From Armatimonadota bacterium (GTDB lineage Bacteria; Armatimonadota; Fimbriimonadia; Fimbriimonadales; GBS-DC), in NCBI GenBank assembly GCA_037444405.1, contig JBBIML010000012.1, positions 32,001-96,000 of the forward strand: 64,000 nt of DNA, read 5' to 3'. This document shows, one piece after another, positions 1-64,000 of this stretch. The notes beneath the pieces are model-generated. The model was not told where the DNA came from and did not search any database. It saw nothing but the letters and a program-made list of their open reading frames with translations. The first letter of the stretch is position 1. Each line of letters opens with the position of its first letter. The position numbers and the translations under genes are program-made.

Positions 1-221
1 AGGTTCGTGGCATCCTGCGAGTTCATAATCGCCTGCTCCAGCCCCGCAATCTGGGCGCGCAGGTTTTCTGAACGAATCAATCCTGCCGGATCGTCCGAAG
101 CGCGCACAACGCGCAAGCCCGAAGCCAGTCGCTCAATCGAACGCCCAAAGCCCTCGGATGCACTCTGCACATTGCGCAGCGCAATCAGCGACGACATATT
201 GGTGTTGATGCGCAGACTCAT
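1..221 (-). CDS. fliC: Flagellin, N-terminal part (runs off the window start; missing from the ORF track)
   Basis: Manual translation from ATG at 221: MSLRINTNMSSLIALRNVQSASEGFGRSIERLASGLRVVRASDDPAGLIRSENLRAQIAGLEQAIMNSQDATN, the classic flagellin N-terminus (RINTN, RLxSG, DDxAG); GGAGG RBS upstream. Confidence 0.93.
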   Translation of the reverse strand, partial: MSLRINTNMSSLIALRNVQSASEGFGRSIERLASGLRVVRASDDPAGLIRSENLRAQIAGLEQAIMNSQDATN

Positions 222-390
222 CGTTCATCCTCCCTGATAGATTGGATTTGGCTGGCACACGCGCCCCGCGATCCCTCAGCGGGGCGGTTCGTGAGCCACA
301 GGGGATTGTGGGCATAAACCGAAAGCATCCTCTCCGCAAAAATACGGGAATTGGATAAAAAATCGTAAAAATGCGGGGAACCTGTTCAAA

Positions 391-1437
391 TTACGGGGGT
401 ATGCCAGCCATCAGTTGCTGATGGAGCCGCTCGCGGATGCGGGACCGAATAGCGCGTGGCACGCGCATCAGCTGGATACCGCTGAGGTAGACGGGGCGCC
501 CCGCTTCGGTCAGTGCCAGCGTGTGGCAGATGAAGCCCTCGCTGCGGAAGGCATAGGTCGCTTCTGGCTCCTGCCATTCGATGAGCAGGTGCAGGGGCGT
601 GCCTTTGTTCAGTTCCACGGGCAGCTTGAGCGCGACGCCATGCGCGCTCAGATCGATCAGGGTGCCCTCCACCGTGCGCAGCAGGCGTCCCACTGCCGAC
701 ACCACCACATGCCCGGTCGCGGGCAGGCGCGGCTCACGCCGTCGCTGGATGCGCCGAACCCGACCGGGACGCTTCAGCCGCCACCAGTCGCTGTCTTCCC
801 TGTGTCGATGCTCAATCAGGCGTGCGCGGAAATGGTACAGGGCGTCCCTGCCCGTCAGCTCCACCTGCACCCAGGCGGGAATGGCACCTGTTTCGTGGGG
901 CGTCTCAATCACGCACTCCAGCTCGTTGCCCGCGCGCACCTGACCCATCAAGCGTCGCCCCTCCAGCTGGAGCGTAACAAAACCTCCGACGGGCGGGATT
1001 TCCAGCCACGACGGGGGTATCGGCATCGGGGCAGGCATCTGCACCACTGCATGCGTCGACATCCCCCCATGGCGCTTCAACAGCAGGTGGCGAACAGTGG
1101 CGAGCAGAGTGTCGATATCGAAGGGCTTGAACAGCACCGCATCCACACCCTGCTGAACCGCCTGCTGTACCTCCGCATCCACCGCGTAGGCAGTGATTAA
1201 AATCACCGGTATCGCGGGGTCTATTTCGCGAGCTGTCTGCACAACGGCAGCGCCGCTGATGTCTGGCAACCGCACATCCTGAATCAGCAGGTCGTATCTG
1301 CGCATCTGCAGGCGTTCCAGCGCCTCCTGACCGGTGCGCACCACCTCGCACGGAAGTCCAATCAATCGGGCGGCATCCTCCATCACCCGCTGCAACAGCA
1401 CCTCGTCCTCCACCACCAGTATGCGAAACCCTTTCAT
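391..1437 (-). CDS. Response-regulator receiver fused to PilZN/PilZ (YcgR-like c-di-GMP effector)
   Basis: REC motifs ILVVED, D-x-x-LP, ITA, KPF; PilZ motifs QRRREPR and DLSAHG; start moved to ATG 1437 (MKGFRIL) behind GGAGG. Confidence 0.8.
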   Translation of the reverse strand: MKGFRILVVEDEVLLQRVMEDAARLIGLPCEVVRTGQEALERLQMRRYDLLIQDVRLPDISGAAVVQTAREIDPAIPVILITAYAVDAEVQQAVQQGVDAVLFKPFDIDTLLATVRHLLLKRHGGMSTHAVVQMPAPMPIPPSWLEIPPVGGFVTLQLEGRRLMGQVRAGNELECVIETPHETGAIPAWVQVELTGRDALYHFRARLIEHRHREDSDWWRLKRPGRVRRIQRRREPRLPATGHVVVSAVGRLLRTVEGTLIDLSAHGVALKLPVELNKGTPLHLLIEWQEPEATYAFRSEGFICHTLALTEAGRPVYLSGIQLMRVPRAIRSRIRERLHQQLMAGIPP

Positions 1438-1678
1438 CGATGCTCCTCCCTGACCCGTGCGAATTGCGCTGTCGGAGAGTGCGGCAGTCGTCCGCACCTT
1501 CCTTCCATCCATAGTTAGCGCCATCAACAGGGGCGAGCAGTTCCGCAGGGGGCTGAACCGATGATCTCTCGCTCGCCTTTATAGAACTATACAGCAACTT
1601 CTGTGCCATAACCGTTTCTCCTGCTGTTTTTCGCGGCGAATCGTCAGGATTCTTTGAGAATCCGCTTGAAAGACATCT

Positions 1679-1746
1679 TGGATTGCTGAAGCCGTGCTTC
1701 AGCAGTCCAAAGTCATGGATTGCTGAAGCCGTGCTTCAGCAGTCCA
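1679..1746. repeat. Two tandem identical 31-bp palindromes (REP-like)
   Basis: TGGATTGCTGAAGCCGTGCTTCAGCAGTCCA at 1679-1709 and 1716-1746; each is a near-perfect hairpin. Confidence 0.85.
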
Positions 1747-2834
1747 GCGTTCTGCAGGATGGAGCGTAGGGTTTCGATCACGCGCTCGGGTCGGATGCTG
1801 AGCATGCACTGGTGGCGTGGGAGCAGGCAGTGGGCGTTGCGGAATCGGTTCTCGTAGCAGCGCGGGCACGGCTCTTCAGGCAGCATGAGAGCGAGGTTCG
1901 GCACGGGTGGCGTCCACACCCACCATGGGCTGGCGCCGAACAGGGCAATCGTGGGCGTGCCCACGCTGTAAGCCAGGTGCATGATGCCGTTGTCCACCGA
2001 GATGCACGCTTTTGCCCGTTGCAGCGCGCCTGCGACCTGGGGCAGGCTGAACCGCCCGCGCAGGTCGATGAGCGCGGTCTGTTCCAGTAGCCAGCTCTCG
2101 GTGTCGCCCGTGTGATAGACCGCGCTCTGGTGCTGGGGGCGGTCGCCAATCAGCCCTACGCTGACCCCTTCCGCCGTACACCAGTCGATCACCTGCTTCC
2201 AGTAGTCGCGGCTCCAGAGCTTGGCGGGGCGGCGACCGCCAGTGGCAATCAGCACATCGGGCACGGCACAGCCCGGCTCCGCCGTCGGCACCTCCGTGCG
2301 AAAGAAGTCGGTCTCCACAAAAGCGAGGCGACACCAGATTTCGCCGATGTAGGTGCTGGTGAGGATGTCGCCGTAGCGTTGCAGCAGGTCGGGCGCTGAC
2401 CAGAACTCATCATGCAGTTGATGCACCTTATCGGGGTGGCGGGGCACCTCCTCGCGCCAGTCGTGGCTGATGCAGCGCCCGACCACATAGCGCGGCTCCA
2501 GCAGACGCGCCACGAACGCCATCATGGGGTGAAAATCGCAGTTGATGACCAGATCGTAGTCGCCCGCCTGTTCGCGCCGCCCTTTAATGAAAGCGGGCAG
2601 TTCGCACAGGGCGTTCGGGTTGCCGAACACGGAGAAGCGAGCATCGATGTAGGGCAGTGCCTCTTCCAACTCGCGCGTGCGCTCCCCGCTGAAATAGTCC
2701 AGCGTGCAATCGGGGTACTTTTCCTTCAGCCCGCGCAGGAGCGGTGTGATAATCACGAAGTCGCCAATCGCGTCATAGAACAGCACGGCAATATGCGGTC
2801 GCTCGCGCAGCGGCTGATTGTTGAACCATTCCAT
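1713..2834 (-). CDS. Glycosyltransferase family 9 (heptosyltransferase-like)
   Basis: AIGDFVIITPLLRGLK N-terminus; DLRGRFSL and SVDNGIMHLA..GTPTIALFG motifs; C-terminal CM..I.P..V. Confidence 0.85.
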   Translation of the reverse strand: MEWFNNQPLRERPHIAVLFYDAIGDFVIITPLLRGLKEKYPDCTLDYFSGERTRELEEALPYIDARFSVFGNPNALCELPAFIKGRREQAGDYDLVINCDFHPMMAFVARLLEPRYVVGRCISHDWREEVPRHPDKVHQLHDEFWSAPDLLQRYGDILTSTYIGEIWCRLAFVETDFFRTEVPTAEPGCAVPDVLIATGGRRPAKLWSRDYWKQVIDWCTAEGVSVGLIGDRPQHQSAVYHTGDTESWLLEQTALIDLRGRFSLPQVAGALQRAKACISVDNGIMHLAYSVGTPTIALFGASPWWVWTPPVPNLALMLPEEPCPRCYENRFRNAHCLLPRHQCMLSIRPERVIETLRSILQNAGLLKHGFSNP

Positions 2835-2958
2835 CAGAGTGAGATTTTACCCATTCAACCGGGCTGTAGCCAGTGGTCCCGTGCCCGCTCCACCCGCGCG
2901 GACCGCAACGGACGCAGCCCCAAACGCAACGCGCCCCCACGACAGACCCGCCCCTGTG

Positions 2959-3008
2959 TTGCAATTTCGTTTCCGGAACACCGGAAATCGCATCGGGTGG
3001 ACTATACT
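2959..3008 (+). promoter_or_regulatory. Promoter with TTGCAATTT box and spaced inverted repeat (copy 1)
   Basis: TGCAATTT-N17-AAATCGCA (2960-2992), then -10-like TATACT (3003-3008); colinear with 5635-5684. Confidence 0.55.
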
Positions 3009-3031
3009 GGGGATGAGGAGGTATTTGTCCA

Positions 3032-3353
3032 ATGAAACATGACCTACGCCAATCTGCTCACGGACGGCTCGCACCTGACCAATGCAAACGCCATCAGCCC
3101 CGACGGGCGCTACATCGTGGGGAATGGCTACAACGCCGCCACAGGGCGTGACGAAGGGTATTTGCTGGACACCTGGCGCACGGGCGACACCAACGGCGAC
3201 GGCTGTATTGATGACGCTGACCTGCTAACGGTGCTGTTCGCCTTCGGCACGCCGGGCACAGGCTCCACGCGCCACGAGGACATCAACAGGGATGGCATCG
3301 TGGACGATGCCGACCTGCTGGAGGTGTTGTTCCACTTCGGCAGTGGATGTTAG
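3032..3353 (+). pseudogene. Internally deleted HAF-repeat/dockerin-like gene (last repeat and tail only)
   Basis: RBS-proximal ATG 3032 is out of frame with ORF 3039-3353, which has only AISPDGRYIVG plus the GDTNGDGCIDDADLL...FGSGC tail and no signal peptide. Confidence 0.7.
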
Positions 3354-3443
3354 CGCCCTCACCCCCCTCTCCCCCGCCGGCGGGAGAGCGGGTACAGGTA
3401 AGGGGGCAAATCAGAACCTCAATCCCCACCATCGGGCGAAAAA

Positions 3444-4177
3444 GTGTGCTATAATAAGACTGGTATCGTCAAGAGAGGACAGAATGGTCTCAATTTCGCC
3501 GAGACTGGGGCGGCGGATGCGCGCCTGTTTCTTGCCGCCGGGGGGAATGTGGGCATCGGAACGAGTAGTCCCAAAGAACGCCTGCACAATACCGGCGACT
3601 GCTACGGCCGAGGGCATCTCTGGCTGTATGCCTTCGAAAGCGATGGACAGAGCGGCACGGCTTATCTGCAGGCACGGGACGACTCCACGACTTCGAGCAT
3701 TACCCTGCGCTTGCGTACCAAGAATGGCAGTAGCCTGACCGACGCGATGCACATCACGCCAGCGGGTAATGTCGGCATCGGCACCAACAGCCCCACTGAA
3801 AGGCTGCATGTGTACGGCAACATTCGGGTTGCCGATCGACAGGCGAAATCGGCTGGGACAGCTCCAGCCGCCGCTATAAAGAGAACATCACCCCGCTGGA
3901 AGACGATTTCGCCAGAATCCTGCCTTTGCAGCCGAAGACCTACACTCGCATCGGCGGCGATCCCAACCGCTGGGAAATCGGCTACCTCGCGGAGGAGGTG
4001 CATGACCTGGGGCTGCATCGTCTGGTGGAGTACGACCTGCAGGGTCGCCCCGATGGGGTGAACTACGAGAAGATGGTGCTTTATCTCAACGAGGTCATCA
4101 AGCAGCAACAGGCGCGTATCGCCGCCCTGGAGCGACGCGTATCGGAGCTGGAAGCCCGCAAACCGAGCCAGCGGTAA
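3444..4177 (+). pseudogene. Frameshifted fibre/adhesin-like gene with C-terminal peptidase S74 (intramolecular chaperone) domain
   Basis: Two GNVGIGT.SP..RLH repeats in one frame; SSRRYKENITPL...IGYLAEEV...VNYEKM...IKQQQARI coiled coil in another frame; switch near 3830-3850; no N-terminal domain. Confidence 0.7.
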
Positions 4178-4185
4178 ACACGCAC

Positions 4186-4222
4186 GGCACGGGCATCGGG
4201 TGCATCCACCGATGCCCGTGCC
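4186..4222. terminator. 14-bp stem hairpin between convergent genes
   Basis: GGCACGGGCATCGG-N9-CCGATGCCCGTGCC; paralogous hairpin at 8407-8441; no long U-tract. Confidence 0.5.
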
Positions 4223-4267
4223 AGAACCAGCAAACGATGGAGGTGGATAGTGATTCGCGTTGTGCCT

Positions 4268-5575
4268 TCAGCTGCTATGGGTCTGCTGCAGACGTTCGAT
4301 GACGCGCAGTGTTCGCTGAATCATGTGCTGCCGCGCAATCTGCTCTGCCTGCACGAGTGCGGATCGCGCTTGCTCCCGATTGCCCAGCGCGCGGCAGATT
4401 TCGTACAGCACGATCAGGTAGGTTGCCTGCGTCGCCGGGAGCGGGTTCTCTGGGGGTTTCAGGATTTCCAGCGCCTGGTGGGGCTGCCCCACGCGGCACA
4501 GCACCAGCGCACGCGACACCCGCGCGTGCTGATGCTCCACAGTGCTGTCCGAGCGCTGAATCATCTGGAACCCCTGCTCGGAAGCGCAGAGGGCTTCATC
4601 ATACCGATGCGCCTCCGAATAAAACTCGGACATCTCGCGATAAAACCATGAGGCATGCTCCACCGAGTGGCTGATTTGCGGCAGCCAGTCCTGCAGGATC
4701 TCCGCCGATTCGAGCAGGTGCGCCGCGCCTCTGTGCGACTCCGCGTAGCTGTGAGCGATGGCTGTGATGAACCATGCGGCGCTGCGTGGGAAGCCGCGCT
4801 CGCGCTCCAGCAGGTGCAACCCGCGATAGCCATATCGCTCCGCGTCCTGAACGCGCCCGTGCAAGCTATGCCACTGGCAGCAGAGGGTATAGACCTCGCG
4901 CAGCAGTTCGGCGTGATGGGGGCACTGACGCACATGCCACCACGCCTGCGCCTCCAGCGCGAGCAGGCGCAGCTCCATCCCCTCCGTGACGCCCTGCCAG
5001 ATTAACTGCCGCATCTGATCGATGCGCATTTTCAGCATGGCGGCGGATGCGTGCGGCGTCTGGGCGTCTGGCGGCTCCAGCCAGAGCGGGCGCGTGAGAA
5101 TGAACGCGACCTCCTCCACGCTCGCCTGCAGCACATAGCACAGCATATGCAGGTGTTTCTCGGAAGGCAGGGTCTGCGAGCGTTCCCAGCTGCGCACGCT
5201 CCGCTCCGACACCGCCAGCGCAGTAGCGACCTGCGCGACGCTCCAGCCGCGTCGCCGACGCAACACCCCCAGCAAATCACCCAGCAAGGGGGGATACGGC
5301 TCGCCCGAGGGATGCGGCTGCTGCTGGGCGAGCTGCTGGAGTGTCCACAGGGCGCGCGGCGCGTTCAGCAGGCGCAACGCCTCCAATTTTTCCTCTGGTG
5401 AAACGTCCAGCGCCTGCAGCACCTGCTCCAGTTCGGGTATCGACGGACGGGTCAGTTCCCGCTCCCAGCGGTTCAGGGTGCTGGAGGACACACGGGCGCG
5501 CTGCGCCAGCGCGTGCTGCGAAAGCCCCCGTCGCTGCCGGGCTTGCCGAATCCACACCCCGATGGTCGGAACCAT
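4268..5575 (-). CDS. Transcriptional regulator with two XRE-type HTH domains and a TPR-like C-terminus (paralog 1)
   Basis: HTH1 IRQARQRRGLSQHALAQRARVSSSTLNRWE; HTH2 LRRRRGWSVAQVATALAVSERSVRSWE; helical Ala/Leu-rich C-terminal repeats. Confidence 0.8.
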   Translation of the reverse strand: MVPTIGVWIRQARQRRGLSQHALAQRARVSSSTLNRWERELTRPSIPELEQVLQALDVSPEEKLEALRLLNAPRALWTLQQLAQQQPHPSGEPYPPLLGDLLGVLRRRRGWSVAQVATALAVSERSVRSWERSQTLPSEKHLHMLCYVLQASVEEVAFILTRPLWLEPPDAQTPHASAAMLKMRIDQMRQLIWQGVTEGMELRLLALEAQAWWHVRQCPHHAELLREVYTLCCQWHSLHGRVQDAERYGYRGLHLLERERGFPRSAAWFITAIAHSYAESHRGAAHLLESAEILQDWLPQISHSVEHASWFYREMSEFYSEAHRYDEALCASEQGFQMIQRSDSTVEHQHARVSRALVLCRVGQPHQALEILKPPENPLPATQATYLIVLYEICRALGNREQARSALVQAEQIARQHMIQRTLRVIERLQQTHSS

Positions 5576-5634
5576 TGACGCCCCCTGCTATTGTACCGCT
5601 TTGGCTGCTCTCTACACCATCCCACGGCGTCGTT

Positions 5635-5684
5635 TTGCAATTTCACTTCCAGCATACCCCAAATCACAGAGGGCGGATTATACT
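5635..5684 (+). promoter_or_regulatory. Promoter with TTGCAATTT box and spaced inverted repeat (copy 2), divergent from regulator 1
   Basis: TGCAATTT-N17-AAATCACA (5636-5668), TATACT 5679-5684, GGAGGT RBS before ATG 5706. Confidence 0.6.
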
Positions 5685-5705
5685 GATGATACGGAGGTAT
5701 GCGTC

Positions 5706-6959
5706 ATGCGAACGGTACGATGGATGTGGATGACAACTTTGGTCGCTCTGGCACTAAGCGGGATGCTCGGCGCAGGGAACCCGGTCCATGCCCAGAGCCT
5801 CGCCTGGCTGGGCACATTCGGCGGCAGTGAGAGCATGGCTTTTGGCGTCTCGGCGGACGGTGCGGTGGTCGTTGGCATGGCACGCAACACCAGCAATCGG
5901 ATGCGCGCCTTTCGCTGGACGCAAAACGATGGCTTGCAGGACCTCGGCACATTCGGCGGTAGTGAGGGTGCGGCTAATGGCGTTTCCGCGGACGGCGTGG
6001 TGGTCGTTGGCGGTGCAGCCGACGCCAGCGGTCGCTGGCGTGCCTTCCGCTGGACACAGGGTGGCGGCATGCAATCCCTCGGCACGCTCGGCGGCAGTGA
6101 GAGTGTAGCTTTCGGCGCTTCGACATACGGCAGTGTGATCGTCGGCTGGGCCTATAACGCCTACGGCTGGTTGCACGCCTTTCGCTGGGAGAATGGCGTG
6201 ATGCATGACCTCGGTACGCTAAGCAATTCTGAGGGCTGGTGGAGCGCAGCTTATGGCGTATCGGGAAGCGGGAGCGTGGTCGTTGGCGAGTCAGGCAGCT
6301 CCTCTCAGCGGCGCGCCTTTCGCTGGACGCAGAGCGGCGGGATGCAAAACCTCGGTGCATTCGGCGGCACTCAGAGCTTGGGTAATGGCGTCTCGGCGGA
6401 CGGGCGCGTGGTTGTCGGCGCAGCCCGCAACGCCAGCGGTCAGCTGCGCGCCTTTCGCTGGACGCAGAGCGGCGGCTTGCAGGACCTTGGCACACTCGGC
6501 GGCACTGAAGGCTGGGCTTCTGCAGCCTCAGCGGACGGGCATGAGGTCGCCGGTATGGCACGCAACGCCAGTGGTCAGTGGCGCGCCTTTCGCTGGACGC
6601 CGCCGGCAGGCATGGTAGACCTGAACCAGGCCTACGCCCATCTGCTCACCAACGGCTCGCGGCTTGAGGAGGCCTACGCCATCAGCACCGACGGGCGCTA
6701 CATTGCTGGCATTGGCTACAACGCGGCGACGAGGCGCCGGGAGGCGTATCTGCTGGATACTGCGCCCAGCTGCATCCCGCACAGTGGCGATGTGGACGAC
6801 AACGGCTGCGTGGACGACGCCGACCTGCTCGCGGTGCTATTTGCGTTTGGCAACAGCGGCTCCAATCTGGGGCGTGTGGATGCCAACTGCGACAACGCCG
6901 TGGACGATGCCGATATGTTGGTGGTACTGTTCAACTTTGGGCAGGGTTGCGACGGCTGA
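5706..6959 (+). CDS. Secreted HAF-repeat (beta-propeller-like) protein with C-terminal dockerin-like domain
   Basis: Signal peptide ending VHA-Q; six (R/H)AFRW..G..DLG repeats plus a degenerate seventh; duplicated EF-hand-like GDVDDNGCVDDADLL tail. Confidence 0.85.
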   Translation: MRTVRWMWMTTLVALALSGMLGAGNPVHAQSLAWLGTFGGSESMAFGVSADGAVVVGMARNTSNRMRAFRWTQNDGLQDLGTFGGSEGAANGVSADGVVVVGGAADASGRWRAFRWTQGGGMQSLGTLGGSESVAFGASTYGSVIVGWAYNAYGWLHAFRWENGVMHDLGTLSNSEGWWSAAYGVSGSGSVVVGESGSSSQRRAFRWTQSGGMQNLGAFGGTQSLGNGVSADGRVVVGAARNASGQLRAFRWTQSGGLQDLGTLGGTEGWASAASADGHEVAGMARNASGQWRAFRWTPPAGMVDLNQAYAHLLTNGSRLEEAYAISTDGRYIAGIGYNAATRRREAYLLDTAPSCIPHSGDVDDNGCVDDADLLAVLFAFGNSGSNLGRVDANCDNAVDDADMLVVLFNFGQGCDG

Positions 6960-7003
6960 GAGAAGACAATCGCCCCTTCACAAAGCAAGGACGGTGGAGA
7001 CAC

Positions 7004-8275
7004 ATGATGAAACAGATGAGATTCAGTTCGGGAAAATCGGCGCCGCAGAGATTGCAGGCGCGAGGAGGGCTGTTTGTGCTGGCGCTGAGCGGGATGCTCG
7101 GCGCAGGGAACCCGGTCTATGCGCAACGGCTCACCTGGCTCGGCGTGCTACCGGGTGGAAGCTTCAGCGGGGCGAACGGAGTCTCCGCCGATGGGACCGT
7201 GGTGGTCGGGAGAGCCGATATTGCCAGCGGCAGTTATCGCGCCTTTCACTGGACGCAAAGCGGCGGCATGCAGAACCTCGGCACACTCGGCGGCGACTAT
7301 AGCGATGCGTGGGGAGTCTCCGCTGACGGGCTCGTGGTCGTTGGCGAGGCAGACAACGGCGCTAATCTGTCACGCGCCTTTCGCTGGACGCAAAGCGGCG
7401 GCATGCAGGGTCTTGGCACGCTCGGCGGCAGTGCAAGCCGGGCATTTGGCGTCTCAGGCAACGGGGCTGTGGTGGTCGGTATGGCAACCAACGCCAGCGA
7501 CCGTTGGCGTGCTTTTCGCTGGACGCAAAGCGGCGGCATGCAGAACCTCGGCACGCTCGGCGGCGACTATAGCGCTGCCATTAATGTCTCTGCCGATGGC
7601 GCAACGGTGGTCGGCGAGGCAGACAACGCCAACGACTATACCCGTGCCTTCCGCTGGCGGCAAAGCGGGGGAATGCTCAATCTCGGTGTTTTCCAGGGCG
7701 GCGATTCCAGCACCGCTTATGGCGTCTCGTCCGATGGCAATGTCGTGGTGGGCGAGTCCTATAACTCCCAGCAGCGAACGCGCGCCTTTCGCTGGACCCA
7801 GAGCGGTGGCATGCGAGACCTCGGCACGCTGGGTGGCAGTGAGAGTGGGGCTGCAGGGGTTTCCGCTGACGGCACTATCGTGGTCGGTTGGGCGGATGAC
7901 GCCAGCAATACACAGAATGCCTTTCGCTGGACGCAAAGCGGCGGCATGCAGAACCTGAACACCCTCTACTCCGCCCTGCTAACGAATGGCTCGCGACTGA
8001 TCAACGCGAACGCCATCAGCCCCGACGGGCGCTACATCGTGGGGAATGGCTACAACGCCGCCACAGGGCGTGATGAAGCGTACCTGTTAGACACCCGTTG
8101 CACGCCACGCGACGGCGATGTGGACGGCGACGGCTGCGTGGATGACGCCGACCTGCTCGCGGTGCTGTTCGCCTTCGGCGCGACGGGCGTCAACCCCGCC
8201 GATGTGAACTGCGACGGCACCGTAGACGACGCCGACTTGCTAATCGTGTTGTTTAACTTCGGAAATGGGTGTTAG
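7004..8275 (+). CDS. Secreted HAF-repeat protein with C-terminal dockerin-like domain
   Basis: Signal peptide LALSGMLGAGNPVYA-Q nearly identical to the upstream paralog; six AF(R/H)W repeats plus a final one; tail ends FGNGC. Confidence 0.85.
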   Translation: MMKQMRFSSGKSAPQRLQARGGLFVLALSGMLGAGNPVYAQRLTWLGVLPGGSFSGANGVSADGTVVVGRADIASGSYRAFHWTQSGGMQNLGTLGGDYSDAWGVSADGLVVVGEADNGANLSRAFRWTQSGGMQGLGTLGGSASRAFGVSGNGAVVVGMATNASDRWRAFRWTQSGGMQNLGTLGGDYSAAINVSADGATVVGEADNANDYTRAFRWRQSGGMLNLGVFQGGDSSTAYGVSSDGNVVVGESYNSQQRTRAFRWTQSGGMRDLGTLGGSESGAAGVSADGTIVVGWADDASNTQNAFRWTQSGGMQNLNTLYSALLTNGSRLINANAISPDGRYIVGNGYNAATGRDEAYLLDTRCTPRDGDVDGDGCVDDADLLAVLFAFGATGVNPADVNCDGTVDDADLLIVLFNFGNGC

Positions 8276-8334
8276 CGCCCGTCTTCGCGCAGAACAGAAG
8301 GAGGTCTGACAATGAAACGCATAATGCTCTAACA

Positions 8335-8441
8335 AGGTCATCAAGCAGCAACAGGCGCGTATCCGAGTTGGAAGTCCGCAAAACGAGCCAGCGGTAAACA
8401 CGCTCAGCAGGGGCATCGGTAGATGCAGCCGATGCCCCTGC
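8335..8441 (+). pseudogene. Second remnant of the S74-gene 3' end with its hairpin
   Basis: aggtcatcaagcagcaacaggcgcgtatc...gagccagcggtaaacacgc matches 4092-4183 apart from a 21-bp deletion and a few substitutions. Confidence 0.75.
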
Positions 8442-8475
8442 CAACACCCAAACAGCGATGGGGATGCTTCGCCCC

Positions 8476-8850
8476 TCAGCCGATAATCCCCTCTATCACG
8501 CGCCCGGCGACATCGGTCAGGCGGAAGTTGCGCCCCTGATACCAGTAGGTCAAGCGCGTGTGGTCAATCCCCATCAGGTGCAGGATGGTGGCGTGCAGGT
8601 CATGCACATGCACGGGGTTCTCCACGACCTGATAGCCGAGTTCGTCGGTAGCGCCGTAGGTGATGCCGGGCTTGACCCCGCCGCCTGCCATCCAGATGGT
8701 GAAGGCGCGCGGGTGGTCGCGTCCCAGAACAGAAACACCACCCGTTTCGCGCGTGGTTTGAAATGGGGCGGTTTCGGGGGCAAGTGGGTCCGAGGCAGCA
8801 AACAGTTTTTCATTCATCAGCGCGTTCAACACCAGCGCACCAAGTCCGTG
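8476..8850 (-). pseudogene. DUF1501-like gene remnant with a large internal deletion
   Basis: N-terminal [11 protein letters not shown]...[21 protein letters not shown] joined via frame changes to C-terminal [16 protein letters not shown]...[16 protein letters not shown]...GRNFRLTDV. Confidence 0.7.
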
Positions 8851-9134
8851 CAGGGCTGGTGGTGGGGACGCGTTCGCAGTTCGTGTTGGGGATGACGACG
8901 GGGTGGGGGTTGTATTCGGATGTCCACTGGTTGCCCTCGTTGCGTCGGCAAGCGCAGCGGTATGTGCCGCGCGCGGGCGATGTGGACGGCAACGGCTGCG
9001 TGGATGACACCGACCTGCTCACGGTGTCGTTCGCCTTCGGCAGCGACAACCCTGACGCCGATGCGAACGGCGACGGACTCGTGGACGACGCCGACCTGCT
9101 AACGGTGCTGTTCAACTTCGGAAATGGGTGCTGA
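8850..9134 (+). pseudogene. Orphan dockerin-like tail (3' remnant of a lost secreted-protein gene)
   Basis: [26 protein letters not shown]...FGNGC with no credible start or signal peptide; A>T and L>S changes at positions conserved in the other tails. Confidence 0.7.
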
Positions 9135-9135
9135 A
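8964..9135 (+). repeat. 172-bp direct repeat, copy 1 (copy 2 at 16906-17077)
   Basis: Manual alignment gives 6 mismatches over 172 bp and no gaps. Confidence 0.9.
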
Positions 9136-9160
9136 GTCTCCCATCTCGCATACAAAAGGG

Positions 9161-9188
9161 TGGGAAGCGAGGGCTTCCCATCTTTTTT
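9161..9188 (+). terminator. Intrinsic terminator
   Basis: TGGGAAGC-GAGG-GCTTCCCA followed by TCTTTTTT; AAAAG upstream suggests it is bidirectional. Confidence 0.7.
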
Positions 9189-9281
9189 ATCAGGGGTGGC
9201 TCTGTTGCTTCTGGGAGCCTTTGCATGCTATAATTGTGTTCAGAATCGCTGGGGACATCTTTCAAAACAGAGAGGTGGAAC

Positions 9282-10589
9282 ATCAACAGCTTTGCGGAGT
9301 ATCTGGGGCATTTACGGCGTGCGCGCGGCATGACCATTCGTCGCCTGGCTCAGCTGGCAGGGATCCATCCTTCCACACTGAGCCGCTGGGAAGCGGGGTT
9401 TGTGCGCCCTTCGCTGTACGAGTTCGATGCCCTCATGAACGCGCTGGGAGCGAGCGATATCGAGCGGCGTTGCGCCCTGGAGCGGATTGACGCGCCCCGC
9501 GCACTGTCCCGTCTGCACGCGGCACAACCCGCTCCGGCAGGTTCGCAAGCGAAGCCGCATATTCCCCTTCCCGGCGACCTGTTGCGCGCGATGCGCCAAC
9601 GCAGAGGCTGGACCTTAGAACAGACCGCCAAGCAGATGCACATCAGTATCGCCACTCTCTACCGCTGGGAACACTCGGAAGCGTGGCCCTCCGAAGAGCA
9701 ACTGCATCAGCTCTGTGCCCTGCTTCAGGCGCACTTTCAAGAACAGGTTGCGCTCTCCGCAGGGCGCCTCCATTTCCATCCTGAGGTTCAGGCGTTTCCA
9801 TCCCGCCCGGAGGAGCTGGAAGAGCTGATGCGCCAGATTATTTTCGCCGAGGTAGCGGTTGATCGCGCGCTTGCGGATCTGTACTTTTTATCTCTGGAAC
9901 GATTTCTATGGAGGCTGAGTCAACGCAGCGAAGCGGGGCGTCGGCTCCTGATTGACGCCTATGTGTGCCACTGCCGCCACCTGCTTCAGGATGCACGCCT
10001 GATAGACGCGCAGACCCCAGCCGCGCGCGCAATGCACCGGATCGGTGGCTGGGAGAACCCGCGTGCGCACTGGTTATGGATCGTGCATGCCGCCGCGAAA
10101 GGCGCTGCCGAGAAGCGCGCCCAGCCCTATCCCACCGCAGGGATTCGAATCTTGCAGGATTGGCTCCCCCTCGCCGCTGCCACTGCACTCCAGTATGAGG
10201 CGTGGTTCCTGCGTGACATCGCCGAATATATGAGCCTCACGCATGCCACGAGCGCCGCCGTGGAAGCCAGCGAGTATGCGGTCAGCAAAGGGCTGGGGAT
10301 GGGCGACGACTGGAATGTGTGGCTCTCCCATGCGGAGGTCCTGCTCAATGCAAAGCGCCCGCACCAGGCGCTTGAAGTTGTCGAGCGCCATCTGCAATTC
10401 GCATGGTGCGAAGACTCGGTGCTGATGCAGCAAGTGCATGAGGCGGGAATCTACGCCCGCGCTCTTCACGGAGTCGGGCGGCGTCAGGAAGCCCTCCTCT
10501 GGGTGGAACGCGCTCAACAGCTGGTACAGGCGAACAACCTCTGGCAGGTGCGGAACCGTGTAGAGGCGATCGCCTCGCAAATCAGGTAG
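9282..10589 (+). CDS. Double-HTH (XRE) / TPR-like regulator (paralog 2); start uncertain
   Basis: HTH1 LRRARGMTIRRLAQLAGIHPSTLSRWE, linker DAPRA, HTH2 MRQRRGWTLEQTAKQMHISIATLYRWE; the track's TTG 9234 lies in a TGCTATAAT -10. Confidence 0.8.
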   Translation: MNSFAEYLGHLRRARGMTIRRLAQLAGIHPSTLSRWEAGFVRPSLYEFDALMNALGASDIERRCALERIDAPRALSRLHAAQPAPAGSQAKPHIPLPGDLLRAMRQRRGWTLEQTAKQMHISIATLYRWEHSEAWPSEEQLHQLCALLQAHFQEQVALSAGRLHFHPEVQAFPSRPEELEELMRQIIFAEVAVDRALADLYFLSLERFLWRLSQRSEAGRRLLIDAYVCHCRHLLQDARLIDAQTPAARAMHRIGGWENPRAHWLWIVHAAAKGAAEKRAQPYPTAGIRILQDWLPLAAATALQYEAWFLRDIAEYMSLTHATSAAVEASEYAVSKGLGMGDDWNVWLSHAEVLLNAKRPHQALEVVERHLQFAWCEDSVLMQQVHEAGIYARALHGVGRRQEALLWVERAQQLVQANNLWQVRNRVEAIASQIR

Positions 10590-10605
10590 GCAACGCGACA
10601 GGGTG

Positions 10606-10654
10606 TTGCAATTTTCCGAAAAATTACGCAGGGAAGACCCTCCCGTGCTATGAT
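10606..10654 (+). promoter_or_regulatory. TTGCAATTT box and extended -10 (copy 3)
   Basis: TTGCAATTT 10606-10614; TG-C-TATGAT with the hexamer at 10649-10654. Confidence 0.5.
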
Positions 10655-10680
10655 AGTGCTGTGTATCACGGGAGGACACC

Positions 10681-13600
10681 ATGCGATGCTATTCTGGGCG
10701 TTTGGCAGATCTCCATACGGAGGCAATGAAGCGTACTCGCTTCAGCATGCTTGCTGTTATATCTGCGCAACTCCTTCTATGCCTCGTCGTGAACGGGTTC
10801 GCGCAGCAGAACCGCGAGGTCTATACCTACAACCTGACCTTCACCACCACCAACCAGTGCATGTGGCAACCGGGCACCTGCAACATTGGCTACTCCTACT
10901 TTCTGGGGGGTAGCTTCAACGGCTCGCGTTCGGGCGGCGGCTACTTCACCATTCCCGTGCTGGGCGAGTTCGGCGCATCGGGCGGTGCATCGGCGAGCGG
11001 TCGGCTCGGACTCCAGTTCGATGCCTACGCTACGGGCGGGGATGTGAGTGTCGTTTACCCGATGCAGCTGACTCTTTCCTTCCCCACCCGCGAGTACTTG
11101 GTACCCGGCGGGGTTGCCGTTATCCAGTCCAGCTACAGGCTCCAGCAGGGCGCGCGTCTTGGCACCACTTCGCCCACCGCGCGCTTTGTGATGTCGAGCG
11201 TGCTGGATTTTGCTGGCTCGTTCAGCGTCCGTGCGCGCGCCTTCAGCGAGGACATTATCAACACTTCGGTAGACATCCCGCGCGTGAACTATGTGCAGGA
11301 GCTGATCAACACGGACAATCTGAACATCTGGGATCGGGATTTCGATCTCATTTCGAACTATCCGGGATTGCTCACCCTGAATGTTCACCGCCCGTTGATT
11401 ATTACAGAAGGGGGCAACCCTTTTTCTCCGACGGAGACGCGCCTGACCTCCACTGGCAGCGACCGCTTTGTTACGCTCACAGGCGACCTGACCGCCGCGA
11501 CCATCTATCTGATCCAGACGCTGCTGGGGCTGCCGCCGAACAACTACCTGCGCAAGAGCATTTCGTATCCCGGGCTGGAGGCGGGCTATTCGCTGCTGCA
11601 GACGGAGGTTCGGACAGGACTGGGGTTCCGTCAGGACTTTGAGTTCGTGCCGCGCCCGAAAATCCGACTGACCTTCACGGATGGGCGCGCGCCCGTCGAG
11701 TTCTACGCGGGCGAAAGCGTCGCCATCCAGCTCCCCATGTCGGGCGCGCTGGGCGTGAACGCCTCCGTGGTCATGGACAACCAGTTCACCAACATCACCT
11801 ATCTGACCCTTTCGGGCGGCATCTACTTCCTGCCGCTCTATGTGTACGCCAGCGGGAAGCTGGGAAGCATCTCGCTGGGCAGCTTCGAGTTCAAGCCTGT
11901 GGACGAGATGGGCATCGGCAGCACCCTGCCCATCCGCATCTTCAATCGCACCTTTACGCTGAGCGGATTCGCCGATCAGGTAGCGGGCGACCTGACCGTG
12001 CGGGCGAACACCGACGCCACACCGGGCATCTTTTACAGCGTGAACTACAACAGCCCTACCTTCGCACGGGTGTACGACCCCAATACGACCATCTATCTGG
12101 AGTGCCGTCCCGTCAACTACTTCACCAGCCAGTCGCGGGTGGTGTTTCGGGGCACAGAAGTCAGCACGACGCTGGTGCAACCGAATGTGGTGAGCGCAGT
12201 CATCCCTGCCAGCCTGCTCACCACGATAGGCAACTACACGCTGTTTGTGCGCACGCCGGGCAAGCCCGACACGAACACCCTTGCATTCGCCGTTGGCTAC
12301 AGGCACCCTCTGATACGGCAGGTGCGATGCAACTGCCTGCCAGGACAGGATTACAGAGGCTACACCATCGGCGTCAATTTTCCAGAGAATGACCTGGTGC
12401 TGGACCTGACCACCACGAATCCGACTTACTATCGAAACGGTGTGACGGAGGTCTACTGGAACGATCAGGCAGTCACTATCGAGCAGATGGGGCTCGGGAG
12501 CGAGGATCCTACCCACTTCATGCGCATTCGGGTACCCAATCGGTATCTATGGCAGCCGGGCACGATGGTGCTGAAGGTCGTGAATAGGGGTCCGGGCGGC
12601 GGCGAAAGTATTTACAATATCTATGCTTCCTACCCGCCGCTTCAGTGGAATGAGGACTACGATTGCCGGCTGAATCCCCGCCGCGGGCGCTCCATCGGCA
12701 CGCAGGGCATCACGATTCGTGTGCGCGGAAGCTGGTTCATCAAGGGCGTCACCGAGCTGATTCTGGTGGAGGGTGCCGATTGGTACCCCCCAAATAACGC
12801 GATCCCTCTGCCCACCCAGTATGTGAGCCAGGCAGAGCTGGTGGGGCAGATTCCGGGCGACCTGATGCAGACGCCCCGTAGTGTGTTGATTGGGATGCGT
12901 CATCCCGACGGGCGTGGGGGCTACATCACTTCAGACGGTGGCGAGAGGTTTGAGGTGCTGAACCCGATCCCTGTCGTGGAGCGATGCGAACCGAATCTGG
13001 TCAATCGGGGCGATGCGCCGCCCAGCTATGTGGAGGTGCGCGGCGTGAGCTTCCGTCCTGGCTGTCAGGTCGTGTTCAACGGCGCGCCGCTGGCGACCAC
13101 GCGCCTTTCGGACACCCGCCTGCGCTTCACCCTGCCGGCGGGCACGATGAACACGGGGCGTGTGAACAGCGTGAAGGTGCGCAACCCGCAAACGGACGGC
13201 ATCGATTCCAACGAGGAATGGTTCACCGTGCGCAACCCCGCGCCCACGCTGACCGCACTCAACCCCAGCAGTGTTACTACCTTCGCGCCTGCGACGCGGG
13301 TGGACATCGCGGGCAGCGGCTTCGAAAACACGGCGCGTGCCTACTTTGGGGGCACGCCGGTGAGTACCACCTTTGTGAACACAACGCTTGTGCGCGCCCT
13401 CATCCCCGCCAGCCTGCTGCGGAATGCTGGCACCTTCTCCATCACCGTGCGCAACGAGCCGAGCGTCGACTCCAACGCGCTCCCCTTCACGATCAGCGAC
13501 GCGCGCCTCATCTATGTCAGCCCGCAGGGCAGCGACGCGAACGACGGACTGAGCTGGGCAACGGCAAAACGCACGGTGCAGGCGGGCATCAACGCTGCCG

Positions 13601-16600
13601 TGCCCTCCTCCGGCGGCGCGCAGGTGTGGGTCAAAGCGGGCCTCTACAATGAGCGCATCATCCTGCGAGCTAATGTGCATGTGTACGGCGGCTTCGCAGG
13701 CAACGAGACCAGCCGCAGCCAGCGCAACCTGTTCGCCAATGAGAGCGTCCTCGATGGGCAGTCGGGCGGTGCGGTGGTAACGGTGAACGCGGGCACGGTC
13801 AACGCCACCCTCGACGGCTTCACCCTGACCAACGGCAACCGCCCTGTCGGAGGCGCGGGCGTGCTGATTAATGGCGACTGTAGCGTGGTCGTGATTTCCA
13901 ACAACCTGATTATCAATAACCGCTCGCTGGATGTCTCAGGCAGCGGTGCGGGCATCCTGGTGCAGGGGACGAACCCGTTCGGCGCTGATGTGCAGATTCT
14001 CAACAATGTCATCGTGCGCAACGCCGCCTACAACAGCGCTGCCATCTACCTGCGCTACGCGAGCGCGCAACTCATCAACAACACCATCGCCTACAACACC
14101 AGTGTCAGCTCCACCACAGGCGCCGCGCTCTACTGCTCCGATAGCACCAGCACATTACTTGCCAACAACATCGTGGCGTTCCAGGGGAACGGTCCCGGCA
14201 TTGATCGCAAGAATGTGTCCACCGCGACGGTGACCCTGCGCAACAACTGCGTGTATAACCCGTCCACCGCGAACTACCGCAACATCGCCGCCAGCGCGTA
14301 CGCAAGCGACATCGCTGTGGATCCGCGCTTTGTGGACGCGAGCCACGATGACTTCCATCTGGGCGACTCGCCCTGCATCGATCGGGGCAGCGCGTCCGAC
14401 GCGGCAGGTATTCTGGTCGATTACGATGGGCAGGCGCGGGTGAACGGCGTTACCATCGATATCGGCGCAGATGAGGTGTACGCAGGCGCGGTTGTGCTGA
14501 CCGTGCCGCCCGCCACCGGCGCAATTCGCACCCCGGTGAACCTCACAGCGACCCTGCGACGAACCGATAACAACCTGCCGATTGCCGGTCAGCGGCTGGA
14601 GTTCTTCGTGCAGGACACCTCCATCGGCGCCGCCGACACCCAGAGCAACGGCACGGCGACGCTGAGCTACCTCCCGCCCGAATCGCTGGGCACAGGTGTG
14701 AAATCGCTGCGGGTGGAGTACGCGGGCAACACCGCCTATTTACCTGCCTCTCAGACAACCACGCTCACGGTGAATCGCGGCGTCTCCATTTTGACGCCCA
14801 TCATTGAGCCGACGCAGGTCTCGGTCTCGCAGCAGATGACGCTGGGCGGCAGGCTCTCGGACGCCACTGGCGCCCCGATTGCGAACCGCACGCTGAACAT
14901 CCTCTGGGACGGCGCTCCCATCGCCAGCGGCAACACCGACTCCAGCGGCGTCTTCCGCACCGCATACACCATCCCGCGCGGCACCTCACGAGGCAACCAC
15001 ACCGTGCGCGTGGAATTTCTGGGCGATCCCCTGTTCTTCGGCAATGTAGCCGCCAATACTGTATCCGTGGTCAACAGCGCGCCCGAAGCGTCCCTTGCTG
15101 GAGCGAACCTGCTGTTCAACGGCTCGAATACCGCCGTACAGTTTGACCACCGCCCCGAACTGAACGCCTATCCGCTCACGGTCTCCTGCTGGGTGCGCAC
15201 GCTGGACATGGCGGACCTCGAAGAACGCGGCATCGTCAACAAATATGGGAGTGGCTCGCTTAACGGCTACCAGCTATACCTGCGCAACGGGCGAGTGTAC
15301 GCATGGTACTTCCGCAACGGAAGCAACTACATCTGGGATGGCGGCTTGGGGCTGGATGGCGGGGCGATTGCCGACGGCGCGTGGCACCATATCCAGTTTA
15401 CGGTGGATGCCAGCGGCGGGCGGCTCTATGTGGATGGCGTGTTGCGCGCCAGCCGCGCGTGGACAGGTTCACCAGGCGCATGCACGACGACCACGCCGCT
15501 GCTGATCGGACGCTATCCCGGCACTCCGCTGAATGGGCACTTCGACGGCGAGATCGACGAGGTGAAACTCTGGAGCCGCGCCGATGTCGGAACCGATGAG
15601 AAGAGCCGTAAGGCGAACCTCGTCGGCGACGAGACCGGCTTGCTCGCCTATTTCCGATTCGATGAACGCTCTGGCAACCAGACTGTGGACGCCGTATCGG
15701 GTGGGGCGGCGACGCTCCTCAACACGCCCGTCTGGCAGACCTCCAGCGCGCCCGTAGAGACCCTCTATGTCGTGGACGGCGTGCCGCGCACAGTGCGCCT
15801 GAACGCTTACGACGCCAACGAGGACGCGCTGAGCTACAACCTGCTCACCACCCCTGGAAGCGGACAGTGGCTTGGCGGTGTATTCCCCAGCGCGACCTTC
15901 CTGCCTCCTTCTGGCGGCGTTTCAGGCGCGTTCAGCTATCGCGTCAGCGACGGGATTGCCAACAGCAACACAGCGTCGGGAGCCATTCAGCGCACGAATG
16001 CACCGCATGCCGGTCTGGGCGGCTCGATGCGCTACTTCAACGGCAACACCAACTCGAACATCACCGTGCCGGGCTTCGGCAATCGCGTTTCCAGCGGTGA
16101 GCTGACCATCGAGTTCTGGCAGCTTGTCGCCTCGCCCCGCTACGCCGCCACTATCGACATCAACGGCGGTTCTGCAACCAACCGCATCGTGGTGCATAGT
16201 CCCTGGAGTGATGGCAGGGTCTTCTTCGACTTCGGCAACATCACCACGCAGGGGCGACTTTACTACACGCCGCCCCAGCCAATCGTCGGCACCTGGCAGC
16301 ATTTCGCCTTCGTGGTGAGCCAGAGCGGGAACTACATGCGCATCTACCGCAACGGCGTTCTGGAAGCCCAGAAGACCGGCATGACTCCCTTCACCCCGGG
16401 CAACTACACGCTGGGGATTGGATTCGGAAACAGCGGTTTCGGGGGCTTTAATGGGTTCCTCGACGAGGTGCGCATCTGGAACCGTGCGCGCACCCAGCGT
16501 GAAATCCAGCGCGATATGCACGCGGTGCTGCAGGGCAACGAGCGCGGGCTGATCGGCTACTGGCGCCTCGATGAGTGGGGCAACAGTGCCACCACCGCCG

Positions 16601-17076
16601 TCGACTCGTCACCCAGTGGGGCGAACGGAACCTTCAGCAACGTGCGCTGGCTTGGCTCCACCGCGCCCCTTTACACGGTGCATGTGCCCGCTGGCGAGCG
16701 CACCTTCACGCTGGGCGCCTTCGCCGAATCTCTCACCCAGCCAGACCAGTTGACCTACCAGATCGTGGAGAACCCCGCCGACGGCACGCTGAACCTGTCG
16801 GGCAATCAGGCGACCTATACGCCCGATCAACCGGGCACCTACACCATGCGATACACCGTCAGCCATTCGGCAGCGGCTCTGAACACGGCGCGTGTATGGC
16901 TGGTGGTGCCGCGCGCGGGCGATGTGGACGGCAGCGGCTGCGTGGATGACGCCGACCTGCTCACGGTGTTGTTCGCCTTCGGCAGCGACAACCCTGACGC
17001 CGATGCGAACGGCGACGGACTCGTGGACGACGCCGACCTGCTAACGGTGCTGTTCAACTTCGGCAGCGGGTGCTGA
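10681..17076 (+). CDS. Large secreted multidomain surface protein (IPT/TIG-like, parallel beta-helix, Ig-like, two LamG-like, dockerin-like tail)
   Basis: Signal peptide MKRTRF...NGFA-QQ (alternative start 10726, also with GGAGG); NPAPTLTALNP IPT-like units; YVSPQGSDANDGLSWATAK beta-helix start with NNTIA/NNIVA; LamG motifs WHHI..T, FDGEIDEV, WQHFAFV, FLDEVRIWN; tail ends FGSGC. Confidence 0.85.
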   Translation: MRCYSGRLADLHTEAMKRTRFSMLAVISAQLLLCLVVNGFAQQNREVYTYNLTFTTTNQCMWQPGTCNIGYSYFLGGSFNGSRSGGGYFTIPVLGEFGASGGASASGRLGLQFDAYATGGDVSVVYPMQLTLSFPTREYLVPGGVAVIQSSYRLQQGARLGTTSPTARFVMSSVLDFAGSFSVRARAFSEDIINTSVDIPRVNYVQELINTDNLNIWDRDFDLISNYPGLLTLNVHRPLIITEGGNPFSPTETRLTSTGSDRFVTLTGDLTAATIYLIQTLLGLPPNNYLRKSISYPGLEAGYSLLQTEVRTGLGFRQDFEFVPRPKIRLTFTDGRAPVEFYAGESVAIQLPMSGALGVNASVVMDNQFTNITYLTLSGGIYFLPLYVYASGKLGSISLGSFEFKPVDEMGIGSTLPIRIFNRTFTLSGFADQVAGDLTVRANTDATPGIFYSVNYNSPTFARVYDPNTTIYLECRPVNYFTSQSRVVFRGTEVSTTLVQPNVVSAVIPASLLTTIGNYTLFVRTPGKPDTNTLAFAVGYRHPLIRQVRCNCLPGQDYRGYTIGVNFPENDLVLDLTTTNPTYYRNGVTEVYWNDQAVTIEQMGLGSEDPTHFMRIRVPNRYLWQPGTMVLKVVNRGPGGGESIYNIYASYPPLQWNEDYDCRLNPRRGRSIGTQGITIRVRGSWFIKGVTELILVEGADWYPPNNAIPLPTQYVSQAELVGQIPGDLMQTPRSVLIGMRHPDGRGGYITSDGGERFEVLNPIPVVERCEPNLVNRGDAPPSYVEVRGVSFRPGCQVVFNGAPLATTRLSDTRLRFTLPAGTMNTGRVNSVKVRNPQTDGIDSNEEWFTVRNPAPTLTALNPSSVTTFAPATRVDIAGSGFENTARAYFGGTPVSTTFVNTTLVRALIPASLLRNAGTFSITVRNEPSVDSNALPFTISDARLIYVSPQGSDANDGLSWATAKRTVQAGINAAVPSSGGAQVWVKAGLYNERIILRANVHVYGGFAGNETSRSQRNLFANESVLDGQSGGAVVTVNAGTVNATLDGFTLTNGNRPVGGAGVLINGDCSVVVISNNLIINNRSLDVSGSGAGILVQGTNPFGADVQILNNVIVRNAAYNSAAIYLRYASAQLINNTIAYNTSVSSTTGAALYCSDSTSTLLANNIVAFQGNGPGIDRKNVSTATVTLRNNCVYNPSTANYRNIAASAYASDIAVDPRFVDASHDDFHLGDSPCIDRGSASDAAGILVDYDGQARVNGVTIDIGADEVYAGAVVLTVPPATGAIRTPVNLTATLRRTDNNLPIAGQRLEFFVQDTSIGAADTQSNGTATLSYLPPESLGTGVKSLRVEYAGNTAYLPASQTTTLTVNRGVSILTPIIEPTQVSVSQQMTLGGRLSDATGAPIANRTLNILWDGAPIASGNTDSSGVFRTAYTIPRGTSRGNHTVRVEFLGDPLFFGNVAANTVSVVNSAPEASLAGANLLFNGSNTAVQFDHRPELNAYPLTVSCWVRTLDMADLEERGIVNKYGSGSLNGYQLYLRNGRVYAWYFRNGSNYIWDGGLGLDGGAIADGAWHHIQFTVDASGGRLYVDGVLRASRAWTGSPGACTTTTPLLIGRYPGTPLNGHFDGEIDEVKLWSRADVGTDEKSRKANLVGDETGLLAYFRFDERSGNQTVDAVSGGAATLLNTPVWQTSSAPVETLYVVDGVPRTVRLNAYDANEDALSYNLLTTPGSGQWLGGVFPSATFLPPSGGVSGAFSYRVSDGIANSNTASGAIQRTNAPHAGLGGSMRYFNGNTNSNITVPGFGNRVSSGELTIEFWQLVASPRYAATIDINGGSATNRIVVHSPWSDGRVFFDFGNITTQGRLYYTPPQPIVGTWQHFAFVVSQSGNYMRIYRNGVLEAQKTGMTPFTPGNYTLGIGFGNSGFGGFNGFLDEVRIWNRARTQREIQRDMHAVLQGNERGLIGYWRLDEWGNSATTAVDSSPSGANGTFSNVRWLGSTAPLYTVHVPAGERTFTLGAFAESLTQPDQLTYQIVENPADGTLNLSGNQATYTPDQPGTYTMRYTVSHSAAALNTARVWLVVPRAGDVDGSGCVDDADLLTVLFAFGSDNPDADANGDGLVDDADLLTVLFNFGSGC

Positions 17077-17077
17077 A
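16906..17077 (+). repeat. 172-bp direct repeat, copy 2
   Basis: Matches 8964-9135; encodes the dockerin-like tail of the 2131-aa protein. Confidence 0.9.
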
Positions 17078-18378
17078 AACGCCTGCAGTTCGCCCTTTGC
17101 CCAGTTGTACCACCATGGCATGCCGTGCGGAGCGAGCATGACATGGATCTGCTGGAGGCGCAGCCACCAGTGCTGCGCCTCCGTATACAAACCGCACTGA
17201 CACAGCACCCGAATCCAGATGAGCGCTTTGTTGATGCGCTGCTGAACGCCCTGCTCTTCAGGGTCCGCCAGTGAGGGGTTATCGGTGAGCAGTTGGAGCG
17301 CCTGCTCGCTCTGACCCAGATTGGCCAGCACCAGCGCGTCCGAGAGAAGGATGTTGGGGTCACCATCGCGCCATGGGTCGCTTTTGCGTCGGGCGATAGT
17401 GTGGGTCTCCACTGCCTCGTGGCGATGGCGTGAGAAGCTCAGGTACTCCGCACTGTTGCGCCAGAACCATGCGGCATGTTCAGGTGCGCACTGTTCCGCC
17501 GCGCAAAGCCAGCGCCGAAGGATGGTCACCCCTTCCAGCGGAATCATGCGCGGGTTGCATTCCGCTGCGCCTTTCGCCTGCGCATGCACGATATAGAACC
17601 AGTGGGGGCGCAGGGGTTCCGATCGGGGAATCAGGCGCAGGGCACGCTGAACGGATAGCTGCGCCTCATGCACCCGCGCCTGCTCCACCAGATAGCGGCA
17701 GTGATAGGCAAAGGCATCGATCAGCAGGCTCTTCGGGGCGCGGTTCACGCTCACCATCTGCCACAGACGCCCCTGAACACAGCGATAGAGCAGGTCGGTC
17801 ATCGCGGGGTCAATCGAGAGCCGGTCGGTTTTGACCGCTTCCAGCAGTTCTTCCATCTCGGCGGCGGACGCCACCTCGAAGGGCAACCAGGTCAGCACGC
17901 CGCGCCCGTTTTGAAGCGCATGATGCTCCGCCTCGCTCGCGCCCAGCACGGTGCACAGGCGTCCTAACTGCTCGTCGGAGGGCCAGCTCTCGGAACGCTC
18001 CCAGCGACTGACCGTGCTGACCGTCACGCCCACATGCAGGGCGACCTGTTCGAGTGTCCAGCCGCGCCGTCCCCGCAGCGCTCGCAACAGCTCGCCCCCA
18101 ATCGGGGCAGCGCCTGACGGCGAAGGCATACCTTCTCTTACCCCCACTGCCATCGGGGTCGCGCGAGGGGCATCCAGAAGTTGCCACGCCTGCGCACACT
18201 CGGTCTCAGTAGCCTGCAACGCGGTCAACACCGCCCGCAGCTCATAGACGCGCGGAGTAGTCGCTCCCGCTTCCCAGCGGCTCAGGGTGGAAGCATTCAC
18301 TCTGGCAGCACGCGCCAGCTGACGCAGCGACAGTCCCCGTGAGGCACGCATGCGACGCAAATGCTCTGCCAAAAACAC
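17041..18378 (-). CDS. Double-HTH (XRE) / TPR-like regulator (paralog 3)
   Basis: HTH1 LRRMRASRGLSLRQLARAARVNASTLSRWE, DAPRA, HTH2 LRGRRGWTLEQVALHVGVTVSTVSRWE; GTG 18378 follows GAGGT and a TGGTATAAT -10. Confidence 0.8.
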   Translation of the reverse strand: MFLAEHLRRMRASRGLSLRQLARAARVNASTLSRWEAGATTPRVYELRAVLTALQATETECAQAWQLLDAPRATPMAVGVREGMPSPSGAAPIGGELLRALRGRRGWTLEQVALHVGVTVSTVSRWERSESWPSDEQLGRLCTVLGASEAEHHALQNGRGVLTWLPFEVASAAEMEELLEAVKTDRLSIDPAMTDLLYRCVQGRLWQMVSVNRAPKSLLIDAFAYHCRYLVEQARVHEAQLSVQRALRLIPRSEPLRPHWFYIVHAQAKGAAECNPRMIPLEGVTILRRWLCAAEQCAPEHAAWFWRNSAEYLSFSRHRHEAVETHTIARRKSDPWRDGDPNILLSDALVLANLGQSEQALQLLTDNPSLADPEEQGVQQRINKALIWIRVLCQCGLYTEAQHWWLRLQQIHVMLAPHGMPWWYNWAKGELQAFSAPAAEVEQHR

Positions 18379-18484
18379 ACCCCAACACCTCATCGACATT
18401 ATACCACAGGTCAGTTCAAAAATGCTCTTGAGAAACCCCTGATGCAGGGAACCATCGGTAAACGCGCAGGGTATAATAGATGTG

Positions 18485-18889
18485 ATGCCGTTGCACAGCA
18501 GGCACTGGTGGCGCATCGCGCTCTGGATGCTGATGGGCTGGCTGGGACTGGCACCGCTCAGCTGGCTGGCTGTGCATTCGTGCGACTGCTACCGACCTGC
18601 TCGCACCCACGCATGCTGTGCGTCATCCCCTGCAACGGGGCAGGCAGTCCCTGCGCCCCATCCGCGCAGCGATTGCCCGCATTGCCAGCTCTGTCAGGCA
18701 AGCCATCCGAACCCTGCCGTGCTGACGGGCGGGACGAATCTGCCGGACCAGAGCTTCACTCTACTGATGCCCCCGTTGCCGATGCAGGTGGTGGTACAAC
18801 CCACCCGCACCCCGCTTTATCACCCACCGATTCAACCCCTCATTCAGACCGCTTTCGAATGCTGGGCGCCGCGCGCCCCTCCTGTGTGA
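18485..18889 (+). CDS. DUF2946-like leader protein with Cys motifs and C-terminal RAPP arrest motif
   Basis: Hydrophobic N-terminal segment; HSCDC, HACC, DCPHCQLC; Pro-rich spacer; ends PRAPPV*; TATAAT 7 nt before the ATG. Confidence 0.75.
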   Translation: MPLHSRHWWRIALWMLMGWLGLAPLSWLAVHSCDCYRPARTHACCASSPATGQAVPAPHPRSDCPHCQLCQASHPNPAVLTGGTNLPDQSFTLLMPPLPMQVVVQPTRTPLYHPPIQPLIQTAFECWAPRAPPV

Positions 18890-18991
18890 GCATATAATCG
18901 CATCTGTCATCACCGCATCCTGCGGCGATGCGATTCGTTCACCTGAGTTTCACGCTCGTGAGACGAGCGCAGACAATCATCACACAGGAGG
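18878..18991 (+). promoter_or_regulatory. Anti-SD/SD long-range stem controlling the next gene
   Basis: CCTCCTGTGTGA (18878-18889) is the exact reverse complement of TCACACAGGAGG (18980-18991); two internal hairpins lie between them. Confidence 0.75.
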
Positions 18992-19000
18992 AGATGAGCC

Positions 19001-19555
19001 ATGCAAAAAGCGATCTATGGGGCGCTGCTGAGCGCCGGAATGGTGCTGGTTTTAACGGGTCTGATGACCGCTCAACCGAAGCAGGAGCTTCGCACCGTCG
19101 CTATCCGGGTTGGCGGGCTGCACTGCGAGGGCTGTGTGGAGCCTGTGGTGAAGGGGCTTCAGCAGGTGCGGGGCGTGCAGTCAGCCCAGCTCGATTTTAA
19201 GACGGCGACGGCGATTGTGCGCTACGACGAGGCGCAGGTTGCCCTCTCGCAGGTCGTGCTGGCGTTGCCCAAAATCCCGCACGCGATGGGACCCAGCTCC
19301 CGAATGCGCTATTCGGGTCAGCTCGCGCTGAACCTGCAGAAAGGTGACGCGCAGAAAGTCGCGCGGGCTTTGCAGAAGGTCGCCGGCGTGCAGAAGGTCA
19401 CGGTCAACAAAAATACCCTGCTGATTCAGTTCAAGCCGAACGCTTCGGTGCGCTATGCGCAGCTGGAGCAGGCACTGAAAAAGGCAGGGGGCACGCTGGC
19501 ACCCGTGCAGGCAGCTGGCGAGCAACACCAGCACAACCATGAGCATCATCATTAA
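19001..19555 (+). CDS. Exported heavy-metal-associated (HMA) domain protein with His-rich tail
   Basis: Signal peptide; GLHCEGC metal motif; second degenerate HMA-like fold; HQHNHEHHH end. Confidence 0.8.
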   Translation: MQKAIYGALLSAGMVLVLTGLMTAQPKQELRTVAIRVGGLHCEGCVEPVVKGLQQVRGVQSAQLDFKTATAIVRYDEAQVALSQVVLALPKIPHAMGPSSRMRYSGQLALNLQKGDAQKVARALQKVAGVQKVTVNKNTLLIQFKPNASVRYAQLEQALKKAGGTLAPVQAAGEQHQHNHEHHH

Positions 19556-19614
19556 AGCCAGAGCAGGGGCAGTGTCTTCACAGGGGGCACTGTCCCTGCT
19601 GGAGGGAATAAACA

Positions 19615-21726
19615 ATGGGGCACTCACACCCTCACCATCATCGGGTTCATACGCCAGCGCCGCTGCCTGACCATCGTGAGCATCGCGAGTCGGCTCATGA
19701 CCAGCATGCGGGGCACACCATCGCGATGTTCCGCAATCGCTTCATCGTCTGCTCCGTGCTGACCATTCCGATTCTCATCTGGAGCGAGAGCATTCAGCAG
19801 TGGCTGGGCTTTCGGGCGCCGCGCTTTACAGGCAGCGATGCCGTTGTGCCCCTGTTGAGTGCGGCGGTCTTTCTCTATGGTGGAACCCCCTTTTTGCAGG
19901 GCGCGGTGCGCGAATGGCGTGCCCGCATACCGGGCATGATGACGCTGATCGCGCTGGCAATCAGCGTGGCGTTCGGGTACAGCCTCGCCACCACGCTGGG
20001 GCTGCGGGGCATGCCCTTCTACTGGGAGCTGGCGACCCTGATCGATGTGATGTTGCTGGGACACTGGCTGGAGATGGCAGCAATCGGCAGGGCGTCGCAG
20101 GCGCTGGAGCATCTGGTCGCACTGTTGCCCCCGCAGGCGCATCTGCTGCGCGGGGAGCAGGTGGTGGATGTACCGCTGGAGGCGGTGCAGGTGGGCGACC
20201 GCGTGCTGGTGCGCACGGGCGAGCAGGTGCCCGTGGACGGTGTGGTGCTGGAGGGGGTTTCCAGCGTGAACGAGGCGTTTCTGACGGGCGAATCGCGCCC
20301 TGTGCCCAAACAGCCAGGCGATGAGGTCGTGGCTGGCTCCATCAATCTGGAGGGGCGGCTGATTGTGGAGGCGCGGCGCGTGGGCACCGCCACCACACTC
20401 CACCAGCTAATGCGACTGGTAGAAGAGGCGCAGCACACACGCAGTCGCTTCCAGGTGCTGGGCGATCGGCTCGCCTTCTGGCTCACCGTGGTCGCGCTGC
20501 TGATGGCAGCGGGAGCAGGCATCGCGTGGCATCTCAGCGGTGTCGACTGGCAGTTCACGCTCGCCCGCGCTGTTACCGTGCTGGTTATCGCCTGCCCGCA
20601 CGCGCTGGGGCTGGCAATCCCGCTCATTCTGGTTCAAGCAACGGGGCGCGCCGCCCGCAACGGCATTCTGATTCGCAATCGTGAAGCCATCGAGCGCGCC
20701 CGCACCATTCAGGTGGTCGCGTTCGATAAGACGGGCACGCTCACGGAAGGGCGGTTCGCTGTTACGGGCATCTGGGTTGCAGGGATGGAAGAAACGACTG
20801 CCCTGCAAATCGCAGCGACGCTGGAGCAAAACACGAGCCATCCGCTGGCGCAGGCTCTGCTCGAAGCAGCCCAGGAGCGCGGCATCCTGCCCAGCAGGCT
20901 GGACGAGTTCCAAACCGCGCCCGGCAAGGGTGTGGAAGGGCGTATTGACGGTGCGCTTTACCGACTGGGACGCCCCGAATGGCTCGCGGAACTCGGCATT
21001 GAACAAACGCCAGCCCTTCAGACAGCTCTGGCACATGCCGAACAGCACGGCGAAACAACCATCGTGCTGTTCAACACGAACGGGGCGCAGGCAGCGTTCA
21101 CGCTCGCGGACCGCGTTCGCTCGGGTGCAAAAGAGGTTGTTGCGGCGCTCCATGCGATGGGCATTCAGGTCGTGATGATCACAGGCGACGCCGAAGCAGT
21201 GGCACGCACTGTCGCCGAGCAACTTCAGGTCGATACTTACTACGCACGGGTGCTGCCCGATCAGAAGGCGAACATTGTGCGCCAGATTCGCGAGGGGGGT
21301 CAGCGGGTTGCCTTTGTGGGCGATGGCATCAACGATGCACCTGCCCTGCTCGCCGCCGATATCGGCTTCGCCATCGGTGCGGGCACGAATGTCGCTATCG
21401 AATCCGCTGATGTGGTGCTGGTTGAGAACGACCCGCGCGATGTGGTCTTCTTCCTGCGACTGGCACGACTGGGCTACACCAAAATGGTGCAGAACCTGTT
21501 CTGGGCAACGGGCTACAACCTGATTGCCCTGCCCCTGGCGGCGGGTGTGGCGGCGCGCTGGGGGCTACTGCTCTCACCCGCAGTGGGCGCACTGCTGATG
21601 AGCCTGTCGACGGTGATTGTCGCGATAAACGCGCTCCTGCTCCGCCGCGCAAGGCTCGATAACGGCGAAGCCACTCCACATCAGCATAGCCATACAACTC
21701 ACGCTACAGGAGGGAAACAGCTATGA
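19615..21726 (+). CDS. P1B-type heavy-metal ATPase, CopB-like (copper)
   Basis: His-rich N-terminus; TGES, CPHALGLA, DKTGTLT, HP, GDGINDAPAL, YN and MSLST motifs. Confidence 0.92.
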   Translation: MGHSHPHHHRVHTPAPLPDHREHRESAHDQHAGHTIAMFRNRFIVCSVLTIPILIWSESIQQWLGFRAPRFTGSDAVVPLLSAAVFLYGGTPFLQGAVREWRARIPGMMTLIALAISVAFGYSLATTLGLRGMPFYWELATLIDVMLLGHWLEMAAIGRASQALEHLVALLPPQAHLLRGEQVVDVPLEAVQVGDRVLVRTGEQVPVDGVVLEGVSSVNEAFLTGESRPVPKQPGDEVVAGSINLEGRLIVEARRVGTATTLHQLMRLVEEAQHTRSRFQVLGDRLAFWLTVVALLMAAGAGIAWHLSGVDWQFTLARAVTVLVIACPHALGLAIPLILVQATGRAARNGILIRNREAIERARTIQVVAFDKTGTLTEGRFAVTGIWVAGMEETTALQIAATLEQNTSHPLAQALLEAAQERGILPSRLDEFQTAPGKGVEGRIDGALYRLGRPEWLAELGIEQTPALQTALAHAEQHGETTIVLFNTNGAQAAFTLADRVRSGAKEVVAALHAMGIQVVMITGDAEAVARTVAEQLQVDTYYARVLPDQKANIVRQIREGGQRVAFVGDGINDAPALLAADIGFAIGAGTNVAIESADVVLVENDPRDVVFFLRLARLGYTKMVQNLFWATGYNLIALPLAAGVAARWGLLLSPAVGALLMSLSTVIVAINALLLRRARLDNGEATPHQHSHTTHATGGKQL

Positions 21727-23444
21727 AAAAATGGTTCCCGATTCTCAGCAGCCTTATTCTGCTGGCAGGACTCACATGGGGCACATGGTGGGTTGTGCAG
21801 ACAAAGCGCCCGCCGGGTGCGATGACCCCCTTGGAGGCGCAGGGGATGGATATGACGGTCATGAAACCCCCGCGCGGCGCGTTCCCTGTAAGCACGGAAG
21901 AGGTGCAACCGCGCCCGTTCCTGCCCTCCGTCGCCTATCCCGCCACCTTCCGCGCCTACAACGAGGAGGTTCTCCGCGCCCGCATCACGGGCAAATTGAT
22001 GGGGACCCGTGTCTATCCCGGCGACCGCGTGCAACCGGGTCAGTTGCTGGCGCTGATTGAGCCAGAGGAGTATCAGGCGCTGGCACAGGGCGCTGAAGGT
22101 GGGCTGCAGATGGCACTGGCAGAGCAGAGGGAAGCCCTCTCGATGGTGCAGGAAGCCAACGCGGCGCTTCAGGCGGCGAAAGCGCGCTTCCAGCAAGCAC
22201 AGGCGGAAGTGGACGAAGCCCAGCAGATGCTCCGCGCCGCCGGCGCCGAGTTGCGAACGGCTCAGGCGCAACTGGAACAGATGGAAACCGAGATTCGGGC
22301 GGCGCGCGCAGAAGTGGAGTTCTGGCAGGCGGAATCGGAGCGCCAGAACGCCCTGTTGCAGAAAGGCTTCGTGTCGAAACGCGACGCCCAGGCAGCGGAG
22401 ACACGCCTCAAGCAAGCGCGTGAGAGCCTGCAGGCAGCACAGGCAGCCTACCGTTCGCAACAGTCGCGGGTTGAGCAGTTGCAGGCGAATCGCGAGGCGA
22501 TGCGCGCCCGTGTGCAACGCGCCCAATCAGCACTCGATGCCGCTGAGCGTGAAGTTCAATCCGCAACGGCTCGCCAGCAAGCCGCCCAGGCGCGGCTCCA
22601 GCGCGCGCAAGCACAAATCCAAGCCGAGCAGGGCAAAACCCGCGCCGCTCAGCTGCAGGTTGCCTACACCCGCATCGTTGCGCTCAACCCGGGCGTCATC
22701 ACCGAACGCCTCACTGAGCCGGGCACCCTGGTTCAACCCGGCACGCCCATCTTCCGTCTGCAGAACACTACCCGGATTCGGGTTCAGGCGAAGGTCGCCG
22801 AACAGGACGCCGCCCGAATCCGCGTTGGATACCCCGTCTGGATTCGGCGCTACGCCGAGCCGAACCGTGTCTACACGGCGCGCGTGAGCGCCATCTTCCG
22901 CGAAGCGGAACCGAACACCCGCACAATGATTGTGGAAGCCATCCTGCCCAACCCCGACGGGCGCCTCAGCGTGGGTGAATACGCCGAAATGCGGATCGGG
23001 CTGCGTGGCGATTCCCGTCGCGCGCTCACCGTGCCCCAGCGCGCTATCCAGCACGACGAACATCAGCGCCCCTATGTGTGGGTGGTGGAAAAAGTGCATC
23101 GCCACACCAATCAGCCCACCACCTACTACTGCACGATGCACCCGCAGATAGAGCGAAACGAACCCGGAATCTGCCCCATCTGCAAGATGGAGCTGGTTCC
23201 CAAAGAGCAACCTGCCGACTATATCGCACGCCGACGCTATGTGAAAGTGGGACTCTCCGACGGCGAGCGCACCGAGATTCTGGACGGACTCAAGGCGGGC
23301 GACCAGGTGATTGTGTTTGGCTATGCGAGCCTGGTAGAGGGCGATCCCGTGTTCCCCACCGAATGGACCGCACGGGGACCCCGCCAGATTAACCCGCCCC
23401 AGTTCCAGCCATCTACCCCTTCACACGGAGGGCATGGACATTGA
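21723..23444 (+). CDS. RND efflux periplasmic adaptor with heavy-metal-binding domain
   Basis: Membrane anchor, long coiled coil, barrel-sandwich motifs, YYCTMHPQI...PGICPICKMELVP. Confidence 0.88.
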   Translation: MKKWFPILSSLILLAGLTWGTWWVVQTKRPPGAMTPLEAQGMDMTVMKPPRGAFPVSTEEVQPRPFLPSVAYPATFRAYNEEVLRARITGKLMGTRVYPGDRVQPGQLLALIEPEEYQALAQGAEGGLQMALAEQREALSMVQEANAALQAAKARFQQAQAEVDEAQQMLRAAGAELRTAQAQLEQMETEIRAARAEVEFWQAESERQNALLQKGFVSKRDAQAAETRLKQARESLQAAQAAYRSQQSRVEQLQANREAMRARVQRAQSALDAAEREVQSATARQQAAQARLQRAQAQIQAEQGKTRAAQLQVAYTRIVALNPGVITERLTEPGTLVQPGTPIFRLQNTTRIRVQAKVAEQDAARIRVGYPVWIRRYAEPNRVYTARVSAIFREAEPNTRTMIVEAILPNPDGRLSVGEYAEMRIGLRGDSRRALTVPQRAIQHDEHQRPYVWVVEKVHRHTNQPTTYYCTMHPQIERNEPGICPICKMELVPKEQPADYIARRRYVKVGLSDGERTEILDGLKAGDQVIVFGYASLVEGDPVFPTEWTARGPRQINPPQFQPSTPSHGGHGH

Positions 23445-23470
23445 GAGGACACAATCGCTCTACGGGGAGC

Positions 23471-23908
23471 CTATTGCGTGTCGAGCTGGTTCAGAAACTG
23501 CTGCACGCTCACGACCTGAATGCCGAACTCTGCCATTTTCTGAATCAGCTCGAGGTCGCGCTTGAGATCGTCATCGCGCGTAACAAGGTACTCCGCGCCA
23601 CCCTTGATGGCGGTCTCCAGAAACATGTTATCGTGCGGGTCGCGGCAGAGGTTTATTTCGCCTTGAATTTCCACCCACACGGCTCGCGCTTTGAGCAGGT
23701 TCATCAGTTCTTGCACAAGGTCTGGATGATAAGACATTCTTCGCATCAATCGTGGGCGCATCAGAACCTGCCAAAGTTCGTCCAGAAGCGGCTGGCTCAC
23801 CACCACGAGGAACTGCGCTTTCCGAAAGGCTTCCATAACCAGAGCGGGCGCGCCGTGAGGGTTCAGTACCGCCGATACCCAGACATTCGTATCGATCACG
23901 GCACGCAT
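23471..23908 (-). CDS. PIN-domain putative toxin
   Basis: MRAVIDTNVWVSA, CRDPHDNMFLETA, LVTRDDDL. Confidence 0.88.
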   Translation of the reverse strand: MRAVIDTNVWVSAVLNPHGAPALVMEAFRKAQFLVVVSQPLLDELWQVLMRPRLMRRMSYHPDLVQELMNLLKARAVWVEIQGEINLCRDPHDNMFLETAIKGGAEYLVTRDDDLKRDLELIQKMAEFGIQVVSVQQFLNQLDTQ

Positions 23909-24156
23909 CGCTGGCGATATTCTTCGTACGCCGCGGTAATCTCGGCTTCGATGTCTTCGGGAGGCTGGTACTGGGAAGCTCGACGGAACGCCTGGAGCAA
24001 CTGCTCCATGCGCTTCTGCCAGTCTTCCTCGGTAAGTTGCAGCCAGCGGCTAACGATCTCGCGAGCCAGCGCTTCAGGGCTGACCTGCCGACACTCTGCA
24101 AGGTACTGCAGGCGCTGCCAATCGGTCTCGCTCAAATCGATGTTCAAGGTTGCCAT
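23896..24156 (-). CDS. Putative antitoxin (ribbon-helix-helix-like)
   Basis: 86-aa acidic ORF directly upstream of and overlapping the PIN gene. Confidence 0.7.
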   Translation of the reverse strand: MATLNIDLSETDWQRLQYLAECRQVSPEALAREIVSRWLQLTEEDWQKRMEQLLQAFRRASQYQPPEDIEAEITAAYEEYRQRCVP

Positions 24157-24186
24157 CCCACCCCATTATACCACAGGAGGGCTGTC

Positions 24187-27100
24187 ATGAGTCAGCGCGG
24201 GTTCAATCTGATCGAGTGGAGTGTAAAGCATCCGTCGGCGGTGCTGGCGTTTTATACCGCTGTGATCGTGCTGGCAATCTGGGCGGTGGTCGCCTATCTA
24301 CCGCGCCGGATGATGCCCTACATCGAAAGCCCCCAGATCGGCATCGTGACGCGCATGCCCGGCTTGAGCGCCGAAGATATGGAGACCTACTACACCAAGC
24401 CCATCGAGCAGCGTATGACCGCGATCGCAGGCGTGCGCTACATCCGCAGCACAACCCAGGACGGCTACAGCATCGTGGTGCTGGAGTTCCCCTACGGCAC
24501 GGATATGCAGAAAAAACTTACCGAGGTTCAGGCGCTTATGACCATTACGCAGGACGATCTGCCGATGCAAGGCGCCAACGCCCAGCCCTCGTGGGTACTG
24601 CAGATTGACCCGCTGAACCTGCCCGTGCTGACCCTTGCCGTAACGGGCGACTCGCGCTGGACCCTCGCCCGCATGCGTGAAGTGCTGGAGAACGAGATTG
24701 CCGACCGCATCAAGCGCACCAGCGGTGACATCTACACCGTCTCGGTGTTCGGCGGCTACCGGCGCCAGATTCAGGTGATTGTGGACCGCAACAAACTCAC
24801 CGCCTACGGTCTTTCCATTCTGGATGTGCAACGCGCCGTCGATTCGTTCAACCTCGCCGCGCCTGCAGGACGACTCACAGCGGACGCCTACGAAGAGATT
24901 GTGCGTCTCGATACGCTCGCTCGCAACGCCCAGGAAGTGGCGAACTATCCCCTGAAAGCCGTCGGCGACCGTGTGGTATATATCCGCGATGTCGCCCGTG
25001 TGATTGATACCTACGACGAAAAACGCAGTGGCTACTTCCATCAGTGGCAACAGGGCGGCAAGTGGCAGGTGAATGAAGCCATCGCCGTCAATGTGCTACA
25101 GAACCCATGGGCAAGTTCCCCACGCGTGATTGAGGCGGTGATGAAGGAGCTCGAAGCCATCGAGCGCGACTACCCTGGCTTGAAGTTCCGTGTCGCCTAC
25201 AATAACGCCGAGTTTGTGGATGTCTTGTTGCGTAATCTCTGGGAAGAGCTGCTCGTGGCGGTACTGCTTGCAGGGCTGGTAGTGTGGCTCTTTCTGGGCG
25301 AATGGCGCATGACGCTGATTGCGCTCACGGCTATCCCGACCTCGATGGCGATGGCGATTCTCGCGCTGGTGCCGATGAACATGAGTCTCAACTCCAGCAC
25401 GCTGATCGGGCTGTTGTTCGGCATCGGGCGCCTGGTGGACGATGCGATTATTGACCTGCATGCGGTGCGCCGCCATATGCGCATGGGCAAAGACCCTGTG
25501 CAGGCAACCGTGGACGGCATCACGGAAGTGCGCCGCTCGGTGGCTGCCAGCACGCTGATGATAGTGATTGCGCTCACGCCCCTGCTATTTGCCGGGGGCA
25601 TCGTGGAGCAGATGTTCGTGGGGCTGGTGTGGCCGCTGATTTTCGGGCTGCTGGCGTCGTTTCTGGTCTCGATGACACTCACCGCGACGCTCGCGTCGCG
25701 CCTTCTGCATGGCATTTCCGATCAGCCGACGCGCATTGAGCGGTGGCTCATCCAACCGTTCCAGCGTGGGCTGGACAGGCTGGAGAACGGCTATACGCGT
25801 CTCATTCGCTGGCTCTTGCATCATCGGTTCGTAAATATGATGAGTATTCTGGCGACGCTGGCAGTGGGGTTCGGCTTCTATTACTTCATCGGCAGTGAGA
25901 TGATGCCGCTGGGTGATATTGGGCAAGCCTACCTGCGTCTGGAGATGCAGCCGGGCACTTCTTACGCCGCGACGGAACGCGCCGTGCGCCAGCTCCAGCA
26001 AATTATCCAGAAGTATCCTGAAATTCGCCATGTGTCGTGGGAGGTGGGCGCGGAGGGCGGTCCGGGCTACTACGAGGGCGCCTACTTCACAGGCTACGCC
26101 TCCATGCGCGAGAACACCGCGACCGCCATGATAACCCTCACCTCCAAAGACGAGCGCAGGCGCGACATCTGGCAGATTATCGACGCGATTCAGGCAGAGG
26201 CAACCGCCACCATCCCTGGTATCCGCCTGCTCCAGATTAAGGAGATGGGCGTGGATGTGATGGCGACCGCTGCCGCGCCCATCCAGATTCTCGTCTACGG
26301 ACCCGATTTTGAGCTGACCAGCCGCCTGGCAGAAGAGAGCCTGCGGATTGCGAAGGCGCAGGTCCCCGACCTGTTCCAGCCCGGCACCTCGTGGACGATG
26401 AATCGCCCCCTCTGGCGGTTGCGCATCGACCTGACCAAAGCGGCGCAGATGGGTTTCACACCCGAAGAGATTGCCCGTCAGGCGTTCTACGCGCTTAAAG
26501 GGGGCTATACTCAGCAGTTCTATCGCTTCCCGGAGCATGCGGACCGCCGCCAGACGACTATCCTCATCCGCTACGAAGAGTCGCAGCGCCTGCACCCTGC
26601 TGATCTGGAACAGTTGATGCTGGTGAACGCGCGCGGGGAGAGCGTGCCGCTGAAGGCGGTGGCGCGGGTGGAGTATACAGTTACGCCGACACTGATTGAG
26701 CGCGATGGGCTACGCCGCGTGGTCAGCCTGATGGGCTATTACCGCAAGGGCGACTATCAGCCACCGCGCCTTGATACAGATGGCGACGGTCAGGCGGATA
26801 CGGCTTTGTTTGACCTCCCGCATCCGCCACGCCCGTCGATGGATGTGGCGATGGATGTGATGATGAAAGCGATGGCGCAGGTCAATTGGCCCCCGCGCGA
26901 ATACGGCATGGAAGTACGCGGCGATATGACCCAGATGATGGATTCATTCCGGCGGATGATGATGGGCTTTCTGGTGGCGCTGCTGCTGATGTATCTAGTG
27001 CTGGTGGCGCAGTTTGGGGGCTTTTTGCAGCCGTTGCAGATGATTTTCAGCCTGCCGCTGGAACTGTCGGGCGTGTTTATCTTTCTGTGGCTGATGAAGC

Positions 27101-27501
27101 AAGCGTTCAGCACGGTGTCGTTGCTTGGCATTATCGTGCTGACGGGAATGGACATCACCGCCGCGATATTGATGATTGACCTGATTCTGGTGTTGCGGGC
27201 GCAGGGCATACCGCGCGATGAGGCGGTGGTGCAGGGTTGTGTGGACCGCTTACGCCCCATTCTGATGACGGTCATGGTCACCATCGCTGCGCTGGCGCCC
27301 GTCGCTTTCTTCCCGAAGATGGGCACCGACGCCTACCAGCCGCTGGCGACTGCGGTGATCGGCGGGCTGCTGATGGGCACAGTGCTGACCCTTATCGATA
27401 TCCCGATTATGCACACGCTGGTGGATGACCTGCTGCGCTGGCTGCGACGCGAGCGTCCCGAACCAGCCATCGGTTTACAAAATCCGCATGATGGGGTATA
27501 A
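24187..27501 (+). CDS. RND efflux permease (AcrB/CzcA family)
   Basis: About 1100 aa, PGLSAEDME, LVDDAII, RLRPILMT, QPLATAVIGGL; start ATG 24187 after AGGAGG. Confidence 0.92.
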   Translation: MSQRGFNLIEWSVKHPSAVLAFYTAVIVLAIWAVVAYLPRRMMPYIESPQIGIVTRMPGLSAEDMETYYTKPIEQRMTAIAGVRYIRSTTQDGYSIVVLEFPYGTDMQKKLTEVQALMTITQDDLPMQGANAQPSWVLQIDPLNLPVLTLAVTGDSRWTLARMREVLENEIADRIKRTSGDIYTVSVFGGYRRQIQVIVDRNKLTAYGLSILDVQRAVDSFNLAAPAGRLTADAYEEIVRLDTLARNAQEVANYPLKAVGDRVVYIRDVARVIDTYDEKRSGYFHQWQQGGKWQVNEAIAVNVLQNPWASSPRVIEAVMKELEAIERDYPGLKFRVAYNNAEFVDVLLRNLWEELLVAVLLAGLVVWLFLGEWRMTLIALTAIPTSMAMAILALVPMNMSLNSSTLIGLLFGIGRLVDDAIIDLHAVRRHMRMGKDPVQATVDGITEVRRSVAASTLMIVIALTPLLFAGGIVEQMFVGLVWPLIFGLLASFLVSMTLTATLASRLLHGISDQPTRIERWLIQPFQRGLDRLENGYTRLIRWLLHHRFVNMMSILATLAVGFGFYYFIGSEMMPLGDIGQAYLRLEMQPGTSYAATERAVRQLQQIIQKYPEIRHVSWEVGAEGGPGYYEGAYFTGYASMRENTATAMITLTSKDERRRDIWQIIDAIQAEATATIPGIRLLQIKEMGVDVMATAAAPIQILVYGPDFELTSRLAEESLRIAKAQVPDLFQPGTSWTMNRPLWRLRIDLTKAAQMGFTPEEIARQAFYALKGGYTQQFYRFPEHADRRQTTILIRYEESQRLHPADLEQLMLVNARGESVPLKAVARVEYTVTPTLIERDGLRRVVSLMGYYRKGDYQPPRLDTDGDGQADTALFDLPHPPRPSMDVAMDVMMKAMAQVNWPPREYGMEVRGDMTQMMDSFRRMMMGFLVALLLMYLVLVAQFGGFLQPLQMIFSLPLELSGVFIFLWLMKQAFSTVSLLGIIVLTGMDITAAILMIDLILVLRAQGIPRDEAVVQGCVDRLRPILMTVMVTIAALAPVAFFPKMGTDAYQPLATAVIGGLLMGTVLTLIDIPIMHTLVDDLLRWLRRERPEPAIGLQNPHDGV

Positions 27502-27510
27502 TCCGCACAG

Positions 27511-28317
27511 ATGCGCGGCGTGATCGAACCCAACCACATCTATCTGATGGACTGTCGTGAGGGCATGCGCCTGATGCCCGATGAGTGGGTAGATTTGATT
27601 GTTACGGACCCTCCCTTCGCCATAGATTTCCACGCCCGACGCGCCAACTACAATCGCACCCCAGAGCGCGTGCTGGAGGGCTACAACGAAATCCCTGCCG
27701 AAGAGTATTACGAGTTCACGCTCTCATGGATGCGCGAGGCATACCGTGTGTTGAAGCGTTCGGGCAGTATGTATGTGTTTTCGGGGTGGAACAACCTGCG
27801 CGATATCCTGAATGCGCTCGACGCGGTCGGTTTCGAGGTGGTGAATCACATCATCTGGAAGTATCAGTTCGGCGTCTACACGAAGCGGCGCTTTGTAACC
27901 TCGCATTATCACTGCCTGTATGTGTGTAAAGACGATGCGCTCCGCCGCTTTTACCCCGATGCGCGGTTTCCTGCGAGCGTTCGCGACGCCGCTGGGCGCA
28001 GCCAACGCTATGCCGATATGGAAGATGTGTGGATTATCCCCCGCGAATACTGGAACGGGGATGTCAAAACGCCCACCAAGTTGCCCGCCGCGCTGGTAGA
28101 GAAGATTCTGCAATACTCTTCGGTGGAAGGCGACCTCGTGCTGGACCCGTTTCTGGGTTCGGGGCAGGTGGCTGTGATTGCGAAGCAGATGGGACGGCGC
28201 TACCTGGGCTTTGAGATTGTGCCTGAATATTATCAGTTTGCGCTACGGCGGCTTGAAGAGGGTGTTTATCGAATCAAGGCTATCAAGGAAGAGAAAGAAG
28301 TAAATCTTTCTCTGTAA
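27511..28317 (+). CDS. Site-specific DNA amino-methyltransferase (N6-A/N4-C, beta-class motif order)
   Basis: Catalytic DPPF precedes SAM-binding LDPFLGSG; PTKLP and GFEI motifs. Confidence 0.88.
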   Translation: MRGVIEPNHIYLMDCREGMRLMPDEWVDLIVTDPPFAIDFHARRANYNRTPERVLEGYNEIPAEEYYEFTLSWMREAYRVLKRSGSMYVFSGWNNLRDILNALDAVGFEVVNHIIWKYQFGVYTKRRFVTSHYHCLYVCKDDALRRFYPDARFPASVRDAAGRSQRYADMEDVWIIPREYWNGDVKTPTKLPAALVEKILQYSSVEGDLVLDPFLGSGQVAVIAKQMGRRYLGFEIVPEYYQFALRRLEEGVYRIKAIKEEKEVNLSL

Positions 28318-28325
28318 AAAAAGCC

Positions 28326-29600
28326 TCAACACCCATCGCCGAAATTGAACAGCACCGTCAGCAGGTCGGCGTCGTCCACGATGCCGTCTTTATTGATGTC
28401 CTCGTGTCGAGTGGGTGGGCTGCCTGTGGTGCCAAACGCGAACAGTACGGCTAACAGGTCGGCGTCATCGATGCAGCCGTCGCCGTTGGTGTCGCCCGTG
28501 CGCCAGGTATCCAGCAGGAACGCCTCGTCAAACTGGGAAGTGGCATTATAGCCCCAGCCGACGATATAGCGTCCATCAGGCGAGATGGCGGTTGCCTCCC
28601 ACAGCTCGGAGCCGTTCGTCAGCAGGTCGGCATAGGTCAGCTCGAGGTTCTCCATTCCGCCCGTGATTGTCCAGCGAAACGCCCGCCACCGGTTGGCGCT
28701 ATTGCGCGACCTGCCCACGATAATCGCGCCGTCGGGGGAGATGTTGCGTGCTTCTGCTTCTCGTCCGCCCAGCGTGCCGAGGTCCTGCATGCCTGTCTCC
28801 GCCGTCCAACGGAAGGCACGCCACCGCCCGCTGCTGTCGCGCGACCTGCCAGCGACAACCTGTCCAGACGCGCTGGCGTCATGCGCCTCGCTCCATGTGC
28901 CGCCCAGCGTGCCGAGGTCCTGCATGCCTGTCTCCGCCGTCCAGAGAAAGGCGCGCCATTGGCTCGCGGCGTTGCGGGCGCGTCCCACGATGGCTGCACC
29001 GTCGGGCGAGATTGCGAAGGCTTCGCTGGAGGTGCCCCCCGCCAGCGTGCCCAGCTCCTCTATCTGCCCGTCGGGCAGCCAGCGCACCGCCCGCGACAGA
29101 CCCGCGCTGTTGGCAGACCAGCCGACAATGATAGAGCCGTCCGCCGAAATGTCCGCGGCGGCTGCCCACTGACCACCTGGCAGGGTACCGAGGTCCTCCA
29201 GCCCCGTCGCCTCGGTCCAGCGAAAGGCGCGCATCCGATCCTGACTGTCCACCGAGTATCCGACCATGACGGCGCCATCCCATGAGACTCCGTACGCCTC
29301 GGTGCTGACCCCGCCGAAGGTGCCAGGGTCACGCATACCCTCATCGCGCGTCCAGCGAAATGCCCGGAACAGGGGCGGAGCCGATACCCAGCCAACCACC
29401 ACTGAACCATCCGCCGAGACATCCCATGCCCCGCTCTGGAAACCGTCTGGCAAAACACCCAGCCAGAGCAGCTGCTGGGCGCTCGCCGGGAGTATGACCA
29501 GGCTTAAGCAGATTACAGTCGTCCCGTGTCGCAATCGGCTGAATGCCCCGGTTTTGCCGCAGCTCACCCGGGCAGTCCCCAGAATCCATGCACACCTCAT
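28326..29600 (-). CDS. Secreted HAF-repeat protein with dockerin-like tail
   Basis: Signal ending ASA-QQ; six RA(F/V)(R/L)W repeats plus a final one; DTWRTGDTNGDGCIDD...FGDGC. Confidence 0.85.
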   Translation of the reverse strand: MRCAWILGTARVSCGKTGAFSRLRHGTTVICLSLVILPASAQQLLWLGVLPDGFQSGAWDVSADGSVVVGWVSAPPLFRAFRWTRDEGMRDPGTFGGVSTEAYGVSWDGAVMVGYSVDSQDRMRAFRWTEATGLEDLGTLPGGQWAAAADISADGSIIVGWSANSAGLSRAVRWLPDGQIEELGTLAGGTSSEAFAISPDGAAIVGRARNAASQWRAFLWTAETGMQDLGTLGGTWSEAHDASASGQVVAGRSRDSSGRWRAFRWTAETGMQDLGTLGGREAEARNISPDGAIIVGRSRNSANRWRAFRWTITGGMENLELTYADLLTNGSELWEATAISPDGRYIVGWGYNATSQFDEAFLLDTWRTGDTNGDGCIDDADLLAVLFAFGTTGSPPTRHEDINKDGIVDDADLLTVLFNFGDGC

Positions 29601-29733
29601 TGTGAGCCTCCTTCCGTGGGGCGGCTGATGTCCACCCCGTCTCTATCATTATACGCCCGATTTTGCGAATCTCCTGCATTAATCCGGGCACGAGTTGCAG
29701 GAACTTCATGCGTGGGGCGCGAATCTAAAAAGT

Positions 29734-30768
29734 ATGCCTGTGGTGCTGAAGCGTGCAGAATCGGCGGTGCCAGCGCTGGCGTTTCGGGAGCTGGTGGGGG
29801 TTGACCTGCGGGATCGGGCGCGGATTCGACGCCTGATTCCGCGTGCAGGTCAGCCGTGGCGCTCGGTGCCGCCTGTGAACGCCTACGAGCTGGAAGCCCG
29901 CTGTGAGTGGCTCAGCCGGCGCAGTATCAAAAAAGAGGGCAAGCTGTTCGCCCTGCGGCTTGCCGTGTCCATGTGCGATCTGACGACGCTGGAGGGTCAG
30001 GACACGGTGGAGAAGGTGCGTCGGCTGTGCGCCCGCGCCGCGAACCCTTACACCCCGCGCGAGGGCATGCCGCCGCAGGAGGTCGCCCGCGTGCCCCATG
30101 TGGCGGCGGTGTGCGTCTATCCGCCCTTTATCGCGGTTGCCAAAGAGGCGCTGCAGGGCACAGGCGTGAAGGTGGCAGCCGTCGGCACCGCGTTCCCGTC
30201 GGGGCAGTACCCCTTCCGCCTGCGCCTCGCCGATGTCAAATGGGCGATTCGCGAAGGCGCCGATGAGATCGACATGGTCATCAATCGCGGGCTGTTCCTG
30301 CAGGGCGAGTATCGGCGCGTGTTCGACGAAATCGCCCGCATCAAGGACGCCTGCGGCGAGCGCGTCCACCTGAAGGTGATACTGGAGACGGGCGAGCTGG
30401 GCAGCTACGACAACATCCGCAAAGCCGCCCACATCGCGCTGATGGCGGGCGCCGACTTCATCAAGACCAGCACGGGCAAGATTCAGCCCGCCGCCACACT
30501 GCCCGCCACGCTGGTGATGCTGGAAGCCATTCGCGACTTCTATGACGCCACTGGACGCGCCGTCGGCATGAAGCCTGCAGGCGGGATCCGCACCGCCAAA
30601 GACGCCATCCGCTACCTGGTGCTTCTGCACGAAACGCTCGGAGCCGACTGGCTCACGCCCGAACGGTTCCGATTCGGCGCCAGCGCCCTGCTGAACGACC
30701 TGCTGGCGCAGATTGTGAAGCAGATCACGGGCGCCTACCGCGCCGCCGACGAATTCTCCTGTGACTGA
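29734..30768 (+). CDS. deoC: Deoxyribose-phosphate aldolase
   Basis: DLTTL, AAVCVYP, GADEIDMV, LKVILETGEL, GADFIKTSTGK, KPAGGIR, RFGAS. Confidence 0.95.
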   Translation: MPVVLKRAESAVPALAFRELVGVDLRDRARIRRLIPRAGQPWRSVPPVNAYELEARCEWLSRRSIKKEGKLFALRLAVSMCDLTTLEGQDTVEKVRRLCARAANPYTPREGMPPQEVARVPHVAAVCVYPPFIAVAKEALQGTGVKVAAVGTAFPSGQYPFRLRLADVKWAIREGADEIDMVINRGLFLQGEYRRVFDEIARIKDACGERVHLKVILETGELGSYDNIRKAAHIALMAGADFIKTSTGKIQPAATLPATLVMLEAIRDFYDATGRAVGMKPAGGIRTAKDAIRYLVLLHETLGADWLTPERFRFGASALLNDLLAQIVKQITGAYRAADEFSCD

Positions 30769-30792
30769 CCACCAGAGGGCAGGTGAACGAAC

Positions 30793-31557
30793 ATGACAGG
30801 GCAAACGGGCAAGGTGCTGATAGAGGTCGATCTCTCCGATCTGGTTCTGCCGCCAACGGACTTGCCTGAGGAGGACGACACCCCGATAGAGACTGCATGG
30901 CATCGAGTGCAAACGGATTTGCTCATCGAGTCGCTGCTTTACTACTGGCGCGATCGGAACGACTTTTTCGTGGATGGCAACATGTTTCTCTATTACAGCA
31001 CGGAGCAGGCGCAAAGCATTCTGGAAAACCGCCCCGCCTACAAGGGACCCGACTTCTTCGTGGTGAAGGACATCGACGGCAGCCAGCCGCGCGACAAGTG
31101 GATGGTGTGGGCGGAAGGTGGTCGCTACCCGGACCTGATTATCGAGTTCCTGTCGCCCACCACCGCCGAGCGCGATAAAACCGAGAAGAAACGGCTCTAC
31201 GAGCAGGTGTTCGGCACCGAGGAGTATTTTTGGTACGATCCGCTCACGCGCGAGCTGGTGGGCTTCGAGCTGGTGCGCGGACATTACGAGCCAAAGCAGC
31301 CGAACGAGCGCGGCTGGCTCTGGAGCGAGGTGCTGGAGGCATGGCTGGGCATCTGGGAAGGCGAATATCAGCGTCGACAGCTGGCATGGCTGCGGATGTA
31401 TGATCGGGAGGGCAACCTTGTGCCCACGCCCGCCGAAGCCGCCCAGCAGATAGCCGAAGCTGAGCGCCAGCGTGCCGAACGCGCCGAAGCCGAACTCCAG
31501 CGACTCAAAGCCCTGCTCCAGCAGCAGGGAATCGCTATCGAGGAACACAATGACTGA
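30793..31557 (+). CDS. Uma2 (DUF820) family putative endonuclease
   Basis: ET..H, GPDFFVV, PDLIIEFLSPTT..RD, EYFWYDP, ERQRAERAE tail. Confidence 0.88.
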   Translation: MTGQTGKVLIEVDLSDLVLPPTDLPEEDDTPIETAWHRVQTDLLIESLLYYWRDRNDFFVDGNMFLYYSTEQAQSILENRPAYKGPDFFVVKDIDGSQPRDKWMVWAEGGRYPDLIIEFLSPTTAERDKTEKKRLYEQVFGTEEYFWYDPLTRELVGFELVRGHYEPKQPNERGWLWSEVLEAWLGIWEGEYQRRQLAWLRMYDREGNLVPTPAEAAQQIAEAERQRAERAEAELQRLKALLQQQGIAIEEHND

Positions 31558-31650
31558 CCATCCAGTCAAAAATGCTGGCTCCGTCAGGCAGGAGAAGCAT
31601 CCTGCGCGGTGTATAATAGAGTGACATACTCACTGCGGAGGTTGACAACG

Positions 31651-32559
31651 ATGAGGCAGAGCAATCAGTGCAAAGGCTTTACTTTGATCGAGCTGCTGGT
31701 CGTGATCGCAATTATTGCGATATTGGCGGCGATCCTGTTCCCGGTGTTTGCCCAGGCGCGCGAAAAGGCGCGCCAGACCCAGTGCATGAACAACCTGAAA
31801 CAGATGGCAATCGCCACGCTGGGCTATATCCAGGACTATGACGAGAAGTTCCCGATGGCGGTCTATGCACCTGCCTATGGTGGAAGCAATGTGCCAGCCA
31901 ACCAGCCCTGTGCCTTCACCCTGTTTGATGCCATCTTGCCCTATGTCAAGAACTACGATATCGTTAAGTGCCCGTCCGAACCCAACGCGCTGTACCTCAA
32001 CGCTGGCTTTCGAACCGTTATGAACGGCATGCCAACCTGCAATTTGCCAGAAACCGTGAGCTATATGTTCAACTATGACCTGCTGCCACCGGGTCGAACA
32101 CCGCTTGGCGCTGGCTCGATCAGTAAGGGCACGGTCGCCCTCGCTGAGATTCCCTATGTGGCGGAGACCACCATCAATCTGGAGGCGGATATTGGCTTAT
32201 CGGGAAGCTGCGCCCTGATGAAGCGCAAACCTACTGATAGCGGGATTAACTTCCCGATCCCAGTGCGGGCACGCCATAACGAAATGATACAGGTGAACTA
32301 CGCTGACGGTCATGCAAAAGCGGTCAAGGGGCGCAAGTATGCAGGCACGGATTGCTATTATCTCTATCCTGGTACCAATGCCAATCCGCCATTCATTGCT
32401 CGTGACAACCCCAAGCTGTGGTGTGTTGGATCAGGTCCCTACTTGCGCCCGTGTGATTATGCGCCGAACTCGAACCCCTATGCCATCTGCCGCCCCTACA
32501 TGGAAGGGATTATCGATCAGGATCAGTACGGGCTGTGCTATCGATACATTCGGCTGTGA
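31651..32559 (+). CDS. Prepilin-type N-terminal cleavage/methylation protein with H-X9-DG motif (DUF1559-like)
   Basis: [46 protein letters not shown]. Confidence 0.9.
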
Positions 32560-32565
32560 ACCTGC

Positions 32566-33876
32566 ATGACGCTCACGGTTCGCGCGTGGATATTGCTAAG
32601 TGTGGGCGGGCTGATTTCCCTGCTGGGGGTCGCCCGCCCGCCGTTGTTGGTGTGGGTCGTGCCATATGATCTGGTGGTGGCGGCGCTGATTGTTGCCGAT
32701 GCACTGCTGTTGCCGCGCGCGGCTCGCTTTCGGGCGGCGCGCCTGCACGAGGCGGTGCTGTCGCTGGGTACGGCGAACCGCATCGAGTTGACGCTGAGCG
32801 CGGCAATATCCCGACCGTTGCGCGTGCGCCTGCGCGACGAGCCGCCCCCTGATTGCACTTTCGACCGTCGCGAGTTCGATCTGGTGCTGATGCCCGACAC
32901 GCCCGCGCAGGTTGCGTATCATCTCACGCCACTCTATCGGGGCGAGGCGCGGTTTGAGGATGTGTTCCTGCGTGTAGAAGGTTGGCTGGGGCTGGTGTAC
33001 GGCTTCTATCGGCTGCCCGCCCGCGAGCGCGTGCCCATCTACCCCAATCTATTGCAGCTGCGCGAGTATGAGCTTTTGCGCCATCGCGGGCTGCTGCGTC
33101 AGATGGGTTTCCGCCAGACGCGCCTGCGTGGGCTGGGCACCGAGTTCGAATCGCTGCGCGAATACACCATCGACGACGAGTTCCGCCGCATCGACTGGAA
33201 GGCGACCGCGCGACGCGGCAAGCCCATCGTGCGCGACTATCAGATCGAGCGCAGCCAGAATGTGATTTTGCTGTTCGATGCGGGGCGCAACATGCTGGCG
33301 GAGGTGGAGGGCATGCGCAAGTTCGATGCGGTGCTGAACACGGGGCTGATGCTGGCATATGTGGCGACGCAGATGGACGATAAGGTGGGCACGCTGGTGT
33401 TCGCTGACGAGGTGGAGCGGTTCCTGCCGCCCCAGCGTGGACGCGCCCAGCTCGCGCAACTGGTGCATGCCCTGCATGCTGTCCAGCCCCGCATGGTGGA
33501 AGCGGATTACATATATGCCATCACCTATTTAGCCCAGCGGTGGCGCAAGCGCTCGCTGATGGTCATCTTCACCGATTTGATAGACCCTGACGCCTCGCGC
33601 GTGTTGTTGCACGCGCTGGCAGGGCTGGCAAAACAGCATCTGTGCGTGTGCGTGACGGTGTCTGACCCGCGCCTGCACGCCTGGAGCCGCCTGACGCCAC
33701 AGTCGGCGGATCAGCTCTATCGGCGGGCGATTGCGACGCAGGTGCTGACCGATCGGCTGGCGGCGGCGCGCACGCTGGAGCGGATGGGCGTGTCCACCAT
33801 CGATGCCGAACCTGACACGCTGGTGCCCGCACTGGTCAACTTCTACCTGCAGGCGAAGGCGCGGGGCGTGCTATGA
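32566..33876 (+). CDS. DUF58 domain protein (MoxR-associated, VWA-like)
   Basis: GTEFESLREY..D..RRIDWKATAR. Confidence 0.88.
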   Translation: MTLTVRAWILLSVGGLISLLGVARPPLLVWVVPYDLVVAALIVADALLLPRAARFRAARLHEAVLSLGTANRIELTLSAAISRPLRVRLRDEPPPDCTFDRREFDLVLMPDTPAQVAYHLTPLYRGEARFEDVFLRVEGWLGLVYGFYRLPARERVPIYPNLLQLREYELLRHRGLLRQMGFRQTRLRGLGTEFESLREYTIDDEFRRIDWKATARRGKPIVRDYQIERSQNVILLFDAGRNMLAEVEGMRKFDAVLNTGLMLAYVATQMDDKVGTLVFADEVERFLPPQRGRAQLAQLVHALHAVQPRMVEADYIYAITYLAQRWRKRSLMVIFTDLIDPDASRVLLHALAGLAKQHLCVCVTVSDPRLHAWSRLTPQSADQLYRRAIATQVLTDRLAAARTLERMGVSTIDAEPDTLVPALVNFYLQAKARGVL

Positions 33877-34530
33877 GCCGCGAAACACCCGCGCCAGCGC
33901 CTTCTCATGTTCAATCGGCACGAGCGCGATGACGGTGTCGCCCGGCTGCAAAATCAGGTTGGCAAGCCCCAGCGTCAGCTGACCGTTGCGAATGACTGCT
34001 GCCAGCATCGTCTTGGGCGGCAGCTCGATCTCACCGATTGCCCTGCCCGCAACGGGCGATTCGGGCGTGACCTCCGCCTCGATCACCTCAATCTGTCCGC
34101 GCATCACCGCGCCAATCGGCAGCACCTCGCCGACCTCCACCTCCTGCTCCAACAGGTTGAACACGAAGCGCGTGCTGCATACCGTTTCGTGGATGCCCAG
34201 TCGGAAGAAGATGGCTTCGTGGCGCGGGTCGCGCACGATTGACAGCACGCGGGGAACCTTGAAGAAGTTCTTGGCGAGCTGACAGATGATGAGGTTGTCC
34301 TCATCGTCGCCTGTGGCGGCGACCACCACATCGGCGCGACGGGCGCCTGCCTCACTCAACACGCGCACCTCACAGGCGTCCCCGTACATCACCCGGTCGG
34401 ACAGCTCGTCGCTGAGTTCTGCCGCACGCCGTCGATTCTTTTCTATCACCAACACCTCATAGCCGTGCTGGTGGAGTGCCTTGGTCAGATGGTAGCCGAT
34501 GTCGCCTCCACCGGCGATAATCACATACAT
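33871..34530 (-). CDS. trkA: TrkA-family potassium uptake regulatory subunit
   Basis: IAGGGDIG Rossmann motif, GDA, ATGDDEDN, C-terminal RCK-C; start MYVII at 34530 after GAGGTG. Confidence 0.85.
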   Translation of the reverse strand: MYVIIAGGGDIGYHLTKALHQHGYEVLVIEKNRRRAAELSDELSDRVMYGDACEVRVLSEAGARRADVVVAATGDDEDNLIICQLAKNFFKVPRVLSIVRDPRHEAIFFRLGIHETVCSTRFVFNLLEQEVEVGEVLPIGAVMRGQIEVIEAEVTPESPVAGRAIGEIELPPKTMLAAVIRNGQLTLGLANLILQPGDTVIALVPIEHEKALARVFRGS

Positions 34531-34596
34531 AGCCGTCACCTCGTTGCGCCAGTAGACTTGGGCATCCTGCCCAAACCAATAGTATAGCATGCCGAC

Positions 34597-35316
34597 TCAC
34601 AGTTCGAAGGTCTCCCCGAAGTAGTATTTGCGGGCGAGCGGGTTGGCAATCACCTCTTCGGGCGTGCCCTGCGCCACGATGATGCCGTCCGCCAAGATGT
34701 AGCTGCGGTCGGTGATGCGCAGCGTCGCGCTCACATTATGGTCGGTGATGAGAATGCCGATGCCGCGTCGGCGCAGCTCCAGCACAATCTGTTGCAGTTC
34801 CTCGATGGTTTTGGGGTCGATGCCAGTGAACGGTTCATCGAGCAGCAGGAAGGCGGGTTGCAGGGCGAGTGCGCGGGCGATTTCGACACGGCGTCGTTCG
34901 CCACCCGACAGCGCATTGCCGCGCTGATGGCGCAGGTGCGCGATATGGAACTCCTCCATCAGCTGCTCGGCGCGGGCGCGTCGCTCGGCGGGCGGCACAC
35001 CGTTCATCTCCAGCACCAGATGCAGGTTCTGCTCAACGGTCAAAAATCGGAACACGGACGGCTCCTGGGGCAGGTAGCCGATGCCGAGCCGTGCGCGCTG
35101 ATACATTGGCAGGCGCGTGATCTCGCGCTCGCCCAGAAACACCCGCCCCTCATTCGGGCGCACCAGCCCCACCATCATATAGAAGGTGGTCGTCTTGCCC
35201 GCGCCGTTGGGTCCCAGCAGTCCCACAATCTCGCCAGGGGCGACCTCCAGCGAGACCTCACGCACCACCGGCTTCTTGCGGTACGATTTTTTCAGTCGCT
35301 CCGCCCGCAGAGTCAT
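34597..35316 (-). CDS. lptB: LPS export ABC transporter ATP-binding protein
   Basis: [53 protein letters not shown]. Confidence 0.93.
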
Positions 35317-35345
35317 TCCGTGTGAAGAAGTGTACCTGAAAAGTT

Positions 35346-35879
35346 TCAGCGGGTGTGGCTGTAGGGCGCATCCTTCAGGCGAAGTCGGGTGCGATTGCCG
35401 TTCAGCTCGGCTGTCAGCTCCACATCGGCGGGTTTTGCGCCCTTTGGCAGCCGCACGCGCCAGCCGTTGCTGCCCACTCGCTCCACCTTCAGCGATTGGC
35501 GCTTGACCGACGCCTTCAGCCGCGCCCGCGCCGGCGAAATCTCGCCTTCCAGCTCGCCCGTGCGCTCCCTTGTCCAGACAATATATGCCTCTTTGCGGCT
35601 GATCGCCCGCATATAGGCGACCATCGCCTCCAGCTCCTCGCGGCTCAGCGTATCGGCGCCAGGCATAATCTTCACAATCTCTTTTAGCTCCGATTCGTTG
35701 CGGTACTTTTTCTCGAACTGCGCCTCAAACAGGGAGCCTTCCCTGCCATGGCAGGCGGAACAGCGGCGGTTGAAGAGGCTCACCGTCTCCACAGGGGCTG
35801 GTCGGGACGAACTTATCGCCAGACCGGCAATACCAATCAACAGCCCTACCAGCACGACACTAACGACCCTCCACATCAT
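35346..35879 (-). CDS. Exported c-type cytochrome
   Basis: Signal/TM segment, CSACH heme motif, downstream MP ligand. Confidence 0.8.
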
Positions 35880-37104
35880 TACCTCCTGCCCATGAGATTC
35901 GGTAGATACGCCCGGTCATATCGCAGCTGAACAGCACCGAGCCGTCGGGCGCCTCGGCACAGTCCACGGGACGCGCCAGCACCCGCAAATCGGGCGTGAT
36001 GGTTTTGACAATTGTCAGGCTGCCGTATGGCTTGCCCGTTACATCGTCGAACAGCACCCGCTCAATACGATACCCGTCGGGGACACGGCGGTTCCACGAG
36101 CCGTGGCAGGCGGCGAACAGGTCGCCTTTGTGGCGCGGGAAGTGATCCCGCGTCAGAAAGCAGAAGCCGTTCACCGCCCAGTGCGCACCGAACGCCCATG
36201 CGGGCGGCTCCGCACGGTCGGCTAACTCCAGAATATCTTTGCGACGCTGATACTCGATACGAGGCAACTTCGATGCCACGATGAACGGATGCCCATAGAA
36301 CTTGCCCTGTTGATAGTGATTGAGTTCATCGGGGGGATTGTAATCGGTGATGGGCTGGAATCCGACGCGGTCGCCCAGCGGTCTGCCGAACCAGTCGCTG
36401 CCGTGATCCGCGCCCCAGATTTCGGCGGTGCCAGGGCGCAGGCGCAACTTCTCCGTGTTGCGGATGCCACTGGCAAACAGCGTCTTGCCCGTGCCGTCTT
36501 TGTTGAATCGCCAGATTTTCTGGCGTTCGGTGGCGGTCTCATCGGTGATATTGCCTGAATCGCCGATGCTGGTGTAGAGATATTTGTCCGTGACGAGAAT
36601 GGAGCGCCACCAGTGCCCGCCGCCTCTTGGCAGTTTGCCTTCCGGAATGACGGTTATCACCTCGTCGGCTTTGCCGTCGCCGTCGCGGTCGCGGGCTTTA
36701 TGAATCGCGCCCGTTTGCGTGAACCAGAGCCAGCCGTCGGCGAACTGCATGCCATGCACCGTCGGATAGCCTTTGACGAAGGTGTTGACCACGCGGTAGC
36801 GGTTGCCCTGCGGGCGCAGGGCGAGAATATCGCCCTCCTGCGGACGGCTCACATAGAGCGTGCCCCGATCATCAAACTCCAGAAAGCGGGCGTTCTCGAT
36901 GCCATCGGCAACCAGATCGACGCGATAGCCCGGCCGCACCCAGAACTCGGGCACGCCCGGTCCACGAATTCCCTGTCTGGCAGGGGCAGGTCGGGCGCCA
37001 GGCGATCCGCCACGCGCCGGATTCCGCTGTGCCGTGAGGCAACCGACTATCAGCAATAATCCTGCCACGCCAACACCGGTAGCAACATGCTTGCTCATCA
37101 TCAC
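35860..37104 (-). CDS. Glucose/sorbosone dehydrogenase family (PQQ-dependent) protein
   Basis: FA.G.RN, PPDELN, FYGHP, HGSWNR, RPVD...PDGS; paired with the cytochrome c gene. Confidence 0.85.
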   Translation of the reverse strand: MMMSKHVATGVGVAGLLLIVGCLTAQRNPARGGSPGARPAPARQGIRGPGVPEFWVRPGYRVDLVADGIENARFLEFDDRGTLYVSRPQEGDILALRPQGNRYRVVNTFVKGYPTVHGMQFADGWLWFTQTGAIHKARDRDGDGKADEVITVIPEGKLPRGGGHWWRSILVTDKYLYTSIGDSGNITDETATERQKIWRFNKDGTGKTLFASGIRNTEKLRLRPGTAEIWGADHGSDWFGRPLGDRVGFQPITDYNPPDELNHYQQGKFYGHPFIVASKLPRIEYQRRKDILELADRAEPPAWAFGAHWAVNGFCFLTRDHFPRHKGDLFAACHGSWNRRVPDGYRIERVLFDDVTGKPYGSLTIVKTITPDLRVLARPVDCAEAPDGSVLFSCDMTGRIYRISWAGGNDVEGR

Positions 37105-37148
37105 AGATTCTACTCCCTCAGGCGCCGCGAGGGTATAATCGATCTGAC

Positions 37149-37970
37149 ATGCTGATTATTGACACGGGCAAAATCGCGAAACGGCTCCAGAGCGTGATGG
37201 ACGCCCACGCCGCAGAAGTGCTGGCTGAGGTATTCGCGGAAACCATCCAGCACGCTTTTGAGCAGGATATTACCCGGCGGTTGGATGCTATCCAGCGTGA
37301 GCTGGCAGAGCAGCGCACCCAGACCGACCAGCGCTTCGCTGTTGTGCTGGAGGAGCTGCGCCTGCAGCGCCAGCACACAGAAGAGCAGATTAGCCTTGTA
37401 CGGGGAGAGGTTGCTGAGCTGCGGCGTCATACTGACGCGCAGTTAGAGGCTTTACGCCAGCAGACCGAGGCGCAGATTCAGGCGGTGCGGGAGGAAATTG
37501 CTGAGCTGCGGCGTCATACTGACGCGCAGTTTAGGGACCTGCGTGAGCAGTTAGGTGGGCTTGGGATAACCGTTGGATACGCGCTGGAAGACCTCGCCTA
37601 CAATTACCTGCCCGACCTGCTGCGGCAAGATTACGGCATCGAGCTGACGGAGGGGCTGATACGAACCTTCGTCAGGGATGCTCAGGGCAACTATCTGGAG
37701 GTCAATATCTGGGGCGCGGCGCGGCGCAACGGTCAAACGCTGCAGATTGTTGGGGAAGCCAAATCGCAACTCTCTAAACGAGCGATTGACAATTTTCTCA
37801 GGGCACGGGTACAACGATTGAGCCGTGTCTACCCCAATCTGTTCCCTGTGATGGTCGCCTACATGATCAGCGAACCTGATGTATTCGAGTATGCCCAGCA
37901 GAAGGGCGTTGCGCTCTACATGTCCTACCAGTTCCAGCCTCGTCGGCATCCCTTCCTGCCGTCTACCTGA
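37149..37970 (+). CDS. Coiled-coil protein with C-terminal PD-(D/E)xK-like domain
   Basis: Heptad-rich N-half with duplicated AELRRHTDAQ; GYALED, EVNIWG, VGEAK. Confidence 0.6.
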   Translation: MLIIDTGKIAKRLQSVMDAHAAEVLAEVFAETIQHAFEQDITRRLDAIQRELAEQRTQTDQRFAVVLEELRLQRQHTEEQISLVRGEVAELRRHTDAQLEALRQQTEAQIQAVREEIAELRRHTDAQFRDLREQLGGLGITVGYALEDLAYNYLPDLLRQDYGIELTEGLIRTFVRDAQGNYLEVNIWGAARRNGQTLQIVGEAKSQLSKRAIDNFLRARVQRLSRVYPNLFPVMVAYMISEPDVFEYAQQKGVALYMSYQFQPRRHPFLPST

Positions 37971-37976
37971 AACGCT

Positions 37977-40202
37977 ATGTTCAGCCGGGACCCTGCCATC
38001 TGGCGCGAGATGGGATTGAGCGATGCCGAGTATGCCCGCATCGTGGAGCTGATGGGGCGCGAGCCGACCGACACCGAGCTGGGCATGTTCGCGGTGATGT
38101 GGTCAGAGCATTGCGGCTACAAATATTCCCGCCCCGTGCTGCGTCTGTTCCGCAAGTATCGTGAGGCGCTGGAGGGTGCTGGCTTCGAGAACGCGGGCGT
38201 CGTGCCCCTGGATGAGCAGCTGGGCATCGCGATGAAGGTGGAGAGCCACAACCATCCGTCGGCGGTGGAACCCCATCAGGGCGCGGCGACGGGCGTCGGG
38301 GGCATCATTCGCGACATCTTCACGATGGGCGCCCGCCCGATTGCCATTCTCGACTCCCTGCGCTTCGGTCCACCCGATGAGCCGCGCAACCGCTACCTGC
38401 TCGAGCATGTGGTGGCGGGCATCTCCAGCTATGGCAACTGCATCGGCGTGCCGACCGTGGCGGGCGAAATCTACTTTCATCCCTGCTATTCGGGCAACCC
38501 GCTGGTGAACGCGATGGCGGTTGGCGTTGTGCCGCTGGAGCGCATCGTTCCCGCCCGCGCCGATGTGCCTGGCAGCGCGGTGATGTATGTCGGCTCCAGC
38601 ACAGGACGCGACGGCATCCACGGCGCCACCTTCGCCTCCGAAACGCTCGGCGATGACCAGCAGGAGAAACGCCCCAATGTGCAGATTGGCGACCCGTTTA
38701 TGGAGAAGCTGCTCATCGAAGCGACGCTGGAGGCAATCGAGACGGGCGCGATACTGGGTATGCAGGATATGGGCGCAGCAGGGTTGACCTGCACCACCTG
38801 CGAGCCGACCGCCAAATCGGGCACGGGCGTCGATATCGATGTCGCCTTAGTGCCCACGCGCGAGCCGAACATGACGCCCTATGAGATTATGCTCTCCGAA
38901 TCGCAGGAGCGGATGCTGCTCTATGTGCAGGCGGGTCGTGAAGCGGAGGTGGCGGCGGTCTATCGCAAGTGGGGTCTGAACGCGGTGGTCATCGGGCGCG
39001 TGACGGACGACGGCATCGTGCGCGTGCGCCATCGGGGCGAGGTGGTGGCGGAAATCCCCGCCCCTTATCTCACCCGCGAATGCCCCACCTACTACCTGCA
39101 AACGGAAGAGCCTGCCTACTTGCGAGAGGCTCAACGCTTATCGCTGGACGATGTGCCCCTGCCCGACGATTGGAACGATGTGCTGCTGCGCCTGCTCCGC
39201 TCGCCCAGCATCGCGAGCAAGCGATGGGTCTACGAGCAGTATGACTGGCTGGTGGGCACGCAGACGGTGCTGGCACCGGGCAGAGCCGACGCTGCCGTGT
39301 TGCGCCTGCGCGAGAGCGAGAAGGGCATCGCGCTCAAAATCGACGGCAACGGACGCTACTGCTATCTGCATCCCTATCGGGGAGCGCAGCTGATTGTGGC
39401 GGAAGCCGCCCGCAATGTCGCCTGCACGGGCGCACTGCCACGCGCCATCACCGACTGCCTCAACTTTGGCAACCCGCAACGCCCCGAAATCTTCTATCAG
39501 TTCGAGCAGTGCGTACGCGGGATTGCCGACGCCGCCGAGTTTTTCGAGACGCCTGTCATCTCTGGCAATGTGAGCTTTTACAACGAGAGCGAGCAGGGGG
39601 CGGTGTTTCCGACGCCCACCATCGGCATGCTGGGCGTGCTGGAGCGGGTGGACGATTGCGTCGGCGCGGGCTTCCCGGAGGCGGGGCTGACGGTGCTGCT
39701 CGTGGAGCCGCTCCAGCCCGCGGATGACCCGCTGCAGGGTCTGGGCGGCAGCGAATATCTGTCGGTGATTCACGGTCTGGAGCGCGGCACACCACCCGCG
39801 CTGAATCTGTCAGCGGAGAAGTCGCTCCATTGGTTTCTGGTGGAGGCGGCGCGACGGCGACTGATGCGTTCTGCGCACGACCTCAGCGAGGGCGGTTTCA
39901 CCGTTGCGCTCGCCGAATCGGCGCTGATCGGCGGCGTCGGCGCATGGGTGCAGATCAATCCAGAGGATCCAATCAGGCTCGATGCCCTGCTGTTTGGCGA
40001 ATCGCCCACGCGCGTAATCCTCTCCGCCGAGCCGGATCGGGTGTCCGCACTCCAGCAGTTAGCCGCGAGCTACCAGCTCCGCTGCCAGAAGCTGGGCTAT
40101 ACTGGCGGCGATCGCCTCGTCATCACACAGGGCGACCACCTGCTGATAGACCTGCCCCTCACTCACTGCCGGCACGCCTACGATGCCTTTCCGACCCCTT
40201 GA
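37977..40202 (+). CDS. purL: Phosphoribosylformylglycinamidine synthase subunit PurL
   Basis: [65 protein letters not shown]. Confidence 0.97.
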
Positions 40203-40239
40203 CTTTTTTGTCAGGCGTCGGGTATATAATAGGGCGTAA

Positions 40240-40266
40240 TGGGCACTCGCGAATGGCGAGTGCTAA
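40240..40266 (+). promoter_or_regulatory. CIRCE element (HrcA operator)
   Basis: TGGGCACTC-N9-GAGTGCTAA versus consensus TTAGCACTC-N9-GAGTGCTAA, between TATAAT (40225-40230) and groES. Confidence 0.9.
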
Positions 40267-40315
40267 TTTTATGCGGTTCGCGTACCAGGCTCGCAACGAA
40301 GGAGGTGTAATAACA

Positions 40316-40603
40316 ATGCTGAAACCTATCGGTGATCGTGTGGTGGTCCGCCCCAAATCGGCGGAAGAGATGACAAAAAGCGGTATTATATTGCCCGATA
40401 CAGCGAAGGAACGCCCGCAAGAGGGTGAAGTGATGGCGGTAGGCACAGGACGCATACTGGATGACGGACGAGTCGTCCCGCTGGAAGTCAAGGTCGGTGA
40501 TCGAGTGCTTTTCTCCAAATATGGCGGCACCGAGATTAAACTCGGCAACGAGGAGTATATTATATTGCGCGAAGACGATATTCTCGCCATTCTGCAAGAC
40601 TGA
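40316..40603 (+). CDS. groES: Co-chaperonin GroES
   Basis: [37 protein letters not shown]. Confidence 0.97.
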
Positions 40604-40617
40604 GGAGGTGAGCAACG

Positions 40618-42225
40618 ATGGCAGCGAAGGAGATTCTGTATAATGAGCAGGCACGCCACGCGCTGGAGCGCGGAGTGGATGCTATTGCGAACGCGGTTAA
40701 AGTTACGCTCGGTCCGCGCGGGCGCAATGTGGTGCTGGAAAAGAAGTTCGGCTCGCCAACCGTGATTAACGACGGCGTAACGATTGCCAAAGAGATTGAA
40801 CTGGAAGATCGGTTTGAGAACATGGGGGCGCAACTGGTGCGCGAGGTTGCGTCCAAGACGAACGATGTGGCAGGCGACGGCACGACCACCGCGACGGTGC
40901 TGGCGCAGGCAATCTTCAAGGAAGGGCTGAAAGCCGTCGCCGCAGGCGCCAACCCCGTCCAGGTCAAGCGTGGCATCGAGCGTGCCGTCGAAGCCGTTGT
41001 GAACTATATCCGTGAGGTCGCCATCCCCGTCGAGGGGCGTGAAGCCATCGAACAGGTGGCGACCATCTCCGCGAACGACCCCGCTATCGGTAAGGTTGTC
41101 GCCGACGCCATCGAAAAGGTCACCAAAGATGGCGTGATCACTGTCGAAGAATCGAAGGGCACGGAAACCACCCTCGAGATTGTGGAGGGCATGCGCTTCG
41201 ATCGCGGCTACATCTCGCCCTACTTCATCACCGACCCGGAGCGCATGGAAGCCGTGCTGGAGGAGCCTTATATCCTGCTCTACGAGAAGAAGATTAGCGC
41301 GGCGCAGGACCTCATCCCGATTCTGGAGCAGGTGGTGCGCGCGGGCAAGCCGCTGTTGGTCATCTGTGAGGATATGGAGGGCGAGGCGCTGGCGACGCTG
41401 GTGGTGAACAAGCTGCGCGGCGTGCTGCAGTGCGCCGCCGTCAAAGCGCCCGGCTTCGGCGAGCGACGCAAGGCGATGATGGAAGACATCGCCATCCTCA
41501 CCGGCGGCACCTTCTTCACCGAAGACCTCGGCATTAAACTGGAGAACATCCGCCTGGAGCAGCTCGGTCGCGCCGAGAAGGTGATTATCGAGAAGGAGTA
41601 CACCACCATCGTCGGCGGCAAGGGCAAGCCCGAAGCCATTCAGGGACGCATCGCCCAGATTCGCAAACAGATCGAAACCACCGAGTCGGACTACGACCGC
41701 GAGAAGCTGCAGGAGCGACTGGCGAAGCTGGCGGGCGGTGTCGCCGTGATCAAGGTCGGCGCTGCCACCGAGACCGAGCTGAAGGAGAAGAAGTCGCGCT
41801 TCGAAGACGCCATCCACGCCACCAAAGCGGCTGTGGAAGAGGGCATCGTGCCCGGTGGCGGCGTCACACTGGTGAACGCCATCCGCGCGCTGGATAACCT
41901 GCAGGCGGAGGGCGACGAGCGCATCGGGATTAACATCGTGCGCCGCGCGCTGGAAGAGCCGCTGCGCCAGATCGCCCAGAACGCAGGCGCGGAAGGCTCC
42001 GTCATCGTGGAGAAGGTCAAGGAACTCCCCGCTGGACACGGCTTCAACGCCGCCACTGGCGAGTTCGTCGATATGGTCAAAGCGGGCATCGTCGACCCCG
42101 CCAAGGTGGCACGCACCGCACTGGAGAACGCCGCATCGATCGCCTCCATGCTGCTGACCACCGAGGCGCTGGTCGCCGAACTGCCTGAAGAGAAGGAGAA
42201 AAAGGCTTCCACCTCCCCCTACTGA
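40618..42225 (+). CDS. groEL: Chaperonin GroEL
   Basis: [42 protein letters not shown]. Confidence 0.99.
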
Positions 42226-42250
42226 CACACAGACCACTCACCCCCCAATA

Positions 42251-42279
42251 GCCGGGGCTGAAAAGCCCCGGCATTTTTT
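42251..42279 (+). terminator. Intrinsic terminator after groEL
   Basis: GCCGGGGCT-GAAA-AGCCCCGGC then ATTTTTT. Confidence 0.85.
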
Positions 42280-43042
42280 ACTGGCTCTGAACCCTCGACG
42301 CCGCCCCCACCTTCGAACGCCGCCAGTAGAGATAGACGCCTATCGCCATCACGGCTATCGCCGCCAGATGACCATAAGTCCAGAAGCCCGCTATCGGCTC
42401 GGAGGTCGCGCCTGCCCGAAAGAACTCCACGAGGAACCGATACAGCCCATGCAACATCAGAAACAGCGCGAACAGCTGACCCTGAAAGCGACAGCGCGGC
42501 TCTAGCCGAACCAACACCACAAAAATCATCAGGTTCATCAGGGTTGAGTAGAGCTGGGTGGGATGCACGGGCGTGCTGAGCGCGGGGAAGCGCACGCCCC
42601 ACGGTAAATCGGTCGGTTGACCGTAGCAGCAGCCTGCCAGAAAGCAGCCGATTCGCGCAATCGCATAGCCGAGCGCGAGCGACGGCGCCGCCAGATCCGC
42701 CACCTGCCAGGCGTTCAGTCGGCGTCGCCATACCAACCAGAGACCCATCAGCGCGCCCGTCGCAAACCCGCCGAAAAACGACAGCCCGCCCTCCCACACG
42801 CGCAGAACGCTCCACCAATCACCCTGATAGAGGCTCCAGTTGGTCAGCACATAGACCAGTCGCCCGCCAACAATCCCCGCCAGCACCATCGCGAACGACA
42901 GGTCATACACCGTGTCGCGGGCGATCCCGTAGCGGGATGCGGCGCGTGCGCCCCGCCAGGTCGCCAGCAGAATCCCGATTGCCCACATCAAGCCGTAGGT
43001 GTGCAGCGCGAAGTCGCCCCAGCGCACCAGATCGGGCATCAT
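42278..43042 (-). CDS. lgt: Prolipoprotein diacylglyceryl transferase
   Basis: YGLM, GGRL.YV, WEGGLSFFGG, RIGCFLAGCCYG, HPTQLY, RFLVEFFR. Confidence 0.95.
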   Translation of the reverse strand: MMPDLVRWGDFALHTYGLMWAIGILLATWRGARAASRYGIARDTVYDLSFAMVLAGIVGGRLVYVLTNWSLYQGDWWSVLRVWEGGLSFFGGFATGALMGLWLVWRRRLNAWQVADLAAPSLALGYAIARIGCFLAGCCYGQPTDLPWGVRFPALSTPVHPTQLYSTLMNLMIFVVLVRLEPRCRFQGQLFALFLMLHGLYRFLVEFFRAGATSEPIAGFWTYGHLAAIAVMAIGVYLYWRRSKVGAASRVQSQ

Positions 43043-43512
43043 GGCGATTGCGCCTCCTCCGATTCGGCAGGCTGCTCCGACCCCGCACGCGAGCCGAAAA
43101 ACTGCAACAGCACCAGCCCCACCAGCGCCACCGTAATCGCCATATCCGCCACATTAAAGACGGGCCAGAGCAGCAGATCGAACATGTCCACCACATAGCC
43201 GTGTCGCAGGCGGTCGATGAGGTTGCCCGCTGCGCCGCCGAACAGCAATCCCAGCAGCGCCTGCACCGCGCGCGGCGGCTTCGCCCGACGCAGATACAGC
43301 ACAATCCCGCCCATCACGATCAGCGAAAGCGGGACCGTGAGCCAGCCCCTGCCATCTAACAAGCCGAACGCAATCCCCGTGTTGTGCGTGCGCGTCAGAT
43401 GGAACACGCCGGGAATCACAGGCAGACTCTGAGAGGGGTGCAGGCTGCTCACAACCCACTGCTTGCTTGCCTGATCCAGCACCAGTACCGCCGCTGCCAC
43501 CAGCCAGAACAT
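43039..43512 (-). CDS. lspA: Lipoprotein signal peptidase II
   Basis: DQASK, NTGIAFG, GNLIDR, VVD, FNVAD. Confidence 0.96.
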   Translation of the reverse strand: MFWLVAAAVLVLDQASKQWVVSSLHPSQSLPVIPGVFHLTRTHNTGIAFGLLDGRGWLTVPLSLIVMGGIVLYLRRAKPPRAVQALLGLLFGGAAGNLIDRLRHGYVVDMFDLLLWPVFNVADMAITVALVGLVLLQFFGSRAGSEQPAESEEAQSP

Positions 43513-43587
43513 GCCACCCAGAGGATACCCGCTCTATGCCCGCCCAGGCGTGCTGATGGTGTAGCGCCGTTGTTGACACGCCTGAAC

Positions 43588-44289
43588 CTACTTCACGGCT
43601 GCCTTCTGGCGCAGACCGAGCCGAATGTTGAGAACCTCTACCCCCAGCGCGAACGCCATCGCGAAGTAGATGTAACCCTTGGGAATATGATAGCCAAAGC
43701 CCTCGCCTAACAGGTTGAAACCCACCAGCAGCAGGAACGCCAGCGCCAGCACCTTCAGCGACGGATGCGCATCGATCAAACGGCTCACCGTACCCGAAAA
43801 GAGCATCATAAAGATAAGCGCCAGCACCACCGCCGTGATCATCACCCACAGCTGGCGTGCCATCCCCACCGCCGTGATGACCGAATCAACCGAAAAGACC
43901 AGATCGATGAACAGAATCTGCACCACAACCGCCCAGAAGGAGAGAAATGCCCGCTTCACCATCGACTGAGAGGCGACTTCGAGCTTGTGATGAATCTCAT
44001 AGGTCGCCTTGCCCATCAGGAACAGCCCACCGAGAATCAGCACCAGGTCGCGCCCCGAAAAGGCATTACCAAAGATTGTGAACAGCGGCTGCTCCAGCCT
44101 CATCAGCCATGTGAGCGAGAGAAGGAACAGCACCCGTAGGATCAGTGCGAGGCTCAAACCCACCAAACGCGCCTTCACCCGCTGATCAGGCGGCAGTTTG
44201 TCCGATAAAATCGAAATAAACACCAGATTGTCGATACCCAGCACAATCTCCAGCGCCGTCAGCGTGATCAGAGCAATAACCGCTTCCAT
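43588..44289 (-). CDS. TerC family membrane protein
   Basis: LEIVLGIDNLVFI, DLVFSVDSVITAVG, PKGYIYFAMAF; start MEAVIAL at 44289. Confidence 0.92.
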   Translation of the reverse strand: MEAVIALITLTALEIVLGIDNLVFISILSDKLPPDQRVKARLVGLSLALILRVLFLLSLTWLMRLEQPLFTIFGNAFSGRDLVLILGGLFLMGKATYEIHHKLEVASQSMVKRAFLSFWAVVVQILFIDLVFSVDSVITAVGMARQLWVMITAVVLALIFMMLFSGTVSRLIDAHPSLKVLALAFLLLVGFNLLGEGFGYHIPKGYIYFAMAFALGVEVLNIRLGLRQKAAVK

Positions 44290-44349
44290 CGGGGCATAGT
44301 GTACCCGCTGTGGATGGGGTATACTTCTGGGGTCAGAGGACGGCAAGCG

Positions 44350-44592
44350 ATGGCAACGGTCAGAACAGGCGGATTTATCGGGCGCCTTGTGAAACGGGTT
44401 CAGACCTGGTTCAACGAGGTCACGGCAGAGTTGAAGCGGGTCGTCAAGCCGACGCCAGAGGAGACCACCCAGATGATGATGGTGGTCATCGGCTTCATTC
44501 TGATAGTCGGCATCTGGTTCGCGCTGTGGGATGTGATCTTGACCAATCTCACGGTTCGAATCGAGCAGTGGGCGGAGCGTATCGGCAAGTAA
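44350..44592 (+). CDS. secE: Preprotein translocase subunit SecE
   Basis: ELKRVVKPT then a single TM helix; directly upstream of nusG. Confidence 0.9.
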   Translation: MATVRTGGFIGRLVKRVQTWFNEVTAELKRVVKPTPEETTQMMMVVIGFILIVGIWFALWDVILTNLTVRIEQWAERIGK

Positions 44593-44602
44593 GGAGCGAG
44601 CG

Positions 44603-45130
44603 ATGCGACGGGCATGGTATGTGGTGCGCACGCTGGTCGGGCACGAGAACAAGGTCAAGCTCGCGATTGAGAAGCGGGCAGCCGCGCGCGGGCTGACCGA
44701 TCGCATCTTTCAGGTGCTGATCCCGACCGAGCGCGAGGTGCGTACAAAGGGCGGCAAGAAGCAGACCCTCTCGCGCAAGGTGTTCCCCGGCTATGTGCTG
44801 GTGGAGATGATCTTAGACGACGAGAGCTGGACGCTGGTGCGCACGACGCCGGGCGTCACAGGCTTCATCGAATCGGGCGGTAAACCCGTTCCGCTCTCGC
44901 CCGAAGAGGTGGAGGATATCCAGCGCTCCATCGAGGAGAGCAAGGAGCGCCCGCGTGTAAGCTACCTGCCTGGCGACGCTGTGCGCGTCACCGCCGGCGC
45001 CTTCGCCGACTTCAACGGCAAGGTCGAAAGCATCGACTACGAACGCAATCGCGTCAAGGTGCTCATCAACATCTTCGGGCGGGAGACGCCCGTCGAACTG
45101 GAACTGGACCAGATCGAAAAGGTCTCATAG
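44603..45130 (+). CDS. nusG: Transcription termination/antitermination factor NusG
   Basis: [33 protein letters not shown]. Confidence 0.97.
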
Positions 45131-45143
45131 GAGGGATACAGGG

Positions 45144-45569
45144 ATGGCAAAAAAGGTGATGACGGTAATCAAGTTGAACCTGCCTGCGGGCGCAGCGACG
45201 CCTGCGCCGCCTGTCGGACCCGCGCTGGGTCAGGCAGGGGTCAACATTATGGAGTTTGTGAAGAAGTTTAACGAGCAGACGGCGAACCAGCGCGGCTCCA
45301 CGCTACCCGTGGAGATAACCGTCTATGAGGATCGCTCCTTCACCTTCGTGGTAAAGCAGCCGCTGGCGTCCGACCTCATCAAACAGGCGGCGGGCATCGA
45401 GTCCGGCTCACCCAACCCGCTCCGCCAGAAGGTGGGACGCATCACACGGGAGCAACTGCGCCAGATCGCCGAACGCAAAATGCCCGATCTGAACGCCAAC
45501 GATATCGAAGCCGCCATGCGAATTATTGCAGGCACTGCCCGCTCGATGGGCGTCGAAATCGTCGACTGA
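45144..45569 (+). CDS. rplK: 50S ribosomal protein L11
   Basis: [26 protein letters not shown]. Confidence 0.99.
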
Positions 45570-45585
45570 ACACAGGAGGCAACCG

Positions 45586-46332
45586 ATGAGAGGACGCAAA
45601 ATCGCCAAACGACAGGCACATAGCGAACGCTATCTGAAACTTTTACAGCTGATCGACAAAACGCGCCTCTACTCACCCGAAGAGGCGATCCGGCTGGTGA
45701 AGCAGACCGCCACCGCGAAGTTCGATGAAGCGGTCGATATGGCGGTCAATCTGGGCGTGGACCCGCGCAAGAGCGACCAGATGGTGCGCGGCGTGGTGAA
45801 CCTGCCACACGGTACGGGCAAAAAGCAGAAGGTGATGGTGTTCGCCAAAGGCGAACAGGCGGAGGCGGCTCGCGCCGCCGGCGCCGACCTCGTGGGCGCG
45901 GAAGACCTCGTGGAGCAAATCCAGAAAGGCTGGAAAGGCTGGAAAAACTTCGATCTGATCGTCGCCGCGCAGGATATGATGCCCATTATCAGTCGCGTCG
46001 GCGGGATTCTCAAAGCGCGGATGCCGAACCCGAAATCGGGCACGGTATCGCCCGACCCTGCGAAGGTCGTCAGCGACATCAAGCAGGCGTCGCGCGTGGA
46101 GTATCGCGTGGACAAGGCAGGCATCGTGCATATGCCCATCGGGCGCGTGTCGTTCAGCGAGGAGCAGCTCTTGGAGAACTTCGCCGTCGCGCTGAACGCG
46201 CTCCTGCGTGCCAAGCCTGCCACCTCACGCGGACGCTACCTGCGCGCCATCACCCTCTCCAGCACGATGGGACCGGGCATCCCCATCGACCCGAACCTCG
46301 CGCAGAAGCTGGCGGAGCAGGTGAAGTCCTGA
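45586..46332 (+). CDS. rplA: 50S ribosomal protein L1
   Basis: KFDE, LGVDPRKSDQMVRG, LPHGTGK, MPNPKSGTV, STMGPGI. Confidence 0.98.
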   Translation: MRGRKIAKRQAHSERYLKLLQLIDKTRLYSPEEAIRLVKQTATAKFDEAVDMAVNLGVDPRKSDQMVRGVVNLPHGTGKKQKVMVFAKGEQAEAARAAGADLVGAEDLVEQIQKGWKGWKNFDLIVAAQDMMPIISRVGGILKARMPNPKSGTVSPDPAKVVSDIKQASRVEYRVDKAGIVHMPIGRVSFSEEQLLENFAVALNALLRAKPATSRGRYLRAITLSSTMGPGIPIDPNLAQKLAEQVKS

Positions 46333-46333
46333 T

Positions 46334-47350
46334 TCAGTCACCCGTCGCGTTGCGCAGATGCTCGGCGGCGTCTTCGGGCGCGGTGATGTTGATGTAGATG
46401 CCCGTGCCCATCTCGAAGCCTGCCGGTATCGACAGGCGCGGCACCAGCACCAGATGCCAGTGGAACAGCGGCTCGCGTTCGAGGTTAATCGGCGCGGTGT
46501 GAATCATATAGTTGTACGGCGGGTCGCCCAACAGCCGATGGAGCCGTTGCAGGATATCCTGAAGGGTGGCTGCGAACGCCTTCAGCACTTCGGGCGGCTC
46601 CTGCGCAAAGTGGGACGCATGGCGCAGCGGCAGGATGCACACTTCGAACGGGAAGCGCGAGGCGAACGGCGTGAACACCAGAAAATGCTCGTTCTCCAGC
46701 ACCACGCGCCTGCCGAACGCGCGCTCCTGCTGAATCATATCGCAATAGATACAGCGGTCGCGATAGTCGGAGTGGCGGGCGATGCCGTCGAGCTTGAGCT
46801 GCACCTCCATCGGCACCATCGGCAGCGCGACCAGCTGCGAATGGGGATGCTCCAGCGAGGCGCCCGCCGTGCGACCATGATTGCGAAAAATCAGCACATA
46901 TTTGAAGCGGGTATCGCGCTGGAGATCGAGCGCGCGCTCCCGATACATCCAGAGGACTTCCTGCCACTGTTCAGGCGGCATGGTGGTGGGGTGCAGGTTG
47001 TGCGTGGGCGTTTCGATAATCACCTCGTGCGCGCCGACGCCGTTCATCACATCATAGATGCCGAACCCCTGTCGGCTCAGCTCGCCTTCGCTGGCGAGCG
47101 CGGGATACTTGTTCGGCACGGTGCGCACCCACCAGCCGGGCGTGTCAGGCGCGCTGCCCGCTTCGCGGAAGGCGCAGATTTCGGGCGGGGTCTGATGCTC
47201 ATTACCGGGGCAGAAGGGGCAGCTCTCCAGAAAGGCTGGCAGTGGCGGTGTGTCCGCCCCGCTTTTGCGAAAGTCGTGCGGGCGACGGCTGCGCTCCGTC
47301 GCGATAATCACCCATTCCCGCGTGACGGGATCGCGTCTGAGTTCTGGCAT
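46334..47350 (-). CDS. galT: Galactose-1-phosphate uridylyltransferase
   Basis: ELRRDP, CPFCPGNE, NKYPAL, GASLEHPHSQ (HxHxQ), GFEMGTG. Confidence 0.93.
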   Translation of the reverse strand: MPELRRDPVTREWVIIATERSRRPHDFRKSGADTPPLPAFLESCPFCPGNEHQTPPEICAFREAGSAPDTPGWWVRTVPNKYPALASEGELSRQGFGIYDVMNGVGAHEVIIETPTHNLHPTTMPPEQWQEVLWMYRERALDLQRDTRFKYVLIFRNHGRTAGASLEHPHSQLVALPMVPMEVQLKLDGIARHSDYRDRCIYCDMIQQERAFGRRVVLENEHFLVFTPFASRFPFEVCILPLRHASHFAQEPPEVLKAFAATLQDILQRLHRLLGDPPYNYMIHTAPINLEREPLFHWHLVLVPRLSIPAGFEMGTGIYINITAPEDAAEHLRNATGD

Positions 47351-47462
47351 CGTCAAGATTATGCCATATCGCGCCCTGTAATCTCACCGTTTCGGGTATC
47401 ATTCTGGCGTTGCCGTTCGGCAATAGCGCAAATACCGACTCATACAAGGGAGGCATGTAAGT

Positions 47463-50027
47463 ATGCGTGAAATCTGGCAGCAAGATGGAGGCTTTTCAGG
47501 GAAGAATGGTGGGCGTGTGGCGGCGCTCGGTGCGCTCTGGCTGCTGGGCGTGGCGGGCGCGTTTGCGAGCGAGGCGGTCGAACTGCCGCCGTTTGGCTCC
47601 ACCGAGTACACCATTCTCACGCTGGTGCTGTTGATGGCGTTCGCGGCACTGGCGTTCGGCGGCTACCTGTTCTTCTGGACCCTCAAACAGCCTGCGGGCA
47701 CGCCCCGCATGCAGGAGGTCGCCGCCGCCATCCAGGCAGGCGCGAATGCCTACCTCAAACGCCAGATTCGCACAATGATCTGGTTCGTACTACTGATCAC
47801 TATCGGGCTGTTCGCGCTCTATTATCCCGTGTATCAGCGCATCTATCCCGATGAGGCGTTCCGTCTGGCGTTTGGGATCGCGCTGGCGTTCTTTCTTGGT
47901 GTGTTCGCCTCGTACGGCGCGGGTTTCGTGGGGATGTACATGGCGGTGCGCGGCAATGTGCGCACGGCAGCGAAGGCGCTGACCACCTTCAAGGGCGCGC
48001 TGGAGACCGCCTTTCGCGCGGGCGCGGTGAGCGGGATGTTCACCGTCGGGCTGGGACTGCTCGGCGCGACCATCATCTTCCTGCTCTATCGTGAGAAGGC
48101 GATGTTCGTGCTGATTGGCTTCGGTTTCGGCGGCTCGCTGGCGGCGCTCTTTATGCGTGTGGGCGGCGGTATCTACACCAAAGGCGCCGATGTGGGCGCC
48201 GACCTGGTGGGCAAGGTGGAGGCTGGCATCCCCGAAGACGACCCGCGCAACCCCGCCACGATTGCCGACAATGTGGGCGACAATGTGGGCGACTGCGCGG
48301 GTATGGCTGCCGATGTGTTCGAGTCGTACGAGGTGACGCTCGTCGCCGCGATTATTCTGGGCGTGGCAGCCAGCGTGGTGCTGACCTCTGCGAGCGCGAT
48401 GAAGCTGGTGATGTTCGCGCTGATGGTGCGCGGTGTGGGCATTCTGGCGTCGATCATCGGCGTGCTGGCGGTGCGGGGCGAAGACCGCGCCGACCTGAAC
48501 CCGATGGCGCCCATCAGCCGCGGCTTCTGGGTCTCCGCCGTGCTGGCAGCGCTGGGCAATCTCGGCGTCGCCTACTACTTCATGCAGGATGTGCAGCTCA
48601 AGCCGGAGATGGGCGGCGCTGTGGTGGACTGGTGGCGCTTCTGGCTGGCGACCGCGTTCGGGATTGTGATGGCGACGCTGATTGAGCGCATCACCGAATA
48701 CTTCACAGGCACCGAGAAGAAGCCCGTCAAGGAGATTTCGGCGTCAGCGTCCACGGGACCCGCCACGCTGATTATTCAGGGCTTCGCCTACGGGCTGGAA
48801 TCGAGCGTGTGGGCGGTGCTCGCGATTGTGCTGGCGCTGCTCGCGCCGCTGTTCATCTTTCCGCCCGGCGAGTTCGCGGGTCCAATGCTGTCGTTCTACG
48901 GCATCGCGCTCACAGGGCTGGGACTGCTCGCCACCACCGGCTACATTCTGGCGATGGACACCTTCGGTCCTATCTCCGATAACGCGAACGGCATCTTCGA
49001 GATGTCGGGCGCGCTCAAGGAGCAGGGCAATCGCCCTGCCGCAGGCGGGCTGACGGGCGACCGTATCGTGCATCGGCTCGACTCGGTCGGCAACACCACG
49101 AAAGCCCTGACCAAAGGCTTCGCGATTGCCACCGCGGTGGTGGCGGCGGTCGCGCTGTTCCACTCGTTTGTGGAGGATTCGCGCCTGGTGGAGCTGATCA
49201 ACGCCGCGTCGCAGCAGGCGCCGCATCTGCGCGATTCGATCGGCGGGCTGCCCGTGGATGTGCCGATTGTGTTCATCGGGCTGCTGATTGGCGGCGCGGC
49301 GCCGTTCCTGTTCAGCGCGTTCTCCATTATGGCGGTCGGGCGCTCCTCCTTCGAGATGATCAACGAGGTGCGCCGCCAGTTCCGCGAGCGACCGGGCATC
49401 ATGGCGGGCACCGAGAAGCCCGACTACGGGCGCTGTGTGGAGATAGTCACGCGCGCGGCGCAGAAGGAGCTGCTCGGACCGGGCGTGCTGGCGATTGCCC
49501 TGCCGATTGCGGTCGGTTTCGGCTTGAGCATCGGCGCTACGGCGGTAACGATTAACGGCACGCAATATGTGCTGACGGGCGCGCAGGCGCTGGGCGGCTA
49601 CCTGGCAGGCGCGATTCTGACCGCGCAGCTGCTGGCGGTGCTGCTGGCGAACTCCGGCGGCGCATGGGACAACGCCAAAAAGCGCATCGAGGACGGCTTC
49701 CTGGGCGGCAAGGGCACCGACGCGCACAAGGCGGGCGTGATCGGCGATACCGTCGGCGACCCGTTCAAGGACACCGCCGGTCCCGCGCTCAACCCGCTGA
49801 TCAAGGTGATGAACCTGGTGTCGATCCTGATTGCGCCTGTGGTGATCCAGCCGCTGCCGAACTGGGTTCGCATCGCCGTTACCGTCGTGGCGGTCGCAGC
49901 GCTGCTCTTCTCGATCTACTGGAGCAAGCGCGGCTCGGTCGCCGAGACCCTCGAAACCGAGCTGGGCTACCAGCTGACCGAAGAGAAGCATGCCGTCGCC
50001 GTCGGCGCCACCAAAGACGGCTCGTAA
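47463..50027 (+). CDS. hppA: Membrane-bound pyrophosphatase, predicted K+-independent H+-translocating
   Basis: DVGADLVGKVE, DNVGDNVGD, GGAWDNAKK, GDPFKDT; GNTTKA (Lys) signature of K+-independent enzymes. Confidence 0.93.
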   Translation: MREIWQQDGGFSGKNGGRVAALGALWLLGVAGAFASEAVELPPFGSTEYTILTLVLLMAFAALAFGGYLFFWTLKQPAGTPRMQEVAAAIQAGANAYLKRQIRTMIWFVLLITIGLFALYYPVYQRIYPDEAFRLAFGIALAFFLGVFASYGAGFVGMYMAVRGNVRTAAKALTTFKGALETAFRAGAVSGMFTVGLGLLGATIIFLLYREKAMFVLIGFGFGGSLAALFMRVGGGIYTKGADVGADLVGKVEAGIPEDDPRNPATIADNVGDNVGDCAGMAADVFESYEVTLVAAIILGVAASVVLTSASAMKLVMFALMVRGVGILASIIGVLAVRGEDRADLNPMAPISRGFWVSAVLAALGNLGVAYYFMQDVQLKPEMGGAVVDWWRFWLATAFGIVMATLIERITEYFTGTEKKPVKEISASASTGPATLIIQGFAYGLESSVWAVLAIVLALLAPLFIFPPGEFAGPMLSFYGIALTGLGLLATTGYILAMDTFGPISDNANGIFEMSGALKEQGNRPAAGGLTGDRIVHRLDSVGNTTKALTKGFAIATAVVAAVALFHSFVEDSRLVELINAASQQAPHLRDSIGGLPVDVPIVFIGLLIGGAAPFLFSAFSIMAVGRSSFEMINEVRRQFRERPGIMAGTEKPDYGRCVEIVTRAAQKELLGPGVLAIALPIAVGFGLSIGATAVTINGTQYVLTGAQALGGYLAGAILTAQLLAVLLANSGGAWDNAKKRIEDGFLGGKGTDAHKAGVIGDTVGDPFKDTAGPALNPLIKVMNLVSILIAPVVIQPLPNWVRIAVTVVAVAALLFSIYWSKRGSVAETLETELGYQLTEEKHAVAVGATKDGS

Positions 50028-50038
50028 ACCCGGTGCTA

Positions 50039-50124
50039 CCCTCACCCCCGTGCCCCCTCTCCCACGCTGTGGGAGAGGGGGTTCAAATCCCTCTCCCCCA
50101 AAGGGGGAGAGGGTACGGGTGAGG
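50039..50124. repeat. REP-like composite palindrome (CCCTCTCCC...GGGAGAGGG family)
   Basis: Two hairpins inside a CCTCACCC...GGGTGAGG outer stem; degenerate relatives at about 3356-3407 and 55047-55161. Confidence 0.7.
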
Positions 50125-50183
50125 AGGCTTTCTTCAGACCGAACAAAACCCATCATCAGGCGTCTAAAAGGGGCGAGGAGGAG

Positions 50184-50906
50184 ATGACAATGCGAACCAG
50201 ATGGCTATGGCTTGGAGTGGCTGCGCTGGTGGTGACCAGCCTTGCGCTGGCACAGCAACCTGAACGCCCCCGCCGACAGGGACCGCCCGGTTTCGGCTTC
50301 GGCGGGCGCATGGGCGCGAACCTCTCATGGACCCTGCTCATGCGCGACGATGTGCAGAAGGAGCTGAACCTCTCCGAGCAGCAAAAAACGAAGCTCAACC
50401 AAATGCGGCAGGAGATACAGCAGGCGATGCAGGAGTCGCGCAACCTGCCGCCGGAACAGCGCCGCGAGCAGATGCAACAGCTGCGCCAGAAGTATGACCC
50501 GACCAGCATCCTGACCGACGCCCAGCGCAAGCGCCTGCGCGAACTGGAACTCCAGTGGCAGGGTCCTATTGCGCTGCTCGACCCCGACATCGCCCGTGAG
50601 GTGGGGCTGACCGAGGAGCAGCAGGCGAAGATTCGCGGCATCGTGCAGGAGACCTTCCAGTCCATACGCGGTCAGCCGGGTCAACCCCCTCAGCCCGGTG
50701 AGCGGATTCAGGAGCTGCAGAAGGCACGCGAGCAAGCCGAGAAGAAGATTCTGGAGGTGCTGACTCCTGCCCAGCGCGAGAAGTGGCAGCAGATGACGGG
50801 CAAGCCGTTTGAGTTTCAGGGTGGGCGCGGCTTCTTCGGCGGCGGTCGCGGCGGCTTTGGCGGCGCGCCCGGCGGCGGCGGACGCGCCGGCGGCTTCCGC
50901 GGCTAA
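50184..50906 (+). CDS. Exported Spy/CpxP-like (LTxxQ) protein with Gly-rich tail
   Basis: Signal peptide; LSEQQ, LTDAQ, LTEEQ, LTPAQ motifs. Confidence 0.7.
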   Translation: MTMRTRWLWLGVAALVVTSLALAQQPERPRRQGPPGFGFGGRMGANLSWTLLMRDDVQKELNLSEQQKTKLNQMRQEIQQAMQESRNLPPEQRREQMQQLRQKYDPTSILTDAQRKRLRELELQWQGPIALLDPDIAREVGLTEEQQAKIRGIVQETFQSIRGQPGQPPQPGERIQELQKAREQAEKKILEVLTPAQREKWQQMTGKPFEFQGGRGFFGGGRGGFGGAPGGGGRAGGFRG

Positions 50907-50912
50907 CCCCGC

Positions 50913-52136
50913 TCACCCCGCTTCTTTTCCCAATCTCCCACCCTGCTGAAGGCGTGGGGGATTGTTTTTATGCCATGCGTTAAGGGCTACCTGCCACACC
51001 TGATGGAGGGGGATGTTCTGTTCGCGGGCGAGGCGGGCACAGTCCTCATATTCGGGCGCGACATGCAGCACGCGCTCGCCATCCCGCGCCAGCTTGACCC
51101 GCACCACACCATAGGGCGTCTGCACCTCCCGAATCTCGCGCTGGAGGCAACGGCGATGGAGCAGGGTGTAGCGCACGCCCAGTGTCGGCGTCTCGGTCAG
51201 CAGCAGATTAATGAGCGCGTCGGCGCGCTCCGGCGGCGCAAGCAGCGTGATTAACACACCCGGGCGGTTCTTCTTCATCTGCACAGGCGTGAGGAAGGCA
51301 TCTAACGCGCCCTGCGCCAACGCCTGCTCCAACACATAGCCCATCAGCTGGGGCGTGGCGTCGTCGAGGTTGGTTTCAATCTGCACGATGCTCTGCCAGT
51401 TGCCCTGCGCGTCCTGCAGTCCGTATGCTTCACCAACGAACAGGCGCAGGAGGTTGGGCAGAGGACGCACGGCGGTGCCCGCGCCGTAGCCGACCGCCTC
51501 GTAGCGCATCGGGGGCTGAACCCCGAACGAATCGCTGAGCGCGACGGCGAGCGCCGCGCCCGTCGGCGTCACCGTCTCGCCCTCTATCGGAATGCCGTAG
51601 GTCGGCACGCCGCGCAGCAGCTCTACCACGGCGGGCGCGGGCAGGGGTAGGTGACCATGCTCCGCCTGCACGAATCCGCGCCCTATCGGCAACGGCGAGC
51701 AGACGATTCGCTCAACGCCCAGCTGTTCCAGCCCCCAGCAGCTGCCCACCACATCCAGAATGGCGTCGATCGCGCCCACCTCGTGGAAATGCACGCGGTC
51801 GGGCGTGGTGCGATGCACGGCAGCCTCCGCCTCCGCCAGTTTCTGGAACACCGCCGTCGCGTTCTGGCGCACCCGCTCCGAAAGCGGCGCGCGCTCGATA
51901 ATCGCCAGCACATCGCTCAGATGGCGATGGGGCTGGTTTTCCACGACGCGAATCTGCACGCGCCGCGCGTACACCGCCTCCACCTCCACCTGCTCCGAGC
52001 GCCATTCCCAGCCCGTAAGGTTCAGCGAGCGCAGCGTCTCCACGAGCGCCGCTTCAGGCACGCCCACCTCAATCAGCGCGGCGAGCATCATATCGCCCGC
52101 GATGCCGCCGATACAATCGATGTAGAGTGTCCTCAT
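50913..52136 (-). CDS. larC: Nickel pincer cofactor biosynthesis protein LarC
   Basis: GIAGDM, VHFHEVGAIDAI.D, TPTGAA, ETNLDD, MKKNRPG, PEYEDC. Confidence 0.93.
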   Translation of the reverse strand: MRTLYIDCIGGIAGDMMLAALIEVGVPEAALVETLRSLNLTGWEWRSEQVEVEAVYARRVQIRVVENQPHRHLSDVLAIIERAPLSERVRQNATAVFQKLAEAEAAVHRTTPDRVHFHEVGAIDAILDVVGSCWGLEQLGVERIVCSPLPIGRGFVQAEHGHLPLPAPAVVELLRGVPTYGIPIEGETVTPTGAALAVALSDSFGVQPPMRYEAVGYGAGTAVRPLPNLLRLFVGEAYGLQDAQGNWQSIVQIETNLDDATPQLMGYVLEQALAQGALDAFLTPVQMKKNRPGVLITLLAPPERADALINLLLTETPTLGVRYTLLHRRCLQREIREVQTPYGVVRVKLARDGERVLHVAPEYEDCARLAREQNIPLHQVWQVALNAWHKNNPPRLQQGGRLGKEAG

Positions 52137-52203
52137 AGCGTTGGCAACACCTCCTGCATAACAGGGATAGGGATGCGGGCGACCGCACCCTTACTCTGCG
52201 CTC

Positions 52204-53541
52204 TCATAGCGTTTGCAATACCTCCTGGGCGGCGCGCTGTCCCGATTCGATGGCGCCGTCGATGTAGCCCATCCAGCGTGTGGCGGTCTCCGTGCCTGCC
52301 CAGTGGATGCGTCCGACGGGCGAGCGCAGGGCGTGTCCGAACTGGGTCCATGCGCCGGGCGGGAAGTGAGCGCCGTAGCAGCCGCGCGTCCACACCTCCG
52401 CGCTCCAGTCGTGATCCAGATAGAGTTCAGGGTTCGCCGCCCGCTCGCCAAAGTAGCGGGCGAAGCAGGCTAACGCCGCCTGACGCCGCTCCGCTGAAGG
52501 GACCATGCTCATGCGGCGGGCGTCGGCGCCCTCCATAAAGCCCAGCAGGATGCCGACCGAGCCGTCGGGCGGCGAGTTGTCAAACACCAGATGCACGGGT
52601 CCCGTGTCGCTCGTCACGAAGCCGTTCAGCCCCTGCTCGCGCCAGAAGGGGGTCGGGTACACGGCGAAGCATTTGATGACGGAGCCGTTGGGCAGTCGCT
52701 GGGTGAGCTGGTCGCGCGCGGGCGGCATGGGCGGGTCATACTGGATGCGCCCTGTGAGCGTGGGCGGGATCGCCACAATCGCCGCCTTTGCCCGATACAC
52801 CTGACCGCCCGCATGCACCGCCACGCCCGCCGAATCGTGCTGAATGAGCGTCACAGGTCGGTTCAGCAACACGCGCTCGCCCAGCTCGTCCGCGAGGCGC
52901 TTCGCGAGGCTCTGCGCGCCCAGCACGAACCGATCCTGCTGGGCACCGCCGCGAATGCCACTCAACCGCTCCACGCCGCCGCCTGAACGGATATAGAACA
53001 GCGCGTGCAGAAGCGAGAACTCGCACGGCTCGGCGGCGAACACCGCCTCCGCAAACAGAGAGAGTCCCCACCGCCCGATCGCGGTGCGCGTGAAGCCCTC
53101 GATCCATGTGGCGAAGGTCAGCGAGTCCCACTCGCGGGCGCGCGGCGCTTTCCAGGGCGCGTCCAGCGGCACCTCCTGCGCCATCTGATCCAGCCGCGCG
53201 AGGCTGCGCCCGAAATCGAGCAGCGCCAGCAGCCCGATATTCGGCACCACGCCCTTATAGCGGCGCAGTCGCCCCGCCTGATAGAGGAGGCTATCGCCCT
53301 CGTGATAGGTGGGGAACAGCTCAACGCTCAGCTCGCGCGCCAGGGCGTAGGCGCGCTCCTGTGTCGGACCAAGCCACTGACCGCCTAAATCGATCCAGAG
53401 GTTCGGCGCGATTTCATGGCTGAGCAGTCGCCCGCCCACGCGGTCGCGGGCTTCCAGCACCAGCACCGCCCTGCCCGCCCGAACCAGCTCGCGCGCGGCG
53501 ACCAGCCCCGCCACGCCCGCACCCACCACAATCACATCCAT
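52204..53541 (-). CDS. Flavin monoamine oxidase family protein
   Basis: GAGVAG, LEARDRVGGR, DLGGQW, IHWAGTETA, GYIDGAIESGQRAA. Confidence 0.93.
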   Translation of the reverse strand: MDVIVVGAGVAGLVAARELVRAGRAVLVLEARDRVGGRLLSHEIAPNLWIDLGGQWLGPTQERAYALARELSVELFPTYHEGDSLLYQAGRLRRYKGVVPNIGLLALLDFGRSLARLDQMAQEVPLDAPWKAPRAREWDSLTFATWIEGFTRTAIGRWGLSLFAEAVFAAEPCEFSLLHALFYIRSGGGVERLSGIRGGAQQDRFVLGAQSLAKRLADELGERVLLNRPVTLIQHDSAGVAVHAGGQVYRAKAAIVAIPPTLTGRIQYDPPMPPARDQLTQRLPNGSVIKCFAVYPTPFWREQGLNGFVTSDTGPVHLVFDNSPPDGSVGILLGFMEGADARRMSMVPSAERRQAALACFARYFGERAANPELYLDHDWSAEVWTRGCYGAHFPPGAWTQFGHALRSPVGRIHWAGTETATRWMGYIDGAIESGQRAAQEVLQTL

Positions 53542-53610
53542 TTCCTGTGCCCGTGTGAACGAATCTCAGAACGGTAAGCGGCTTTTGCGCGTTTGCAGCT
53601 GGGCGTCAAA

Positions 53611-53635
53611 GTAGCACGGGCATCCCTGCCCGTGC
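53611..53635 (+). repeat. GTAG-type REP-like palindrome
   Basis: GTAG-CACGGGCA-TCCC-TGCCCGTG; related copy at 55080-55102. Confidence 0.65.
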
Positions 53636-54015
53636 AAACACTGCAGTTGTGCCTCCCATTTGGCGGGCGGTCCCAGCGCGGTCTTGACAGGTCCGATATT
53701 CGCCAGAAACTGCGCCACCTGCGCCTCAAACTCACGGTCGGGTCCTTTGACATAATCGCGCGCCATCGCTTGATTCCTCCACCTGTCCTGTTCGCCGTGC
53801 CTGCCCCCCCTCCTGCTGGAAAAGAAACTCCGTCTCAACGCGGCGGACATCCGTCTCAACGCGCAGGAGGGGGGCATCCGGTGGCAAACACGGGCTGACG
53901 CTTTCCATTTTGAACTCGCTGGCTGTACCCTTGTCAGCGTTGGCATAGGGGCGTTTGGGGCGCGGGCAAGTGCCAGAATTGACCCCGAATTTGCCCCTAT
54001 TGGCTCCTGACCCCT

Positions 54016-54044
54016 TGCCATTGGGCGAAAAATGGGATATAATA
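54016..54044 (+). promoter_or_regulatory. Sigma70-type promoter of the HAF gene
   Basis: TTGCCA-N17-TATAAT. Confidence 0.65.
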
Positions 54045-54095
54045 GTGGTAGCCTCTGCGCTACGGGGCGCGGGGCGGAGCAGAGGAGGTCAAACG

Positions 54096-55046
54096 ATGCG
54101 ACGCGGTATTCCGGAGCGGGCATCCGCGCTTGTGAGCGCGACGGTGGTGTTGGCGTTGACAGCGACCGTGGGTTGGTCGCAGAGTTTGACCTGGCTTGGC
54201 ACGCTCGGTGGATACAGGAGCGCGGCTCGGGGCGTTTCGGCGGACGGCGCGGTGGTCGTGGGCTATACTTACAACGCCAGCTATCAGTGGCGCGCCTTTC
54301 GCTGGACGCCGGCAACGGGAATGCAGGACCTCGGCACGCTCGGTGGATATATGAGCGAGGCTTTTGGCGTTTCGGCGGACGGCGCGGTGGTCGTCGGCGG
54401 GGCAAACACCGACGAGATCTATATCTATCCTCTGCATGCCTTTCGCTGGACGCAGGCAACGGGGATGCAATACCTCGGCACGCTCGGTGGCATTGGTGGG
54501 AGCGAGGCTTATGGCGTTTCGGCGGACGGCGCGGTGGTCGTGGGCCGGGCATCCCGCGATCAGAACCGCGCCTTTCGCTGGACGCCGGCAACGGGAATGC
54601 AAGACCTCGGCACGCTCCCCGGTGGTGGTGCGAGCTGGGCTTATGGCGTTTCGGCGGACGGCGCGGTGGTCGTGGGCTGGAGTGATGGTCGCGCCTTTCG
54701 CTGGACGCTGAATGGCGGAATGGAAGACCTGAACCAGACCTACGCCAGCCTGCTCACGGGCGGCTATCTGATAGAAGCCCGCGCCATCAGCCCCGATGGG
54801 CGGTACATCGTGGGGAATGGCTTCCACGCGGCGACGGGGCGCACCAAGGCGTTCCTGCTGGACACCTGGCACACGGGCGACACCAACGGCGACGGTTGTA
54901 TTAATGACGCCGACCTGCTGAATGTGCTGTCCGCGTTCGGCACGCCCGGCACAGGCTACACCCGCCACGAGGACATCAACAAAGACGGCATCGTGGACGA
55001 CGCGGACTTGCTGACGGTGTTGTTCAACTTTGGGAGCGGGTGTTAG
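54096..55046 (+). CDS. Secreted HAF-repeat protein with dockerin-like tail (fewer repeats)
   Basis: Signal ending GWS-Q; four AFRW repeats plus a final one; DTWHTGDTNGDGCIND...FGSGC; GGAGGT RBS. Confidence 0.85.
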   Translation: MRRGIPERASALVSATVVLALTATVGWSQSLTWLGTLGGYRSAARGVSADGAVVVGYTYNASYQWRAFRWTPATGMQDLGTLGGYMSEAFGVSADGAVVVGGANTDEIYIYPLHAFRWTQATGMQYLGTLGGIGGSEAYGVSADGAVVVGRASRDQNRAFRWTPATGMQDLGTLPGGGASWAYGVSADGAVVVGWSDGRAFRWTLNGGMEDLNQTYASLLTGGYLIEARAISPDGRYIVGNGFHAATGRTKAFLLDTWHTGDTNGDGCINDADLLNVLSAFGTPGTGYTRHEDINKDGIVDDADLLTVLFNFGSGC

Positions 55047-55079
55047 CCCTTACCCGCGTGCCCCCTCTCCCGCGCCTTC

Positions 55080-55102
55080 GTAGCTCGGGCATCCTGCCCG
55101 TG
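55080..55102 (+). repeat. GTAG-type REP-like palindrome, second copy
   Basis: GTAGCTCGGGCATCCTGCCCGTG. Confidence 0.6.
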
Positions 55103-55241
55103 ACAGGTTTTTGTCCTTAACACCCACTGCCCTCCCGCCCCCGCAGGCAGGGGAGAGGGGCTTAGTTTCTCCCTCGCCCCAGTTCCTCCGCATTCGCGCT
55201 GGTGCTCCCAGCCTTATCTAACAGGTATAATCGCTTCTGCC

Positions 55242-56525
55242 ATGAGCGTGATCGATTTCGAGACCTATGTGCGTCGGCAGCGGACTGCCTCTTTGCAGGA
55301 GGTGGACCCCGAAGTGTACGCCCTCATCCAGAAAGAGACGGAGCGGCAGGAGCGCAACCTGGAGCTGATCGCCTCCGAGAACATCACCAGTCGCGCCGTG
55401 CGCGAGGCGGTCGGCTCGGTGATGACCGATAAATATGCCGAGGGCTATCCTGGCAAGCGCTACTACGGCGGCTGCGAGTATTACGACGAGGTGGAACGCC
55501 TCGCGATTGAACGGGCGAAGCAGCTGTTCGGCGCGGAACACGCCAATGTGCAGCCCCATTCGGGCGCGAATGCGAACATGGCGGTCTACTTCGCTGTGCT
55601 TCAGCCGGGCGACACCTATATGGCGCTCGATCTGGCGCAGGGCGGGCATCTGACGCACGGCAGCCCCGTGAACTTTTCGGGCACACTGTATCAGGTGGTG
55701 CATTACGGCGTGCGACGCGACACCGAGACCATCGACTATGACCAGCTGCGCGAGCTGGCACGCCAGCATCGCCCCAAACTCATCGTCGGCGGCGCGACAG
55801 TCTACCCCCGCGAGATCGACTGGGCCGCGATGCGCTCGATCGCTGATGAGGTGGGCGCGTACCTGATGGCGGATATCGCCCATCCTGCTGGCTTGATCGC
55901 CGCGGGCGAGTACCCATCCCCTATCCCCTACGCCGATTTCGTGACCACCACCACGCACAAAACCCTGCGCGGTCCGCGCGGCGGGATGATCCTCTGCCGC
56001 GCCGAATATGCCGCGCTCATCGATAAGACGGTCTTTCCCGGCTTGCAGGGCGGACCGCTGATGCATCAAATCGCGGGCAAGGCGGTCTGCTTCCACGAGG
56101 CGCTCCAGCCGGAGTTCAAAGCCTATCAGCGCCAGGTGAAGGCGAACGCGCGGGCGCTCGCCGCCGCGTTGCAAGCCGAGGGCATCCGACTGGTCGCCGG
56201 CGGCACCGACAGCCACCTGATGCTCATCGACCTCACCCCGCTCGGTCTGACAGGCAAGCAGGCACAGCAGATTCTCGACTCGGTCAACATCACCACGAAC
56301 AAGAACATGATCCCGTACGACACGCAGAAGCCGTTTGTAACGAGCGGCATTCGCATCGGCACACCTGCCGTCACCACGCGCGGCATGCGTGAGCCAGAGA
56401 TGGCGATTATCGCGCAGCTGATTGTCCGTGCCCTGCGCTTTTACGAGAGCGAGCTGGAGCTGGAGCGTGTGCGCCGTGAGGTGCGCGAGCTGACCGCCCG
56501 ATTCCCCGTACATTCTCTCAGTTGA
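55242..56525 (+). CDS. glyA: Serine hydroxymethyltransferase
   Basis: [42 protein letters not shown]. Confidence 0.99.
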
Positions 56526-56527
56526 CG

Positions 56528-57307
56528 ATGCGCGTGCTATTTCTGGGCGATATAGTGGGGCGTCCTGGCAGGCGGGGAGTGGCGCAGATACTGCCTGAAT
56601 GGCGCGTGCGCTATGCGCCCGATATTATCATTGCCAATGGCGAGAACGCGGCGGGCGGCATGGGCATCACGCCCGATATCGCAAACGAACTCTTCGCGCT
56701 CGGCATCGAGGTGATGACGCTGGGCAACCATGTGTGGCAGAAGAAGGAGATTTACCCGATGCTCGATTCTGACCCGCGCCTCATTCGCCCGGCGAACTAT
56801 CCGCCGGGCGTGCCCGGGCGCGGCTGGAACCTCTTTCCTGTGCTGGATAAGCAGCTCGCGGTGATGGTACTAACAGGGCGCGTGTTCATGGAGCATGCTG
56901 ACTGCCCCTTTCGCACCTTCGACGCGTTGCGCCCGCAGATCGAGACGCCCTTTTTGCTGATCGACTTCCACGCGGAGGCGACCTCCGAGAAAGCCGCCTT
57001 CGCGCTCTATGTGGACGGTCGTGCCAGCGCGGTCATCGGCACGCACACCCATGTGCAGACCGCCGACGAGCGCATCCTGCCTGGCGGCACGGCGTTCCTC
57101 TCCGATGTCGGCATGTGCGGACCGTTCGACTCCGTGATCGGAATGGACGCCGCGATTGTGATACGGCGGTTCATCACGGGCATGCCTGCCAAATTCGAGG
57201 TGGCGAAGGGCGCGCCGGTCGTCTGCGGCGTGCTGCTCGATTTCGACCGCACCAGCGGTCGCGCCCTCTCCATCCAGCGGCTCCAGCACCGCCTCAGCGA
57301 GGTATAA
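56528..57307 (+). CDS. YmdB-like metallophosphoesterase
   Basis: GDIVG, NGENAAGG.G, TLGNH, DFHAEATSEK, GTHTHVQTAD, DVGM.G. Confidence 0.92.
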   Translation: MRVLFLGDIVGRPGRRGVAQILPEWRVRYAPDIIIANGENAAGGMGITPDIANELFALGIEVMTLGNHVWQKKEIYPMLDSDPRLIRPANYPPGVPGRGWNLFPVLDKQLAVMVLTGRVFMEHADCPFRTFDALRPQIETPFLLIDFHAEATSEKAAFALYVDGRASAVIGTHTHVQTADERILPGGTAFLSDVGMCGPFDSVIGMDAAIVIRRFITGMPAKFEVAKGAPVVCGVLLDFDRTSGRALSIQRLQHRLSEV

Positions 57308-57331
57308 TCCCACGCAGGAGGTAGGCAACCA

Positions 57332-58021
57332 ATGAGCGTCGGAACCGCACCCAGAGCAGGCTGGCGCGAGTGGCTCAAGGGCGATAACTACACGCTCCAT
57401 AAACTCCACTCGCTCACCGGCATCTTTCCTGTCGGCTACTATCTGGTGCAGCACCTGTTCTTCAACTCGATGGCAGCGGTTCACCCAAAGTATTTCAATG
57501 CGATTGTGTACTTTTTCAATGTGATTCTGCCCAAGCCTGTGCTGTATGCGATGGAACTCTTTCTGGTGATTTTGCCCCTGCTGTTCCACGCGCTGTACGG
57601 CTTCGTGATTACCTATCACGGCAGGGCGAACATCTATCGCTATCGCTTCAGCGAGAATCTGGCATACACCCTTCAGCGCGTCAGTGGCGTTTATATCTTC
57701 TTCTTCCTGCTTTATCATGTCTATTCCACCTCCATCAGCCACAAGTTGTATGGCACCGATATTTACTATTCAGGAATGCAGGCACAGTTCCAGAACCCGA
57801 TAGTGGTGATTGTCTATGCACTGGGCGTGATTGCCAGCAGCTATCACCTGTTCAATGGGGTCTGGAACTTCTGCATTCGCTGGGGCATCACGGTCGGCGA
57901 GCGGGCACAGCGCACCATGCACCGCTGGTGCATGGTGGGCTTCGTGCTGTTGAGCGCGCTGGGGCTGATCGCGCTCGCGGGCTTCTTTATGCATGAACCC
58001 GTGCCCGCCCCTCAGCATTAA
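57332..58021 (+). CDS. sdhC: Succinate dehydrogenase cytochrome b558 subunit
   Basis: KLHSLTGIFP, conserved His in five TM helices, QRVSG, HLFNG.W; upstream of sdhA. Confidence 0.9.
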   Translation: MSVGTAPRAGWREWLKGDNYTLHKLHSLTGIFPVGYYLVQHLFFNSMAAVHPKYFNAIVYFFNVILPKPVLYAMELFLVILPLLFHALYGFVITYHGRANIYRYRFSENLAYTLQRVSGVYIFFFLLYHVYSTSISHKLYGTDIYYSGMQAQFQNPIVVIVYALGVIASSYHLFNGVWNFCIRWGITVGERAQRTMHRWCMVGFVLLSALGLIALAGFFMHEPVPAPQH

Positions 58022-58041
58022 GTAAGAAGGAGGCTTCGACG

Positions 58042-59907
58042 ATGGCAAAGAAGCAGGTTGCAGTAGTCGGTGGCGGACTGGGCGGTCTGATGACCGTCAT
58101 CAAGTTAGCCGAAGCGGGTGTGCATGTGGATCTCTTTTCGCTTGTGCCCGTGAAGCGCTCGCACTCGGTGTGTGCGCAGGGCGGCATCAACGGCGCGGTG
58201 AACACCAAAGGTGAGGGCGATTCGCCCTGGATCCACTTCGACGACACCATTTACGGAGGCGACTTTTTGGCGAACCAGCCGCCCGTGTTGCGCATGTGCG
58301 AGCGAGCGCCCGCGATTATCTACCTGCTGGATCGGATGGGCGTGCCGTTCAACCGCACGCCCGAAGGGCTGCTCGATTTCCGCCGGTTCGGCGGCACGCG
58401 CCACCATCGCACGGCGTTCGCCGGCTCCACCACGGGTCAGCAACTGCTCTACGCGCTGGACGAGCAGGTGCGCCGCTGGGAGGTGGAAGGGCGCGTCACC
58501 AAGTACGAAGGCTGGGAGTTCATCGGGCTGATCCTGGACGACGCGGGACTCTGTCGCGGGCTGGTCGCCCAGGACCTGCGCACGATGCAAATCCGCGCCT
58601 TCCCCGAAGAGGCGGTGGTGATTGCCACCGGCGGACCGGGCATGCTGTTTAAGAACACCACCAACTCGATCATCTGCACGGGTAGCGCGGCGAGCATCTG
58701 CTATCAGCAGGGCGCGTACTACGCGAACGGCGAGTTCATCCAGATTCACCCGACCGCCATCCCGGGCGAGGACAAGTGTCGCCTCATCTCGGAGGGTGTT
58801 CGGGGCGAAGGCGGACGCATCTGGGTGCCCAGAGACCCCTACGATAAGCGCCACCCGCGCGACATCCCCGAAAGCGACCGCTGGTACTTCCTGGAAGAGA
58901 AGTACCCCGCCTATGGCAACCTTGTGCCGCGCGATATCGCCTCACGCGAAATCTTCGATGTGTGCGTCAATCAGCGGCGCGGCATCCAGGGCAAGAACCA
59001 GGTCTATCTGGACATCACGCATCTGCCGCGCGAGCAGGTGGAGCGCAAGCTGTGGGGCATTCTGGAGATTTACCTGAAGTTTGTGGGCGAAGATCCGCGC
59101 GAGGTGCCCATGCGGGTCTATCCCGCCCAGCACTACTCGATGGGCGGGCTGTGGGTCGACTACGCGACCAACGGCGACGGGCTGATGGAGCCTGTCCACC
59201 CGCGCAACCAGATGACCAACATCCCTGGCCTGTACGCGGTGGGCGAGGTGGACTATCAGTATCACGGCGCGAATCGGCTGGGCGCGAACTCCCTGCTGAG
59301 CTGCCTCTTCGCCGGTGAGGTCGCAGGTCCCGCGATTGTGGAATATATCAAAAGCCTGGAGCGCTCGGCGTTCGATCTGCCCACCAGCCTGTTTGAGGCG
59401 GAACAGCGCCGCCACGAGGAGCAGTTCCGCGAGATCAGTCAGCGCACAGGCTCCGAAAACCCCTACCAGCTCGCCGACGAGATGCGCACTCTGATGGACG
59501 AGAATGTAACGCTTGTTCGCGAAAACGCCCGTCTGCAACAGACCCTCGAGCGGCTCAGGGAGCTGCGCGAGCGGGTCAAGCGCGTGAACATCAGCGACCA
59601 TCTCGGCTGGACGAATCAGGTCATCCCGTTCGTGCGCACGCTGCAGCACCAGCTGGAGCTGGCAATCTGCATCACGGCGTGTGCGCTGGCTCGCAACGAG
59701 AGCCGCGGCGCCCACTACAAGCCGGAGTTCCCCCAGCGCGACGACGAGAACTTCCTCAAGACCACGCTGGCAAAATGGACGCCTGACGGACCCATCATCA
59801 AGTACGAGCCGGTGGACACGCATCTGATTAAGCCGCGCCCGCGCCGCTACGACGCGCCCAAAGCGGAGGTCAAAACGCCCACATCTGTCGGCGTCAAAAA
59901 CGGCTGA
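58042..59907 (+). CDS. sdhA: Succinate dehydrogenase flavoprotein subunit
   Basis: RSHSVCAQGGIN, EFIQIHPT, HYSMGG, HGANRLGANSL, ESRGAH. Confidence 0.97.
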   Translation: MAKKQVAVVGGGLGGLMTVIKLAEAGVHVDLFSLVPVKRSHSVCAQGGINGAVNTKGEGDSPWIHFDDTIYGGDFLANQPPVLRMCERAPAIIYLLDRMGVPFNRTPEGLLDFRRFGGTRHHRTAFAGSTTGQQLLYALDEQVRRWEVEGRVTKYEGWEFIGLILDDAGLCRGLVAQDLRTMQIRAFPEEAVVIATGGPGMLFKNTTNSIICTGSAASICYQQGAYYANGEFIQIHPTAIPGEDKCRLISEGVRGEGGRIWVPRDPYDKRHPRDIPESDRWYFLEEKYPAYGNLVPRDIASREIFDVCVNQRRGIQGKNQVYLDITHLPREQVERKLWGILEIYLKFVGEDPREVPMRVYPAQHYSMGGLWVDYATNGDGLMEPVHPRNQMTNIPGLYAVGEVDYQYHGANRLGANSLLSCLFAGEVAGPAIVEYIKSLERSAFDLPTSLFEAEQRRHEEQFREISQRTGSENPYQLADEMRTLMDENVTLVRENARLQQTLERLRELRERVKRVNISDHLGWTNQVIPFVRTLQHQLELAICITACALARNESRGAHYKPEFPQRDDENFLKTTLAKWTPDGPIIKYEPVDTHLIKPRPRRYDAPKAEVKTPTSVGVKNG

Positions 59908-59936
59908 CAAAAAAGCCCTGTGCTGGAGGTGTAGTG

Positions 59937-61574
59937 ATGAGCGACGGCTATGCGATTGGCGTCGATGTGGGCACGGCGAGCGTGCGGGCGGGGCTGTTCG
60001 ATCTCGCGGGCAATCGGCTGGCAATCGCGACCGAACCCATCCAGATCCATCGCCCGAAGCCCGACTACGCCGAGCAGTCCTCGGAGGACATCTGGCGGGC
60101 GGTGGGCGTGGTGGTTCGTCAGGTGGTGCAGGAAGCAGGCATCCCGCCCGAATCGGTCATCGGCATCGGCTTCGATGCGACCTGCTCGCTGGTGGTGCTG
60201 GATCGCGCTGATCAGCCACTGAGCATCTCGCCCACAGGCGACCCGCGCTGGAACATCATTATGTGGATGGACCATCGCGCCACGCGCGAAGCCGACGAGA
60301 TCAACGCGGGCGGCTATGAGGTGTTGCGCTATGTGGGAGGCATCATCTCGCCCGAAATGGAGACGCCCAAACTGCTGTGGCTCAAACGCCATCTGCCCGC
60401 CGTGTTCGAAACCGCAGGGAAGTTTTTCGACCTTGCCGACTTCCTGGTCTACCGCAGCACGGGCAACAATATCCGCAGCGTCTGCACCAAAGTGTGCAAA
60501 TGGACCTATCTGGCGCACGAGTCGCGCTGGGACGAGTCGTACCTGCGGGCGCTGGGCATCGAGTCGATTCTGGAGGGTGGCAGGGCAGGCGAGGCGATTC
60601 GCCCGCTGGGCGAATCGGCGGGACGGCTGACGCCCGACGCCGCGCGCCATCTGGGTCTGACCGAGCGCACGCAGGTGGCGGTCGGCATCATCGACGCGCA
60701 TGCGGGCACGCTGGGGCTTTTGGGCGCAGTATGGAGCGGGCAGGCGCATCCCGATCTGGCGCAGCTGGAGCGGGCGATGGCGCTGATCGGGGGCACCTCC
60801 TCGTGCCTGATGGCGCTCTCACGCGAGCCGCGCTTCACGCCCGGCGTGTGGGGTCCCTACTACGGCGCGGTGCTACCCAATATGTGGATGAACGAGGGCG
60901 GTCAGTCGGCAGCAGGCGCCCTCATCGACTACACGCTCCAGCACCATGTGCATTACGCCACGCTGGAGGCGACGGCGCAGGCGGAAGGCATCAGCGTCTA
61001 CGAAGCCGCCAATCGGATTATCGATAAGCTAAGCGCAGGGCTACCCTATCCGGCGCTGCTCACGCGGATGCTGCATGTCTATCCCGACCATTACGGCAAC
61101 CGCAGCCCGTATGGCGATCCGCATTCGCGCGGGATTGTGGACGGCTTGACGCTGGACATCAGCCCCGAATCGCTGGCGCTGCTCTACTATGCGACGCTGC
61201 AGGCGCTCGCATACAACATTCGTGATGTGTTGCGCGTGCTTTCTGACGCCGGCTATCAAATTGACCAGATTTATGCGACGGGCGGCAGTGTGAAGAACCG
61301 CTACTGGCTGCAGGAGCATGCGGATGCGACAGGCTGTCGCGTGATTATCAATCGCGAGCCGGAGGCGGTGCTGCTGGGCGGGGCGATTCTGGGCGCGGTG
61401 GCGGCGGGCGCGTACCCCGATCTGCCCCGCGCGATGCACGCGATGAGCCAGCCGGAGCGTGTGATCGAGCCGAACCCCGCAACTGCCGACTATCACGCCA
61501 CACGCTTCGAGATCTTTCGCGAGATGTATCAGCAGCATCTGGAGCGGCGGCGTCGGATGGCGCGGTTCACCTGA
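59937..61574 (+). CDS. FGGY-family pentulose/ribulose kinase
   Basis: IGVDVGTASVRA, GFDATCSL, WMDHRA, SPEME.PK, IDAHAG, EGGQSA, GNRSP. Confidence 0.92.
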   Translation: MSDGYAIGVDVGTASVRAGLFDLAGNRLAIATEPIQIHRPKPDYAEQSSEDIWRAVGVVVRQVVQEAGIPPESVIGIGFDATCSLVVLDRADQPLSISPTGDPRWNIIMWMDHRATREADEINAGGYEVLRYVGGIISPEMETPKLLWLKRHLPAVFETAGKFFDLADFLVYRSTGNNIRSVCTKVCKWTYLAHESRWDESYLRALGIESILEGGRAGEAIRPLGESAGRLTPDAARHLGLTERTQVAVGIIDAHAGTLGLLGAVWSGQAHPDLAQLERAMALIGGTSSCLMALSREPRFTPGVWGPYYGAVLPNMWMNEGGQSAAGALIDYTLQHHVHYATLEATAQAEGISVYEAANRIIDKLSAGLPYPALLTRMLHVYPDHYGNRSPYGDPHSRGIVDGLTLDISPESLALLYYATLQALAYNIRDVLRVLSDAGYQIDQIYATGGSVKNRYWLQEHADATGCRVIINREPEAVLLGGAILGAVAAGAYPDLPRAMHAMSQPERVIEPNPATADYHATRFEIFREMYQQHLERRRRMARFT

Positions 61575-62388
61575 ACACCACACGCAGGGTGTCGGCGATA
61601 TGGCGCAGCCCCAGTTCGGGGAAGGCGCGATAGCCGCTCACCTCCGCCGTGATATAGCCGGTGTAGCCTACCGATTCGAGCGCGGCGCGCACCTCCAGCC
61701 ACGGCACATCGCCCTGCAACGGGTTCGTGAAGCCCTGAATGTTGCCGATGTCGGTACGGAAATCTTTCACATGCACGCGCCGGATGCGCCGACCCAGAAT
61801 GTGGATCCACTGCTGCGGGTAGCCGAACGCCAGCACATTGCCCGCGTCGAAGTAGGCGCCGACCCATTCGCTGCCGATTTCGTCGATGAAGCATGCCATC
61901 TCCAGCGGGCTGAGCAGGAAACGGTTCCACACATTCTCGACGGCGATTGCCACGCGCCGTCGCTCGGCTTCAGGCGCAAGCGTTTTGAGCGCCTCCTGCG
62001 CGCGGCTGTAGGCGGCATCGTAGGGCACATCGGGTGTCACGACGCCCGGCACCACCAGAATCGCGTCCACGCCGAGCGCGCTCGCCAGCCGCAACTGCTG
62101 ACGGCACAGCTCGATCGCCTGCTCGCGGATGCTGGCGTCGGGATGGGTGAAGGGCGTGCTCCAGTAGACGCCCGTTGAGAGCGAACTCAGTTCGATGCCG
62201 ATCTCATCTGCCATCTGGCGGATGGCGCGGGCGTCGGCGTCGCTCGTCTGCGGATTAAGGGCGCCCTGCGGCTCCATGTTGAACTCAATCGCGTCGAAGC
62301 CCGATTCTTTCGCTGCCCGCAGGCAGGTGCGCACATCCCAGCTGGCAGGCAGTGTCCACCGATTGATGCCGATTTTGAAGCTTGCCAT
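61567..62388 (-). CDS. Sugar phosphate isomerase/epimerase (xylose isomerase-like TIM barrel)
   Basis: ENVWNRFL.SP.E, YFDAGN, VHVKDF, ITAE. Confidence 0.88.
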   Translation of the reverse strand: MASFKIGINRWTLPASWDVRTCLRAAKESGFDAIEFNMEPQGALNPQTSDADARAIRQMADEIGIELSSLSTGVYWSTPFTHPDASIREQAIELCRQQLRLASALGVDAILVVPGVVTPDVPYDAAYSRAQEALKTLAPEAERRRVAIAVENVWNRFLLSPLEMACFIDEIGSEWVGAYFDAGNVLAFGYPQQWIHILGRRIRRVHVKDFRTDIGNIQGFTNPLQGDVPWLEVRAALESVGYTGYITAEVSGYRAFPELGLRHIADTLRVVFR

Positions 62389-62404
62389 GCTGCTTAGTTT
62401 ACTC

Positions 62405-62432
62405 AAAAAAATAGGGCTCGCTCGGCGAGCCC
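62405..62432 (-). terminator. Intrinsic terminator
   Basis: Minus strand GGGCTCGC-CGA-GCGAGCCC-TATTTTTTT. Confidence 0.8.
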
Positions 62433-62521
62433 CTGGCAGAGATGCTCTCTGGTTGAGAGCAGGACGACCCTTGCACCTCTCTTAGACGACGCATCTCCGC
62501 CAGTGTTCTGCTTGTTTGGCT

Positions 62522-62869
62522 TTACATGCCAACATCGCCCGCGCCGCGTCCGCGCAGCCCGCGCCCTGTGCTGAGGTCCTCCTCTTCACCGGAGCCGCCG
62601 CGTCCGGGTGCGCTGGGCGGCGCTGCGGCAGGCGCAGCTGGTCCGAAACCGCCCATGCCGGGTCCACCGCCCATCGTGCCACCCATCTGGGGCGCAGCAG
62701 CTGCTGCCAGCGGGTTCTCGATGCTGCTGCGCACGCTCGCCAGATCGGGCTTCTGCACCGCAGGCAACGGGTCGGGCATCATGTTGTTGCTCAGGAGAAA
62801 CAGCACGATCAGCACCACGACGCCCAGCGCTATCACGCCAATCGCCACCGCATCCACACCTTTTTGCAT
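62522..62869 (-). CDS. Hypothetical membrane-anchored Gly/Pro/Ala-rich protein
   Basis: Single TM helix; TATAAT and GGAGG upstream of ATG 62869. Confidence 0.65.
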   Translation of the reverse strand: MQKGVDAVAIGVIALGVVVLIVLFLLSNNMMPDPLPAVQKPDLASVRSSIENPLAAAAAPQMGGTMGGGPGMGGFGPAAPAAAPPSAPGRGGSGEEEDLSTGRGLRGRGAGDVGM

Positions 62870-62950
62870 CGTTCTCACTCCTCCAGAGGTCGATTATAGC
62901 ACATCGATTCGCGTCCCTAAACGCCCCTCCTGCCGAGGCTGTTCGAAAAA

Positions 62951-63580
62951 TCACCCGCCGAGCATCTCCTCAATAATGGCGTTGATCTCGCCCTGCAGGC
63001 GGTCGATCCAGTCGTTCACATCGTCCACCGCGCGCGCAATCGAGAGCATCGTCTGCTGGGAACCTGCGTTGAACTGGATGTAGAAGTAGGCGGGGTCGTT
63101 GAAGAGCGGCTCGATGCGCAGATCGCACACATAGGGCGACTGCTCGAAGGTGATGCGCAGTCCCAGCCCGCGCAGACCCGGAAAATACTGGCGCATGGTG
63201 ATGGGCGGCAGCGGCGTGAAGGCGTCGACGGTGCGCTCGAACGCCGAGCCGTTCGCATCCTTGTGTCCAATCACCTGCAGGATGAGCGGGAAGCGGTCAT
63301 CGAGCAGCAGCCCATCGCGAATTCGGGCGAGCAGGTCTTCCACGCGCGCGGGCGAGAAGTGAACCTCACCTTCGGCGGTGTACTGCAGCTGGGCGTCGGT
63401 CAGAAAGAGCGCCTCGCGCGTGGCATGGTTCACCACGGCGAACGCGCCCTGAAACGGCACCGGCTGGGGCACGAACGCGCCCTCCAGCGCCTCCAGAACC
63501 CGCTGGCGCCGCGCATCGGTCAGCACCCCGACGGGCGCATTCAAAGTAATCTGCACCTGACGCAGTTCGATCGGTGTCAT
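62951..63580 (-). CDS. Hypothetical protein
   Basis: 209-aa ORF of globular composition that abuts the upstream ORF; family not recognised. Confidence 0.65.
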   Translation of the reverse strand: MTPIELRQVQITLNAPVGVLTDARRQRVLEALEGAFVPQPVPFQGAFAVVNHATREALFLTDAQLQYTAEGEVHFSPARVEDLLARIRDGLLLDDRFPLILQVIGHKDANGSAFERTVDAFTPLPPITMRQYFPGLRGLGLRITFEQSPYVCDLRIEPLFNDPAYFYIQFNAGSQQTMLSIARAVDDVNDWIDRLQGEINAIIEEMLGG

Positions 63581-64000
63581 TCACACAACCTCCGCTTTGG
63601 TGATGGGGGTGGTGGTCAGCACAGGCTCGGCGAAGGCGAAGGAGCGTCGCACCTCGCTGAGCTTAACCTTGTTGGTCGGCTGAGTGGGCGGTTCCGATTC
63701 CCACAGCAGCAGGTAGCCGTCCGCCGTCCACGCGACCTTTTGCTCCTCGTCCAGCGCGGAGCGCCTCAGCTGGCATTCGACCACCTGCAGGGGTCGATAG
63801 GGCAGCTGCTGACGCTTCAGCCCGTCGAGCGTGCCCGCCTGAATCCGATACTCTTCGATGGGCATTTCGGGTCGGGCGCGGGCGAACAGGGCGCACTCCA
63901 GCGCGTGTTCGAGCAGTTCGATGTTCACGCCGTCCTCGCCCACCAGATGCTCAATCGCGTCGGGGTGCGCCTCGATCAGGTAGGCTTCGGCATGCTCTTT
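63581..64000 (-). CDS. Hypothetical protein, 5'-truncated by the window end
   Basis: Frame stays open from 64000 (KEHAEAYLIEAHPDAIEHLVGEDG...) to the stop at 63581. Confidence 0.6.
   Translation of the reverse strand, partial: KEHAEAYLIEAHPDAIEHLVGEDGVNIELLEHALECALFARARPEMPIEEYRIQAGTLDGLKRQQLPYRPLQVVECQLRRSALDEEQKVAWTADGYLLLWESEPPTQPTNKVKLSEVRRSFAFAEPVLTTTPITKAEVV

Follow-up and report, generated by a model that had tools for sequence, protein, structure and literature searches.

The leader gene and its surroundings

In the window (the whole 64,000-nt stretch of DNA that was analysed), a small forward-strand open reading frame (ORF) precedes an HMA/copper-efflux cluster. This leader ORF runs from ATG 18485 to TGA 18887-18889, with an alternative GTG start at 18482, and encodes 134 aa plus stop. 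Its translation contains a hydrophobic N-terminal segment (residues 11-31; 18515..18577) preceded by basic residues, which may serve as a signal peptide or signal anchor, as judged by hydrophobicity alone. Behind it lies a cysteine cluster, C33-x-C35 ... C44-C45 ... C64-x-x-C67-x-x-C70 (18581..18694), a putative sensing part whose last group reads C64-P-H-C67-Q-L-C70. The protein ends in R130-A-P-P-V134-stop, so that the RAPP codons (R130 A131 P132 P133; 18872..18883), a putative arrest motif, lie near the C-terminus of a small protein. The 134-aa leader, its hydrophobic N-terminus, the CPHCQLC cluster and the RAPPV-stop end had been described in the first-pass annotation, and each was confirmed. 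A 178-aa ORF overlapping the leader in another frame (18361-18897) was rejected because the conserved family is that of the leader frame. We also found RAPP near the stop in 44 of the 23,385 six-frame ORFs with 60 aa or more in the source genome (62.5% G+C), and the motif was therefore not accepted as evidence on its own.

The first gene under the proposed control encodes an exported metal-binding protein (HMA / HMA_2) whose tail is rich in His (19001..19555, forward strand; Pfam HMA, 3.7e-17). Its CopZ- and MerP-like NCBIfam matches were every one below cut-off. The next gene on the same strand (19615..21726) encodes a P1B-type heavy-metal ATPase whose N-terminus is rich in His and which carries a CPH motif. 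It scored 580 bits against TIGR01511 (copper-translocating P-type ATPase; cut-off 397) and has the features of a copper-type P1B enzyme; we take it to be CopB-like (CopB / P1B-3). Domain searches then revealed a CusB-like membrane-fusion protein with HlyD_D23 and a heavy-metal-binding domain (21723..23444, forward) and an RND transporter, ACR_tran (24187..27501, forward; likely start ATG 24187). A PIN-domain gene and a small ORF on the opposite strand separate the last two genes. A 249-aa ORF at 23441-24190 was not accepted as a gene, as it matches no family and is antisense to the PIN-domain gene.

On the other side, the leader adjoins a divergently oriented gene (17041 to about 18396, reverse strand) that encodes two XRE-type HTH domains. 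Among the loci searched, this adjacency was seen in two genomes of one genus only (G000 and G002), and the gene was rejected as a conserved partner. The first-pass annotation had seen no CsoR/CueR/ArsR-type gene by the operon and suggested that the leader may be the main sensor. In the source genome (98.9% complete), the searches gave no hits for CsoR, and none for CueR that passed the cut-off of the model.

A lineage-specific family of RAPP leaders

The leader matched no Pfam or NCBIfam family by hmmscan, even at E <= 10 for Pfam, and had no match in a word-index search of a large protein index; homologues came from whole-genome and full HMMER searches. Two matches from a search of 1.84 billion proteins (P0014, 1166 aa; P0018, 449 aa; many short stretches) were left out of the homologue set. 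The family was present in all 29 genomes of the taxonomic family, within Fimbriimonadales (Armatimonadota), with one to three copies per genome, and its genes are unnamed in current annotation. In the alignment of leader homologues (A2), C35, C44, C45, C64 and RAPP are invariant, and C67 is nearly so. Across the family, the best 15-residue Kyte-Doolittle window had a median of 2.0.

RAPP was conserved in 51 of 51 credible homologues by way of synonymous codons. To examine this conservation, we used a profile HMM without the RAPP columns, which returned 52 ORFs, and 51 of them ended in RAPP plus 1-8 residues. In the codon tally, where all 52 loci have 1-8 residues after RAPP, arginine was encoded by CGC (28) or CGT (24) with no amino-acid change, alanine by GCG (30), GCC (13), GCA (5) or GCT (4), the first proline by CCT (28), CCG (20) or CCC (4), and the second by CCT (35), CCC (16) or CCA (1). 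Furthermore, the distance from the last CxxC to RAPP was 57-62 residues in 50 of the 52 loci despite a poorly conserved linker sequence.

The targets of the family are HMA/copper-efflux clusters, an outer-membrane barrel, pilin-like DUF1559 proteins and a YHS protein. No evident metal link was found for 39 of 49 targets, comprising 18 12-stranded outer-membrane barrels with a CPAC motif and 21 pilin-like DUF1559 proteins; copper may therefore not be the signal common to the family. One member precedes a YHS/YtkA/TRASH protein. Metal-related Pfam families were not found in the genes 3' of the porin-type and YHS-type targets. Together, these leaders are a small lineage-specific family in Fimbriimonadales that is new as a protein family, with a design that is itself of a known kind.

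A TATAAT box (18472..18477, forward strand) lies 7 nt before the leader ATG, which implies that the leader is probably transcribed as a leaderless mRNA. This arrangement recurs in the family, in that 43 of 52 loci have a TAnnnT box, mostly GGTATAAT or GGTATACT, whose end lies 5-9 nt upstream of an in-frame start. Across the source genome, TATA[AC]T boxes are over-represented 6-9 nt upstream of ORF starts. Scans of 18250-19100 detected no full sigma-70 -35/-10 consensus promoter and no intrinsic terminator. The DNA of the locus is present in four DNA sequencing runs, all from one subsurface-metagenome study, and no RNA run is listed.

Pairing of the leader end with the HMA-gene SD

The Pro-Pro-Val-stop codons of the leader, CCTCCTGTGTGA (18878..18889), are the exact reverse complement of TCACACAGGAGG (18980..18991), the Shine-Dalgarno (SD) region of the HMA gene on the same strand. 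Its GGAGG (18987-18991) sits 9 nt 5' of the HMA-gene ATG at 19001, and the spacer between leader and HMA gene is 111 nt. This complementarity had been noticed in the first-pass annotation, which suggested folding the region as a check; we found both 12-mers paired in the minimum-free-energy structure of 18860-19010 (-59.2 kcal/mol, z = -3.4, none of 200 shuffles as good). As a chance control, we took all 752 ORFs of at least 100 aa behind GGAGG-N5-10-ATG in the source genome and searched the 160 nt upstream of each for the longest stretch perfectly complementary to its 14-nt SD region. This stretch was at most 9 nt in 750 of them and 12 nt in two, the window locus and a second RAPP-leader locus on contig C18. 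The 12-nt complement is not a chance match, because only these two ORFs exceed 9 nt and both SDs lie downstream of RAPP leaders. The arms of the same-genome paralogue are CCTCCTGATGCG and CGCATCAGGAGG.

The pairing extends to the family. On average, the duplex of a leader with the SD of its own locus had an energy of -25.1 kcal/mol, compared with -18.0 when leader and SD came from different target classes and -17.1 when the SD flanks were shuffled. At most two of 50 flank shuffles matched the own duplex in 38 of 49 loci, and the other 11 failed to beat the shuffles. In the 31 of 49 loci that could be anchored, helix positions 5-13 outside the CCUCC:GGAGG core each show two to four Watson-Crick pair types, and one position reads G:C, U:A, U:G or G:U across four related loci. 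The covariation is mostly between classes; of the 11 helix pairs in the HMA class, 7 are the same throughout. In one HMA-type locus with a 279-nt spacer (L014), no helix was found with the chosen start. Covariation of anti-SD and SD had been suggested as a check, and it was seen between loci with different arm sequences. Loss of the complementarity in homologues that keep RAPP had been named as grounds for dismissing the switch, and the comparison came out against such a dismissal.

The spacer carries two conserved inner hairpins on the forward strand, as revealed by RNAalifold on seven of nine HMA-type loci, L009 (49-nt spacer) and L014 having been left out beforehand. The first, CATCACCGCA-TCC-TGCGGCGATG (18908..18930), pairs alignment columns 55-67 with 71-82, and both sides change in 4 of 10 pairs; the second is CGCTCGT-GAG-ACGAGCG (18953..18969). 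Both hairpins listed previously are present in the sequence and the second is conserved, but the conserved first hairpin is not the AATCGCATC/GATGCGATT pair named then. For the 21 pilin-type spacers RNAalifold returned no structure because MAFFT had set the SD arms out of register, and anchor-based pairing was used instead.

We next modelled a ribosome footprint from -12 to +15 around RAPP in 49 loci and compared the cost of opening the SD with and without it. With the footprint, the predicted cost fell from 8.7 to 1.1 kcal/mol at the window locus and from a median of 13.7 to 5.2 kcal/mol across the 49 loci, with a drop of at least 3 kcal/mol in 44. The gain was below 3 kcal/mol in five loci, including the same-genome paralogue (L022; 9.4 to 7.7). 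In the narrower stretch 18860-19010, blocking the leader end (18863-18893) increased the probability of an unpaired SD from 0.00 to no more than about 0.13-0.25, since the SD then enters a weaker alternative pairing. In the model, then, a stalled ribosome would free the downstream start site, as is characteristic of the RAPP arrest-peptide class.

A proposed nascent-chain switch and its alternatives

We propose that the leader is a cis-acting nascent-chain switch on the HMA/copper-efflux genes, acting through RAPP arrest and SD unmasking, and give this reading a probability of about 0.7. What the analysis shows is the layout of the locus, its conservation throughout the family, the covarying helix, the constant spacing and, by modelling, how accessible the SD is; arrest and chain export, as well as the signal with its polarity, are inferred. 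The hydrophobic N-terminus would bring the nascent chain to the membrane, and the cysteine cluster, a fixed ~60 residues ahead of RAPP, would probably be just out on the far side when the ribosome reaches R130-A-P-P133. There P132 may occupy the P site and P133 the A site, a geometry borrowed from the description of ApdA/ApdP (PMC10951233); RAPP arrest geometry and resistance to EF-P are published (PMC10951233; PMC12992588). A ribosome held at RAPP would cover the 12-nt anti-SD (18878-18889) and break the long-range helix that buries the HMA-gene SD (18980-18991). The freed SD would allow a 30S start on the HMA gene, with the ATPase and membrane-fusion genes following by coupling. The duration of arrest may be governed by the state of the exported cysteines, in that Cu (or Ag) on the thiols would block the folding or disulfide formation that would otherwise pull the chain free, giving a longer stall and expression ON. 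We chose this polarity, that of CutF (metal = ON), because the target is an efflux cluster, where such a polarity is sensible. The first-pass annotation had already suggested that a ribosome stalled at RAPP masks the anti-SD and switches on HMA-ATPase-RND. Comparison supports the core of this idea, through helix covariation, RAPP conservation at the protein level and modelled SD opening. The cluster is interrupted before the RND gene by the opposite-strand PIN-domain gene and small ORF.

As far as the published descriptions go, one of the closest parallels is CutF of Rhodobacter capsulatus (cutFOG; DUF2946), whose mechanism is published (PMC9973294; bioRxiv 10.1101/2025.02.05.636593). It is a small exported leader with a Cys motif, acting in cis only, in which a C-terminal proline stall unmasks an RNA-shielded SD, a scheme that we predict here too, and the target is copper detoxification. 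CutF, however, is described as stalling at an EF-P-sensitive PPP, whereas the window leader has RAPP, and the CutF anti-SD lies in a local intergenic stem-loop, whereas here the Pro-Pro-Val-stop codons are the anti-SD of a long-range helix closing a structured loop of ~90 nt. The leader also fits the rule-based 'CutF-like' definition given in PMC9973294, which asks for a protein of <150 aa with PP among its last 15 residues, a signal peptide at its N-terminus and a gene on the same strand <1000 nt downstream; the leader has 134 aa, PP at 132-133, a 111-nt spacer and a putative signal peptide, judged by hydrophobicity only. The first-pass annotation had treated the target class as possibly undescribed for such leaders, which is not supported, as the same paper reports CutF-like leaders upstream of the RND efflux components OEP, ACR_tran, HlyD_D23 and CusF. 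In sequence, the leader did not match PF11162 (DUF2946) by hmmscan at E <= 10, and a whole-genome search with PF11162 at E <= 1 matched two other places but not the leader. A comparison of A2 with four Armatimonadota DUF2946-type proteins, a small reference alignment, gave an hhalign probability of 3% over 8 aligned columns, which are the RAPP motif only.

CruR (Bp2923) of Bordetella pertussis, also DUF2946, is reported to share CxxC, RAPP a few residues before the stop, conserved spacing and a copper-related operon (PMC9426467). In that account its CxxC-to-RAPP distance is 45 residues (within 1-2 in DUF2946), compared with 57-62 here, and its output is Rho-dependent termination in which Cu relieves the stall and the importer goes off, whereas here SD masking is conserved and the target is an exporter. 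In ApdA, ApdP and SecM-type RAPP or RAGP peptides, as described, a localisation signal at the N-terminus precedes a C-terminal RAP-P arrest module, and stalling of the ribosome makes a downstream SD accessible (PMC7897499, PMC10951233, PMC10987492). Those peptides monitor Sec/YidC components, whereas the present family has a cysteine cluster and targets metal efflux, porin-like barrels and pilin-like proteins. By analogy, the proposed switch resembles CutF in mechanism (SD unmasking) with a CruR/ApdA-type RAPP motif. The RAPP/RGPP small secretory ORFs of Fujiwara et al. (EMBO J 2025; PMC12992588) represent the general class with a C-terminal RAPP, and are reported upstream of Cu-related and other genes in many phyla; the main text of that paper makes no mention of heavy metal, efflux, pilin, DUF1559, Armatimonad or Shine-Dalgarno.

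The same anatomy might be read as plain translational coupling, in which any ribosome finishing the leader opens the helix, the HMA:leader ratio is fixed, and RAPP is at most a constant pause with nothing sensed. Because the stop codon is part of the anti-SD, a ribosome would cover the anti-SD on termination as well. This reading nevertheless seems quite unlikely to us, since it leaves unexplained the invariance of RAPP at the protein level with synonymous codon change, the four invariant cysteines and the fixed 57-62-residue CxxC-to-RAPP distance over a poorly conserved linker. A variant that keeps the arrest switch but has the cysteines respond to redox conditions in the envelope or to export capacity (disulfide formation, Sec activity) instead of to a metal is unlikely but deserves more weight. 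It draws on the 18 CPAC barrels and 21 DUF1559 pilin-like targets without a recognised metal domain, on the RAPP/RGPP ORFs reported upstream of DsbA and thioredoxin genes (PMC12992588), and on disulfide formation being part of the CutF model itself as described (bioRxiv 10.1101/2025.02.05.636593). The window targets (HMA, a copper-type P1B ATPase and a CusB-like protein with a metal-binding domain) and the member preceding the YHS/YtkA/TRASH protein argue against it.

The output, too, could differ from the one we favour. If the stalled ribosome mainly blocked Rho-dependent termination in the 111-nt spacer, control would be transcriptional and the helix secondary. CruR is reported to have the same RAPP motif and to act in this way (PMC9426467), C slightly exceeds G in the spacer (27 versus 21), and 18250-19100 holds no intrinsic terminator. 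We consider this improbable, as a high degree of structure in the spacer and a closing helix that covaries with the SD are what SD masking predicts and are not needed by a Rho loading site, and as the CruR polarity (metal = OFF) is ill-suited to an efflux cluster. A conserved TATAAT at 18893-18898, directly 3' of the leader stop, is a candidate internal promoter that could bypass the switch; if it drove most expression, leader and helix would affect read-through transcripts only. TATAAT (TATAGT in one) follows the stop in five HMA-type loci of three genera, but the three HMA-type loci of another genus lack it, as do the pilin-type loci, and there is no -35 match. Such dominance has little probability in our view, for conservation of the SD helix against an arm missing from the main transcript would be hard to explain.

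Returning to the arrest switch with SD unmasking, a wider reading can be put forward tentatively as one joint claim, which we think is rather doubtful as a whole. The leaders would form a lineage-specific, leaderless 'molecular-ruler' RAPP family without detectable relation to DUF2946, with 2-3 paralogues per genome each gating a different envelope gene (a copper-efflux cluster, a KdgM-like CPAC barrel, a DUF1559 pseudopilin) and with Pro-Pro codons that double as arrest motif and anti-SD. They would thus constitute a nascent-chain regulon for envelope thiol/metal state, replacing the classical copper-sensing transcription factors that were not found in the source genome. If the proposed switch operates in this way, the principle of CutF and CruR, in which a nascent exported peptide senses outside the cytoplasm and reports via ribosome arrest, would not be bound to DUF2946 or Proteobacteria, and would either have arisen in Armatimonadota or have diverged there past recognition. 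It would there control several envelope genes per genome that are unrelated to one another, those for pilin-like and porin-like proteins among them; the texts compared hold no link between leaders of this kind and these two types of target. The family also offers a clean natural test set, in that 49 loci have one arrest motif and a ruler fixed at 57-62 residues while their anti-SD arms differ and covary. This set should be useful for studying the extent of mRNA unwinding by a stalled ribosome and the coupling of the translocon to the peptidyl-transferase centre via chain length. Among CopB-type ATPase loci, 74 of 79 do not have such a leader, and the five that do are all from Armatimonadota or Fimbriimonad genomes.

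A leader family ending in RAPP

The leader ORF upstream of the HMA gene runs on the forward strand from GTG 18482 or ATG 18485 to TGA 18887-18889 and, counted from the ATG, encodes 134 residues. Its N-terminus has basic residues and then a hydrophobic segment (residues 11-31), cysteines are found at positions 33, 35, 44, 45, 64, 67 and 70, the last three within C-P-H-C-Q-L-C, and the C-terminus reads R130-A-P-P-V134-stop. The first-pass annotation had described a 134-residue leader with a hydrophobic N-terminus, a Cys/His cluster and a terminal RAPPV, and all of these are present at 18485-18889. The RAPP motif alone proves nothing, because 44 six-frame ORFs in this 62.5% G+C genome carry it near their stop. 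To avoid circularity in scoring its conservation, we built an HMM without the RAPP columns. This model found 52 distinct ORFs in the fetched loci, and in 51 of them RAPP lay no more than 12 residues from the stop, the single exception being a weak 58-residue match. All four RAPP codons varied synonymously with no amino-acid change across the 52 loci, indicating that the protein itself is conserved and not just a CCUCC word in the RNA. The 21-row leader alignment has a mean column identity of 24%, with C35, C44, C45, C64 and R-A-P-P invariant. The distance from the last CxxC to RAPP is 57-62 residues in 50/52 loci, mostly 59-60, and the linker sequence is poorly conserved; a length of about 60 residues would fit a chain spanning the ribosomal tunnel and the translocon. 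About 8-10 residues ahead of RAPP, CPAC-type leaders and some HMA-type ones (for example, P0025, P0028, P0007 and L067) have another conserved motif, (N)HSPP, which may be part of a tunnel-interacting regulator module.

The leader family is a new protein family. The leader matched no Pfam or NCBIfam model down to E ≤ 10, and a word-index protein search with it returned no match. With a single-protein query, relatives were detected in 11 of 41 related genomes by whole-genome search. A 9-row alignment query matched 6 of 401 genomes sampled across the phylum (four in the window's taxonomic family, one in another family and one weak match without RAPP), and a 21-row query was positive in all 29 genomes of the window's family, at one to three copies each. 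When 1.84 billion representative proteins were searched in full with HMMER, just 22 matched at E ≤ 0.001; among 20 of these, RAPP was present in 19 and at most 12 residues from the end in 18. The close relatives come from Armatimonadota and Fimbriimonadales metagenome-assembled genomes, and the window DNA is present in sequencing runs of one subsurface-metagenome study, with no RNA run listed. A second leader of the family is encoded in the same genome (contig C18, 11854-12246, minus strand, locus L022) and ends in RAPPDASRS-stop.

A TATAAT box ends 7 nt upstream of the leader ATG. Across the family, 43 of 52 loci have a TAnnnT box, usually GGTATAAT or GGTATACT, whose end lies 5-9 nt ahead of an in-frame start. 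The window's genome as a whole has an excess of TATA[AC]T 6-9 nt before the ATG or GTG of ORFs of at least 100 residues, with 54 cases at spacing 7 compared with about 10-25 elsewhere. This excess suggests many leaderless mRNAs in the lineage and, together with the conserved box, that the leader itself is probably translated from a leaderless mRNA. A consensus promoter scan at the leader found no promoter.

Pairing of the leader's last codons with the Shine-Dalgarno sequence

The codons for the final Pro-Pro-Val and the stop, CCTCCTGTGTGA (18878-18889), form a perfect reverse complement to TCACACAGGAGG (18980-18991), whose GGAGG lies 9 nt upstream of ATG 19001. The 12-nt anti-SD/SD complement reported in the first-pass annotation was therefore exact, and the two arms pair in the MFE fold of 18860-19010 (−59.2 kcal/mol, z = −3.4). 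As a chance control, we took the 752 ORFs of at least 100 residues preceded by GGAGG-N5-10-ATG and, for each, searched the 160 nt upstream for the longest perfect complement of the 14-nt SD region. This reached at most 9 nt in 750 of them and 12 nt in two, both behind RAPP leaders: the window locus and the contig C18 locus, where the anti-SD CCTCCTGATGCG matches CGCATCAGGAGG before a lone 305-residue pilin-like DUF1559 gene.

A downstream gene with an SD could be assigned in 49 of the 52 loci, and in most of these the stretch pairing with the SD starts at the two Pro codons, or no more than a few bases away, and extends through the stop. The mean duplex energy was −25.1 kcal/mol for a leader with its own SD, compared with −18.0 for leaders against SD regions of other classes and −17.1 after shuffling (50 shuffles of the 16 nt upstream of the SD core). 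The own pair was better than the cross-class mean in 47/49 loci, and at most 2 of 50 shuffles did as well in 38/49. The arms vary by locus (TGTGTGA at the window locus, TGATGCG in the same-genome paralogue, ATCGGA and TGTCGC elsewhere), and one helix position is G:C, U:A, U:G and G:U in four related loci. When helices were anchored on GGAGG, as was possible in 31/49 loci, positions 5-13 each showed two to four Watson-Crick pair types. RNAalifold on seven of the nine HMA-type loci recovered the long-range helix, 96% paired with 7 of 11 pairs invariant, as well as two inner hairpins, one of them (CGCTCGT-GAG-ACGAGCG, 18953-18969) noted earlier. For the 21 pilin-type spacers no consensus fold was returned, because the alignment set the arms out of register.

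We then modelled the footprint of a ribosome (−12 to +15 nt relative to the first Pro codon). With it in place, opening the SD was predicted to cost 1.1 instead of 8.7 kcal/mol at the window locus; the median over the 49 loci went from 13.7 to 5.2, with a drop of at least 3 kcal/mol in 44. This agrees with the expectation that a stalled ribosome would free the SD. The gain was smaller in the shorter segment 18860-19010, where the fully paired SD became about 13-25% unpaired owing to a weaker alternative pairing.

Target genes and neighbouring regulators

Behind the leader on the forward strand, the first gene (19001-19555) encodes an exported protein with an HMA/HMA_2 domain match and a tail rich in His. 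The second (19615-21726) encodes a P1B ATPase whose N-terminus is His-rich and which carries a CPH motif; its score exceeds the cut-off of TIGR01511, the copper-type model. Next come genes for a CusB-like membrane-fusion protein (21723-23444, domain match) that includes a metal-binding domain, and for an RND pump, whose start is probably ATG 24187. The HMA, ATPase and RND genes of the operon first proposed are all there, but a VapBC-like pair on the minus strand (23471-24156), consisting of a PIN_3-domain gene (23471-23908) and an overlapping 86-residue ORF (23896-24156), separates the membrane-fusion gene from the RND gene, so the efflux cluster is not one uninterrupted operon. Directly after the RND gene comes an N6/N4 DNA methylase gene (27511-28317), and a gene for a dockerin-bearing protein (28326-29600) lies on the opposite strand.

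The downstream genes of the 49 loci fall into four classes: 21 pilin-like (N_methyl and DUF1559), 18 CPAC, 9 HMA and one YHS/YtkA/TRASH. The window's genome has two switches, one at the window locus and one before the pilin-like gene. CPAC targets (L024, L042, L055 and 15 other loci) sit behind RAPPLC-type leaders and encode proteins of about 226 residues with a signal peptide and a GGCPAC motif on a short helix. The CPAC protein matched no Pfam family above cut-off; its predicted structure is a 12-stranded barrel (pLDDT 76, pTM 0.72) whose closest resemblance is to KdgM and NanC, both small porins of the outer membrane.

On the minus strand, a divergent gene (17041 to about 18396) adjoins the leader. 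It encodes two XRE-type HTH domains and a C-terminal part of about 290 residues that has no family match, and it accompanies the leader in the window's genus only. Searches of the 98.9%-complete genome gave no match to CsoR, and none to CueR that exceeded its cut-off, which would fit the leader acting as a principal copper sensor but does not establish it.

A putative arrest switch and its relation to known leaders

Judged from its sequence, the locus is a real, strongly conserved arrest-leader/anti-SD switch, with arrest and signal putative. The best reading, by analogy, combines an arrest module of the RAPP type, described as refractory to EF-P (PMC12992588), with a CutF-type output. In CutF, an exported leader with a Cys motif, stalling close to the leader's end is reported to melt the structure that shields the SD of the following gene, and copper makes the stall longer (PMC9973294; bioRxiv 10.1101/2025.02.05.636593). 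Here, likewise, a stall near the leader end would free the next SD: were the P site to hold the first Pro codon, the 12-nt anti-SD would extend from that site through the A site into the mRNA entry channel. With an exporter as the target, metal should prolong the arrest. Arrest, export, the signal and its polarity are all steps that we infer.

There are four rival explanations. The leader might provide constant translational coupling with no sensing, or its signal might be redox state or export in place of metal, as favoured by the many targets without a metal link. Control could also be of the CruR type and act over Rho termination, or the conserved TATAAT that directly follows the leader stop (18893-18898) could act as an internal promoter for the downstream genes. 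This box is kept in HMA-type loci of three genera (as TATAGT in one) and is absent from HMA-type loci of a fourth genus and from pilin-type loci.

By the rule-based definition of PMC9973294, the leader qualifies as CutF-like. CutF-like leaders before RND efflux components are already in print (PMC9973294), as are RAPP/RGPP small ORFs before copper-related genes in many phyla (PMC12992588), and the first-pass suggestion of an undescribed target class therefore fails for RND. The main text of PMC9973294 does not mention HMA, and that of PMC12992588 does not mention pilin, DUF1559, efflux or Armatimonadota. Among the literature titles and abstracts searched, nothing specific was found on an overlap of Pro codons with an anti-SD.

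The leader is not a DUF2946 member on three comparisons. PF11162 did not match it, and a profile alignment of the family with four DUF2946-type proteins of other Armatimonadota joined eight RAPP columns and nothing else, at 3% probability. DUF2946 proteins share a fixed CxxC-RAPP spacing with the family, but it is reported as 45 residues (PMC9426467), compared with 57-62 here. At locus L156, in another Armatimonadota family, two tandem DUF2946-type ORFs each carry CxLCxWH and a C-terminal RAPP, so that the phylum has classical DUF2946 leaders too, beyond the window's own family.
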